Source of the DNA: Cetorhinus maximus
Lineage: Eukaryota
Length of the DNA stretch: 64,000 bases
NCBI RefSeq assembly: GCF_964194155.1
Contig: NC_135897.1
Span: 21,204,001-21,268,000 of the forward strand
Direction of reading: 5' to 3'
The position numbers were made by a program, and so were the translations under genes. The notes under the pieces are model-generated. The model was not told the DNA's origin and searched no databases. It worked only from the letters and a program-made list of their open reading frames with translations. Positions 1 to 64,000 of this stretch are shown piece after piece (the first letter of the stretch is position 1; the number at the start of each line of letters is the position of its first letter).

Positions 1-3000
1 AACCATGCTGACTCTGATGGATTGCATTTTGACTTTCCAAATGCCCCATTACTACTTCCTTAATAATGGACTCCAACAATTTCCCAACAACAGATGTTAA
101 ACTAACTGGTCTATAGTTTCCTACTCTCTACCTCCCCCCCACTTTTTTTTGAATAAGGGCGTTATATTAGCATTTTTCCAATCCACTGGAACCTTTCCGG
201 AATACAGGGAATTTTGGGATATTATAGCCAATGCATCCACTATCTCCGCTGCCACTTCCTTTAAGACCCTGGGATGTAGGCCATCAGGTCCTGAGGACTT
301 GTCATCCTTTAATCCCAATAGTTTGCTCAGTACTTTTTCTCTAGTGATGGTGATTGTTCTAAGTTTCCCCCTTCTCTATATCCACTGCACTACCTGTTAC
401 TATTAGGGTGGTACTAGTGTCCTCCACCGTGAAAACTAAGGCAAAATATAGATTAAGCATCTCTGCCATTTCTGTGCTCACCACTATTAACTTGCCAGTC
501 TCATCCTCCAAGGGACCAACAATCACTTTAGCTACCCTCTTTCCTTTTATATACTTATAGAAGCTTTTGCTATCAGTTTTTACATTTTGCGCCAATTTTC
601 GTTCATAATTTACCTTTGCTCTTTTTATTTTTTTTTAGTAACCCTTTGTTGATCTTTTAAAAGTTTCCCAATCTTCCAGCCTGCCACTGACCTTTGTAAT
701 TTTGTATGCTTTAGTTTTTGCCTTTGTTATCTTTAACTTCCTTGCTTAGCCATGGATGCATTTTCCCCTTCTTACCATTTTTCTTCCTCTTTGAAATATA
801 TTTTACTTGGGAGGAACTGAATATCTCCTTAAATATCTGCCACTGTTCATCAATAGTCCTACCTTGTAGTCTTCCTGTCCAGTCCACTGGGACCAAATCT
901 GCCCTCATGCCTATGCAGTTACCTTTGTTTAACTCCAGAACACTAGTGTGGGACTCAAGTTTCTCACTCTCAAACTGAACTTGAAATTCTAGCATGCTAT
1001 GATCACTCTCCCCTAGGGGATCCTTTACTATGAGATCATGAATTAATCCCATCTCATTACACAAAACCAAATCCAGAATAGCCTGCTCCCTGGTTGGTTT
1101 CACAACATTGCTCCAAGAAACAATTTCTAATACACTATGAACTCTCCCTTGAGGCTACCCTTGCCAATTTGATTAGTCCAGTCTATATGCATATTAAAAT
1201 CACTCAGGATTATTGCCGTGCCTTTCTTACATGCTGCCAGTATTTCCTGGTTTATACTGTGCCCTACTGCTGAACTACTGTTTGGGGACCTATAGTTACT
1301 CCCAACAGGGACTTCTTTCCCTTGCTATTTCTTATTTCTACCCAGACTGACTCTACGTCTTGCTCTCCAGTGCCTATATCATTCCTCACGATAGCACTGA
1401 TCTTTTCCTCTACTAACAAAGCTACACCACCTCCTTTTCCTTCCTGCCTATCCTTCCGAAACATTGAGTACCCTTGGATATTCAACTCCCAAACCTGTTC
1501 TCCCTGTAACCACGTCTCAGTAATTGTCACCAAATCAGACCTATTTAGCTCTATTTGCGCTGTTAACTCATTAGTTTTATTCCAAATGCTATGCGCATTC
1601 AGGTACAAAGCCTTTAAGTTTGCCCTACTGTCAATTTTCCCTACTTTCTTATATGATTCTTTGGTGCAATATGGCGTTCTCACACACTGTCCCTTCCTTT
1701 CACTTTTTGGTAACAATCAGCCTCGTCACTAACCTGCACTCTTACCTTCTCCTTAAACTTTGATTTTTTTATATTTCCATGCAACTGAACCCTACCCTCC
1801 ACTATTTAGTTTAAAGCCCTAACTATGACCCTAGATATGCAATTCGCCAGGACACTGGTCCCTGCATGGTTCAAGTGGAGCCCGTCCGAATGGAGTAGCT
1901 CCCTCTTTCCCCAGTACTGGTGTCAATGTTCCATGAATTCGAACCCATTTCTCCCACACCAATCTTTCAGCCACGTATTTACCTCTTTAATCTTATTGAC
2001 CCTGTGCCAATTAGCTCGTGGCTCAGGTAGTAATCCGGAGATTATTACCTTTTTGGTTCTGCTTTTTAATTTAGCCCCTAGCTGCTCGTATTCCCTCAGC
2101 AGAACCTCTTTTCCTCGTTCTACCTATATCGTTGGTACCTACGTAGACCACGACAACTGGATCTTTCCCTTCCCACTCCAAGTTCCTCTGCAGCCCAGGT
2201 GAGATATCCTTAACCCTGCCACCAGGTAGGCAACACAAGCCTTCGGGACTCTTGATCCTGGCTACAGAGAACAGTATCTATTCCCATAATTACAACTACA
2301 TTTCTCTTTTCTCCCCCCACTTGAATGGCTCCCTGTACCACGGTGCTATGGTCAGTTTACTCTTCCTTCCTACAGTCCCTGGTCTCGGCCACACAGGGAG
2401 CAAGAATCTCAAACCTGTTGGATAAGGGCAAGGGCTGAGGCTCCTGCAGTGCTACTTCCTGGATTCCTCTACCTGCCTCACTCATAGTCACGCCCTCCTG
2501 TCCCTGACCACTGGCCAAATTTAAGGTAGTTAATCTAAGGGGTATGACTGTCTCCTGAAATAAAGCGTCCAGGTAACTCTCCCCATCCCTGATGTGTCGC
2601 AGTGTCTGAAGCTCAGACTCCAGCTCATCAACTCTGAGCCGGAGTTCCTTGAGCAACCAACATTTGCTACAGATGTGGTCACTAGGAACCACAATGGGGT
2701 CCACCAGCTCCCACATCATGCAGCTACAACACATCGCCTGGCCCTACATCTCTATTTTATTTAATTAGTTTTTCAATTCATTTTTAAATTTCCTATTGGT
2801 CTTTAGTTTGTCAATCTGTAAAATATTTCTCCTATTTACCTTTAATCTGAAAGTAGTTCGAATAGAGGTTCAAAATACTTTTTAAAATCAACTGGAACTC
2901 ATTCTATCTGCTGAGTTGAAGCCGAAGTGTTAGGCCTCCGATCCTGGACCTCGGTAGTCACTTTTAATCTGAAGTAAACTCAGAATAGGTCGTTCAAACT

Positions 3001-3060
3001 AGCAGTTACTTACCAACCAATGAACTTACGGTTTTCCTGTGATGTCACTCTTTGTTTTTT
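1..3060 (-). mobile_element. CR1/HER1-type LINE, 5' two-thirds (5'UTR, ORF1 zinc-finger + esterase, ORF2 APE endonuclease and start of RT), decayed; cut by window edge
   Basis: Minus-strand ORF pieces: CCSC..HICSKC zinc finger (2357-2734), LYLNAHSI/ITETWL APE motifs (1264-1716), PTREQAILDLVL (711-1103), KSSGPDGLHPRVLKE..WKNANITPLFKK (121-318). Frameshifts and stops lie between the pieces. Confidence 0.92.
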
Positions 3061-3067
3061 TTCACTT

Positions 3068-3275
3068 GGCGACAGTGACTGCAGAGGACACTCTTCCCAG
3101 ACTGCTTCACGGTGATGGTGACTGCAGAGGACACTCTTCCCAGACTGCTTCACGGTGATGGTGACTGCAGAGGACACTCGTCCCAGACTGCTTCATGGCG
3201 ATGGTAACTGCAGAGGACACTCATCCCAGGCTGCTTCACGGCAACAGTGACTGCAGAGGACACTCTTCCCAGACT
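3068..3275. repeat. 43-bp tandem repeat, ~5 copies, abutting the 5' end of the CR1 element
   Basis: Unit GTGACTGCAGAGGACACTCTTCCCAGACTGCTTCACGGTGATG starts at 3075, 3118, 3161, 3204, 3247. Confidence 0.95.
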
Positions 3276-3276
3276 C

Positions 3277-5110
3277 TGTGACATTCTGTACAATGGGGGT
3301 ACTGAAGATACTGTATCCATAGATTGTTATGTAGAAAATCATTCATTGTGGGCTAATGCACACTCTATGAAAAATGTGAGTGAGAAAAGGTTAGCTTGAC
3401 CTTGCTGGCTTGAATCAAATAGCTGGCGAGACAGCAAATCTTTAAAAGTAAATGGGTAGATTGGAGCCATCAACATTGGATTGTTTTACTAAAAGATGTG
3501 CATGTACATGGAATGTGTTAGGGGTCCTCAAGGAGGGAGTCATCCGTCAATGTATTGCTTTGTACAAAGTATGGAAGTCCTTCATTTTTAAAAAAATGTA
3601 TATAAAGAGTCTAATTTTTACTTTGTTAAAGAGAAAAAGCTGGTGTTCATTGTATGGTATTAATTGGGGTCTCATCTGTAATTATATAGATAGGACTATG
3701 CTGAAAGAGTTGTTGTTTGGAGGTGCACAATGCATAATGTGTGTCTCTAAATAAAAGCTTGTAAATTTACAGAGTCATTCACCGCTTGGGTATCTGAAGT
3801 TTAACAAGCTTGGCTCACTAATAGGACCTTGAGGGGTAAACATTTCCATGAAGCAGTGGGACTATTTCCACTCAGCACGTGAAAATCCGACAAGACATTG
3901 CCATAGAGGGTAAAGTGGTCATAGCTGGACAAGCAATAAGAAGCTTACCACTTCCTGCAGACTGTGCAGTTTTAGCTGCTAACCTCCTAAACTGTAGCTC
4001 TTGAGACCTGTGCCTAATACCTCAGGACTAAGTAGATGTGTCCCTATGAGGATAACATTTGTACTCTACATCAGGCAAATGGAAATGCTACGTGTGTAGA
4101 TTGGTTCAGACTCTTTAACATGAAGATGCGTTTCCATGTGTGTCAAATCCCTGACTGATTTTTAAAAAATGCATTTACATAAATCATTAAAATACCAGGA
4201 AATAATAAAAGGAAAATGGAATGCTGGCCTTTATCTAAAGAACTGGAATACAAGGGGGTAGAAATCATGCTGCAGCTATACAAAGTCATCGGAGCTCTCA
4301 GGCAGTGGCTAAGATAAGCCCAGATTGAAACCAGAGAGGGGTCATGGAGACCCATACCTTGGGTGTAAAATATACTAGATTTGAACTAACAGTCAGAAAG
4401 TTTGTCACAGGGATAGAAGGGCAACAGCCTTACACCCTCTCTCTTTCTCTGAAACTTCTATCATCAAAGTTCTGTTTATGCTTTGAAAACCCACCAGAAG
4501 ACCTCATTGTTGCAAACTGAGAGTTCCTAAACGAGGATCAGAATCAACACCACTGTCTCCAAGAGAAAAGAGAATCAACCAGCCACGACTGCAGAATGAC
4601 TATCGCAGCGAGAAACCCAAGTACCGGCAGCTACTGTGGAAAGTGACCCTTCAGCTATAAACAAGCATCTGGACAATCCGAGGGTAAATTATTTCCTGGC
4701 TCTACTTTTTATTTGGCCACGTTTTAAGATCTGACACGCTTTTTATGCATGCCTGTGGGGTGGCTGGGGGCAGCGGGGGTGGGGGTGGGGGGGTGTTGGT
4801 GTTGGTGGAGGGGATTGGATCTGTGCATTGTTTTTTTTTTACTGGGCAGTTGGACCTATTTATGCATTTTAAGCCTTTTGTTAATAATTTCTACATTTTA
4901 CCTGAGTGAGTTTTAGCAATAAAATTAATTTTTTACCTATTTAACCTACAGAACCTGGCTGGCTTACTACTTACATGAAGCTACACACAGTTAAGTATAT
5001 ATATTAAATTGGCAATACTGCCTCCTTTTTAAATTCAAACTCTGTTATAACCAACACAGGAGTGGGACTACGAGAGGAATCAGTTTGCCCCTCCTAGCCT
5101 GGTTGTAACA
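3277..5110 (+). mobile_element. Probable solo LTR (Gypsy/ERV-like) containing a small CR1 fragment (~4170-4290)
   Basis: Termini TGTGAC...GTAACA form a short imperfect inverted repeat; AATAAA at 4918. No clear TSD seen. Confidence 0.35.
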
Positions 5111-5325
5111 GAGCATTACTGACAGTTTGCGGAATATGGGATGATGAGGGGAAGAGTTTACGTGGTGTCAAAGCCAGCTGTAAATATTTATTTGCCCACC
5201 GATGTTATGAGATCAGAACTCACGGGTGCACACTTATTGAGGGAAAGCATCCTTATTCTTTTTATCATTTATTCTTTCCTTCTTATTCATTCTCCTCCAA
5301 TTTTGACAAAGAACAGTTTACTCAC

Positions 5326-5350
5326 CAATATACTTGTTCCAAAATTTTAA
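5326..5350 (-). CDS. PROC: Protein C aromatic-stack micro-exon (LKFWNKYI + phase-1 G)
   Basis: tttttttgacag|TTAAAATTTTGGAACAAGTATATTG|gtgagt. Exactly 25 nt, phase 0 to 1, with the FWxxY motif typical of this exon in F7/F9/F10/PROC genes. Confidence 0.92.
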
Positions 5351-7016
5351 CTGTCAAAAAAAGTACACAGCTGATTAGATGCATCAATAGTAAGTCTGGG
5401 TATCTCAGATTTCAGATACAATGAAATGGAATAGCTTCTGTACTGCACTCCTTACAAAAGGAACAGGGGAAGAGTTAGATTCAGGTAAAAAAGCTCATCA
5501 GGTGCAAGAAGCCTGTCCTTTTTATGGTGGATTATCCCCACCATTTCACCATATCCCTCAATCCCACCTATTCACTTTCTCCATATCCATCAAAACCAGC
5601 TTTCTGCCATATCCCTCCATTTTACCTATTCACCTTCTTCACCATATCCCTTGATTTATGTCCCCTCACACTCTGTAGTGAATGCTTTTTTAGCTCCTCT
5701 CAATTTTGAATGTGCCAATTAAATCACCATGAAGTATCTTTACCCATATTCTACAACCTCCACATTCATCATTATCTAATCTGTGCTTTGAGTTAAACAA
5801 TTGTCAAGGAAGCATGCAGACAGTTATAATTCAGTTATAATTCTCTATTTGCACGTTTATAACAAAATATAGGTTCCACTGGCAGATCTATGACTCCAGT
5901 GATGAAAAACTTAACTGTACCATGAATAAGACTGCATGTCAAAGGATACTTTGACCAGCCTGTTCAATATATATCCATCCCTATCCTTTCCAAAAGACTT
6001 AAAACATCATACTAAGAAACCCTCGCTGCCAGACCATAATGGTCAGGCTAAAACTAGTATTTAAAATAATTTATACACTTAAAATTACACAGAAATAAAA
6101 GGATACCACAAAACATACCTAGACTCATTCGTTACTATAAAATCCTTTCTGGAAATAATAGAAAGTTCAAACTCAGTGTTCTTTTCACAAACGTTTAACT
6201 GGCTCTTTGGTGATTGTTATGCTGTTATGTTTCTACCTATGGAGTCTCATACTATCCTGGCATGAAAAACAACTGGTTGAGGCCAAAGGACTGCAGGTTA
6301 TAGAAAGTAATTTGGATTTATATTTATTCATGCAACCTTATCCCACTTCAGACCAAAGTCCTTTCATCCTCAGCATGTTATTTTAAGAAAGTTGTGGACC
6401 CTATCTGAACAGGTTGGTAATTAGAATATTAACTGTTACTGTTATTCAAATGGATGGCATGTGAACAGCAGCCGCTTCACTATTGGAGGAACTATTAGTG
6501 GGCCAGGCCTGAAACAAAACCTATTAGGATTTTCTTTTTGTATGAAACTTCATTAATGATTGCAGTAATGAAAGATAATGAGTCCTGTCTATAACCCGAG
6601 AGAAATTCACATACATCATCAGCTCATTAACCCCAAGTATTAGCCAAATAAATTTCACCTGGCTAGAATCTTGTCATAAGCAGCCAATTTACAGAAACTA
6701 CATACAGATCTGTCATATGCACGACTTGAAATGTAAAAAAATATATAGATGCATAATAGATAAAAGAACAGGCTTGAAGTATACTCTGAACAGACTGACC
6801 AGACTGAAATTAAAGTAAAATACTGCGGATGCTAGAAATCTGAAATCAAATTTCCAGCACTTTGTTTTTATTACCAGGCTGTATGTTTGGCAAGAGAGTA
6901 TTAGCAGATGATGAGAGAACTTCAGTCAAAATTTACTAAATGAAATATTTCCTGTACTTATTAAAGCTGCACTATTTCCATTTCCCTGCCCTTGCTTTTC
7001 ATTGCAAGGCACCATT

Positions 7017-7125
7017 TCCTTCTGAAGAAGGGTCATACGGACTCGAAACGTTAACTTTGTTTCTTTCTCTCTCCACAGATGCTGTCAGACCTGCTGAATT
7101 TTTCCAGCATTTTCTGTTTTTGTTA
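7017..7125 (+). mobile_element. Penelope-like element terminal fragment with minimal hammerhead-ribozyme core
   Basis: CTGAAGA-GGGTC-atacg-GACTC-GAAAC-GTT followed by CACAGATGCTGTCAGACCTGCTGA..TTTCCAGCATTTTCTG. A short inverted relative lies at ~6805-6870. Confidence 0.65.
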
Positions 7126-8126
7126 CCGTTTCCTTGTGTCCTTTCCAGCACCTGCAGGTAACTGGGGTTTGCAGCTTTGCACAGTGCAGTGATCTCAAAT
7201 CAACACCCGAGTCACTTCACAGACGTCCAGTTCTTTAGTTGGACAAAACCTGCATTCTCACCGGCAATCACATTGTTGCGGTTTGGAAGCAAAATGAGGT
7301 CTTGATGATAAATAGCAGTAGCTCCCCAGACCAATTTTTCCAGTGGGAGAGTGGAGTGAGGTCCAGTCTATTGTGTTTAATCCACGGTATGAACCAGGTG
7401 CCCTCATATGCACCCAGACTCCAAGGTACCTACTCACTGCACAAATACATAAGGTTTGGGTATTCTCAGCTCAGGTACTCTGTTGGAAAGCTAACCAATG
7501 TAATGGCATCTGACCCCCACAGTCTAGCCGTATTCAATTACTAACAGAGGTGACTGTGTAATGATCATCAGCAGGAACCAAGTAATTTCATCCTTTAGCC
7601 AGTGTACTTGAAGTCAACTGTGGCAAACCTATTGCTGCCTGATGAAGATCATGTAACTCAGTACAGAGCTGTTGGGGTAGGAATGGGGCAGAGCAAGGGA
7701 ACAACAGATTGAACCTCCGACAACCCTGCTACTCATCATTTTAAGCAGCTTTTTCCAATTGTTAATACACATTTGATGTTAGCCATAAACTACACTTCAC
7801 TTGCACAGGCATTAATATTAATGGAAGGTGCAGTTTGCTGTCCTGATCTTTTCCCCTCTCACTAAAAAGAAAACCATTTGTCAAACCCATTCTCAAGAAA
7901 CCACTGCCAACACTGCCAACTTTACCAATGCTTTGATATTACACCATTGTTTTGCTGCATATTAAATCAGAATCGAAGAGAAGGAGACATCTTTCCCTTG
8001 GCTCTCCATGTCCATCCAATTCCAAGATTAAAGCAATGGTGTAATATCAGGAAATTGTTAATAAAATTAACAGGGTTGGTGTATCATGAACCTGGATGCA
8101 GAGGTGATTGATTGTAGCATACTCAC

Positions 8127-8287
8127 AGTATCATCCATTGACTGGTAAATCTCTTTTGCCTCTTCAAATTCACACTTTTCTTCAATACATTCCCTTTCCA
8201 AATTTCCAGGTCTTAACTCTTCAAAGAGATAATTAGCCCGTTTTCGAATTCTTAAGACATTATGGGCATCTTTTTCTGGTAAAAATA
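8127..8287 (-). CDS. PROC: Protein C propeptide + Gla-domain exon
   Basis: tttcag|TA..ACT|gtgagt; 161 nt, phase 1 to 0. Encodes (V)[53 protein letters not shown], with carboxylase-site residues F-16, A-10, L-6. AHxVLRIRKR and FEEAKEI(F/Y)Q..DDT match human protein C as recalled. Confidence 0.9.
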
Positions 8288-8364
8288 CTGAAATACAAAA
8301 TGAGGAATCATCTTTAAAACTGCTGTCTGTTGGGCAGTGTATCATCCGCACCATGGAAAGTTGA

Positions 8365-8830
8365 ATCTGTATCAGACCAGAGCTTAGGGCCTAGACAACT
8401 GAATGCACGATTGCCTGGTAAAGTGATTAAAATTGGCAATGCGCAAGAGGCGAGAATCATAGGCGCGCAGAGATCTCCAGCCCCACAACCCTTGGAGGAG
8501 ATTACAGAGATGGGGAAGGTCCAGGCTGTTTTGAGATTTGAAAACAAGGATAAGAATTTTAAAACTGAGTTAAAATTATAGGTCAGCGAACATAGAGGTG
8601 ATGAGTTAATGGGGCTATATGTTAGTTAGTATACGGGTAGCAGAGTTTTTGATGAACTCAAGTTTATGTAGGGTGTAAGATGGGAGGCCTGCCAGGAGAA
8701 CATTGGAATAGTCAAGTTTAGAGATATCAAATGTATGGAGGAGGGCAGCAGATGAGCTAAGGCAGAGACACAATTGGGTGATGTTACAAGGGTGGAAGTA
8801 GGTGGTCTTGGTAATGAAGCAGACATGTGT
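8365..8830 (-). mobile_element. L2-type LINE 3' fragment
   Basis: Minus-strand remnants [11 protein letters not shown] and LDYSN..LAGLP typical of L2 ORF2 C-termini. Confidence 0.65.
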
Positions 8831-8887
8831 TGGAAGCTCATCTCAGGGTCAGTTATGGTACCAAGATTGTGAAAGGTATCAAGACCT

Positions 8888-9355
8888 TCTGTACCAGGTT
8901 CAGCATGTCATTTGTACAAGGACAACATGCCATCCATGCAAGGGAATGCTCCATTTGTGCCAGGACAATGTGCCATTTGTTCCAGGATAATATTCTCAAA
9001 ATAAGAGGTAGGAGATTTAGGACTGAGATGTAGAGGAATTTCTTCACTCAGAGGATGGGGAATCTTTGGAATTCTCTATTCCAGCGGGCTGTGGAGGCTC
9101 AGTCATTGAGTATATTCAAGACAGATATTGATAGATTTCTAGTTATTAAAGATATCAAGGGATATGGGGAGAGTGCGGGAAAATGACGTTGAGGTAAAAG
9201 ATCTACCGTTATCTAGTTGAATGGCGGAGCAGGTTCAAGGGGCTGAAGTTCCTATGTACTAATTGCATCAGGGCAGTATGTCATCCACACTAGGGAACGC
9301 TCCATTTGTACCAGGATAATTTGCCATCTATATCAAAGGTATGTGCCATGTCTAC
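8888..9355. repeat. Degenerate ~21-bp tandem repeat interrupted by a CR1 3' fragment (+, ~8995-9260)
   Basis: GTGCCATTTGTACCAGGACAAT-like units on both sides of a CR1 tail (GAATGGCGGAGCAGG). Confidence 0.6.
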
Positions 9356-9386
9356 AATACAGTAAGTATTCATATCTCATACTGAC

Positions 9387-9453
9387 CTGAGTAGCTGGAC
9401 ACATCTATAAAGCACGAGGCCAAGAGAAATATTAAACAACAGTGAGCCTTCAT
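9387..9453 (-). CDS. PROC: Protein C first coding exon (signal peptide MKAHCCLIFLLASCFIDVSSYS); exon spans 9387-9481 including 28 nt of 5'UTR
   Basis: Acceptor cctttcccattgcag at 9482, ATG at 9453, hydrophobic leader, donor G|gtcagt. The phase-1 G joins TA of the Gla exon to give Val. Confidence 0.85.
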
Positions 9454-10530
9454 TGTGTAATCTGGTTCTTCAAACCCTTGCCTGCAATGGGAAAGGAATA
9501 TGTAATATGCTATGGGATAGCAACTAATCAGGTAAAGCCTTGAAGATTTCTATCTTTTTTCTTCAATGTTTCAACAGATATATCCATCTCTTCTGAGCCT
9601 GTGCCTTTTTACAGTTCTCCATGTTAGTTTTTCTTTCTGAGTTTATAGAAAGTAAGAGCTCTGCATAAGCCTACCTCAGCATCTCGGTGAACCTATCTGA
9701 GGATCCTTCAATCTAAACTAATGGGTTTTGCCCTCCCTTCATAGTAGAGACAAATACCAACCATAAAAGGACGTCAAAAATCAAATTTATCAAACAAACT
9801 ATGTCAGCATTGACCAAAAATTGACCTGTTATGTCTAGACTTATGCACTTATTTTCCTATTACGAAATTCCTACAAGGTGCTTCACCAGTGGCTATAGTT
9901 TGAGAGTTTGAAGACTGCTGATATTCCATTGACACCATCAGACTGCCTTGGAGTATGACCTTGAGCAGCTCCAGGCCCAGAGATCCTGGCTGCAGATTGC
10001 AGCATCTAAGCATAGGCTACAGCAGTCTTACTAGCTGGTTAACTGTCACCAGCAGAGGCACTGGCAAGCATAGGCATGCTGAGAGAGGACAACTATTATC
10101 TTGTTCATGGAGTAAAGGCCACTGTCCTGGGGTGATGCCTCAGAACCAAGTGTTGGAAAGATGTTGGAAAGGCCCTTTCAACACTCACTCCTAAAGACAA
10201 GATGGCAGCCATCTGAGCTTCCATGGCAGCAGATTGTAACAATAAAGAATTAGTAAGCTCATGTTACGCAATCTAACATAAGTACTCAGGTACATGACAC
10301 TATACATTCCAATATGTATGTGAATCTTTATTGAGGTCATGATTCACTAAGAGAACTCAGGTATATCACTGTCCACCGTTCAGTATGATGGTGTTACTCA
10401 CAACTTCTATACCAATTCTACCCTTGAGCTTTACACTTCCTGTATACTACCACGAAATCACAATACATCAAAAGACACAAAGTGACATCAAGAATAACAA
10501 AATGGAGCCAAGAGATATTTATCTCAACTT

Positions 10531-12519
10531 GGGGGAGGCGGTGGTGTCGTAATGTCACCAGACTAGTAATCCAAAGGTCCTGGCTAATGCTCTGAGGTCA
10601 TGGGTTTGAATCCCACCATGGCAGCTGGTGAAATTTAAATTCAGTTAATAAATCTGGAATTAAAAAGCTAGTCTCGGTAACATGGACCCTGAAACCATTT
10701 TTGATTTTCATAAAAACACATTTGGTTCATAAAAGTCCTTTTTGGGAAGGAAATCTACCAACCTGATCTGGTCTGGCCTACATATGACTCCAGACCCACA
10801 GCAATCTAGTTGACTCTTAAATGCCCTCTGGAATGGCCTAGCAAGCCACTCAGTTGTATCAAAACTGCTACGACGTCTACAAAAAGAAATGAAACCTGAT
10901 GGATCACCTAGCATCGACCTAGGCATTGGAATTGACAATGGCACACCCTGTTGACCCTGCAAAGTCCCCCTTACTAACCTCTGGAGGCTTGTGCCAAAAT
11001 TGGGAGAACTGTCCCACAGACGAGTCAAGCAACAGCCTGGCATAGTCATACTCATGGAATCATACTTTAGAGATAATGTCCTAGACATCACCATCACCAT
11101 CCCTTGGTATGTTTTGTCCCACCAACAGGACAGATCTACCAGAGGTGCGGCACTGTGGTACATAGTTGGGAGAGAGTTGCCCTGGGAATTCTGAATACCG
11201 ACTCTGAACCCCATGAAGTCACATTGCACAAAGTCAAACATAGGCAAGAAAACCTCCTGCTGATTACCACCTACCATCACTTAGTTGATGAATCAGTATT
11301 CTTCCATGTTGAATACTGGAGGAAGCACTGAGGATGGCAAGGGCATAGAATGTACTCTGGGTTGAGGACTTCAATGTCCATCACCAAGAGTGGCTCAATA
11401 AAACCACTACTGACTGAGCTGGCCAAGGCCTAAAGGACACAGCTGCTAGGCTGGGTCTGCGGTAGGTGGTGAGGGAACCAACAAGAGCGAGAAACCTACT
11501 TTACCTCATCCTCACCAATCTACCTGCTGCAGAGCATCTGTCCATGACAGTATCAGTAGGAGTACCATGACACAGTTCCTTGTGGAAACAAAGTCCTGTT
11601 TTCACACTGAGGATACCCCCATCATGTTGTGTGATACTACCACTATACTAAATGGGATAAATTTTGAACAGATCTATCAACCCAAAACTGGGCATCCATG
11701 AGGCTCTGTGGGCCATCAGCAGCAGCAGAATTGTACTAACCACAATCTGTAACCTCATGGCTTGGCATATCCCCCGCTTTACCATTACAATCAAGCCCGG
11801 GGATCAACCCTGGTTCAAAGAAGAGTGTAGGAGGGCATGCCAGGAGCAGCACCAGGCATACCTAAAAATGAGATGTCAAACTGGTGAAGCGACAACACTA
11901 CTTGCTTGCCAAACAGCATAAGCAACACATGATAGACGGAGCTAAGCGATCCCACAACCAATGGATCAGACCTAAGCTCTGCAGTCCTGCCACATCCAGT
12001 CACGAATGGTGGTGGACAATTAAACAACTCACTGGAGGAGAAAGCTCCACAAATACCCTCATCCTCAATGATGGGGGAGCCCAGCACATCAGTACAAAAA
12101 AAAGACAAGGCTGAGGCTTTTGCAATAATCTTCAGCCAGGAGTGCCAAATAGATGATCCATTGCAGCCTCCTCCAGAGGTCCCCAGCATCACAGATGCCA
12201 GTCTCCAGCCAATTCAATTCACTCCACATGATATCTAGAAATGGCTGTAGGCACTGGATGCTACAAAGCCTATGGGCCTTGACAACATTCCAGCAATAGT
12301 ACTGAAGACTTATGCTCCAGAACTAGCCAAGCCCTTAGCCAAGCTACTCCAGAACAGCTACAAAACTGGCAACTACCCGGCAATATGGAAAACTGGCCAG
12401 GTAAGTCCAGTCCACAAGAAGCAGGACAAATCCTGGCCAATTATCACTCCATCAATCTACTCTCAATCATCAGCAAAGTGATGGAAGGGGTCATCGACAG
12501 TGCTATCAAGCGCCACTTA
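10531..12519 (+). mobile_element. tRNA-headed, ORF1-less APE-RT LINE (CR1/L2 group), 3'-truncated, decayed
   Basis: tRNA-like head (CTAGTAA loop 10563, B-box GGTTTGAATCC 10603), ~330-nt leader, then APE (LVPKLGEL..VILMESY ~10990), PGDQPWF, and GLDNIPAIVLKTYAPEL..PVHKKQDK (RT start). Confidence 0.85.
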
Positions 12520-12826
12520 TTCAACACCTATGTCTCTCTCTCTCTGCTCCCCTCACTTCACAAATAGCCCCTGTCCCTTTCTTTCATTTCAGCTGCTGAG
12601 AATGTCAATTTCCTCAGCCATAGGAGGAAATTTGCTGGCAGGAAGTGGGCTGATCTTGAAAATGCATCATCACTTGATCTGACTCTCTCAAGCACCAGCT
12701 CAGAAATGACACGGCACAGAGTTTAGAGGTTTTGTCAGAGGAGGGATCTGCACATGGTGGCTCATACTGACAAAGGTGTGCAGGAGGCAGGGCAAGAGGT
12801 ATAAAAGACCACAGATGCTAGCTCAA
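12520..12826 (+). repeat. Left arm of ~305-bp inverted repeat (partner 17342-17642)
   Basis: Direct reverse-complement comparison shows about 90% identity by eye. Confidence 0.9.
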
Positions 12827-15800
12827 TGGAGTGCAGCCAAGCTAACTGAGTGAAGACTTGGAGTTTGTTGACAGGGGGAGTTCGGTGAAGTGGGAGAAGG
12901 AATTGTTTGTTTCCCCTTTCCATCTTCCTCATCCCATAGAAATTGGTTCTTGCTCTACTACAGGGAAAGGAACTAGCAGTTTGGTAAGTATCTGCTAAGT
13001 GGGTAAGTTCTATTCTATCCCAAGGTTTAAAATAGTACACATTTTGGTGATAAAGTTAATAAAATATATAAGAAAGCAACATAAATAAGTGATTAATATA
13101 ATTAACTAATTATTTAAATCACATTAAGGATGGCAAGACAGGTGATGTGTCAAGGCTGCAGCAGGTGGGAGCTCCTGGAACACATTGTGATCCAGGGCAA
13201 ACACGTCTGCAGTAAGTGTTTGCAGCTTGAGACACTTTGACTCAAGGTCATTGAATGGAGGCTGAGCTGCAGACACTGCGACACATCAGGGAGAGGGAAA
13301 GTTACCTGGATGCTTTATGCCAGGAGGCAGTCAACACCACTTAGGATAGTGTCTTTTGACTTGGTCAGTGGCCAGGGACAGGAAGATGTGACTGCGAGTG
13401 AGGCAGGTAAGGGGACCCAGAGGGCAGGAGTGTGAGCCTCTGCAATTGTCCAACAGGCTTGAGGTTTTCTCAGCTTGTTTGGATGAGAGTGGGGGCTGCA
13501 GGATGGATGAGCAAACTGACCATGGCACCATGGTACACGAAGCCATCCAAGTAGGGGATAGTAGTAGGAGACAGTATAGTGAGAGGATTGACACTGTTCT
13601 CTGTAGCAAAGAGCGAGAGTCCAGACGGCTTTGTTGCCTGCCTGGTGCCAGGGTTTGGGACATTTGCTCAGGGCTGGAAAGGAACTTGTAGTGGGAGGGG
13701 GAGGATCCAGTGGTCGTGGTCCATGTAGGTAGCAACAACATAAGCAGGATGAGGAAGGAGGCTCTGCATAGTCAGTATTATGAGCTAGGTACCAAATTAA
13801 GAAGCAGAACCTCAAAGGTCATAATTTCTGGATTATTACCTGAGTCATGTGCAAGTTGGCATAGGACAAATAAGATTAGAGAAATGAATCCGTGGCTCAA
13901 AGACTGGTGTGGGAGAAGTGGGTTCCGGTTTGTGGGGCACTAGCACCAGTATTGGGGAAGGTGGGATCTGTACTGTTGGGGCGGTCTACACCTGAACCGT
14001 GTTGGTGGTGGTATCGGCGTGAACCGCATAACCAGGGAAGTAGAGGGTTTTAAACTGAATAGTGGGGGCAAGGGATCAAATTAGGGAATATGTGGTAAAC
14101 CAAAGAGTAGAGACAAGGTAAGAGGGACAGCTATTAATATGGGAAATAAGAAACAGAATGCGACAGGAAGGGACGGAGAGTACAAATCTAAGAGTAAATC
14201 AGCAGATAAGGCCAGACACTACAAAAATAATAGAAGGCCAAAACTAAAGGCTCTGTATCTAAACATACGTAGCATTCAAAACAAAACAGATGAACCAATA
14301 GCGCAAATAGAAATAAATAAGTACGATCTGATAGCCATTACAGAGACATGGCTACAGGGTGACATAGGTTGGGTCCTGAATATTGAAGGGTATGTAACAT
14401 TTAGGAAGGACAGGAAGTTAGGAATAAGATGGAGGCGTGGCTTTGTTAATTAATGATGGTATCAGCACATTTGAGAGTGATGACCTAAGTTCAAGAAACC
14501 AGGATGTAGAAGCGGTTTGGGTTGAGCTGGAGAATGATAAAGGCAAGAAGTCACTTGTGGGAATGGAGTACAGGCCTTATAATTATAACTACACAGTAGG
14601 ACAGACTATAAAAGAAGAGAAAATGGGAGCTTGCCAGAAAGGTACAGCAATAATCATGGGGGATTTTAATCTACATATAGACTGGAAAAATCACATGGGC
14701 AAAGGAAGCGTGAATGAAGACTTCTTGGAATGTTTTCAGGATAGTTTCTTAGAACAACACATTCTGGATCCAACCAGAGAGCAGGCTGTACTAGATCTGG
14801 TATTGAGCAATGAGATAGGATTAATTGATAATCGCCTAGTGAAGGCACCCCTAGGTAGCAGCAATCATAATATGATTGAATTTTACATAAATTTTGAAGG
14901 AGAAACGAGTGCATCCAAGACTAGTATTTTAAAGTTAAATAAGGACAATTATGGGAGCATGAAAGCAGAACTAAAGGGAACTGGCAAATGAGATTAAGGG
15001 ATATGTCATTAGGAGTTCAGTGGCAGACATTTAAAGGAATATTTCAGAATACATACATTACAATGAGAAAGAAAAATTCCAAGGGAAGGGCCCACCATCC
15101 CTGGTTAACTAAAAAAGTTAAAGAGAGCATCAAACTTAAAAGAAAAAACATATAATTATGCAAAGATAGGTGGCAGGTCAGAAAATTGGAAGGAATATAA
15201 AGAATAGCAAAGAATGACAAAAAGATTAATGAGGGAAAAAATAGAGTATGAGAGAAAGCTAGCTGGTAATATAAAGACAAATAAGAGTTTCCATAGCTAT
15301 TTAAATAAGAAAAGAGTTAACAAAGCGAATGTTGGTCCTATGCATTGGAGGAATTAATAATGGAAAGTAGGGAGATGGTAGATGAATTAAACAGGTATTT
15401 TGCTTTGGTCTTCATCATAGAGGACACGAGTAACATATCGGAAATAGCTGTAAATCGGAAATGGAAGGGAGGGAGGAACTCAGGAAAATTACAATCACCA
15501 GGGAAGTGGTACTGAGCTATTGTTGGGGCTGCGGGCTGACAAATCTCTAGGTCCAGATGGACTTCACCCTAAGGTCTTGAAAGAAGTGGTGAGAGAGATA
15601 GTTGACGCACTGGTTTTAATTTTCCAAAATTTCCTAGATTAGGGGAAGGTTCCTTTACATTGGAAAATAGCAAATATAACTCCTTTTTCAAAAAGGGAGG
15701 GAGACAAAGCAGGAAATTATAGGCCAGTTAGCTTAACATCTGTCATAGGGAAAATGTTAGAAGCTATTATTAAAGATGTTATAGCAAGGCGCTTAGAAAA

Positions 15801-17060
15801 ATTCAAGGCAATCAGTCAGAATCAACAGGGTTTTGTGAAACGGAAATCATGTTTAACCAATTTATTGGTGTTCTTTGAACGAGTCACATGTGCTGTGGAT
15901 AAAGGGGAACCAGTAGTTGTACTGTACTTAGATTTCCAGAAGACATTTGATAAAGTGCCACATCAAAGGTTATTGCAGAAAATAAAAGCTCACGGTGTAG
16001 GGGGTAACATATTGGCATGGATAGAAGATTGGCTGGCTAACAGGAAGCAGAGAGTTGAATAAATGGGTCTTTTTCTGGTTGGCAGGATGTGACAAGTGGT
16101 GTGCCACAGGGTTCAGTGCTGGGGCGTCAACTTTTTACAACTTATATAAATGACTTGGGTGAAGGGACCGAAGGACTGGTTGCTAAATTTGCTGATGACA
16201 AGGAGGCTACAAAGTGACATAGATAGGGCAAAGATCTGGAAAATGGAGTATAATGTGGGCAAATGTGAAATCGTTCATTTTGGTAGGAAAGATAAAAAAG
16301 ATTATCTAAATGATGAGAGTTTGAGGAGCTCTGAGATTCAGAGGGATCTGGGTGTCCTAGTGCATGAATCACAAAAGGCTAGTATGCAGGTACAGCAGGT
16401 AATTAGGAAAGCTAATAAAAAGTTATCATTTATTGTGAGGGGAATTGATTACAAAAGTAGGGAGGTTATGCTTCAGTTGTAGAGGGCATTGGTGAGACCA
16501 TATCTGAAGTGCTGTGCACGTACTGGTCTCCTAATTTAAATAAAGATGTAAATACATTAGAAGCAATTCAGAGAAGGTTTACTAGACTATACCAGGAACG
16601 GGCGGGTTGTCTTATCAGGAAAGGCTAGGCAGGTTAGACTTGTACCCACTGGTATCTAGAAGAGTAAGAGGTGACTTAATTGAAACCTTTAAGATCCTGA
16701 GGGATCTTTACAGGGTTGGATGTGGAGAGGATGTTTCCTCTTGTGGGAGAATCTAGAACTTGGGGTCACTGTTTAAAAATAAAGGGCTAACCCATTTAAA
16801 ACAGAGATGAGGAGAAATTACTTATTTCAGAGGATTGCGTGTCTTTGGAACTCTCTTCCTCAAAAGGCAGTGGAAGCCGTGTCTTTATATTTTTAAGGCA
16901 GAGCTAGATAGATTCTTGATTAACAAGGGGGTGAAAGGTTATCAGGGGTAGGTAGGAATGTGGGGTTGAGGTTACATTCAGATCAGCCATGATCTTATTG
17001 AATGGCGGAGCAGGCTCAAGGGGCCGAGTAGCCTACTCGTGCTCCTAATTCGTATGTTCA
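12827..17060 (+). mobile_element. Near full-length CR1/HER1-type LINE, decayed
   Basis: 5'UTR; ORF1 from ~13130 (CQGC..HVCSKC finger, VVVHVGSNN esterase); ORF2 APE (LYLNIRSI, ITETWL, MGDFN) and RT (QQGFVK, LDFQKTFDKVPH, KFADDT); 3' tail GATCAGCCATGATCTTATTGAATGGCGGAGCAGGCTC..TATGTTC. Confidence 0.93.
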
Positions 17061-17062
17061 TA

Positions 17063-18580
17063 TCAGAGTTTTCATAAAATTCTCCATCATAGTGGGTTTC
17101 ACTGAACTGATGATGGATCTGACCACTGGTGGATAGGATGGTTTCTACATCTGCCCAAAACCTTCAAACAAGTTAGGAATGGTCATCTTCACATTCCGTG
17201 GCATTGTGCACAAGCTCTCTGATTGGCTACTCAGTGCACCTAGCATTTCATGGTGTGTATCCAGGAGCCTTTTTGGTAACCTGAACCCCTGAAGTCAGCA
17301 TTGGAGTCCACTGAAGAACTGGCTTGTGATGTCGCCCTCTGTTGAGCTAGCATCTGTGGTCTTTTATACCTCTTGCCTTCTACACAACTTTGGCAGTATG
17401 AGCCACCATGTGCAGATCCTTCCTCTGAAAAAACCTATAAGCTCTGTGTCGTGTCATTTCTGAGCTGGTGCTCGAGAGAGTCAGATCAAGTGATGATGCG
17501 TTTTCAAGGTCAGCCCACCTCCTGCCACCAAATTTCCTCCTGTGGCTGAGGAGAATGACATCTCAGCAGTTGAAATCAAAGAAAGGGGCAGGGGTTATTT
17601 GTGATGTGAGGAAAGCAGAGAGAGAGAGACATGGGTGTTGAAAGCATCTGCAGAATGTGGCTGTCATGATGGAACAGCTGACTGTCTGTGTTGTGAGTAA
17701 GCGAGGACTGTAATAGTGATGAGTGTGAGCGTGAGGAGATGGTTTAGTGAAATGTGGTGCAGTAATTGGAGGACACTGCAGAGTAGTGGGGCAGGGTAGT
17801 GTTATAAATAGTGAGGCTATGAGTAATGCAGCTGTAATTAGAAAGTATTTTAGAGGTCTTCCATTAAGAATCTAGATAATTCATTGATTCTTTTTCCTGC
17901 TTTTGCAGCCATGTACTTGGAGCAATACTCCTGGCATTGATATCTGAAGCAATCCCCTCCTGAGTAGATGCCTCAAAGGCTTCGTGCCCCCTGAGGATAA
18001 AGGATGTCCCTACTCTTCTCCACCAAGGCCTCCAGAGCAACATCAGTCCCTCCTTCAGCTTGTTCCACAATTATTGCAGCCAGAAAGCACCATCTCTTTA
18101 AGAGGTGCTGGTGGTCTTTAAGTAGCTCCCTGGACTCCCGATACTGCAGTCCCCTCCACCCTCAGATGCCAATGATTAATGCTCACATTAATTGTTGTAA
18201 TTAGCAGGCATCACAGTTATTGCACGTTGTCTTATTGAGGCAATGTGACACAGGGTAGCTAGGTTAGGCCACAAGCCAGAAACGTTGGGCTGAATTGTAT
18301 GCAGGAGGAGAGGGAATAGGTGACCTGGACACTTGTCCTTGGCTCCCCTACCATAGGTAAAATCGCAGGGGTGGCAAGAGGACGCCCTTAAGCAGCCTTT
18401 AATTGGCCACTTAAGTACTTTTTAGGCCCATGAGCGAGCGGCCTGCCTGACAACTCCCATCACGGGTAAAATACCTGAGCGGTTGGGTACGTGATGGGCA
18501 CAGTGCCATTACCACCATGGTGCCCAATTTTATGCTCCTTGCCTGCCAACCCACAAGTCAGGGGGGAGTAAAATTCCATC
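17063..18580 (-). mobile_element. Probable Harbinger/PIF-type DNA transposon remnant (includes right inverted-repeat arm 17342-17642)
   Basis: Minus-strand HHEMLGALS..ESL remnant resembles the accessory ORF of fish Harbingers as recalled; GGGCTGAATT...GTAAAATTCC terminal-type motifs at ~18287 and ~18575. Confidence 0.4.
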
Positions 18581-19864
18581 TGTTAATTTTGTTCCTTTCC
18601 TAATATCTCCTTTTTTGACACATTGCCCTTTTTTGATAGTTTTCTTGTGCTAAGGGTGCTTTATAAATCAAGTTATGTTGTTGTTGGTAATTCATCCACT
18701 ATTTCCATTTCCTTGGTTTCTCTTAGCACTTCTCTCTGAAACATGGGAGCTCTGGGCATCCCTGCTCCCATCCTTCATGGTTTATTCGAGGTGCAGTGAT
18801 AGCATGAACTTTTGACTGACCTGTAGCAACTTACTTATGAAATTTAATATGATTCATTTGCCCTCAATAATCCCATGCTATACCTGTCTCTGAAAGTTCT
18901 TGTACCTTCACCTCTAAAATCACAGGTCTTTATTTCTGTTTATTGATCATTGGGAATTTTCACATATCTTAACACACCGATTAAACCTGGCTTTTCCTTC
19001 AAGTAAATCTCATTGTAAACAGACCGCATGACCCCCAACTCAATTTTACATCTTTCCTGCTCACCTTTAAAACGATCATTCATCCCTTTTTGGCTTGATT
19101 TATAAGTGTGCCTCTGCTTTCTCAAATATTCTGCTAAAATCCCTTTTTCTAGTCAACCTTATGTACAATTCTCCCCATATAAATGTATTTTGTTCTCTTT
19201 GATTGCTAATCTGTTTTACTGTTTCAATAAAATGCATTGTATTCTCCAACTGTGATCTCTACTTGCTGAGATTTTGATGTCTCTGGTGATATGCCTTTGA
19301 TTTTTCTTCTGCCTATGTTGCACTGCACTGAGGCCTCCTTTCAATCCCCCCCCCCACCACTCTTCTTTTTCAATTTACCTAGTCCACTACGAGCTTGAGT
19401 TGTTAGGGAGGCTTAAGACAGTGGTGATCTCCCAACGGTAAGGTATTTCCATCATTTAGTTTCATGGATTCTAATTTGGATAGCTCCTCATGGAGTCACT
19501 CCTTTATTATACCGAATATGTTGCTGCTGATTGATCATGGATGGTCACATATTCTTGATTATTTCCAAATTGGAAAATGGGTGTTGGGGCAGTCTTTACA
19601 AGACTGAGGGTCCAGAAAAGAGCCCTATGTCCTATAGTGGAGTAGGATACCCTACAGGTTGCATTCTGGCCCAACATTATTAGGTCTTACATCAAAGCTT
19701 TCTTTCCAGAAAGGTCTTATGATAAGCCAAACATTCTGCATAATCCTAGATTATAACTTGATATCCTGCATGATATCCTGCCATGTACTGCTTAACAGCC
19801 TGCTATAATATTACATCTATGTGCAGCATAAATATTGGCATGACCTGTTTCTATTCATTTTATC

Positions 19865-20192
19865 TAATACAACACAATTTACATTTATATATTTTTAAAA
19901 ATACAGGAGATATACAATGGCGCTTTACAAAGCACATAATGAGGGAGATGGATGTGAACCCTCGGTAGTGGTTAGGGGAGGTGACTGAAGGCTAGGTTGA
20001 AATGATAGGTCTGAGGATGTTTATGAAGGATGATGATGAAGTAGAGAGGTGGAAGGATTTAGGAAATTCAGGAAAGTAGAGCTGAGGCTACTGAAAGCTC
20101 TGCCTCTAATGGTGGCAAAGGAAAGCCTAAGTTAAAGGGCTGGAGAGTGTTGTAGAAGTAGGATGCTGCAGAATTGTGAGGCGATTTAAAGT
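19865..20192 (-). mobile_element. L2-type LINE 3' fragment
   Basis: ACAATTTACATTTATAT..CGCTTTACA tail motif followed by purine-rich L2-like body. Confidence 0.45.
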
Positions 20193-20196
20193 TCAT

Positions 20197-22485
20197 TGAA
20201 TCATAGACTGCTTACAGCACAGAGGAGGCTACTTGACCCATTGTGTCATGCTGACACTCTGCAACAGCAACTCAGCTACTGTCACAGCTCTGCCTCACCC
20301 CCACGGCCTTGCAAATGCTTTCTCTTCAGCTGCTTCAGGGAGGAGATCGCAGAGGTTCTGACCCAAATTTTTAATTCTTCTCTGGCCACGGAGGAGGTGC
20401 CAGGGGACTGGGGAACATCTAATATGGTGCCGCTATTTAAGAAGGGTTGAAGAGATAAGCCAGGGAACTACAGGCCAGTGAGTCTCACGTCAGTGGTAGG
20501 GAAACTTTTGGAGAAAATTCTGAGGGAGAGAATCTATCCACTTGGAGAGGCAAGGTTTGATCAGGGATAGTCAGCATGGCTTTGTCAGAGGGAGGTCATG
20601 CCTTAACAAATTTGATTGAATTTTTTGAGGAGGTGACCAGGTGTGTAGGGTAGTGCAGTTGATGTAGTTTATATGGATTTCAGCAAAGCCTTTGACAAGG
20701 CCCCACATGGGAGACTTATAAAGAAGGCAAATGCACATGGGATACAGGGTAATTTGATAAGGTGGATTCAAAATTGGCTTAGTTGTAGGAGGCAGAGTGT
20801 GATGACAGAAGGATGCTTTAGTGACAGGAAGCCAGTGTCCAGTAGGAAACCATAGGGATCTGTGCTGGGTCCCCTATTATTCGTCATTTATATAAACGAC
20901 ATAGATGACTATGTGGAGGGTAGGATTAGTAAGTTTGCGGATGACACAAAGATTGGCTGGGTGGTTATCAGTGAGGTTGAGTGTCTTGGGCTACAGGAAG
21001 ATATATGGTCAAATGGGCAGATAAGTGGCAGATGGAATTTAACCCTGAAAAGTGAGAGGTGATACACTTTGGAAGGAGTAATTTGACAAAGAAGTATTTA
21101 ATGAACGGCATGACACTAGGAAGTTCTGAGGAACAAAGGGACCTTGGCGTGTGTGTCCATAGATCTCTGAAGGCGGAGGGGCATGTTAGTGGGGTGGTGA
21201 AAAAGGCATATGGGACACTTGCCTTTATCAGTCGAGGCATAGATTACAAAAGTAGGGATGTTGGAGTTGTACAGAACCTTGGTGAGGCCACAGCTGGAGT
21301 ACTGTGTGCAGTTCTGGTCGCCACACTATAGGAAGAATGTGATTGCACTGGAGAGGGTGCAGAGGAGATTCACCAGGATGTTGCCTGGGATGAAATATTT
21401 ATGTTATGAAGAGAGGTTGGATAGACTTGGGTTGTTTTCGTTGGAGCAGAGAAGACTAAGGGGCGACTTGATTGAGGTGTACAAGATTATGAGGGACATG
21501 GACAGGGTAGATAGGGAGCAGCTGTTCCCCTTAGTTGAAGGGTCAGTCATGAGGGGACACAAGTTTAAGGTGAGGGGCAGGAGGTTTAGAGGGGATGTGA
21601 GGAAAAACATTTTTATTCAGAGGGTGGTGACAGTTTGGAATGCGCTGCCTGGGAGGGTGGTGGAGGCGGGTTGCCTCACATCCTTAAAAAAGTACCTGGA
21701 TGAGCACTTGGCAAGTCATAACATTCAAGGCTGTGGGCCAAGTGCTGGTAAATGGGATTAGGTAGGTAGGTCAGGTGTTTCTCATGTGTCGGTGCAGACT
21801 TGATGGACCGAAGGGCCTCTTCTGCACTGTGTGATTCTACTCATACAATTCCTTTTTAAAAGCTCCGATTATATCTGCCTCTACCACACTCTCAGGCAGC
21901 GTATTCAGATCCTAACCACTCGCTGCGCAATAAAGTTTTTCCTCATTTCACTGTTGACTCTTTAGCCAATCACCTTATCTCTGTGTTCTCGGGTTCTCAA
22001 CTCTTCCACTAATGGGAACAGTTTCTCACTATCTACTCTGTCCAGACCCCTCATGATTTTGAACAGCTCCCTCAAATCTCCTTTCAACCTTCTCTTCTCT
22101 AAGGAAAACCACCTCAACTTCTCTAATCTACCCATGTACTGAAGTGCCTCGCCAATGAACCAATTTCCTCAATATTTTCTGCACCCTCTTTAATCCATTC
22201 ACATCCTTCCTAAAGTGTGATGCTCAAAAATGGATACAATATTTCAGCTGAGGTCAAACCAGATTTATAAAGGATCATCATAACTCCCGTGCTTTTACAT
22301 AGCCCAGGATCCCAGATGCCCTCTTAACCATTTTCTCAACTTCCCCTGACACCTTCAACAATTTGTGCACATATACCATCAGGATTCTCTGCTCCCGCAC
22401 CCCCTTTAGAATTGCACCCTTTCTTTTATATTGCCTCTCCTTCCTGCCAAAATGTATCACTTCACACTTCTCTGCATTGAACTTA
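20197..22485 (-). mobile_element. CR1 3' fragment split by a younger plus-strand CR1
   Basis: Tail CATAGA..CAGCACAGAGGAGGC at 20202; continues after 21840; FNAEKCEVIHFGRK at 22278-22502. Confidence 0.75.
20337..21840 (+). mobile_element. 5'-truncated CR1 LINE (RT domain and 3'UTR), relatively intact
   Basis: VPLFKKG, MDFSKAFDKAPH, KFADDTK, LVRPQLEYCVQFWSP, WNALP; ends GCACTGTGTGATTCTA. Confidence 0.92.
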
Positions 22486-22489
22486 ATTA

Positions 22490-25699
<3,210 letters not shown>

Positions 25700-25705
<6 letters not shown>

Positions 25706-26566
25706 CCCACCGCAAAGGGCATCACTGACCCAATGTACAGGCCAGGATACATCACTGATACACCACACAAGCCAGGACACAATATTGACCCACCGCAAAG
25801 GCTGGGATACAGCACTGACCCACCGCACAGACCAGGATACATCACTGAGCTACCGCACAGACCAGGATACATCACTGACCCACCACACAGACCAGGATAT
25901 ATCACTGACCCACCGCACAGACCAGGATATATCACTGACCCACCGCACAGACCAGGATACAGCACTGACCCATCGAACAAGCCAGGATACATCACTGACC
26001 CACCGCACAGTCCGAATACAATACTGACCTGCCGCACTTGCTGGGATACATCACTGACCAATCGCACAGGCCGGGATACATCACTGACCCACCCCACAGG
26101 CCAGGATACATCACTGACCCAACGCACAGGCTGGAAGACAATACTGACCCACCATACAGGCTGGAATACATCACTGACTCACCACACAGTGAGGGATACA
26201 TCACTGACCCACTGCAGAGACCAGGATACATGACTGACCAACCGCCCAGGCCACAGTCAGCATTGATCCGACGCAAAGACCGGATACGTCACTGACGCAC
26301 CACACCGGCTAAGATACAACACCGACCCACCACACAGGCCGAGATACATCACTGACCCACCATACAGACCAGGATACATCACTGACCCACCGCACAGGCT
26401 GAGATACATCACTGACCCACCATACAGACCAGTATACATCACTGACCCACCGCACAGGCTGAGATACATCACTGACCCATGGTACAGGCTGAGATACATC
26501 ACTGACCCACGGTACAGGCTGGGATACATCACTGACCCACCGCACAGGCTAATGTACATCACTGTC
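25700..26566. repeat. 30-bp minisatellite, ~29 copies
   Basis: Unit ATCACTGACCCACCGCACAGGCCAGGATAC. Confidence 0.97.
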
Positions 26567-26631
26567 ACACTCCAGATCTATTTTTAAAATTGAATTTGAA
26601 TCAGAGTCTAGAGTATCCCATAATGTTGTAC

Positions 26632-26725
26632 CTTCAAAAATAATTTGTCCACAGAAGTCAGTTGTAATATTTTTCATCTCACAGGCATTAGCTTTCTGCA
26701 TTGGTGAACCCTTCCAAACTCCTGA
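26632..26725 (-). other. PROC: Candidate non-coding exon 1 of protein C (donor at 26632 AAG|gtacaa or 26683 CCT|gtgaga)
   Basis: Lies immediately downstream of the promoter module. The first coding exon has a splice acceptor in its 5'UTR, so an upstream exon is required. Confidence 0.5.
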
Positions 26726-26732
26726 AAAATCT

Positions 26733-26761
26733 GAGTTAATGACTAACTTCAAATATTTACT
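26733..26761 (-). promoter_or_regulatory. Liver-type promoter module: overlapping FOXA(HNF3) sites + HNF1/HNF6 site; probable PROC proximal promoter
   Basis: Minus strand reads AGTAAATATTTGAAGTTAGTCATTAACTC. GTTAATGACTAAC (plus strand) is one mismatch from the HNF1 consensus GTTAATNATTAAC; spacing matches the human PROC promoter as recalled. Confidence 0.7.
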
Positions 26762-27074
26762 CAGAGCCCATGTACCAGAGCGAGTTGCGTCCATGGGTAA
26801 ATATCTGATAGCTGACAAATCCCCACAGCAGTTTGAACACATTTTGTTCAACCAGTATCTGGACTTCTTATTCTGAATTAACACAGTGAGCTGCTAGTGC
26901 AGCATAGTGTGGCTAAAGTGCTGGGAGAAACACTGTCTATACTTAAGAGTATTAACAGCAGCATTTTCTCACAGCAAGCACCTCAACCATGGACTTGTGT
27001 TCACTGTTTGCTCTGCAATTTCTGATTCCTGACACCCTTCCCCCCACCCACCAAGCCTCTACTTTTGCCTCACA

Positions 27075-27370
27075 CTGAATGAGTGTCAAGAGGAGATAGC
27101 AGAGGCATTATCCATAATAATTTTCCAAAAATCAATTGAAAAGAGAATTGAAAGGTGTTAAGTATCACATCTCTGTTCAAGGAAGAGGAAAGGGACAAGC
27201 CAGGAAGCTAAAGGTCACTTTAGTTTTACCTCAGTTGTGAATTCTGGACTGTGCACTATGGAAGGGGACACATTAGAAAGTTTAGATTAATCAGAGAGAT
27301 AGCATGGATTTGTAAATGGCAGGTCATGCTTGCTTGATTGAATTTTTTTGAGGTACTTGACATTTGTATA
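27075..27370 (+). mobile_element. Highly decayed CR1 RT fragment
   Basis: EEIAEAL..IFQ and QHGFV..RSCL-like remnants. Confidence 0.55.
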
Positions 27371-27854
27371 GATAAATGGAATACAGATTTATTGCCTTTA
27401 TTTGTTGGTCAGTTCTACTTTGGTTAAGACCGGTCTGAACCTCAAGTGCATGCAATTCCCTGGCGTAAACTCATTTGCAATATTGTTCACAAATTCAGAG
27501 GTAAAACTCAAGAGGTGGGTCTAGGGATGACACCATTGGGAGGAGAGATGAACTGCATGATTGTCAGATTTAAAGGGACGGGACAATTAAAGGAAGTGTT
27601 GCAATGGAGGAAGGAGAGAAAATAAAAATTCAGAACATTTCTGGAAATGTTGTAAAAGATATCTCAATCCATCACCAGAACAATAGATCATTAGTTGCTA
27701 CCCAGTGCTACAAGGCCACTTCAGGTTTGCTTGCAGTAAATGCATTTGACATTTGCCTCTCTGATTGCCTACATCCATGATAAGACAGGTCCCCATGGCT
27801 ATTTCCAGATAGGTTAGCCAGGGCCTGCACAAGTGGTTGGTGAAATCTCGACAA

Positions 27855-28135
27855 ATAGAAACATAGAAAATAGGAGCAGGAGTAGGCCATTTGGCCCTTC
27901 GAGCCTGCTCCGCAATTCATTATGATCATGGCTGATCATTCAACTCAATAGCCTGCTCCCGCTTTCTCTCCATATCATTTGATCCCTTTCGCCCCAAGAG
28001 CTATATCTAACTCATTCTTCAAAACATACAATGCTTTGGCCTCTACTACTTCCTGTGGAAGTAAATTCCACAGGCTCACCACTCGCTGGGTGAAGAAATT
28101 TCTCCTCATCTCAGTCCTTAACAGTCTACCTCATC
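27855..28135 (-). mobile_element. CR1/HER1 3' tail fragment
   Basis: ATAGGAGCAGGAGTAGGCCATTTGGCCCTTCGAGCCTGCTCCGC is the reverse complement of the CR1 3' end. Confidence 0.85.
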
Positions 28136-28137
28136 TT

Positions 28138-28540
28138 CCGACTAGGCACTTTACAGCCTTCCAGACTGAATATTGAGTTCAACAACTTTAGGTCATGAAT
28201 TCTCTCCTCCACCCCCACCCCCTTTCTGATCCCCCCTTTTCCAATAATTTATACAGATTTTTCTTTTCCCATCTACTTCCATTATTTTCAAATGTATTTT
28301 CATCCTGTTTTATCTCTACCTTTCAGCCTTTTTCGATCCCTTCACCCCACCCCACCCCAACTAAGGCTATCTGTCCCTTGCTCGTCCTGCTTTCTATCCT
28401 TAATGTCACCTATTAGCACATTTCTTAGCAAATGTCATCACCGTCAACACCTTTGCCCTTTTGTCTCTGACATCTTTTGGCAATCTCCATCTATCATTGG
28501 CCCTCTATCAAGCTCTATCTGTCCCCACCCCCCACAAACC
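28138..28540 (+). mobile_element. Penelope-like element 3' fragment (end of GIY-YIG ORF + C/T-rich UTR)
   Basis: LGTLQPSRLNIEFNNFRS* at 28142-28198. Confidence 0.7.
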
Positions 28541-28719
28541 CGCCACCCACTCATCCCCCACCCACTCATCCCCCACCCATTCCCCACACTGCCCCCCCCC
28601 CACCTCCCCCACTTCCCCACACCCCCCAGCCCTCGCTACGGCGTTTGGGGGATGTGGAGGCAAGGAGAGTGTGGCCAAACAGACAATGCTGGCTCCTGAT
28701 TACCCTTGAATGCTTTCTT

Positions 28720-28995
28720 TGGAGCAGTCTGCGGTCTCAAGTGGACTGAAAAGAACCCACGGCAATATGTCGAAGCACGGGGGAGTTCCGGGCAACATTT
28801 ATCCCTCAACCAGTGCGGCTAAAACAGTCTGATCATTATCTCATTTCTGTTTGTGGGACCTTGCTACGTGCAAATTAGCTGCTAAATCTTGTACATGGCA
28901 ACGGTGATTACATTTCAAAGTACTTCACCGGCTGTGAAGCGCTTTAGGACATCCTGGGATTATGAAAGGCACTTTACAAAATTCAAGTTTTCCTT
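28720..28995 (+). mobile_element. SacSINE1/DeuSINE-like SINE, 5'-truncated
   Basis: CAACATTTATCCCTCAACC..TGTTTGTGGGACCTTGCT..AAGCGCTTTAGGACATCCTG..GAAAGGCACT; same family as 37860, 45060, 61740. Confidence 0.7.
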
Positions 28996-29429
28996 TATTT
29001 CAGTAGCAGGCAATGCATGACATGCTGTGAGTGAGGTGCTTTAAGCAGGATGGGTAGGTAGGCATTTACATCTCACAATAACACCGTGGAGGGTGGTCTA
29101 CTGATACAGCTTCACCAGAGGGCTCTCTGAATACATGCAGGTACTGATTAGAAGGCATATTATACCATTCAGACTGCCTGAACTGTTGGCATTTCTCTGC
29201 AGCCCCTCTCCCTCTTCCCAACATGTCAGTTCAGAGGATTCCTTCTGGAAAACAGCCTGGTGCCAAGAAGAGAAGCTTGGAAGGGGAATAAAAAACAATG
29301 ATAATGAAGACAAAGATTTCTGAGAGAAAACAAGACCCTCCTGCCTGCCCGATGTCTATTTGTCAGGTTTCTACGAGCATGCTCATCGTGCCCAGGAAAA
29401 GCTGTGGCACCCCCCCACCTCTCCTAAAG

Positions 29430-30045
29430 CTGCCCAATGTACAGATGCACAATGTGTTTCAATAGCTGCATCCAATCGATACAGATGCTCTCTGCGGTCC
29501 TGCCATCTCCAGTCTTGAATGGATAATTAAGCAAGTAATAGGGGGAGGTTCCGTCAATATCCCCGTCTCAATGGTGATGGAGCCTGGCACACAAGTGCAA
29601 AAGTCAAGGTTTAGTGGCTGATCTATCTCAGTCTCCTCCAGAGATTCTCACCAACACAGTTGCCAGACATCAGCCAATTCAATTCACTCCATGTGACACC
29701 AAGAAACAGCTGAATGTACTGAACACAGCAAAGGCTATGGATCTTGATGACATTCTGGTTGTACCGGAACATCTAGTCTCTCTAGCAAAGCTGTTCCGGT
29801 ACAGCTAAACAATGGCATCTATCCAATAAAGTGCCCAAGTATGTCCTGTTCACAAAAAGCAGGACAAATCAACTTAGTAAATTACCACTCTACTCTCAAT
29901 CATCAGCAAAGTGATGGATGAATTGTTAACAAGAATTGTCAATAACATGCTCATTGTTGCAATCTTGGTTTCACCAGGGTGACCTGGCTCCAAACTATAC
30001 TATAGTCTTGGTGCAAACATGGACACAAGAACTGAATTCATGCAA
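29430..30045 (+). mobile_element. Old fragment of the tRNA-headed LINE family (RT N-terminal region)
   Basis: QPIQFTP, AKAMDLDDI, PVHKKQDKS, LVQTWTQELNS. Confidence 0.75.
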
Positions 30046-30052
30046 TTGGCCA

Positions 30053-30978
30053 TGTTACAAGACCCGACTTACCTTCCCATCAAGCGGGAGGTCGGGAACT
30101 CCAAGTCCCAACAAGCCTTGGGAATTTCCACGCACGTGTGGACCGGGAGTGGGCGGTGCATGTGCAATCTGGTGTTTTGTAGTTCTTTGGGCCAAGGGTG
30201 GGCCTAGTGCGCCTGTGTAAAAAGAAAAAAGTGCGAAAACTCCGATCATGTGACCGGGAGCAGAGCACCATAATCGAGAAAAGGCCAGATAGAGGTCAGG
30301 GAGGGGTCCCAGTTAAGAGAGGGAGGAGCAGAGAAAGAGGCTCGAAGCAGAATAAGTTCTGCAGTTGACAGACTTTAAGCGATGGGGGCTTGGGAGAAGC
30401 ATTGAAGATCTGAGAGGGCAGCAGAAGGTTGGTGACTCCGTGCTCCGTGTTGGGGCAATCGCATTCTTCTTGGCATAGCCAAAGAGCTGAAGCTGTGCTT
30501 GTGAGTTAGTGCTGGAGTGCTTACTGGGGAATCCAGGGGAAGTGTCTCGGAAAATGAGATTGAAACCCTATGAGGTGGGCCGTTGTTGAGGCACTCTGAG
30601 TTGGAGTGACTTTTGGAGAGAATTCCAAGGCAAGATCTTCAAAGGTGAAGACTGGATGGGTTGCTGAGAAATCCGTGGGATCTGTTTTGGTCGCATTTTG
30701 AATTTAGTGTGTAGTGTGGGTCGTTAGATCAGTCTGCCTGTTAATTCACACTTACCTACTTCATATTAACGCTGAATGTTAGAGTATAAGATAGATATTG
30801 TAAATTGTATCATCTTTCTGACCTTGCATAGTAAAGTTTGTTCAAAAACCTTGGAATCTTGTGGCTTTATTCTCTTAGCCAGTGTCTTGGATCTCAAACT
30901 TTGTCTGCTTTAAATAAAAAGTTACTGGTACCTAACCTGATCATACCAAAAACTTGGGGGCTCTGGTTCAGGATCATA
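30053..30978 (+). mobile_element. Probable solo LTR
   Basis: Starts TGTTACAA; AATAAA at ~30913; ends ..GGATCATA; GCCA on both flanks (possible 4-bp TSD); truncates the LINE fragment. Confidence 0.55.
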
Positions 30979-31694
30979 GCCAGGGTTCCCCATAATTGTG
31001 TGGGGAAATTCCATGTGGCGGCCTTTTTTTTTCTCAGGATGTGTGCATCACTAGCAAGGTCAACATTTATTTACCAAATGTAGTCGTCCTTGAGAAGGCA
31101 GTGGTAGGAATTATTCCCCCTAAGCTGTGCAGTTAAAGCCTCAGAGCAGTATATGGTCAGTGTATTTTGGGTTCAGTCGCTCTTACCAATACCCCATGGA
31201 TACCTAGATTATCTGTGATGCTGATGGCCAGAAATCAGGGTTGGGAGCATCCCTGCCTCTTAGTGATGTGGAATGCATGGGTGTGAAGGCCAGTGATATC
31301 TTTTAGTTTTTAAAAAAATCAACTTTGGACTAGCTTCACTTCAGAGTGAACAGCAGAACATAATCAGCTGGCTGCCCACGTGTGCTTATAAGTAGGAGGA
31401 GTGGATAGGGACTTCAGTACAAGTTTTGAAGTACAGTTTTTCTTCGCAGTCACCAAAGAAAATTTCATATGTTTTTTAAGTTTTGAAACATGTCATATTG
31501 AATTACTGTAATTTAGTTAACTCTGTTGGTTTGCATGCTCTTGTTTCTATTTAAACTTCCTCATGAATAAACTAGTTTCACAGATTCCAGTCACACAGTC
31601 TGCCAGCATTTTCTTTACTGTCAGTCAGAGAAATCAGCATGTGTGTAGTGGGATCCTGAACAATTTCCAGTATGTCGATGGCAAAAGCGACATT

Positions 31695-31880
31695 GGGTGA
31701 ATGAATGGCTAGATGGGTGATTGGGTGAGTAGATGGGCAAATGGGTAGGTGAGTGGATGGATTGTGTGTGTGAGAGTGTTTGGGTGAGTTGAGTGACTGG
31801 ATGGGTGAGTAACAGGGTAGCTGAGTGGATGGGTTGAGAGGGTGAATGGGGGTGCTGGATGGCTTGACTGAGTGGATACG
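31695..31880. repeat. Low-complexity GGGT/GAGT/GGAT repeat
   Basis: Runs of gggtgagtggat-like units. Confidence 0.8.
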
Positions 31881-32072
31881 CAGTGTTGGTCTGAAGATCC
31901 TGTCATGCAGACACATAAAATCTTTTGCCACAGTGAAACTCTGCATCAAGTGGCAAACAGACATTTAGATTTCTTTGTTAGTTTTCCAAACTAAGTGTGC
32001 CTAAGTGTAATACAAATAACAAGAGGAGGAGCATAAGGTAGAGGTTCACTTGTTGAAACACTTCAACTAAGA

Positions 32073-33492
32073 TCATAAGAAATAGGAACAGGAGTAGGCC
32101 TTTTGGCCCATCGAGCCTGCTCTGCCATTCAATAAGATCATGGCTGATCTGATTGTGGCCATAACTCCACTTTCTTGACTGTCTCCAATGAGAGGAAACA
32201 TTCCCCCGGAATTTTCCCTGTTAAGCCTCCTGAGAATTTCATATATTTCAATAAAATCACTAAAGGGGATAGACAAAGTAGACGTGGAGCGGATGTTTCC
32301 CCTTGTGGGGCATTCTAGAATGAGAGGCCATAGTTTTAGGCTAAGGTGTGGTAGATTTAAGTCAGAGATGAAGAGGAATTACTTTTCTCAAAGGGTCGTG
32401 AATCTGTGGAATTCACTACTTCAAGAGTGCAGTGGATGCCGGGACGCTGAATAAATTTGAGGAGATAGACAGGTTTTTAATTAGTAATGGGTTGAAAGGT
32501 TATGGGGAGAGGGTGGGAAATTGGAGTTAAGGCTGAAATGAGATCAGCCATGATCGTATTGAATGGCGGGGCAGGCTCGAGGGGCTGAATTGCCTACTCC
32601 TGCTCCTAATTCTTATGTTCTTAAAATCACCTCTCATTCTTCTAAAGTCCAATGAGTATTGGCCCAACCTGCTCAATCTTTTCTCAAAAGACAATCTTTT
32701 TATCCCAGGAATCAGCCTAGTGAACCTTCTCTGAACTGCTTCCAATGCAAGTATATCCCTACTTAAGTAAAGAGACCACAATAGTATTGTGGTCTCACCA
32801 ATGCGCTGCACAAGTGTAGCAAGACTTCCCTACTTTTATCCTACATCCCCCTTGCAATAAGAACCAACATTTCAAATGCCTTCCTAATTACTTGTTCTAC
32901 CTCCATGGTAATTTTTTTGTGATTCATGTACAAGGACACCCAACTCCCTCTGCACTGCAGCATTCTGCAGTCTCTCTCCATTTAAAAAATATTTGGCTTT
33001 TCTATCTTTCTTGACAAAATGGACAACCTCACAGTTTCCCACATTATACTCCATCTGCCAATTTTTTGCCCACTCACTTAACTTAACCTATTTATATACC
33101 TTTGAAGACTCTCTGTGTCCTCCTCACAGCGTGCTTTCCTATCTTTGTATTATCATCAAATTTGGCTACAATAGTCTATCCCTTCATCCAAGTCAATAAT
33201 AGATTGTAGTTGAGGCCCCAGTACTAATCCCTGTGACACTCCCTTACAGTTTGCCAAATGGAATGAAAAGGACCCAATTATCCTGACTGACTGTTTCCTG
33301 TTAGTTAGCCAAACCTCTATCAATGATAATATATTAACTCCAAAAGCATGAACTCTTATCTTGTGCAGTAATCTTTTTTGTGGCACCTTATTGATTGGCT
33401 TTTGGAAATCCAAATAAACTACATGTATGGTTTCCCTTTATCCACAGTGTTTGTCACATCCTCAAAGAACGCCAATAAATTTGCCAAACATG
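32073..33492 (-). mobile_element. CR1 3' portion with nested antisense CR1 (32261-32621)
   Basis: DFQKPINKVPQKRLL, EAVQRRFTRLIPG; tail at 32075. Confidence 0.85.
32261..32621 (+). mobile_element. Short CR1 3' insertion with 9-bp TSD
   Basis: TAAAATCAC at 32252-32260 and 32622-32630; FSQRVVNLWNSL; tail TCTTATGTTCT. Confidence 0.9.
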
Positions 33493-33549
33493 TCAAGAAC
33501 TAACACTGCCAGATAAATGAACACTTCCAACAAATTACAGAAATCTGAA

Positions 33550-33700
33550 CAACAGAAAACTGAGAAAAAAACATTTTACTGGAAGCTGGATTCAATCCCA
33601 TTGTATTTACAGGAAATATATACATCGATTGACAATTAATATGTACAAAAATACAGTCACAACCATATTTATATATAAATTAAGAATAAATACAACATGC
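33550..33700 (-). terminator. Candidate DGKD 3'-end region: three Pumilio elements, variant poly(A) signal AGTAAA (33575-33580), U/GU-rich downstream element
   Basis: Minus-strand TGTACATA (33640-33647), TGTATATA (33617-33624), TGTAAATA (33604-33611), then AGTAAA and TTTTCTGTTGTT. Confidence 0.5.
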
Positions 33701-33934
33701 AGACCTCATGGAGAGACAGAACCAAGAGAACCCAATCCATTGGGTGCTCTCTAAATAAAACAGTGTTCCAGAGAGTGAGGTAAATAACAAGGAATTCTGT
33801 CACTTGGCAAGTTAAGGCAGAGGTGCAGTGAAACCTGCATTTACCTGTGTCAAGCTTGGAGTCTCGGGCCAGCTCTTTTGCTGGCTAACCAAGACACAAA
33901 AACATCAACAGTCCTGAGGAACTGCCTTCAAATA

Positions 33935-34140
33935 GAGCAGTGGTTTCTCTGTGGGCAGTGAGCCGTGGTCTCCCTTTGAACAGAACTGAAATCTTCCTTT
34001 AAACAGAACTGAAATCTTCCTTTAAACTGAACCTCAATCTCCCACTGAGCAGAGCCACAGTCTCCTGTTAAATAGAGTTACGGACTCCTTTCAACAGAAA
34101 GCCACGGCCTCTCTCTGAATGGAGGTGCAGTCTCTATAGA
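33935..34140. repeat. Degenerate 23-bp tandem repeat
   Basis: AACAGAACTGAAATCTTCCTTTA twice exactly, with diverged neighbours. Confidence 0.6.
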
Positions 34141-36721
34141 TGTCAAATAGTTACTGTTGATTTAAGTATTAAAAGCTGTAAAAGCATTTTACATCCAACA
34201 GTTACTACTAGTAGGAAGCATAACTGCCCAGACTTCACTGCATCACAATGTAACTCTTAAAACAAGAGGGCTGTTAATTCAGCATCTCTTTCTCTCTGTT
34301 TAAGTACCATGTTTCTCCACTATCCCATTTGCTTCTCTCTCTATTAATGCAGTGTTGCTCTAATCAATCACTTATTTTCTTCTGTCTGGGACATAGATTT
34401 AGCTGGGTGGGAATCCTGCCTACCCCTGCAATTCTGTCCAAAATCCAAACCATTTCCTAGTTTGGCAGGTCATCTGATATGTATGACGGGCTTCTGATTG
34501 AATTCCTGCTGCAACAAAGATAAATGAAGCCAGAATGGAAGCAGAGGAGGCTGCCACCAGGCCTTCCCCTTGCTTTGGCGGACTTCAAGGCTGTTAGCAA
34601 TGATTCCCTGGTCCTACTACCACCATCTCATTTCAGTGGGGAATCACAGACATTCCATTTCAGTTAGGATCATGAATGAGAATTCAGCCCACCGTGTTTC
34701 CCTTAATGTGTCATCACCCTTCATTACTACTTTGCCTCTCCATTAATGCACCATGTCGCTTTCTCTGTTAAAACAGTCGCCCCATTAATCTACCATTTCA
34801 TTGCTAACACTATATCACTGTATTAACATAGTCTCTCTTTCCCCAACACTGTCTCTACTTCTTTAATGACTGTGATGTTTTTGTGTTTGCCGCAATGATT
34901 TGATTTTTCCCTTTGCCCAAATAATCAAAATCAATGTGAGAAATAGTATGACCCTTAACCATCCTTTACATGGCATTTTTTTTTTTACAAGAGGTGAATC
35001 AGGGTATAAAAACCACACTATTTGTACTAAACAGCAATCTGTATTGCCACACAAAAATTACCACCTCTGAATAAAAGTGATGAATTTACAGTGTGGAGCT
35101 GGAATGAGAGTGAAACCAACACATCTTAAACTCAACATCCTTACCCCGTTTATGTTTTGTTTTCAATTATGGCACCTCCATTTACAGCAACAGAGGTCAC
35201 TGATGTGGCAATTCAGTAGAAAATATTCAAGAGCAGCAGAATGAATGACTCAAACAAATTTCTGAAGGGAGAAGATGAACACATATGCACTGTACCATTA
35301 CTGGGGCACAGAGACACTGGCACAGTCAATGTTAGAAAAACATGGAAGTTAGCAGTAAGGAGAATTAGAGAAACTGTTCTATCCAAATAATAGGTCTGGG
35401 ACTCAAAAGGCAAATAGAGTCAACAGAGATATGTGTCTCCAAAGAGAGAAAAGGATTAAGTTACGTGGGCAAGGTGTATGGGTAAAATGGGATGATATGT
35501 TAGAGGTAGTAGGTGGGGTAGAGGTACATCATGAGACTGTGGGTAGTAAGGGGAGGGACGTGGTTAGAAATTAGGAAGATAGCAAAGGTTGATATGTTGA
35601 GAAGGTGATAGTGGGGTGGAGTGATAAGGCTAGATGATAGTATGTGGACTGATAGGTTAATAGATTGGTGGAGGGATATGCACATAGACTGTGTTAGAAC
35701 CAACAACTCCAAGTTATAGGAAACACAGTGAGATGACAGGGTTTGTCTACTGTGTCTTTGTTCTGATTGACAGATACTGTCTGAATCTGGGATAAATATA
35801 ACAAGATTTCCCTCCTTCTTCAGTTCAGTTCCTGCTGTTCTATCAGATGGGTGAGTTGCTGCAGAGAGACTGGACTCTGTCAATATATAGATTCTCAAAA
35901 GATTCTTGTTACTCTGTTTTATGAATAATTTAAAACATGTTTTTATTTAATTTGCAAATTTATACTTGCTTTTGTATAATTTATTTTTAAAAGTTGATGG
36001 ATAATAGTTCTTAGTCTGAGACACACGGCCTCCAACTGTGGGGTCTTCTGCTAGGCACCGAGATGTGAAGCACACATTGGGTAGGCTGTAATTGTGGCAG
36101 CAGAAACTACAACAGCAGAAGGATCCATGTGCCACTGTGTGGAAATGCTATCCCAACTATTAATACAGGTGGTCAAGTTTCAATCTATGGAATATGCCAG
36201 GTTCCCTATGAAAGCTAATTTTTGCTTTAATCACACCATCATATTAATAAAAGGCAGCCCAAATTGTGACATGGGCATTAGGCAAGGATAATATTGGGTT
36301 CAGCTATTATGTCCTATTGGTTGGTTACTCACATCGATTGTCTAGACTTGAACGGGTTGCGGGTAGCTGGGGTTACACTGCAAAAGACAGACTGACTGCG
36401 AAGCTTATAAGTGTACATTTCTGTTGTGAGAAGCTAAGGACATATGCTTGACCTGAATAGGAGTTCGCACTTAGGCAAAGTGGGCCTAAACTTGCAAGAT
36501 CAGGCAGGTAAGTGAGCATTATTTCTAACTGAATAAGTTTAGTAGAGTAGAGAGATAGGAGTTTATTAATGACAGTTTCTGGATCAAGGCTGGTGATGTG
36601 TGTGGGATGAATGATCTGGGATAATCCAGATATGAAAAGTATCTAAGAATAGTACATGAGAATCAAGTATTAAGGAGCCAAGTTGGTTAATCAGAGAAAT
36701 GATGAACTCAAGAGCAGCTGG

Positions 36722-37150
36722 CTACACTTGTATTTATATCGCATCGCCAGGGTGGAAAATATGTCCCAAGATGCTCGAAGAGGTGCATGGAAATGAAGAA
36801 ACAGCAATTTAAAGGAAAAGGTAATTAAGTAGGGACCAAAAGTTTCTTGGAGAAATCAGTATTAAGGAAGCTCTTACAGGAGATGAGGGAGTATATCTGG
36901 ACAGGGAACTCCAGTGACTACAACCTGGAAGCTGTAGGCATGGGCACCAGTGCTGCATGAATGGATGGAATGCACATGAGGCTAGAGTAATAGGAATGGT
37001 GAGTTTGGAAGTGGAGAAGGATACAGAAATAGGAATGGACAGAGTCATGGAAGGATTTAAAATACAAGGATCAGAATGAGTGGTTTGGAGATGCCCCAAC
37101 CAATAGAGTATATTAAATGAAGAGAGTACAGTATATCAGGGGTGCTGAGA
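36722..37150 (-). mobile_element. L2-type LINE 3' fragment
   Basis: CTTGTATTTATATCGC tail and GGGAACTCCAG..GCTG body similar to the other L2 remnants. Confidence 0.5.
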
Positions 37151-37502
37151 TGAGTTCTTTGCCAGCTCTCTTCTTCCAAGCTGAGGGATGTGCAAAACTG
37201 CAGAAAGATTAGACATTAAAAAAAATACTTGGCAAACAAATCTTGAAGGAAACGCATTGTGACCTAAAATCTTGAGGTCAACCTGTTTTCTTATAAATCA
37301 CAATAACTTCCAACACTGAACTGGCAAAGGTGTTGCAACCCTTAGGACAAGTTGTGTGTGAAGAGATGCCTCCAGAATCAAGGGCAACAGCCACCTCATG
37401 ATGAGGAATATTTCTGTGTGCTGTACGGAACAAAATCAGAATCCCTGAAGATTTTGGACACATTTTTTTGCTTGGTTCTTCACATGTCCCAAACATTGCA
37501 GC

Positions 37503-37856
37503 ACTACTCCCTCACATCCCAGAAACTCCAGGATTCATTCTCACAAATCCCAGATACTCCAGGATTCACTCTAACACATCCCAGAAAATCCAGGATTCAT
37601 TTTCTCACATGCCAGATACTCCAGGATGCACTATTGTATATCCAAAATACTCCAGGATTCATTCTCTCACATCCCAGATACTCCAGGATTCACTCTCTCA
37701 CATCCCAGAAACTCCAGGATGCACTCTCATACATCCCAAATACTCCAGGATTCACTCTCACATCCCAGACACTCCAGGATTCACTCTCTCACATCCCAGA
37801 TACTCCTGGGTGCACTCTCGTACATCCCAAATATTCCAGAATTCAGTCTCGCATCC
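37503..37856. repeat. 31-bp minisatellite, ~11 copies
   Basis: Unit TACTCCAGGATTCACTCTCTCACATCCCAGA (starts 37555, 37617, 37648, 37679...). Confidence 0.95.
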
Positions 37857-38525
37857 TGTGGCTGTCAGCTGTGGCTCAGTAAGTAGCATTCTGGCAGTAC
37901 TGAAGGAATGCTACACTGTCAGACGTGCTGGCTTTCGGATGAGATGTTAAACCAGTCTGTCCTCTCAGGAGGACGTGAAAGGTCCCATAGGACTATTTGA
38001 AGAAGAACAGGAGAGCTCCTTCCAGTGTCCTGGACAACATGTATCCCTTAACCAACAATGCTAAAAACAGACTGACTGGTGAATATCACAATGTTTTTTT
38101 GTGGGGAGCTTTCTGTGTGCATTTCTTATGTTATACAGTGACTACACTTCAAAAGAACCTCACTGGCTTTAAGAACATAGGACTTAGGAGCAGGAGTAGG
38201 CTATTCAGCCCTTCGAGCCTGCTCCGCCATTCAATAAGATCATGGCTGATCTGGTTGTGGTCTCAACTGCACTTTGCCGTCTCCCCCCCTTAACCCTTGA
38301 CTCCCCTCTATCTATCAAAAAAATCTGTATACTGCCTGAGTAAATTCAATGACCCAGTCTCCATTACTTTCTGGGAAGAAAACTCCACATAGTTACAAGC
38401 CTTTGAGAGAAAAAGTTTCTCCTCATCTCTGTCTTAAATGGTAGACCTTTTATTTTAAGAGGTCTAATGGGATTTGGGATATCCTGAGATCATAAAAAAT
38501 GCTAGACTAAAGCAAGTCTTTCTTT
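37857..38525 (+). mobile_element. SacSINE1/DeuSINE-like SINE interrupted by a minus-strand CR1 tail (~38171-38460)
   Basis: GTGGCTCAGT head, CTTTCGGATGAGATGTTAAACC core, GTGACTACACTTCAAAAG; tail resumes ~38470. Confidence 0.75.
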
Positions 38526-38527
38526 TT

Positions 38528-38780
38528 TAGGACTCACAAACACACATCCCAAAGACTCCAGGACTGACTGTCACACATCCCAGGCACTCCAGGATTGACT
38601 CTCTCACATTCTATAAATTCCCAAGACTGACTCTCACACATACAGACTTCCCCAAGACTGACTCTTACAGACTCTCCAAGACTGACTCTCACACATACAA
38701 ACTCTCTAAGACTGACTCTCGCAAATCCTAAAGGCTCCTGGGCTGATTCTCATATATCTTTGATACTCCAGGACTGTATC
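38528..38780. repeat. Continuation of the 31-bp minisatellite family (more diverged)
   Basis: ACTCCAGGACTGACTCTCACACATCCC-like units. Confidence 0.8.
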
Positions 38781-39675
38781 ATGCAAGACTACTTGAGAGT
38801 GTTTCACTATTGTTGAAGAGTTATACTGGCTCTAAAACCAGTTAGAAGGCTGTGATGTTCTAAATGCTGCACTGCCTGGGACACACGCACGAGCTTGAGG
38901 TTGCTTCCCGTCGCTCTGAAGCACATCAATGTCTCTGAGTCACCTAGGGAATGAGAAACAACATGTCAACAGCAAGGGTTTTGAGGGCAACTAATGCAGG
39001 AAGACATTCTAATAGCACTTCCATGTTCTTCGAGTTGGTAGTCTGCAAAAGGTGTGTGGATAGATCCTGGGATGAGAGAGAAATGTAGGGCTCCATGCTC
39101 AACCCACAACCGTCACTTCAATGGATCACAATCTGAAAAGGTTCAGTTAATGTCTGCAGGTGTGAGTTACTACAGGTTCTGTCCCAATTACAGTTTCATT
39201 AAGTTACCTATTATATAAAAAAGAGATGTTTTGTCCCTTTTGCGAAGAGCTTCTGAGATTAAGTCACTGGTGTGCAGTACATTCCTATGTCGAAGGATCA
39301 TGATTCCTCTTCATTGGGATCACTGTGGAATTTTAGACCAATCACATTCAGCTTTACTCCTAGGTGCGCTTCAGAGTAAAATTCAACCTAACTGGATACT
39401 TGCTTGAGGTAACTTCAATTCTGATTTGACAGGTTTTTAACTTGAATGCAGCATTAGTTTAATTGGATAAGCCTCAATCCTTTTTTCTATTGGGTGAGAG
39501 ATTATGTATCAGGTCTCTTATTATTTTGATAGCTGTTAGCTGCTCCAAGGTCAACACCCTCCGACTAGTTGATAGTGAGGCTTACACATACAGCCAAAGG
39601 TTAGCCTCTCTCATCCTCTATGCAATGGGCTGGAGGTTTAGGTAGCTCTGTATACACAGGAGTTGAACATGTACA

Positions 39676-39765
39676 TCACACTTCGCTGACAGGAGTATTC
39701 CGGCTCAACTCCTTGATCCCATGTAGGATTCGCTTCATGTGGCCCACTCTCGCTATCCCCAAGTC
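39676..39765 (-). CDS. DGKD: DGK-delta terminal coding exon (end of SAM domain: [29 protein letters not shown])
   Basis: cag|GAC, phase 0, TGA at 39676-39678. Confidence 0.93.
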
Positions 39766-41788
39766 CTGCCAAACACAGGTTAGAGGACAGGTGTTTATTA
39801 CCAGTACATTAGTTTAGTAAATACTAGAGCAATCTTATTCAAAATGTAGGCTAGTGAAAGGCAGTAATCTGAAAAGGAAATTGGGTTAAATAGGTAAAAT
39901 AGTGCTTCAAGACTACTGACTGGAACTGACTATACTTCATCCCCACAATACAGTTTTGCTATCCAGCTCAAATGCTTAACCCAACTTCCCTCTTCCCCTG
40001 AAATGAAGTACATCCTTGATAGGGGAAGGGGAAAAGTTAAATTAAAGAGAGCAACAGTTGCTTCATTCCCGGTTGCACAAGTCAGCACTGGTCATGGTCT
40101 AAATATTCTGTTTCCAGCCTCATTAAAGTCTATTCAGAAACTATTTAAATAAATGGTATACACACATTATATAGTCTCTGGAACACAATGAATACCCTGC
40201 TAGGACGTAGTGCCTTTCGATTGGTATGTCAAAAAGCCATATACCAATGGTCTATAGTGCTTATTATACTAGTACACATTGGATATCCCACTGGGATGCA
40301 GTGCCTAACCTACTGGTGAATAATATCTCTGATTCAGGTCCTTTGTAACGAGTCATTGCACAAGCACCAAGGACAGCTCATATTGCATCATTCTTGTGAA
40401 CTCATTTGGAGGGCTGGATGCAGTGCAAGGGTCCTACTATAATGTCCCACCCAGCATTCCCAAGTCAGGTACACAGTAAAGCTGTCTTTACACAGCCCCA
40501 TCAAGCAACCCCAGAAAAGTGCCATACCTGAATTTGGGGTGCTTGATGGGGCTGTGTAAAAGAATTTTCTATTTCCCCCGCCAGTTGTCCCCTGAGTGAG
40601 ATTGCCAATTTGTGCTGAAAAAGCTGCAGTTTTGTGCAGCGAGCTGATGCCCTCCAATAATATTCCCAGCTTATTCCACTCAGAAACATTACAATAGTAT
40701 TAGTCTGGGCAGCAAATGAGTCCATATCTAATGGTGCAAATCAGTCTGTGTTTAAAATGTTCATTGAGAGTTTGTGCGCATGTGGAGTATTAACTGCGAG
40801 TGTGTGAGATTGTGAATTTGTATGTGGGTTTGAGTGTTGACTTCTCATTTTGAGCTGATTCATGGTATTAAGTGTCAGATGTTGTGGCTTGCAATTCCTA
40901 AGGTATGGGTGCAAGCCTGGCCAGCAGTAACGATGACATGAAACATCTGAGGGTTAGAGAGAAAGGGGCACCCAAATGTAGATCAGGATGACCCTGAGCA
41001 TTAAGTACAAAGTCTGTCCAACTTTCAGAAAAAGTAGATAGACTGCAGCCTAAGGCTTTATGTTATTAATGAACGATGGTCAGTTGGTTCGCTGGATGAT
41101 TTGGTGAGTGGAGGAATGTCTGCCACACTAAGTATTTGGCAGGCAACCAGGATAAACTCAAAAATTAGGTGGAGTGGGAGCTGGGAAATCAGAACAATCA
41201 ATTTGGCAGCTAGTCTTGGGTGCCAAGATTGGTAGATGCAACACCATCACCTTGTGTATAGGGGCTTGTAATGCTCTAAATTTTGAGTGTTACAGGCAGA
41301 TAGGGTCATAACCTTGAGAAATGCAGACACACATTGATGTGCGAAAAATACTGAGAAATCTTCACATGGGATGTAAGGTTAGTGTTGACAGGAAAGACAT
41401 GTCATATGCAAGACTCTTAATATGTGCACATACACATGTAGTTGGGTTATACTTGAATGCAAACTCCTGCAATGATAAAAGATCCTGAACGAAAGTCAGC
41501 AGTTCTTAAGAAACATTTTGTTCAGTGAAACAGTCCTGATATTTGAGATTAGACAATAACTACCCTGAGGGATTGAAAGATCTAGCGACGTAAGCAATTA
41601 AAGGAAAGAAGCAGAGTGCAAGATACTCAGGAAGCCAGGTCAGCAGCTGGCATCACATCAAGATGTTGGTACAAACTCAACCTTTAAACCTTTTCCTTCT
41701 CTCTCAGTGAGGCCAAAACAATTAAAAAGCCACGGATTCCCAGCCCAGGTACTCAGCCTGTCACCCAAGTGCAGCAGGTAGAGTCAAT

Positions 41789-42440
41789 GGGCTAAATCTT
41801 AATTTCAAATTTACGAAAGAAGAACTAAACCCGCCTTGATCCTGCCAACTTCTGGTTTTAACAGAGACACAAAGGGGCGGGTGACCAATCGGCTTGTGGA
41901 AAACGGTTTAAATGTTCTAATGAGGTTCCACACCTTCATTTTAACAGTTATTCTATTTTTAACCGTAGGTGGCTGGGTTTCCCAAGCCTTGGAAAACTTG
42001 GGAAGTTCAAAGAAGACAAGAGGGGCTGAATGCATGAGCTAAGTGTCTTTAAAGCACTGGTTGTGGGCCAGGAAGAGCATGAGTGCTCAAAAAGCAATCC
42101 AGTAAAACCATGCTCCTCCTACAATCTGTCTACTTTCCCCCAAATCCACAACAGCCACCATTCAAACTGAACTTCCACTCCTCCACCTGTCCCCATCACC
42201 GCCCCCTATCCTGACTCATTCCAACTGCATCTCACCACCATGGTCTCACTCACTCCCCGAATATACCAATCTGTTCTTGTTGGCTTTTTGTTGAAGAGAC
42301 CTCCAGCTTGTCAATCAGGCTGCTTGTTGGTCATCCTGCATTTAAATTCTGCAGTACATTGGGGAAACCTGTTCTTTTAGGCTTCCCAGCCTCACAACAG
42401 CCAATCCTGCACAAAACTTGCCTTCAGGCTAAAATCCATG
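41789..42440. mobile_element. Possible non-autonomous Harbinger-like element
   Basis: GGGCTAAATCTT start and GGCTAAAATCC end resemble the termini at 18287 and 45451. Confidence 0.3.
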
Positions 42441-42863
42441 CTAATGAGTCCCAGTCTAGATACTCATCATGATCTATGGATTGTGGTTCAATTTACTTTT
42501 GCCTTTTTAAAAAATTATCTTTCTCTCAACATCAAGAAGACTGAATCTGCTCTCGAATGCCATTCTAAAATGTCACTGGGTAGAACCCTCTCTTCTGTCT
42601 CATGACCCTCTTTCCTTTCACAAAAAAAATTCTTAGTGTCACTTGGGTGTTTTGGCCTGAAAGGTTTGTGGGTGTGTAGCAACCAATGTACAGTAATTCC
42701 CCTACCATTCTGTAACTGTTCTTTACAGATCATAGTTTCACAGTACCTTCCAAATGATGTGATCTCAGCACACACAGCAAGTTAAAGCAGAAAGACAGTA
42801 CTGATAAGGGCAGGCCACATTAGTTTGTCATTCATGCAGAAGTGAAAATGTCACTTGCAATAC

Positions 42864-42994
42864 CTTCAGGTCTCGCCTCTCCAGATGCAAGAGCTCTGAG
42901 CCACGGATGTCGTGCCGGATGAAGATGTCTCTGTACTCGAACAGGCTAAGATGCTCTAACCAGGCTGCCACCTCCTCAGTACCCCACTGATGCA
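42864..42994 (-). CDS. DGKD: DGK-delta SAM-domain exon ((V)[43 protein letters not shown])
   Basis: cccacag|TG...AAG|gtattg; 131 nt, phase 1 to 0. LEHLSL and GSELL are delta-type residues. Confidence 0.95.
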
Positions 42995-44628
42995 CTGTGG
43001 GAAAGCGAAGAGCAGCGCCACCTTCAGTACCCACAATCCCAAAGGTAAAGAGAAATGCACAACCATCACCCGCTAGCAAAAAAAAGGCCCACAGAAATTT
43101 CAGAGAGTGCAGAGAACGCTAATAGCTAATCTCAGAAGACATATTTCAGGCAGACACCATAAGTCAATAAGCACACAATGCAATTTGGAGATCGGCATAG
43201 CTGCTGAAATGAGATACCTGTTGTTGAGTGGATAGCTCCAGGCTACATTACCAAACATACAAAAGCGTCCCTCCTGCCTCCCACACATCCCAATCTCTCT
43301 ATTGTACTGAAGTGTGCTAAAGAATCCTGCTGATCTATGAAAGGAGGGTTCTGTGATATCTCATTAGTAAATGCACCTTCTGGTGTTGTACTGAGGCACA
43401 CAGATCAGCAGCATCCCAAATACCATCTCTGATCTGTTCTGAGTTAGCAGATGTCAGCCTGGCTACAGTCAGAGTGCTATATATGGCCTTCATCCCATGG
43501 GTGGGGTAGAAGCAGTGGAGGGAGTTGCCCCATTGACCCTTACTGAGAATGAATATTGGGTGAGGAATGAATGGGTTTGGTTGTAATGACTCAGGGTCCC
43601 ATACCCTGCTGACACTCACTGTCTAAGATCATATGTGAAGAATAATCACTTGATTCTGCACAGGTTCAGATTGAGGCGAGAGATTCCCTTCTGAGCGGTC
43701 ACTTATTCCTTGACAGGGTTAACAGGTAAGCCTCTACAAGTTGTTCAGGTACAACTCCGCCAGCGGCAGCTTTTCTCCAGCATCTAACCTGTGTCCACCC
43801 TCAGGTCTGGACTGTGAATGTTAGCATGATATTCCAATGTCAGGAGCCTCACATTCAGGCTTGATCCTGTCCTCACCTCCCGCTTTCCAGTGCAAATGAG
43901 AACCCGAGCTAATATTTCCCTTCCATAAGGCAAGGGGCCTCCTTACCCAACCTGTGGTGGAAGTCATGCGGCAGTGGGTTGGACCTGCCATCAGAGAGAG
44001 AGCTGAAGATGAAGGGGGCGGAAGCATGGATTTTGAGGCCAATTTACAGCACACATATTAAAATAAGATTGGATAGAACCTGGGATCCATATGGCTTTAA
44101 TATCACATCTGACAGCAAATTATGCCAAAGAACAATTGGGAAAGTAAGGCTTCATATCCTGGTTTGGAATTAATTTCCGTCTGCATGCTCCAAACAAATG
44201 TGGGAGACCAACTTAGAACTACTTTTCACCATTGTGCACCCTGCTGATTCATGTGCCTTCTACTGCCTCACAATTTCAGTGGACAATGACTTCAGGCCTA
44301 ATCTACAAGACTTGTGTACAATTCTTACCCAATGGCCTACATCAAAGGAGCTGTGGAATCACTATGGGGCATGGAATTGTAAAGAGAGGGATAACAATGA
44401 GGTTTATTGATTTTTCTTAATGCATCCTTATCGCAAATGCTTCAGCCAAGGAACTCACATAATGGAACTTCTGTGATTGATGAGTTGTGGATTGCAATGG
44501 TAACTTGTGATCAAGCGCTGTGTAAACCTCTCCAAGTGTAAATGGGACTGACACTAGCAAAGCTGGTGATGGTGGACACAAAGAATGGAAGTGAAGGAGC
44601 GGGGCGGGGTCAGAGTTGACATACGCAC

Positions 44629-44746
44629 CTGGTAATCCCATATTCCCCCTGGTTTCCTTATTCTTGTTGTTTTTCTCTTTTTTTAACTTTGACACAAGGC
44701 GGAATTTGGCACTGCGAGTGCGCTTGGAATATTCCAACAACTGGCC
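44629..44746 (-). CDS. DGKD: DGK-delta exon (GQLLEYSKRTRSAKFRLVSKLKKEKNNKNKETRGNMGLP)
   Basis: ttttcccag|GGC..CCAG|gtgcgt; 118 nt, phase 0 to 1. Confidence 0.9.
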
Positions 44747-45059
44747 CTGGGAAAACACACAAAGACATGAGAAAAGTAAAGCAGATACAACTTGCTATAT
44801 ATCACATAATTAGCAGTGCAAAAAATTTCCCAATGGGCTGACCTCACACACACGTCATTGTGCAAGGATCAGATGAGAGGCAGACTTATTTTATATGAAT
44901 GAGGTCCAGGAATTAAAATGTCCTGCTCCTCGCATCAAAGAGCCCTGCCGACACCACACTTGCTCCTTGCCCTCGGATAAAATCAGGGTTATCAAGTCTA
45001 AGGCTAGGTTATTTTAGGAGAGATAGAAGTCTTCAAGTAAAAAATGTAATGAAGCTACT

Positions 45060-45348
45060 AAAAGAAAGAAAATACTTGCATTTATGGAGTGCATTTTTAC
45101 ATTCTCAGGGTGCACCAAAGTGTTTAATGGTCAATGGATAACTTTAGAATGATTATCACTGCTATATGTGGGTGAGTGCATCAGCCATCTAGAACACAAA
45201 TAATAAATGAATGAGGGACCAGATCTATTTTGGGTGGTGTTAGTTGAAGGATAAATGTTGGTCAGGATATATGGAAAACTCTACTGCTGTTTGCAAATAG
45301 TGCGATGGGATCACTTACAACCTACTGGGAGGACAGATGTGGCCTGCT
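45060..45348 (-). mobile_element. SacSINE1/DeuSINE-like SINE fragment
   Basis: CTTGCATTTATGGAGTGC tail; GTTGAAGGATAAATGTTGG; ATAGTGCGATGGGATC. Confidence 0.65.
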
Positions 45349-45450
45349 CAGGCAGTCATGAAAATACACTACTACTACTTTTGGATGATGGGAAAAGTTG
45401 ATAAAGGGATGTGTGATTTGACTATCCATTTGATGGCCTCCTGAGATGCT

Positions 45451-46132
45451 GGGCAGAATTTTACATCATTGGGATTTTACAGTCCTGCCGAAGTCAAAGG
45501 ACTTTTGAATGGCTTGCCACATTTTACAGGCCCACTTCCGCTGCAACAGGGCTGTCAAATTCCACCGAGTGGTGAAATGAGATGCCTGCTGCTTAATGGG
45601 CAGGTTCATGCAATGTGGTTCCAAGGTCAGGGACTCATGGCCATAATCGCAATTTGGGCAGTCTACTATCTTCCAGCACTGTTCACTGCCTTCGAGGGAC
45701 ATCAAAGCCAGGGACCTCTGATGTTGGGTCAGTGTTGAGGTTTTTTTTGTGCTGTATGGTTCCACAATTCCATCCATCTGGATACTGGGTTGCTACCAGC
45801 TGCATGAATATTAGCTGCTGTTTCCCAGAATGGTGGGTGCGATTGTAAGTGTTTTCTTGGTAGGTTTTTCAAGTCTTTGTGAATGGGGAGGTTAGTGTTG
45901 CTCATTACTTTCCATGTCATGGAGCATGACTGCGCCAAGTGATGGCAAGCTGGACGGTGTGGGAAAGCACTGAGAGCCACTCAATTGGAGTGGAATTAAG
46001 CATCCCTGACACTATCCTTCTGGTGGCGATCAGCTAGACAACCACGATCTCTGTATGTTGGTTGCAGGGTCATGACGTAGATCAGTATTCTGCAGCAAAG
46101 TAGACTAGGACCGCTGTTGCGGTAAAATAGAA
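45451..46132. mobile_element. Harbinger-like DNA transposon remnant
   Basis: GGGCAGAATTTTAC left end, GGTAAAAT right end; CCCACTTCCGCTG..GTCAAATTCC subterminal motif. Confidence 0.4.
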
Positions 46133-46272
46133 CAAACTGTATTTCTGCCACAGTCAGCACTTTCAGGAGAGGAAGGAGGGAAAAGGGAAAGCAACAAACA
46201 ACAGACTGAACACTTGTGTCAAGTCAACAAATCATTCATTCAGTAAAATCCCTTATAGGCTTGCAAACTTAC

Positions 46273-46392
46273 TTCATCATCACTTGGTTCAATGAGCTGG
46301 TACAGCCAGGGGATCTCTGCCAGTTTTCGAAGCTGCATGTCCACATTAGCCAGAGCCCCAGTGAGTTCGTCCTTCTGAGGTGGATCCAACTG
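46273..46392 (-). CDS. DGKD: DGK-delta exon ([40 protein letters not shown])
   Basis: gcag|CAG (NAGNAG acceptor)...GAA|gtaagt; 120 nt, phase 0. Confidence 0.92.
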
Positions 46393-46989
46393 CTGCACCC
46401 AGTAAAGGAAAACATACAGCAATGTGCTCAGCAATAATCACTTAATGAAAATAAACACGAGTCTTAAACAGGCAGGTGGATTGGTTTTTTGATTTCATAT
46501 ACTTGCCCTCTCTTACTTCTTGCGATGCTTAGAGATCAGAAGTGAATGACCAAGCAGTTACAGGCTCTGGGCTTTCAAGAACTAACACCTAGGAGTGCTA
46601 TTGGCTAAAGCAATCCTGGAAGCCCCAGATGCATGTGAAACTACCACAAAACTGTATTTGATTTCACATTCAGTAAGTAATGCTCTGAATCAAAAACATA
46701 AGGTTATCTAACCTTGTCTACATCACATCTTGGGTCTTTTAATCCCATCACTGGCTTACAAATGATGTTAAAAAAAATGGTAAAATATAAAATGGGAATC
46801 AGCAGAGATTAACTGCACTCCCAGCAATATATTCTAAATATCAAAGGTTGCAACTGAACATAGAAAGTGACATACTTGAGCTATTCAAGCAACAGCCAAA
46901 TGCTGTCCAGTCACCACCACTTGAAAGTGAAAGCATGGATGTTATGCATGGGGAGCTTTCAGTCTCGGTTGTGACTTCCTACATGATCA

Positions 46990-48900
46990 AATTTGCTGCC
47001 AACAATTGGCATCTAGCATTGCCGGAACTTTCAAACAAACACCAGGACGTAACTTGGCTGGTGGTGAGAAAGGCCCTCCCCATCAGATCCTTCTTACATG
47101 CCCGGAGTCTCATCCCCTGCACACGTTGCCCTCAAGATGGCTGTGGTGGGGAAGAGACCGTTGTTCACCTGCTTCTGGAGTGTGTCTTTGCAAAGAAGGT
47201 CTGGAGAGAGCTTCAGTGGTTTTTGTCAAAGTTCATCCCGAGCAACTCCGTGACACAGGACTCTGTGCTCTATGGGCTGTCCCCAGGAACGCACACCGAG
47301 ACAAACATCAACTGCAGCTGGAGGATCATCAACTCAGTGAAGCACGCTCTTTGGTCTGAAACTTGCTGATCTTCCAGTGCAAAGAGTTGTCCATAACCAG
47401 GTGTTGTAGACTGGCACATTCCTAGGTCCAGGACTACGTGCTGAGGGATGCACTAAAGCTTGGGACAGCTGCCGCAGAGGTGCAATGGGGAAAAGCTGCT
47501 AAGACCTTTCAGCCATTGTTCATCGAGGGGCTAGAAATTGTATAGAACCCCTCGGACTGTATAACTCACATTGAATGAGGTGAGAGTGACTACCCTTGAC
47601 ATGAAGGCAGCATTTGACTGAGTGTGGCATTAAGGCGGCATAGTACAACTGGAGTCAATGGGAATCAGAGGGTAAACTCTCTGCTGGTTGGAGTCATACT
47701 TAGCACAAAGATGGTTGTGGTTGTTGGAGGTCAATCATCTCAGTTCCAGGACATCACTGCAGGAGTTCCTCAGGGTAGTGTCCTCGGCCCAACCATCTTC
47801 AGCTGCTTCAATCAATGATCTTTCTTTCATCATAAGGTCAGGAGTGGGGATGTTCACTTACGATTGCACAATGTTCAGAACCATTCATGACTTCTCAGAT
47901 ACTGAAGCAGTCCATGTCCAAATGCAGCAAGACTTGGACAATATCCAGATTTGGGCTGACAAGTGGCAAGTAACATTTGCACCACACAAGTGCAAGGCAA
48001 TGACCATCTCCAACAAGAGAGAATCTAATCCGCTTGACACTCAATGGCATTACCATCACTGAATCCCCCACTACCAACGTCCTGGGGGTTACCATTGACC
48101 AGAAACTGAACTGGACAAGCCTTATAAATACTGTGGCTACAAGAGCAGGTCAGAGGCTGGGAATCCTGCAGCGAGTAACTCACCTCCTGACTCCCCAATG
48201 CCTGTCCACCATCTACAAGGCACAAGTCAGGAGTGTGATGGGATACTCTCCACTTGCTTGGATGAGTGCAGCTCCAACAATATTCTAGAAGCTTGACGCC
48301 ATCCAGGACAAAGCAGCCCACTTGATTGGCACCCCATCCACAAATATCACTCCCTCCACCACGACGCACAGTGGCAGCAGTGTGTACCATCTACAAGATG
48401 CACTACAGGAACTTAGCCAGCACCTTCCAAACCCACGTCCACTACCATCTATAAGGGCAAGGGCAGCAGACACATGTGAACACCACCAGTTGGAAATTCC
48501 CCTCCAAGTCACTCACCATCCTGACTTGGAAATATATCACCGTTTCTTCATTGTCGCTGGGTCAAGATCCTGGAACTCCCTCCCTAACAGCACTGTGGGT
48601 GTACCTACATCAAATGGACTGCAGCGGTTCAAGAAGGCAGCTCACTTCCACCTTCTTAAGGGCAATTAGGGATTGGCAATAAATGCTGGCCCAGCCAGCG
48701 ATGCCCACATCCCATAAACCAATTTTTAAAAATATAGTAAATATTACATGTATGACAATTGTATTGTAGCATCTCAGAGTGCAGCATGATATATGTGGAA
48801 AATTTGAATATCATTGCACTTTCTGTGATGGTCATTTTGAAATGTTTTGTAATGTTCTTCTGGACATTTTATGAATAAAGAATATTTTTGCAAAAAAAAT
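46990..48900 (+). mobile_element. Tx1/L1-clade non-LTR element 3' end (zf-RVT), split by a LINE insertion; 3'UTR and A-tail at ~48735-48900
   Basis: ELSNKHQDVTWLVVRKALP..CTRCPQDGCGGEETVVHLLLEC (CCHC zinc-binding motif); AATAAA..AAAAAAAA at 48874-48899. Confidence 0.75.
47575..48732 (+). mobile_element. 3' third of the tRNA-headed LINE family
   Basis: GVPQGSVLGPTIFSCF, QQDLDNIQ, LGVTIDQKLNW; 3' end GGGCAATTAGGGATTGGCAATAAATGCTGGCC. Confidence 0.88.
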
Positions 48901-49729
48901 CTAGCATCACACACAAAGGTCAGTGGACATTAAGTTAAAGCACCGGAGGGCTAGCAGCACATTTAGAACTGTGAACCCAGCAAATAATGCTGTCTTCAGG
49001 AGAGGTGCAAACCAACAAATAAAGATCCAACACTATAAAAGGACATGCACTGGTCAAAGTCTGCAAATCTATTGTAAAAATCAGTCTAACTGAAAGAACC
49101 AGGACCAGTTTTAACCATTCTCCGAGTCTGCACAAGCTAAATACTGGAATCATTTGGTGATTTTATAATTAATGTGCTTTACTCTCAAGGTTTGGTTCTG
49201 CCTCTAAATCACAGGATTCACCTAACACTGTGAACCTTAGAATGTTGCAATTACACAATTACAAATGATATTAAACCTCCTTTAATATATTGTCTTAAAA
49301 CAAGTAATAAAACTCAATTCCTTCAAACCACCCTGCAGTTTCCACATTCAGCAAAAACCATCATTTTATATTTAATCCACCCAAATCCCTCAATCAAATT
49401 CTAGTCTGCATCTTACTCCTGGGTATTTGCTATTTTGCATATTTATCATTTGTACCTCTCAATTAGATTCCAGCCTATAATTCACTTCGAGTATTCACTA
49501 TTCCATACATACATTTTTCAAACCCTTCAATTACATTCAAGCCTATAATTCAGTCCATTTATGAACCTATGGAACCCCTCAATTTGCTGTTAATCTGCAA
49601 CTCACCCCATTATTCTATATATATATAAACGATTAGCACCCCTCAGTTAGCTGTTAATCTGGAACTTACTGCATTACTCTACATATCAACTGAGGTGCAT
49701 TTGTTTCTTTTATTTAACTCTTTCCTTAC

Positions 49730-49822
49730 CAGTGACATTTTGCCTGCCAATAAGAGCTCTGTCTCATTGTGCAGGGCTTTCCCATTGTTGACCATTTCCA
49801 TCACCAGACTGCAACTCAGGCC
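49730..49822 (-). CDS. DGKD: DGK-delta exon ([31 protein letters not shown])
   Basis: ttttttctccgaag|GGC..CTG|gtaagg; 93 nt, phase 0. Confidence 0.9.
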
Positions 49823-49957
49823 CTTCGGAGAAAAAACAAGATGGAGTCACTTTAAATCCGCACCAGGACTTGAGGGCTGCTGGGCAGCCATGTCATTACT
49901 GCCACACATCACTTCTCACACCACTTGCAGCTTATAGTGAAATCAAGGCTTCTCAGT

Positions 49958-50770
49958 CAACAACAGCTTGCACATATAAATTACCTTTTATGCAGCAAAC
50001 ATTCTAAGGCCCTTCACAGAGAATAACCAAACACCAATTAGTAATGAAAGAGACAGGAGAGGTGACTGAAATCACAGTCAAAGAGAGGTTTTGAAGAGAG
50101 CAAGACAAAGGGGCTTAGAGAAAGATCTATAGAGAGCGTGGTCAAAAAAGGTGAAGGTGCATCTACTGATGGAGGAGGAAGGGAATGCACAAGAAACTAA
50201 GTCTGAAGGTTGGAACACTTGGGTAGGATCTAAGGCTGAAGGAGGTGGTAAAAACTGGGTTGAATGAATTGGGGTGTAGCGCTCGAGAAATTGTAGAGAT
50301 CAGGTGGGAAAAAGATATGTAGGGATTTGCAAACATGGGTGAAAATGTTGAATTTAATGCATTGGGAATGGGGTTCCTGTAGAGATTAGTAGGGACAGGC
50401 ATGATTGATAAATGCAAGAAAATGTAGGTCTCAAGGTGGGCAGGCAAGAAAGTGGAGTTAAGGCCACAATCAGATCAGCTAATGTCTTATTGAATGATGC
50501 AGCATTTGGTTCGAGGGGCCAAATGGCCTACTCTAGCTCCTATGATCTTATGCTTTCAATAACTTGCAGTTAGCTTCGAGCTTCAGAAGCTGGCAATGAG
50601 GACATTGGAGAATTAGAACATGGAGGAAGCAAAAGTGTAATCAAAGGGCTCCATTAGTGATGGGAGCAAGGGTGGAGCTGGGCAATGCTGTGTACGTAGA
50701 AGCAAGTGGTCTTGGTGAATTATACGATGCAGAGTTGAAGCTCGACTCAGGATAAGATGGTTACTTGACC
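49958..50770 (-). mobile_element. L2-type fragment containing a plus-strand CR1 tail (~50420-50552)
   Basis: CAACAACAGCTTGCACATATA tail; CAGATCAGC..TTATTGAATG..GGCCTACT CR1 tail. Confidence 0.5.
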
Positions 50771-52029
50771 CTCAAAACAGGGAAGATCCTGTCTATGCTA
50801 CTCTTCCACTTCTCGAGTGGCTGGCTGTCAGTGGTACTGGGCGCCTCTCCTATACCCTGATTAGCTGGCTGTAACTGGCACGAAGCTACTCTCCCACAGC
50901 CTAAGTGGCTTGTTATAATTGGCACTGGGCTCTTTTCCCACAGCCCAGGTGCCTTGCTCTGAGACTGGGCTACTCTCCAACACCTTGTATGGCAGCCTCT
51001 AATTAGTGCTGGACGAATCACTCAAAACTTGAGTGCTGCCTCTGATACCGGGTCACTCTCCCACACCAATGTACCTGGCAAATAACCAGAGAGCATAGCT
51101 TGATCCATGCAAGCTATCTAGAGCGGACTATTGCTGGAAAGAGGCTGCTTCTGTGAGCCCAAGAGCTAGCTTTGCATAACTTTGCTTCCTCCTCTTCTCA
51201 ATTCAGATAGTTTCTCCCCCAATAGGTGACAGCAGTGAGAGCAGCCTGAAAACCCTGAGAAAAAACATCAAACATGGAACAAGATAACTCATGTTTGGGA
51301 TATTAAATTTATTAACTGGAAGACTCAGGCACATGATTTATTTGTGTAAATTTCTCGGCAGTAGGCAATCACAGTTTGAGACAACAAATCTCGAAGATCT
51401 GATCATGTATTTTTCCAGCTTTTCCACTGATTTTCCCTGTCTTTCTCTCCTGAGGGCACTGACTCATGCTCTCATGCCAGGTTATGGCTCCAGAAGTCCT
51501 GGTCATCCTCTGGTGCCTCACACAAAGTGCCATTATTCATCTGTGTGTCTAGATAGCATTTTCCTGAAGGATGGAATACTATCATCAATGTTTGATCCTA
51601 TCCTCACCCATCACTGCCACACAAACATTACCAGCAGCCGTCAACAGGCATTGATCATAAAAGCCAATCTATCCCAGCAGAGTCCATTCCTCTAGTACGC
51701 TAATGCTCCTTTCTCAAACTCAGCCTTCTACTACCCTAACTCCCCTCATTGAAGCCCATTCCGTTAGTATTTTAGTTGTCTCAAAGGTCATCCCATAAGT
51801 TATTTAAATTCCTCATAACATCCATGTACATTTACATAGTCCTTCTTGTTTCTATCTCTATCCTCAACTAGGAGATTATTCCAAACATTCCCCACTCCTT
51901 GAAGTAGATTGGTTTTTCCTGCAATCTGCTTAATGCTAACTTTTCACTCACTCATTCATTTTTTTGTTCTCATTCTCTGATCTATTTGGAAGTAATTCTG
52001 TAGGATTACTTCTTGCAAAATATTTAATA

Positions 52030-52655
52030 CCTTATAGGAACAGGGATAGGCTATCCAACCCCTTGAAACTGTTCCATCATTCCGTTACATCATGGTTGAT
52101 CTGGCATTTTCACGCCATCTACCTACCTTGGCTCCATTTTCATGTATGCCGAGGTCTAGGAAAATATCTCTTGATCTCAGATTTAAAATTGTTAACTGAG
52201 CTAGAATCTACTGCTTTTTGTGGGAGTCTCACACTTCTAACTCCTTTGTGTGAAGAAATGTTTCCTAGCCTCTTTCGTGAAATAGGCTCCTTTGATTTTA
52301 AGGCTGTGTCCCCTTGTACTAGACTTCCCAAACAGTGGAAAAGTTTTTCTATCAACCATATCAGTTCCATTTAAAATCCTAAAAAGGTCAATTAAATCAT
52401 GACTTAACCATCTTTACTTCATGGAATACAAGGCTAGTCCTATGTAATCTTTCTTTATAATTTAAACCTTGAAGCCCAGGAAGCATTCTGGTGTATGTGC
52501 ACTGCAGTCTTTCCAAGGTCAATATATCCTTTCCAAGGTGCATTGCCCAATGTACACCGTACTTCAGATGTGGTCTAGCTAGGGCTTTGTATAGCTGTGG
52601 CAAAACTTCCTCCTCATTATACTCAAACTCTATAGTTATAAAGGCTATCATATCC
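52030..52655 (-). mobile_element. CR1 3' fragment
   Basis: LYKALARPHLKY..LERLQ..TRMLPGL. Confidence 0.8.
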
Positions 52656-53751
52656 CTTTAGACTGTAGAGTTTGCACTTTTTGCATAACTTACTATCTTT
52701 ATGTCTTCTTGTTCCCTGCAGACACTTCAATATGTGTTTTTTGAAGGGTGGTGACTAGAACTGCAGTCTTTATTCAATACATTATCTGTCCATTATATTA
52801 TACAGCCTCAGCAAACTTCTGTAATTTATACAGTACTGCTTTGATTATGCTTCTCAGCACGCTACCAGCTTTCTGGTTTCTCCTCTACACTGTTTGGACA
52901 GGGGCTATAATAAGCCTACCATCACTGCCATTCTAAGTCTCTGTGTTGATTTAAGTTCCCTTCATTTTATAGATATGTTGCTTATTTTTGCTTACTCTGC
53001 AATAACATATAAACATTAAGCTGATTGTTTATCTGTCCAATTTTTCTATAATATTTAACTGCATCTTCTATCCATACCGCACTTTCTGTTTTAGTCCCAT
53101 CAGCAACTCTGGCAAGCTGACAATTAGTTGCAGTATCCATACTAATTTTGATTTGAAACAACAAGCACTGCTCCCCACAGTACCTCAGTTTTATATTGAG
53201 CCCTATGGCAGTGCACTTAGTATCACTCCCAATCAGGCTCTGACCCCTGCAGGGCCCCATTCAGCACTGGGCCAATCTAAGCCTCATGAGACTCCACTTG
53301 GTACCTCACCCAATCTGGCATTGTGTGGCACTGCACTCAGCCCCTCTCCCAACATGACACTGATCAAGGTGAATTCCACTCAGCATCTCCGCAAGTCTGA
53401 TACTGCACCTTTCATGGGTTCTCCCATTCTTAAGCAACTTCTAAATGAGTCCCATGTTCTACTGTGGATTCCCGTGGGTTTCAGTTTCATTAGCAGTCCT
53501 ACACTTGAAATTTTGTCTAAAGTTTTCTTATAGTCCAATTAGGTACATGGTAGGCTGATCCATTACTTGCGCTATCTATAATATCTTAGTAGAAGTCAAA
53601 GAAGGTTATCATCTAAGATGATCCTCTATGATTCAATATGCTGAATTTCCCTCTAGCCTGCCCCATTGAATATTCACCAGTATATTGCCTGGTACTGATG
53701 AAAGTACTCGACGATAGGGTCTGTTGTTAGGGATAGCTAAGATTTGCTGCC

Positions 53752-54370
53752 CTTTTTTTAATAGTTATTTGTTTATGGTGTGTGGGCTTTGCTGGCTAGA
53801 CCAGCATTTATTGCCCTTGAGAAGGTGCTGATGAGCCGCCTTCTTGAACCTGCAATCCATGTGTGTAGATACACCCACATTGCTGTTAGGGAGAGAATTC
53901 CAGGATTTTCACCCAGCAACAGTGATGGAACGGTGACATAGTTTCAAGTCAGGACGGTGGCTCAGAGTTGAACTTGTAAGTGGTGGTGTTCCCATGCATC
54001 TGCTGCACTTGTCCTTCTAAGTGGTAAAGGGTTTGGAAGGTGCTGTTGAAGGAGCCTTGGTGAGTTGCTGCAGTGCATCTTGTAAATTGTACACACTGCT
54101 GCCATTGTGTGTTGGAAGTGGAGGAGAGAATGTTTAAAGTGGTGGATGGGATGCCATTGATGTGGGTTGCTTTGTCCTGGATGCTTTTGAGCTTCTTGAG
54201 TGTTGTTGGATCCAGGCAAGTGGAGAGCCTTGTGTCTTGTAGATGGTGGATAGGCTTTGGAGAGTCAGGAGGTGAGTAAATTTCCCGCCTCTGAGCTGCT
54301 CTTGTAGTCACAGTATTTTTACGGCTAGTCCAGTTCAGTTTCTGGTCAATGGTAGCCCCAGGATGTTGAT
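53752..54370 (-). mobile_element. 3' end of the tRNA-headed LINE family
   Basis: GATIDQKLNW, LKSIQDKA, CAGCATTTATTGCCC tail. Confidence 0.8.
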
Positions 54371-54589
54371 GCTTCATTATTGGTGAAGTGTTTGCTGCTT
54401 CCAGTTCTATAGGACTATGCCACTGCCTAATGACCATAGTTAGAGCCTGGCAAATTCATTTGATAGAAGTGGGAATCCTGGATGAATTCCCTGTTCTAAT
54501 CCAGGGATGTTAGACCAATTGTGTTTTGTCAAGTGATATCCAGCTGCCATCTGGCCTTCATGGCTCGGCTACTCGTTATTCAGGGCCAA

Positions 54590-55100
54590 TTAAGGCTGAA
54601 GCATTCGCAACAATCTTCACCCAGAAGTGCCAAGTGGATGATCCATCTCAGCCTCCTCCAGGAGTCCCCAGCACCACAGATGCCAGTCTTTAGCCAATGT
54701 GATCACTCCACATGATATCAAGAAATGGCTGAAGGCACTGGATACTACAAAGGTTTTGGGCCTGACAATATTCCGGCAATAGTACTGAAGACTTGTGCTC
54801 CAGAATTTTCCGCGCTCCTAGCCAAGCTGTTCCGTGCAGCTGTCATCTACCCAACAATGTGGGAAATTGCCGAGGTATGTCCTGTACACAAAAAGCAGGA
54901 CAAATCCAACCTGGCCAATTACTGCTCCATCAATCTACTCTTGATCATGAGTAAAGTGATGGAAGGGGTCACCAACAGTGCTATCAAGCGTGACCCGCTT
55001 AGCAATAGCCTGCTCAGTGACGCTTAGTTTGTATTCTGCACTCATCTCCTGACCTCATTACAGCCTTAGCTCAAACATAGACAAAAAAGCTAAACTCCAA
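54590..55100 (+). mobile_element. Internal RT fragment of the tRNA-headed LINE family
   Basis: GPDNIPAIVLKTCAPE..PVHKKQDKSNLANY. Confidence 0.85.
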
Positions 55101-55410
55101 AAGCTATTTGACCCAGGGAGACTGTCATCTCCATGGATCTGAAATTTTGACATTCAAAAAGTTCAGACACGTACTGGAACTTAGAATACACAGAGTTCTG
55201 ACCAATCAGTAAACCCTTTATAATGTGACCATCCAAAAAGAAGTACTTTTACTTCACCCCACAACAGCATGAGAGAAAAGACCATAAAGGCTGCCTATTG
55301 ATTACTAGCTAGAAATCCGTGTATTCTAAGTTCCAGTACATGTCTTAACCTTTTGAACGTCAAAATGTCAGGTCCATGGAAATGACAGTCTCCCTAGATT
55401 AAACAGCTTT
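55101..55410. mobile_element. MITE-like element with ~100-bp imperfect terminal inverted repeats
   Basis: AAGCTATTTGACCCAGGGAGACTGTCAT..GTACTGGAACTTAGAATACAC versus GTGTATTCTAAGTTCCAGTAC..ATGACAGTCTCCCTAGATTAAACAGCTT; TCCAA on both flanks. Confidence 0.75.
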
Positions 55411-56180
55411 TCCAATTTATACTGTACAGGTAAGAATATAATAATAAATAATATTAAAGTTTAATATTATTTAAACTTAATAATAATTGGATTGAACCAG
55501 GTTCAATCCAATTTGTTCATCATCCCTGACTCCCTGATCACATGAAATTTAAAAACCTCGTTGTTATCTTTAAATCTCTCTTAGGCTTGCCCCCACTGTA
55601 TCTCTGCAATTTCCTCCAGTCCACCATCCACTTCCGCCATGCAACCCCGCTTCCCTTTCGTGGCATTCCCTTCAGTTGCCTCAGGTCTCCCCCAACCCCC
55701 CTGTCTCTAACTCTTCTCAAATTATAAGCGCACAGAATTGGAGGTTACCTTAAGACATGGCTTGGTAGTTGGTTAGATAGTAGAAAACACAGAGCAAGGG
55801 TAAAGGGAGTGTCTTCTGATTGATATGAGAGAGTGAGAGGTGATCTACTTTGGTTCCAAGAAACAGAGTTGTACAGAACCTTGGTAAGACCCCAAGGTTT
55901 TTAGTTAGTTTTGGGCACTGCCTTAGAAAAGATATATTTGCCTCGGTGGGAATGTAGTGCAAATTGAGGCTTGGCTTGGCTGGAGTTGTGTACACCATCC
56001 CTGACTCAGGCCAGGCTGCAGCTCCGAATACCCTCCATCCAGTTTGGCGCAGTTATGGATCCCAATTCCCTGAAAGCTGAGCCTGGCTCGACTGCAGATC
56101 TATATAACCTAGATCTATGGTCTAGCTGTTCAGTCTTGTCACCCCCCCTACTGACCACAGATTTCACTACCATTTCTTAC

Positions 56181-56292
56181 CTCAGTTGTTTTCGACTTTG
56201 CGTAAACTTTGTCCATGGATTTGGCACTGGCATTTACAGCGTGCGCAAGCTCCTGCTCCATGGTGTGATGCAGCTGTGCTGTCTCCCGAATC
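56181..56292 (-). CDS. DGKD: DGK-delta exon ((R)[37 protein letters not shown])
   Basis: tccag|G..GAG|gtaaga; 112 nt, phase 2 to 0. Confidence 0.92.
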
Positions 56293-57387
56293 CTGGATTG
56301 AAGGAGGAGGAGTAGGAACAATTGGAGGGGGACAAAAAAAAGAGATGGGGAATGTCAGCTAATGGAGCAGTAACAGAGTGGAAGACAAAGACCATTAGAG
56401 GAGGTTATTGGGAAACATAAAGCAGACAGGGTAGTGCAAGGCTGGCCAAACATAGCTTGCTCCACGGTGAAGACGGTAAGGAGGGTAAACTTTTTTTGAC
56501 TGACTGGTTTGCTGCAAGCCAACTAAATCCAAAAGCTGACTAGAAAAAAAAACACAACAGCACAAAGCCAGAAATCAAAGGAAGAAATCTGAACTGGCTT
56601 TTGAGGTCCTAGTGGCATGAGTGAAGGCATGCTGGATGGGAGCAGCATTTTTCCCCATCAGACAAATAACTTGCGCCTCTTACTCTGTCCTCTATGACAT
56701 ATAGTCTGTTATACTATATTACAAGCAGTTTAACTCTGACTTCATTCTATATAACATGGGGCCCTTTATACCATATAACAGACAACTTGCACCTCTGAAC
56801 AGGTTCTCTATAACATATAACCGATTGCATACCATGTAATAGACATACAGCTCTCTCACTCCCCCTTACAACATGGAGACTGCCACTGTCTGCAGAGTAC
56901 AGATTACAATACTTATACCTGATTTACTGTGGAATAAAGAGCTTATGGCTCTCATTTTTCCTCCTCTATTACATTCAGCCTGTTATACTGTGCAATGTAA
57001 AGCCTCTTTTCTGCACCAAGCTGCCTTTTATTTTTAGGTTAAAGATGAGTTTAAGCAGAGAATGCAAAATGCATCCACATTTTGGTATTGTTTATGGTTC
57101 AAGGATAATTGACTCTTCCATTGTCTGGCTTCCGCCCAGTATACAGATGCTGCACTTGGTCTAGGAGTTAAGGTCTTCCTAGCCTCCTACCAGTTGTGCA
57201 GAAGTCCATCATGAAATCCCTGCATCTTGATCTCACCTGCTCTCCAGACTAAAGGAAAATGCATGGACTCAGTGAGCCAAATGGCCTCCTTCTTCGCCAC
57301 AACAACTCTATGACGTTAAACCTTTAGCGGAGTAACAAATCAGAATAAGTCAGTGCCTGTGCTTGGGTTATTCACTGACACCCTTAC

Positions 57388-57542
57388 CTGTGGATGAGCG
57401 TTCCAGCCGCTCGGCCAAACTGATTGATCTCAGCAGCTTCTTCTTCTGAAACGATCTCGGGTTGCAAGGCATGTTGGGAGGATGGGCGAGGTAGTTCACA
57501 TTTTTGCTTGTCTTCCCAAGACTTGAGGGTGCTCTCAAAAGC
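57388..57542 (-). CDS. DGKD: DGK-delta exon ([25 protein letters not shown])
   Basis: ccacag|GCT..AG|gtaagg; 155 nt, phase 0 to 2. Confidence 0.93.
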
Positions 57543-58175
57543 CTGTGGCGTAAGAAGACCCAAACGTGCACACAAGATTAACAGCCCAACCTCCTGCAAT
57601 ATCACTTAACCAAACCCAAACTACTATTGCATAAGGACACTTAGACTGACAAAAAAAATACAGCAGGAGCCCTTGTAATACTGCTGTAGTTTCAGTCTCA
57701 CACTGCTGAATAACATTGATAGTTTTGCTTTTCCAGTACTAAACAGCAGAAGATGCGTCACCGTTCAAAGGTTAATGAAATAATTCAGAAAAAAAACCCA
57801 GCATCTCGCACACAAAATAAACTTCAGGATTTATCTGACAGAAAACATCAGGGTTAAGTCAGATGTTAAAGCTTGATTACATGTGCTGGTCAGGCAGAGA
57901 TCTTTAATCTAGGAATTTTAGTCAACAAATAAAGGATACATAAGCTTAGGGTGCCATTTAAATTGTAGACTGGATTGTGTTGTAATCGCTCGCAAGTATC
58001 AGCTACTCAATACAGTGGTAGTATGACCCGTGGGTTATCATTGATCTATCTCCCTTTCATCTAAAGAATGGAAAGACTGATTTATTGGTTACTTTCTGTT
58101 TTAGCCCAGCTGCATTTAAATATTACTAAGACTCTAACTGTTGCATTCTCCAGCTGGTTTCAAGGTAGTACATAC

Positions 58176-58310
58176 CCTATCTCTGGTCAGCATCTGTGCA
58201 CGGTTCTTGTGAATAATTTTGATGTAACCAGGGGGCTGGATCCAGGCTTCTCCATCCACTTGCACTGGTACTCCTTCATCACCGAGGATTGTGATCTTTA
58301 CAGCACGACA
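58176..58310 (-). CDS. DGKD: DGK-delta accessory-domain exon ([45 protein letters not shown])
   Basis: ttctag|TGT..AGG|gtatgt; 135 nt; [10 protein letters not shown] motif. Confidence 0.95.
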
Positions 58311-58631
58311 CTAGAAGCAGTGGCGGGGGGAAAAGTGTATTTAGGTAAAACAGGAGCCTAAATTATACCAAAAGCTGGTTCACAACTCACTGAGTCCCAG
58401 AATTTGCCCTTACGGTCTCACTGCTCCTGATAAAGAACACTTCAAACCATTTCACTCCATTGCTGTTACCCAGCAGACAGCCTGTTCCATTGGGACAGAT
58501 GATTACACGGCACTTGATTTTAAAAAAAAGTACATAGGAGATTAATTAGTCTCTGAAAGAGAGTTCACTACTCTAGCTTCTACTGTGATAAGGATCACAT
58601 TCAGAGCTTCATCATTCATACACATCCTGAT

Positions 58632-58900
58632 CTTTTGTTTATTTGCTGTCAGGATATAAGTAACACTGGCAAGGCTGATTATTGCCACCTTCTAGTTGCC
58701 CCGAGAATTGCTATACCAATTCAGAAGCCATTGAGCTAATAATGCAGCATGGAACTGAATTTACACGTAGGCTAGAGCAGTTAGGGGTGGCAGGTTCTCT
58801 TCCCCAAAGGGGACAGGTGAACTGACTGGATTTTAGAACAATTCTGAAGGTTTTATGGTCATTTTATTTTCTGGTTTCAGTACACAAATTACCCCATTTA
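58632..58900 (-). mobile_element. Old bipartite SINE-like element: leader of the tRNA-headed LINE joined directly to its 3' tail
   Basis: GGCAAGGC..TTATTGCC..AGTTGCCC tail fused to ACGTAGGC..GGCAGGTTC..TCCCCAAAGG..GTGAAC, which matches the reverse complement of 10715-10830. Confidence 0.55.
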
Positions 58901-59194
58901 CTAAATTCTATTTCCTGCACTGTAGCTCCAGTTTTCTTGGTTTCTATTTCATATTTATAGCTCTGATGGCTTTTTGTTTCAGCTTTACCCTTCAACCTGG
59001 AGCCTCTTTGCATTTCCAGTACTGTAAACTTGGAGTTTCATTGATAGCACTCTGTGCTTTGTAGGCTGTTTTGAGCCAGTAACAGGTTGATAACTCTTTG
59101 CATAAGTCGTGTTCTCTGATTGACTGCTTTTTCTGTGGCAGTTGGTTATTGTGTACATATAACATTGAGTTTACTGGTGAGAAATTAGTACGAG

Positions 59195-59960
59195 GAGCAG
59201 GAGACTGGTGGAATGCGAATAGCTGGGAGATGTGGAGTTTACCCTCATAAGGAGTGCAGCCTTGAGATGCAGTTACCTCAACTATATTTGAGGGGTTAAA
59301 AAACTAAGTTGCTTGTTTGATAACATTCACTGCGTAAAAGAAAACTGTTCAGTTTGGGAACCACTGAAGCCTGTGATCTGTGGTATTTGCACAATGTAAG
59401 AAGTGCTGGATGTTTATGGAATAACCCCATGAATAAAGCATCACAAAATGCCTGGGGAGTGAAGTACCAAAACCATGTAATAATAGAGGATTCCATAGTC
59501 AAGGCAATAGACAGGAACTTTATCAGCTACAAGTGAGATTCTGAATAGTATGTCACCTCCCAAATTCCAGAGCAGGAGATATTATAGAGTGGTTGTAAAG
59601 GATTTTTTTTTTAAAGAGGAAAAGAGTACTGCCAAAAGTTATATTTCATGTTAGAATGAATGATTTGGCAAGATGTGAGATCCTGCAATGGGGGCTTGAG
59701 AGTCTAGAGATAGACTGAAGAACAGAAACAACAGGGTATTGATCTTGGGATTACTTCCGTACTTCATGTTCAATGGTTTGGAATAGCAAGACTCGAGGGT
59801 AAATGTACATCACTGGAGAGATGGCACAGGAGTAAGCTATTGAGATTCATAGGGCACTGGGGCTAGTTATGAGTAGCCTGTACAGGATGGATGAATTTCT
59901 CCTGAAACCAATGCTCCTGCTGGGAGGGTAAATTGTGCTGTGGGCGAGGGAGTCAAACTA
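59195..59960 (+). mobile_element. Highly decayed CR1 ORF1 (esterase) region
   Basis: VIIEDSIVKAIDRNF, VIFHV..ND and GHWG remnants parallel 13500-14050. Confidence 0.6.
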
Positions 59961-60036
59961 ATTTGGCAGAGTGGAAGGAGAAGAAAATGAGAGGAAAAGA
60001 AAAGAAACAAAAAGTGCGGAGGGTGGTCTCTCTTAC

Positions 60037-60150
60037 TTGAGCAATTCGATGGTGTTGCAGGTTGATAACTCGAGAGACTGCCATTTGCATACTGCCAAAC
60101 ACAGCCACCACCTCCAGGATCTTATCATCAAAAGAGGGAGCTGTGAAAAT
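60037..60150 (-). CDS. DGKD: DGK-delta exon ([38 protein letters not shown])
   Basis: ttgcag|ATT..CAA|gtaaga; 114 nt. Confidence 0.95.
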
Positions 60151-60328
60151 CTGCAACAAGAGTTAAATCGACAATGATGTTAGCATACAAGCGTAATGTG
60201 CAAATTACTCTCTGGATGCACATACTCTGACCCTGCGCTGTGCACTTCATAATGCAGCAAAAGAAACACAGTGCCTGCCATTGGATTCCTCTTTATTTAA
60301 CACAAACCCCCCTTGAAGTTATACTTAC

Positions 60329-60436
60329 ATCATCTTCCTTGGTTCCGCCCCAGAAGTTAGTGCCACCAGCATAGCTGGGGATGTTTAGCACTGCAATGCC
60401 CTGCAGGCTGGGCAAGGGGATGCGCTGTCCATCACA
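60329..60436 (-). CDS. DGKD: DGK-delta exon ([36 protein letters not shown])
   Basis: gcag|TGT..GAT|gtaagt; 108 nt; LNIPSYAGG motif. Confidence 0.95.
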
Positions 60437-60754
60437 CTGCATTACAAAGTGGAAAGAAACATCAACACAGGGCAAACAGCAATATGAATATAAAACACTC
60501 TTAATATTCCCATCATGAAATGTTCTGGGTCAATACAAACAGAACTCCAGCTAAAAAAAAGAGAAAAAAGCGGTGATGTGTCTGAGCACAATCAGTCACT
60601 GTTGATAATAAGAAAAGGCAGTGCTTAAGGAGCAAAGAGTAAATAAGTACCAGTGGTCAAGGATATTGACAGACGCTTGAGAATGAAAAAGTGTTAGTCT
60701 AGTGAGTACAGCATGGTGCTTGGCACCATGGCAGTGGGTGATATACTGAGATGC

Positions 60755-61290
60755 ATAATAAGAAGTAGGCCATTCAGCTCTTCAAGCCTTGTCCATCACT
60801 CAATTAGATCAAAACTAATCTGTATCTCAACTCCATTTATGCACCTTTGTGCCATATCTCTTGATACCCTTATCCCAAAAAAAAGCTATCGATCTCAGAA
60901 CATTTCAGTTGACTCAGCATCCAGCCTTTTGGGGTGAGAGTTCCATTACCTCTTGTGTGGAAAAGTGCTTCTTGATTTCACTCCTAAATGGCCTAGCTCT
61001 GAATTTAAGATTATACTCCCTTGTTCTGATTCCCCCATTAGACTAAGCACTTTCTCTGCATTTACCCTATTGAATTAATTTATAATTTTAAACACTCTGT
61101 TCAGATCACCCTTCAACTGTCTAAACTCAAGGAATATCAACCAAATTTATGGAACTTGTCCACATAACTTAACTCTTTCGGCCCCAGTATCATTCTCTTG
61201 AATCTGCATTTTCCCCAGTTCAAGGCTCAAATATCTTTCCTGAGGTTCAATGCCAAAAACTGAACACAATACTCCAGATAGAGTCAGACA
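60755..61290 (-). mobile_element. CR1 3' fragment
   Basis: AGTAGGCCATTCAGCTCTTCAAGCCT tail; AAAACTGAACACAATACTCCAGAT. Confidence 0.75.
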
Positions 61291-61739
61291 TTCTGTGACT
61301 GGATAATACAGCAAGTAAGGAACTGCCTTTTCACATTATTGGATTATGTAGTACAGTAGGATTGTTATCATGCTTTCACCAATAGAACTTAAATTCAAAT
61401 CTAGCCCTTGATGTTGGTATATAATTCTACTTTGTCTGCACTCTGCTAGAATCCTATATAAAATATATTTGTGCAATTCCAGTTCAGTTAATCTATATGT
61501 GAGAACAGCAAGATAAAAATTCTCAGAATCCTGCCATAAAGAATCTCATTCAGAAAGTCAACAAAAAGTGAATAATCGCTATAGGCAGTGAAAATTCATA
61601 CTGATGTCATACAGAGGTTGAACCTGAGGGCAGTGTATAGGGACCTTCCCTCTGTATCTAACCCATGCTGAAACCAACTAGGAGCGCATGTTGGGACAAT
61701 GGATAGTGAGCTTTACCTTCTAGTGGTACCTAACCCATA

Positions 61740-62165
61740 AAAGAAAGAACCTACATTTCTTCAGTCTTCATAAAGTCTCAAAGTACATCACAGCCATTGG
61801 ATTAACTTAGAAGTGTAGGCACTTTGGTTCTGAAGGCAAAGGCTGCAGCCAAATTGTGCAGAACAAAATCCCATAAACAGCAATGAGATAAAATGATGTG
61901 TTAATGTGTTTTTGAACACTCTGATTGAGGAAGAAATGTTGCCCAGGACACCAGAGAACTTCCTGCTTTTTTTCAAATTATGCCAGCGAATCTTGTACAT
62001 CCAGCTGAACTAGCAGATGGGGGCTTAGTTTAATATCTCATTTGAAAGCAAGCACCTTTCAGTACTACGCTGAAGATAGCCCAGATTGTGTGTTCAAGTC
62101 CCTGGAGTGGGGTTTAAACCCACAAACCCCTTGGCTCTGAACTGACAATGCTGTGACTGACCAAA
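61740..62165 (-). mobile_element. SacSINE1/DeuSINE-like SINE with tRNA head
   Basis: B-box-like GGTTTAAACC at ~62111; TTTAATATCTCATTTGAAAG core; TTGCCCAGGACACC. Confidence 0.7.
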
Positions 62166-62376
62166 GTTGATGTGGGGAGTTCTAAATGAAATAGAGGGAG
62201 CTGGATGGTATCTGACTCATGACATAACCTAGACAGAAGGCCTGATGGCAGTTCTTGGTTCCCTAGCTCTAACATCCCTTATGTTGATGCATGCAAGAGT
62301 AATTTGAAACAAATTATTTAAAAGGATGGCCAAGGACAAATGGTTAAGAGTGTGTGAAAGCAAATGAGCTGCCCAC

Positions 62377-62473
62377 CTCTAACAGTACTTTCTGCTCCAG
62401 GTTTTTGTAGGTTCTGTGCAGCAGCTCCTTGGTTCCAAGAACCCCATACCACATCATGTTTTTTGTACGACTC
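62377..62473 (-). CDS. DGKD: DGK-delta exon ((R)[32 protein letters not shown])
   Basis: ttttctcag|G..GAG|gtgggc; 97 nt, phase 2 to 0. Confidence 0.95.
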
Positions 62474-62699
62474 CTGAGAAAAGACTATAAAAAGTTAAAT
62501 ACAGTTCAGGGGGGCACCAAGTATTAAAACCCAATTCTATAACTTCCCATCTGTATTGCCAGTTCATACTGAATCAGTGGGCAATATCAAACTGTAGCCA
62601 TGCTGCCAGTCATGAGCAAACTAACTCTGCCGCCTGTCAATAATAACCAACTGTTCTTTGCTCAACCTCAATCATACTGTTGGTCAAAACTGAATCAAA

Positions 62700-62996
62700 G
62701 GCATGTGGCCAGTCAACACTGGATTCCCTGGCATGCTGCTGGACAACACTGGATTCCCTGGCATACTGGTGGTCAACACTGGATTCCCTGGCATGCTGCT
62801 GGTCAACACTGGATTCCCTGGCATGCTGCTGGTCAACACTGGATTCCCTGGCATACTTGTGGTCAACACTGGATTCCCTGGCATACTGGTGGTCAACACT
62901 GGATCCCTGACATGTTGCCACTCAATATTGGATCCCTGGCACACTGCCACTCAATACTGGACCCCTAGCACACTGCCAGTCAACACTGGATCCTAG
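62700..62996. repeat. 30-bp minisatellite, ~10 copies (intronic)
   Basis: Unit GGTCAACACTGGATTCCCTGGCATGCTGCT. Confidence 0.95.
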
Positions 62997-63473
62997 TAAT
63001 GCTGTCTTACAATACCGATCATAGAGTGGAATTGTTGGGAGGGAAACTGGTGAAGTTTGTGACTGATTAATTAGCAATAGAATCAGGATAGAGTGGATTG
63101 ATGAGGGGTGGGGGGCCGGAAAGAGGAGAGGCAGGAAGCAGGAGGGAAATAGTGAAACGTAATAACAAGATAATCAGCTACAGAATCCAGGTGGAGCAAG
63201 ACTGAAGGGATAAGAAAGCAGAGGTGAATGAAGGCTCCAACATAGATACACAGTAAGCGGGACTGCTGATTCTTGGATTCACAGTGTGATCAGCAATGTA
63301 CGAATTTCCACATGCCCTTAGCGTGATTGCAACTGACAACTTCTGACTTCTTTTCCGATAACAATGATTACCTTCTTTTGTATTTTGAAATAAAAACTCT
63401 GGTGGGAAAGAGTTAAACCAGCAGCTTGGCCATTCTTTCAGTCCAGCACTCTATTGACAACTGGTTTTCTCAC

Positions 63474-63584
63474 CTGCATTTTTCTGGATGTTCATCCCGT
63501 TTGTTGTTGAAATCAAGAGAAATTTTTGCATCCAATCCGATACCAAAGTAATTGTTCATTACACACTTTTCTGTGTACCCATTT
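63474..63584 (-). CDS. DGKD: DGK-delta exon, start of accessory catalytic domain ([36 protein letters not shown]); gene continues beyond right edge
   Basis: ttcttcag|A..AG|gtgaga; 111 nt, phase 2 to 2; [11 protein letters not shown] motif. Confidence 0.95.
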
Positions 63585-63851
63585 CTGAAGAACAAAATAA
63601 ATCAAACTCAGCCCTCAGGGTCACGAAGATTCACACAGAAAAAAATAATCCTCCACTTCAATTTGTTTTACCTTGGAAAGGTGCATTCACCAGCTCATGA
63701 CCAGGCAACCGCATTATTTGCCAACAAATCGCACAAGAGAGTAGTATTCCCAACTAGAATTTGCCACGAGAAAGTTGGACTCATGCTAAGATACCTTTTG
63801 AGTCTACAGAAAATCACAACAGAGAATTGCACTCCCAACCAGAGGACTCCT

Positions 63852-63852
<1 letters not shown>

Positions 63853-63897
<45 letters not shown>

Positions 63898-63909
63898 AGA
63901 GAGAGAGAG
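63853..63909. repeat. (GA)n microsatellite
   Basis: About 28 GA units with one interruption. Confidence 0.98.
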
Positions 63910-64000
63910 CTGGGCTCCTGATCAGCAGTTCCCTCCAGATAGCCAGCTTCTGACCAGCTGATCTGGGCTCTCCATAAGTAGGCCACAGTGGAGAGATTGG

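What the first reader, a model, noticed from the sequence alone, without database searches (positions are those of the whole stretch)
26733..26761. Protein C promoter module apparently conserved from shark to human
Seen (minus strand): AGTAAATATTTGAAGTTAGTCATTAACTC, in the right orientation for PROC. Recalled human PROC proximal promoter: AGCAAATATTTGTGGTTATGGATTAACTC, with overlapping HNF3 sites plus an HNF1/HNF6 site where point mutations cause type I protein C deficiency. The gapless match is 23 of 29, with identical spacing, but the human string is from memory and must be verified. Inference: a liver regulatory cassette conserved across jawed vertebrates, which is rare for liver TF sites, and it locates an otherwise invisible exon 1.
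Basis: partly seen in the sequence, partly recalled or inferred. Interest (0 to 1): 0.7.

Follow-up and report, generated by a model that had tools for sequence, protein, structure and literature searches.

The report
Ancient protein C liver promoter cassette
A shark's protein C gene has, just ahead of a first exon that spliced transcripts reveal, nearly the same short DNA motif at the same spacing as the human promoter stretch whose mutations cause clotting disease, so this likely liver switch is probably at least as old as jawed vertebrates, although its activity in the shark is untested.

Summary
The 29-mer is present as stated (26761-26733, minus strand, single copy). The gene is the shark orthologue of protein C (structure hits, tree, IWS1 neighbour). 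A spliced contig maps a non-coding exon 1 at 26697-26632, joined across a 17-kb intron to the signal-peptide exon; the motif ends 36 nt upstream. A printed human PROC flank confirms the last 20 letters of the recalled human string (15 of 20 match, gapless); the first six letters stay unverified. Correction: what is shared is the forkhead palindrome core, both HNF1 arms and their spacing. The ONECUT/HNF6 core and the flank of the second forkhead half-site differ, so the shark element likely works as FOXA plus HNF1. New: the same cassette (28 of 31 letters, 4-nt insertion) precedes the predicted first exons of the neighbouring paralogue, probably sirtilin, and has an inverted copy; a pattern covering these five sites matches nowhere else in 4 Gb. 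The start site, binding and intermediate species are untested. The scan had not noted this cassette; it noted an analogous PCSK9 case in rays.

The parts
26733..26761 (-). Promoter cassette (the finding)
   Evidence: 15 of 20 gapless match to the printed human flank
26751..26758 (.). Forkhead 'DIV' palindrome core AAATATTT; the minus-strand half GTAAATA (26760-26754) fits RYAAAYA, the other half has T at the purine position
   Evidence: sequence; DIV core defined in PMC6009666; scan
26735..26747 (-). HNF1 palindrome, 11 of 12 consensus positions (human printed flank: 10 of 12)
   Evidence: consensus printed in PMC11382887; only 2 sites in 264 kb reach 11 of 12
26797..26803 (+). Second RYAAAYA forkhead match, 36 nt upstream of the cassette; role inferred only
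26632..26697 (-). Non-coding exon 1, minimal extent (5' end not mapped); donor AAG|GTACAA after 26632
   Evidence: contig of run X13 lies on 26697-26631 with no other letter and goes on into exon 2 (tables 7 and 8); loose end of run X1 gives 19 letters that match only 26632-26650
9482..26631 (-). Intron 1, 17,150 nt
9387..9481 (-). Exon 2: 28 nt of leader, ATG at 9453, signal peptide
   Evidence: joint 9387>8287 in 3 of 4 runs
8127..8287 (-). Exon 3: propeptide and Gla domain
   Evidence: Pfam Gla E 6.6e-15
5326..5350 (-). Exon 4: 25-nt aromatic-stack exon
   Evidence: matches the loose end of X1 before 8127

Best explanation
The motif lies 36 nt upstream of the transcribed first exon of the shark protein C gene and is likely its TATA-less proximal promoter, inherited from the same ancestral element as the human one. 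It would work by an HNF1 dimer binding the near-perfect palindrome at 26747-26735 and FOXA (one strong half-site, possibly a DIV-type dimer) binding the palindrome three bases upstream, together driving transcription in liver from a start somewhere between the cassette and 26697 or a little below it. Shown: position, strand, exon 1 and its splice, gene identity, the sequence match. Inferred: which factors bind, liver specificity, the start site, common descent. The ONECUT input known for the human promoter is likely absent or weak here.
For: Gene identity: last exon scores 181 bits on protein C against 136.5 for the next chain; groups with tetrapod protein C domains at 100/99; IWS1 lies downstream on the other strand (the same neighbour in human is recalled). 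Exon 1 mapped by spliced contigs from two studies (X13, 66 nt; X1, 19 nt). Human letters verified in print for positions 7-29; gapless. The shared-position pattern has no other hit in the genome, control 0 (the one hit is by construction). Textbook pattern: 4 hits genome-wide with one mismatch, one of them here. A review passage states that HNF1 and HNF6 sites overlap in the human promoter and that their disruption causes deficiency; the title of Spek 1995 on two HNF-3 sites was seen in reference lists only. A related cassette stands as an island, with unalignable flanks, before the predicted first exons of the neighbouring paralogues, which suggests selection on it.
Against: The start site is not mapped: contigs cannot show a start, and the two informative contigs end at different places (26697, 26650). 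19 of the 23 claimed matches lie inside the two factor motifs, so selection alone could build much of the similarity. 15 of 20 is chance-level at window scale, and a 22 of 29 look-alike sits in intron 3. No intermediate vertebrate promoter could be examined. Flanks of the human promoter were not available for alignment. No binding or reporter data; tissue of the runs is not on record. The paralogue's 4-nt longer spacer shows that exact spacing is not obligatory for this cassette type. The shark protein C row has a long branch in the tree.
Confidence: 0.78

Rival explanations
1. Real liver promoter, but convergent: shark and mammal independently gained a forkhead palindrome and an HNF1 site before exon 1, and the equal spacing is luck or is favoured by cooperative binding.
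For: Most matching letters are inside factor motifs; the spacer and palindrome centre differ. HNF1 proximal sites are common in plasma-protein genes (albumin example).
Against: Same order, same 3-nt gap, same G after the palindrome and the same two letters after the HNF1 site; by a rough count of placements in 200 nt this is about 1 in several hundred for spacing alone (inference). The paralogue works, if it works, with a 7-nt gap, so spacing is not forced. The paralogue also shares non-motif letters (CTGAGT before, AA spacer), which points to descent or copying.
Confidence: 0.13
2. The motif is a proximal element, but the main start lies elsewhere (further upstream, making the motif part of exon 1, or an alternative first exon), so it is not the core promoter.
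For: No start was mapped. A low-depth contig of run X1 (3.6) lies at 26838-27002, upstream of the motif. Exon 1 as mapped holds out-of-frame ATGs, which would be odd in a long leader.
Against: That contig's depth is like an intronic contig of the same run (2.9), against 1263 for the spliced contig, and the run may hold DNA. Both informative spliced contigs use the 26632 donor.
Confidence: 0.07
3. Chance resemblance in AT-rich DNA with no function.
For: 8 non-self sites in 264 kb match the shark 20-mer at 15 of 20 or better; 17 unrelated metagenome contigs match a 19-letter masked pattern.
Against: Only about 4 such composite sites exist in the genome, and this one is 36 nt from an independently mapped exon 1 of the expected gene: about 1e-7 for a 200-nt window by that count.
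Confidence: 0.02

Closest known systems
Human PROC proximal promoter: two overlapping HNF-3 (FOXA) sites and an overlapping HNF-1/HNF-6 site (Spek et al. 1995, seen as reference title only; Spek and Reitsma 1999 as summarised in PMC11800625)
   Same: Orthologous gene; placed before a non-coding exon 1; forkhead palindrome core, both HNF1 arms and their spacing; 15 of 20 letters of the printed flank.
   Different: Centre of the HNF1 palindrome differs (closer to HNF1 consensus, no full ONECUT match); second forkhead half-site lacks its purine; intron 1 is 17 kb (human about 1.5 kb, from the promoter numbering in PMC7427014); exon 1 is at least 66 nt and holds upstream ATGs.
FOXA1 'DIV' (D0) palindrome, PMC6009666
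   Same: Core AAATATTT with the shared central TA.
   Different: Only one half-site fits RYAAAYA in full; dimer binding is untested here.
Albumin-type HNF1 proximal element (consensus in PMC11382887)
   Same: 11 of 12 consensus positions, close to exon 1 of a plasma-protein gene.
   Different: Coupled to a forkhead palindrome 3 nt upstream; no TATA match in 26600-27000.
Shared liver cis-regulatory modules at F7, F9 and other clotting-gene promoters across five mammals (PMC4359374)
   Same: Clotting-gene promoter where human regulatory mutations hit conserved liver-factor motifs.
   Different: That study spans placental mammals only and does not name PROC in its main text; the depth here is shark to human, by sequence alone.
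Sirtilin (PMC6850207), for the downstream paralogue
   Same: Gla-EGF-EGF-protease outside the FVII, FX and protein C clades, shared by sharks, amphibians, reptiles and birds.
   Different: No sirtilin sequence was compared directly; the name is an inference. The text searched and the supplements hold nothing on its promoter or synteny.

Membership tests
Human-type PROC promoter cassette | Belongs to the protein C orthologue | tested here: met
Human-type PROC promoter cassette | Lies directly 5' of a non-coding exon 1, same strand | tested here: met
   spliced contigs; 36 nt from the 5'-most transcribed base seen
Human-type PROC promoter cassette | Forkhead palindrome core AAATATTT | tested here: met
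   26758-26751
Human-type PROC promoter cassette | Two opposed half-sites that both fit RYAAAYA | tested here: not met
   only the minus-strand half fits; the human opposite half is printed as a fit
Human-type PROC promoter cassette | HNF1 palindrome | tested here: met
   11 of 12
Human-type PROC promoter cassette | ONECUT/HNF6 site overlapping the HNF1 site | tested here: not met
   best 9 of 10 on either strand, each missing a core base; the printed human flank fits 10 of 10 by hand; the consensus is recalled and was not found in print
Human-type PROC promoter cassette | Same order and gap-free spacing as in human | tested here: met
   printed flank overlapping the printed forkhead motif
Human-type PROC promoter cassette | Transcription starts about 10 nt after the HNF1 site (human numbering recalled) | tested here: inconclusive
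   contigs end at 26697 and 26650; they cannot show a start
Human-type PROC promoter cassette | FOXA and HNF1 bind and activate in hepatocytes | not testable with these tools
   needs EMSA, ChIP or reporter
Human-type PROC promoter cassette | Continuous presence in intermediate vertebrates | tested here: inconclusive
   no vertebrate genomes besides the own one are held; metagenome scan gave 17 loci, 0 of 17 with a clotting-protease exon
Sirtilin (downstream paralogue) | Gla-EGF-EGF-protease in a clade apart from FVII, FX and protein C, across non-human vertebrates | tested here: met
   groups with the second domain of 7 of 7 fused tetrapod protein C models, 99/97
Sirtilin (downstream paralogue) | Apart from FIX and clustering with named sirtilin sequences | tested here: inconclusive
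   no tetrapod FIX or named sirtilin in the tree; structure hits FX 167.6, protein C 152.8, FIX 151.3 bits; protein C and sirtilin accession numbers lie close together in 3 of 5 species that list both

The most novel reading that the evidence does not exclude
The FOXA-HNF1 cassette is older than the tandem duplication that split protein C from sirtilin, a gene with a reported lamprey homologue. It would then be a liver switch of the earliest vertebrate clotting proteases, kept base for base in two shark genes and in human PROC, with the disease-relevant ONECUT site a later insertion of function into the centre of the HNF1 palindrome on the bony-vertebrate line, and an inverted upstream copy serving sirtilin as an enhancer.
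Probability: 0.4. Interest if true: 0.72.

Novelty: new variant of a known kind. Interest (0 to 1): 0.5.

Why it matters
Liver factor sites usually turn over quickly (recalled from comparative ChIP work), so a 29-nt cassette kept gap-free from shark to human is an uncommon natural experiment: it marks which promoter bases are likely to matter for protein C levels, separates an old HNF1/FOXA core from a likely younger ONECUT layer, and gives a three-way comparison (human PROC, shark PROC, shark sirtilin) that a simple reporter series can test. It also fixes the first exon and a 17-kb first intron of the shark gene. It is not a new kind of system.

Tried and rejected
Primary papers on the human promoter were not held (Spek 1995, Foster 1985, Smedley 2016, Funnell 2013); their figures and supplements may print the full human string and cross-species alignments that I could not see. 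A paper search with a short piece of the forkhead motif gave 27 papers, none on protein C by title. PMC4609514 does not mention PROC. No ONECUT consensus was found in print. One search for deep conservation of this promoter returned 1 unrelated paper; searches listed none by title; subscription journals are not covered, and I recall a 1998 primate comparison of this promoter that I did not see; no RNA holder listed (run kinds are guesses; the spliced joints with CT..AC ends show RNA origin). No contig of the three RNA-like runs covers 26698-26837 while the DNA run X14 spans it: a hole proves nothing, and the two studies do not stop at one place. X11 showed no exon piece in the listed rows and X6 none on exon 1. 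X13 and X14 share a study and may be the assembly's source. Metagenome scan for vertebrate orthologues: 17 loci, none with a clotting-protease exon. The bacterial promoter scan is not applicable. Strict signal-peptide filter missed exon 2; a looser one found it. The inverted copies do not align significantly to the protein C promoter directly (88 and 71 of 1500 random windows score as high). MAP3K2 motifs (recalled) were not found within 190 kb upstream of the window.

Full report
Observation. The 29 letters stand at window 26761-26733 on the minus strand as quoted, and the surrounding 341 nt have one match in the 3.99-Gb own genome, where the window is C20:21204001-21268000. The nearest named proteins at this locus are from lamniform sharks (IWS1 98% to Cetorhinus maximus; the paralogue 95% to Carcharodon carcharias).

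The gene. On the minus strand lie a signal-peptide exon (9481-9387, ATG 9453), a propeptide-Gla exon (8287-8127; Pfam Gla), a 25-nt aromatic-stack exon (5350-5326) and, beyond the window, EGF and protease exons with the catalytic motifs intact. The last exon scores 181 bits on human protein C against 136.5 for the next chain. In a tree of 48 protease segments (two shark exons plus segments of 24 proteins picked from the 120 listed of 453 hits) it groups with tetrapod protein C domains at 100/99, on a long branch. IWS1 lies downstream on the other strand, as I recall for human. The gene is protein C.

Exon 1. Runs were found with the last exon (none is on record as RNA). The joint 9387>8287 appears in 3 of 4 runs laid. 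The contig of X1 runs 19 letters past exon 2 into sequence that matches only window 26632-26650. The contig of X13 lies on 26697-26631 without a difference and continues into exon 2 (1 of 3 RNA-like runs laid there). So a non-coding exon 1 ends at 26632, intron 1 is 17,150 nt, and the motif ends 36 nt upstream of the 5'-most base seen. Contigs cannot show a start, so initiation near 26725 is neither shown nor refuted.

The human string. The primary papers were not held. Table 6 of PMC5836831 (passages seen) prints a 21-letter PROC promoter flank that equals letters 10-29 of the recalled string. PMC6468292 (passages) names the protein C forkhead motif that covers letters 7-13, and uses a symmetric oligo around the palindrome. 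Letters 1-6 are not independently verified. A review passage confirms overlapping HNF1 and HNF6 sites and deficiency upon their disruption (PMC11800625); the two HNF-3 sites were seen only in a reference title.

Chance. The verified 15 of 20 alone is unremarkable in 64 kb: 0.8 expected, and 8 non-self sites in 264 kb reach it against the shark 20-mer; 18 of 23 is reached twice, 23 of 29 never, 22 of 29 once. Position decides. The pattern of shared letters has no second hit in the genome. A pattern built from the published DIV core and HNF1 consensus, with the observed 3-nt gap and one mismatch allowed, has 4 hits genome-wide, as many as its reversed control, and one is this site; that is about 1e-7 for a given 200-nt window (genome counts are lower bounds).

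Anatomy. 26758-26751 is the DIV core on which FOXA1 dimerises cooperatively (PMC6009666, passages and section 14). The minus-strand half fits RYAAAYA; the other half does not, whereas the human one does. 26747-26735 fits the HNF1 consensus (PMC11382887, passage) at 11 of 12, one of two such sites in 264 kb; the human flank fits 10 of 12. Three of the five verified differences fall in the centre of this palindrome, where the human flank fits a recalled ONECUT consensus in full and the shark reaches 9 of 10 at best. A further RYAAAYA lies at 26797-26803, and no TATA match was found in 26600-27000. The likely mechanism is HNF1 plus FOXA activation of a TATA-less promoter in liver; binding, tissue and start are inferred.

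An unexpected relative. A scan of 264 kb for AATATTT followed by an HNF1-like site gave five hits (two weaker ones more in 454 kb): this one, two that lie about 70 nt before strong donors upstream of the two downstream Gla-protease paralogues, and two inverted copies 2.6 kb further upstream of those. Shark protein C and the paralogue cassette share 28 of 31 letters with a 4-nt insertion, including letters outside the motifs, while the flanks do not align (2 and 4 of 1500 random windows score as high, windows over the true sites not removed). The inverted copy is a 43-nt island 86% identical to the paralogue cassette (E 2.6e-8 in 10 kb). A pattern written from the five sites matches nowhere else in the genome, control 0, so this is no dispersed repeat. 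The paralogue groups at 99/97 with the second domain of 7 of 7 fused tetrapod 'protein C' models, so the tandem pair predates the split of sharks and bony vertebrates. It is probably sirtilin, reported from elephant shark to koala and lamprey but not human (PMC6850207, section 13 and supplement 1), though no named sirtilin or tetrapod FIX was in my tree. If the two shark cassettes share descent through that duplication, the element is older than crown jawed vertebrates, which supports descent for the human match too; old local copying within the shark line is the alternative, and the inverted copy shows that copying has happened here. The paralogue's exon 1 is predicted, not tested with reads.

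Against. No intermediate species could be read; the metagenome scan gave 17 loci and none had a clotting-protease exon. Most matching letters are motif letters, so convergence keeps some weight. Exon 1 holds out-of-frame ATGs.

Novelty. The human cassette is long known. Searches listed no paper on its conservation beyond mammals or on a sirtilin promoter, within a library that lacks most subscription journals. The scan's own notes hold an analogous, unreviewed PCSK9 case in rays, so deep promoter conservation in slow-evolving cartilaginous fish may be recurrent rather than unique. Because two defining features of the human cassette were tested and not met, I file it as a variant of a known kind. 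Interest 0.5.

Noticed in passing
G000:C20:21153597-21153521 and 21118457-21118381 (minus; L007, L010): Related cassette before predicted non-coding first exons (donor AAG|GTAAGT) of the two paralogue copies; here the forkhead half also fits a recalled ONECUT consensus, and another such match lies about 150 nt upstream.
   Followed up: partly
G000:C20:21156155-21156198 and about 21121036-21121079 (plus; L006, L010): Inverted 43-nt copy of the paralogue cassette, 2.6 kb upstream of it, flanks unrelated, followed by a second AAATATTT palindrome; candidate enhancer.
   Followed up: partly
G000:C20 about 21090400-21156800: The paralogue lies in a recent tandem duplication of about 35 kb (90-98% identity); the second copy has stops and an altered catalytic motif and looks like a pseudogene that keeps its promoter cassette.
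   Followed up: partly
window 26701, 26688, 26677 (minus): Upstream ATGs in exon 1: a 4-codon uORF, and a 25- or 33-codon uORF whose stop overlaps the main ATG (ATGA); the last two ATGs are inside the X13 contig. Possible translational damping.
   Followed up: partly
window 25720-26564: 30-bp minisatellite, 28 copies, starting 68 nt inside intron 1; each unit carries GGGTCA and GT-donor-like words on the sense strand.
   Followed up: no
window 7764-7792 (plus): 22 of 29 look-alike of the cassette in intron 3, with a broken forkhead core; treated as chance.
   Followed up: partly
window 26838-27002: Low-depth contig of run X1 (a related organism) upstream of the promoter, with 3 substitutions and 3 indels; DNA carry-over or upstream transcript.
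   Followed up: no
G000:C20:21197947 (L002): The EGF1 exon reads like the plain FIX/FX type and seems to lack the extra cysteine loop that I recall for human protein C.
   Followed up: no
G000:C20:21440965-21444210 (L041): AMER-family single-exon gene about 210 kb upstream of the promoter; no other host gene was identified in between by my motif scan.
   Followed up: no
proteins P0016, P0018, P0019, P0020, P0025, P0029, P0031: Public tetrapod gene models fuse protein C with its tandem paralogue into one long protein, and shark orthologues of the paralogue are labelled factor IX or X; likely annotation errors.
   Followed up: partly
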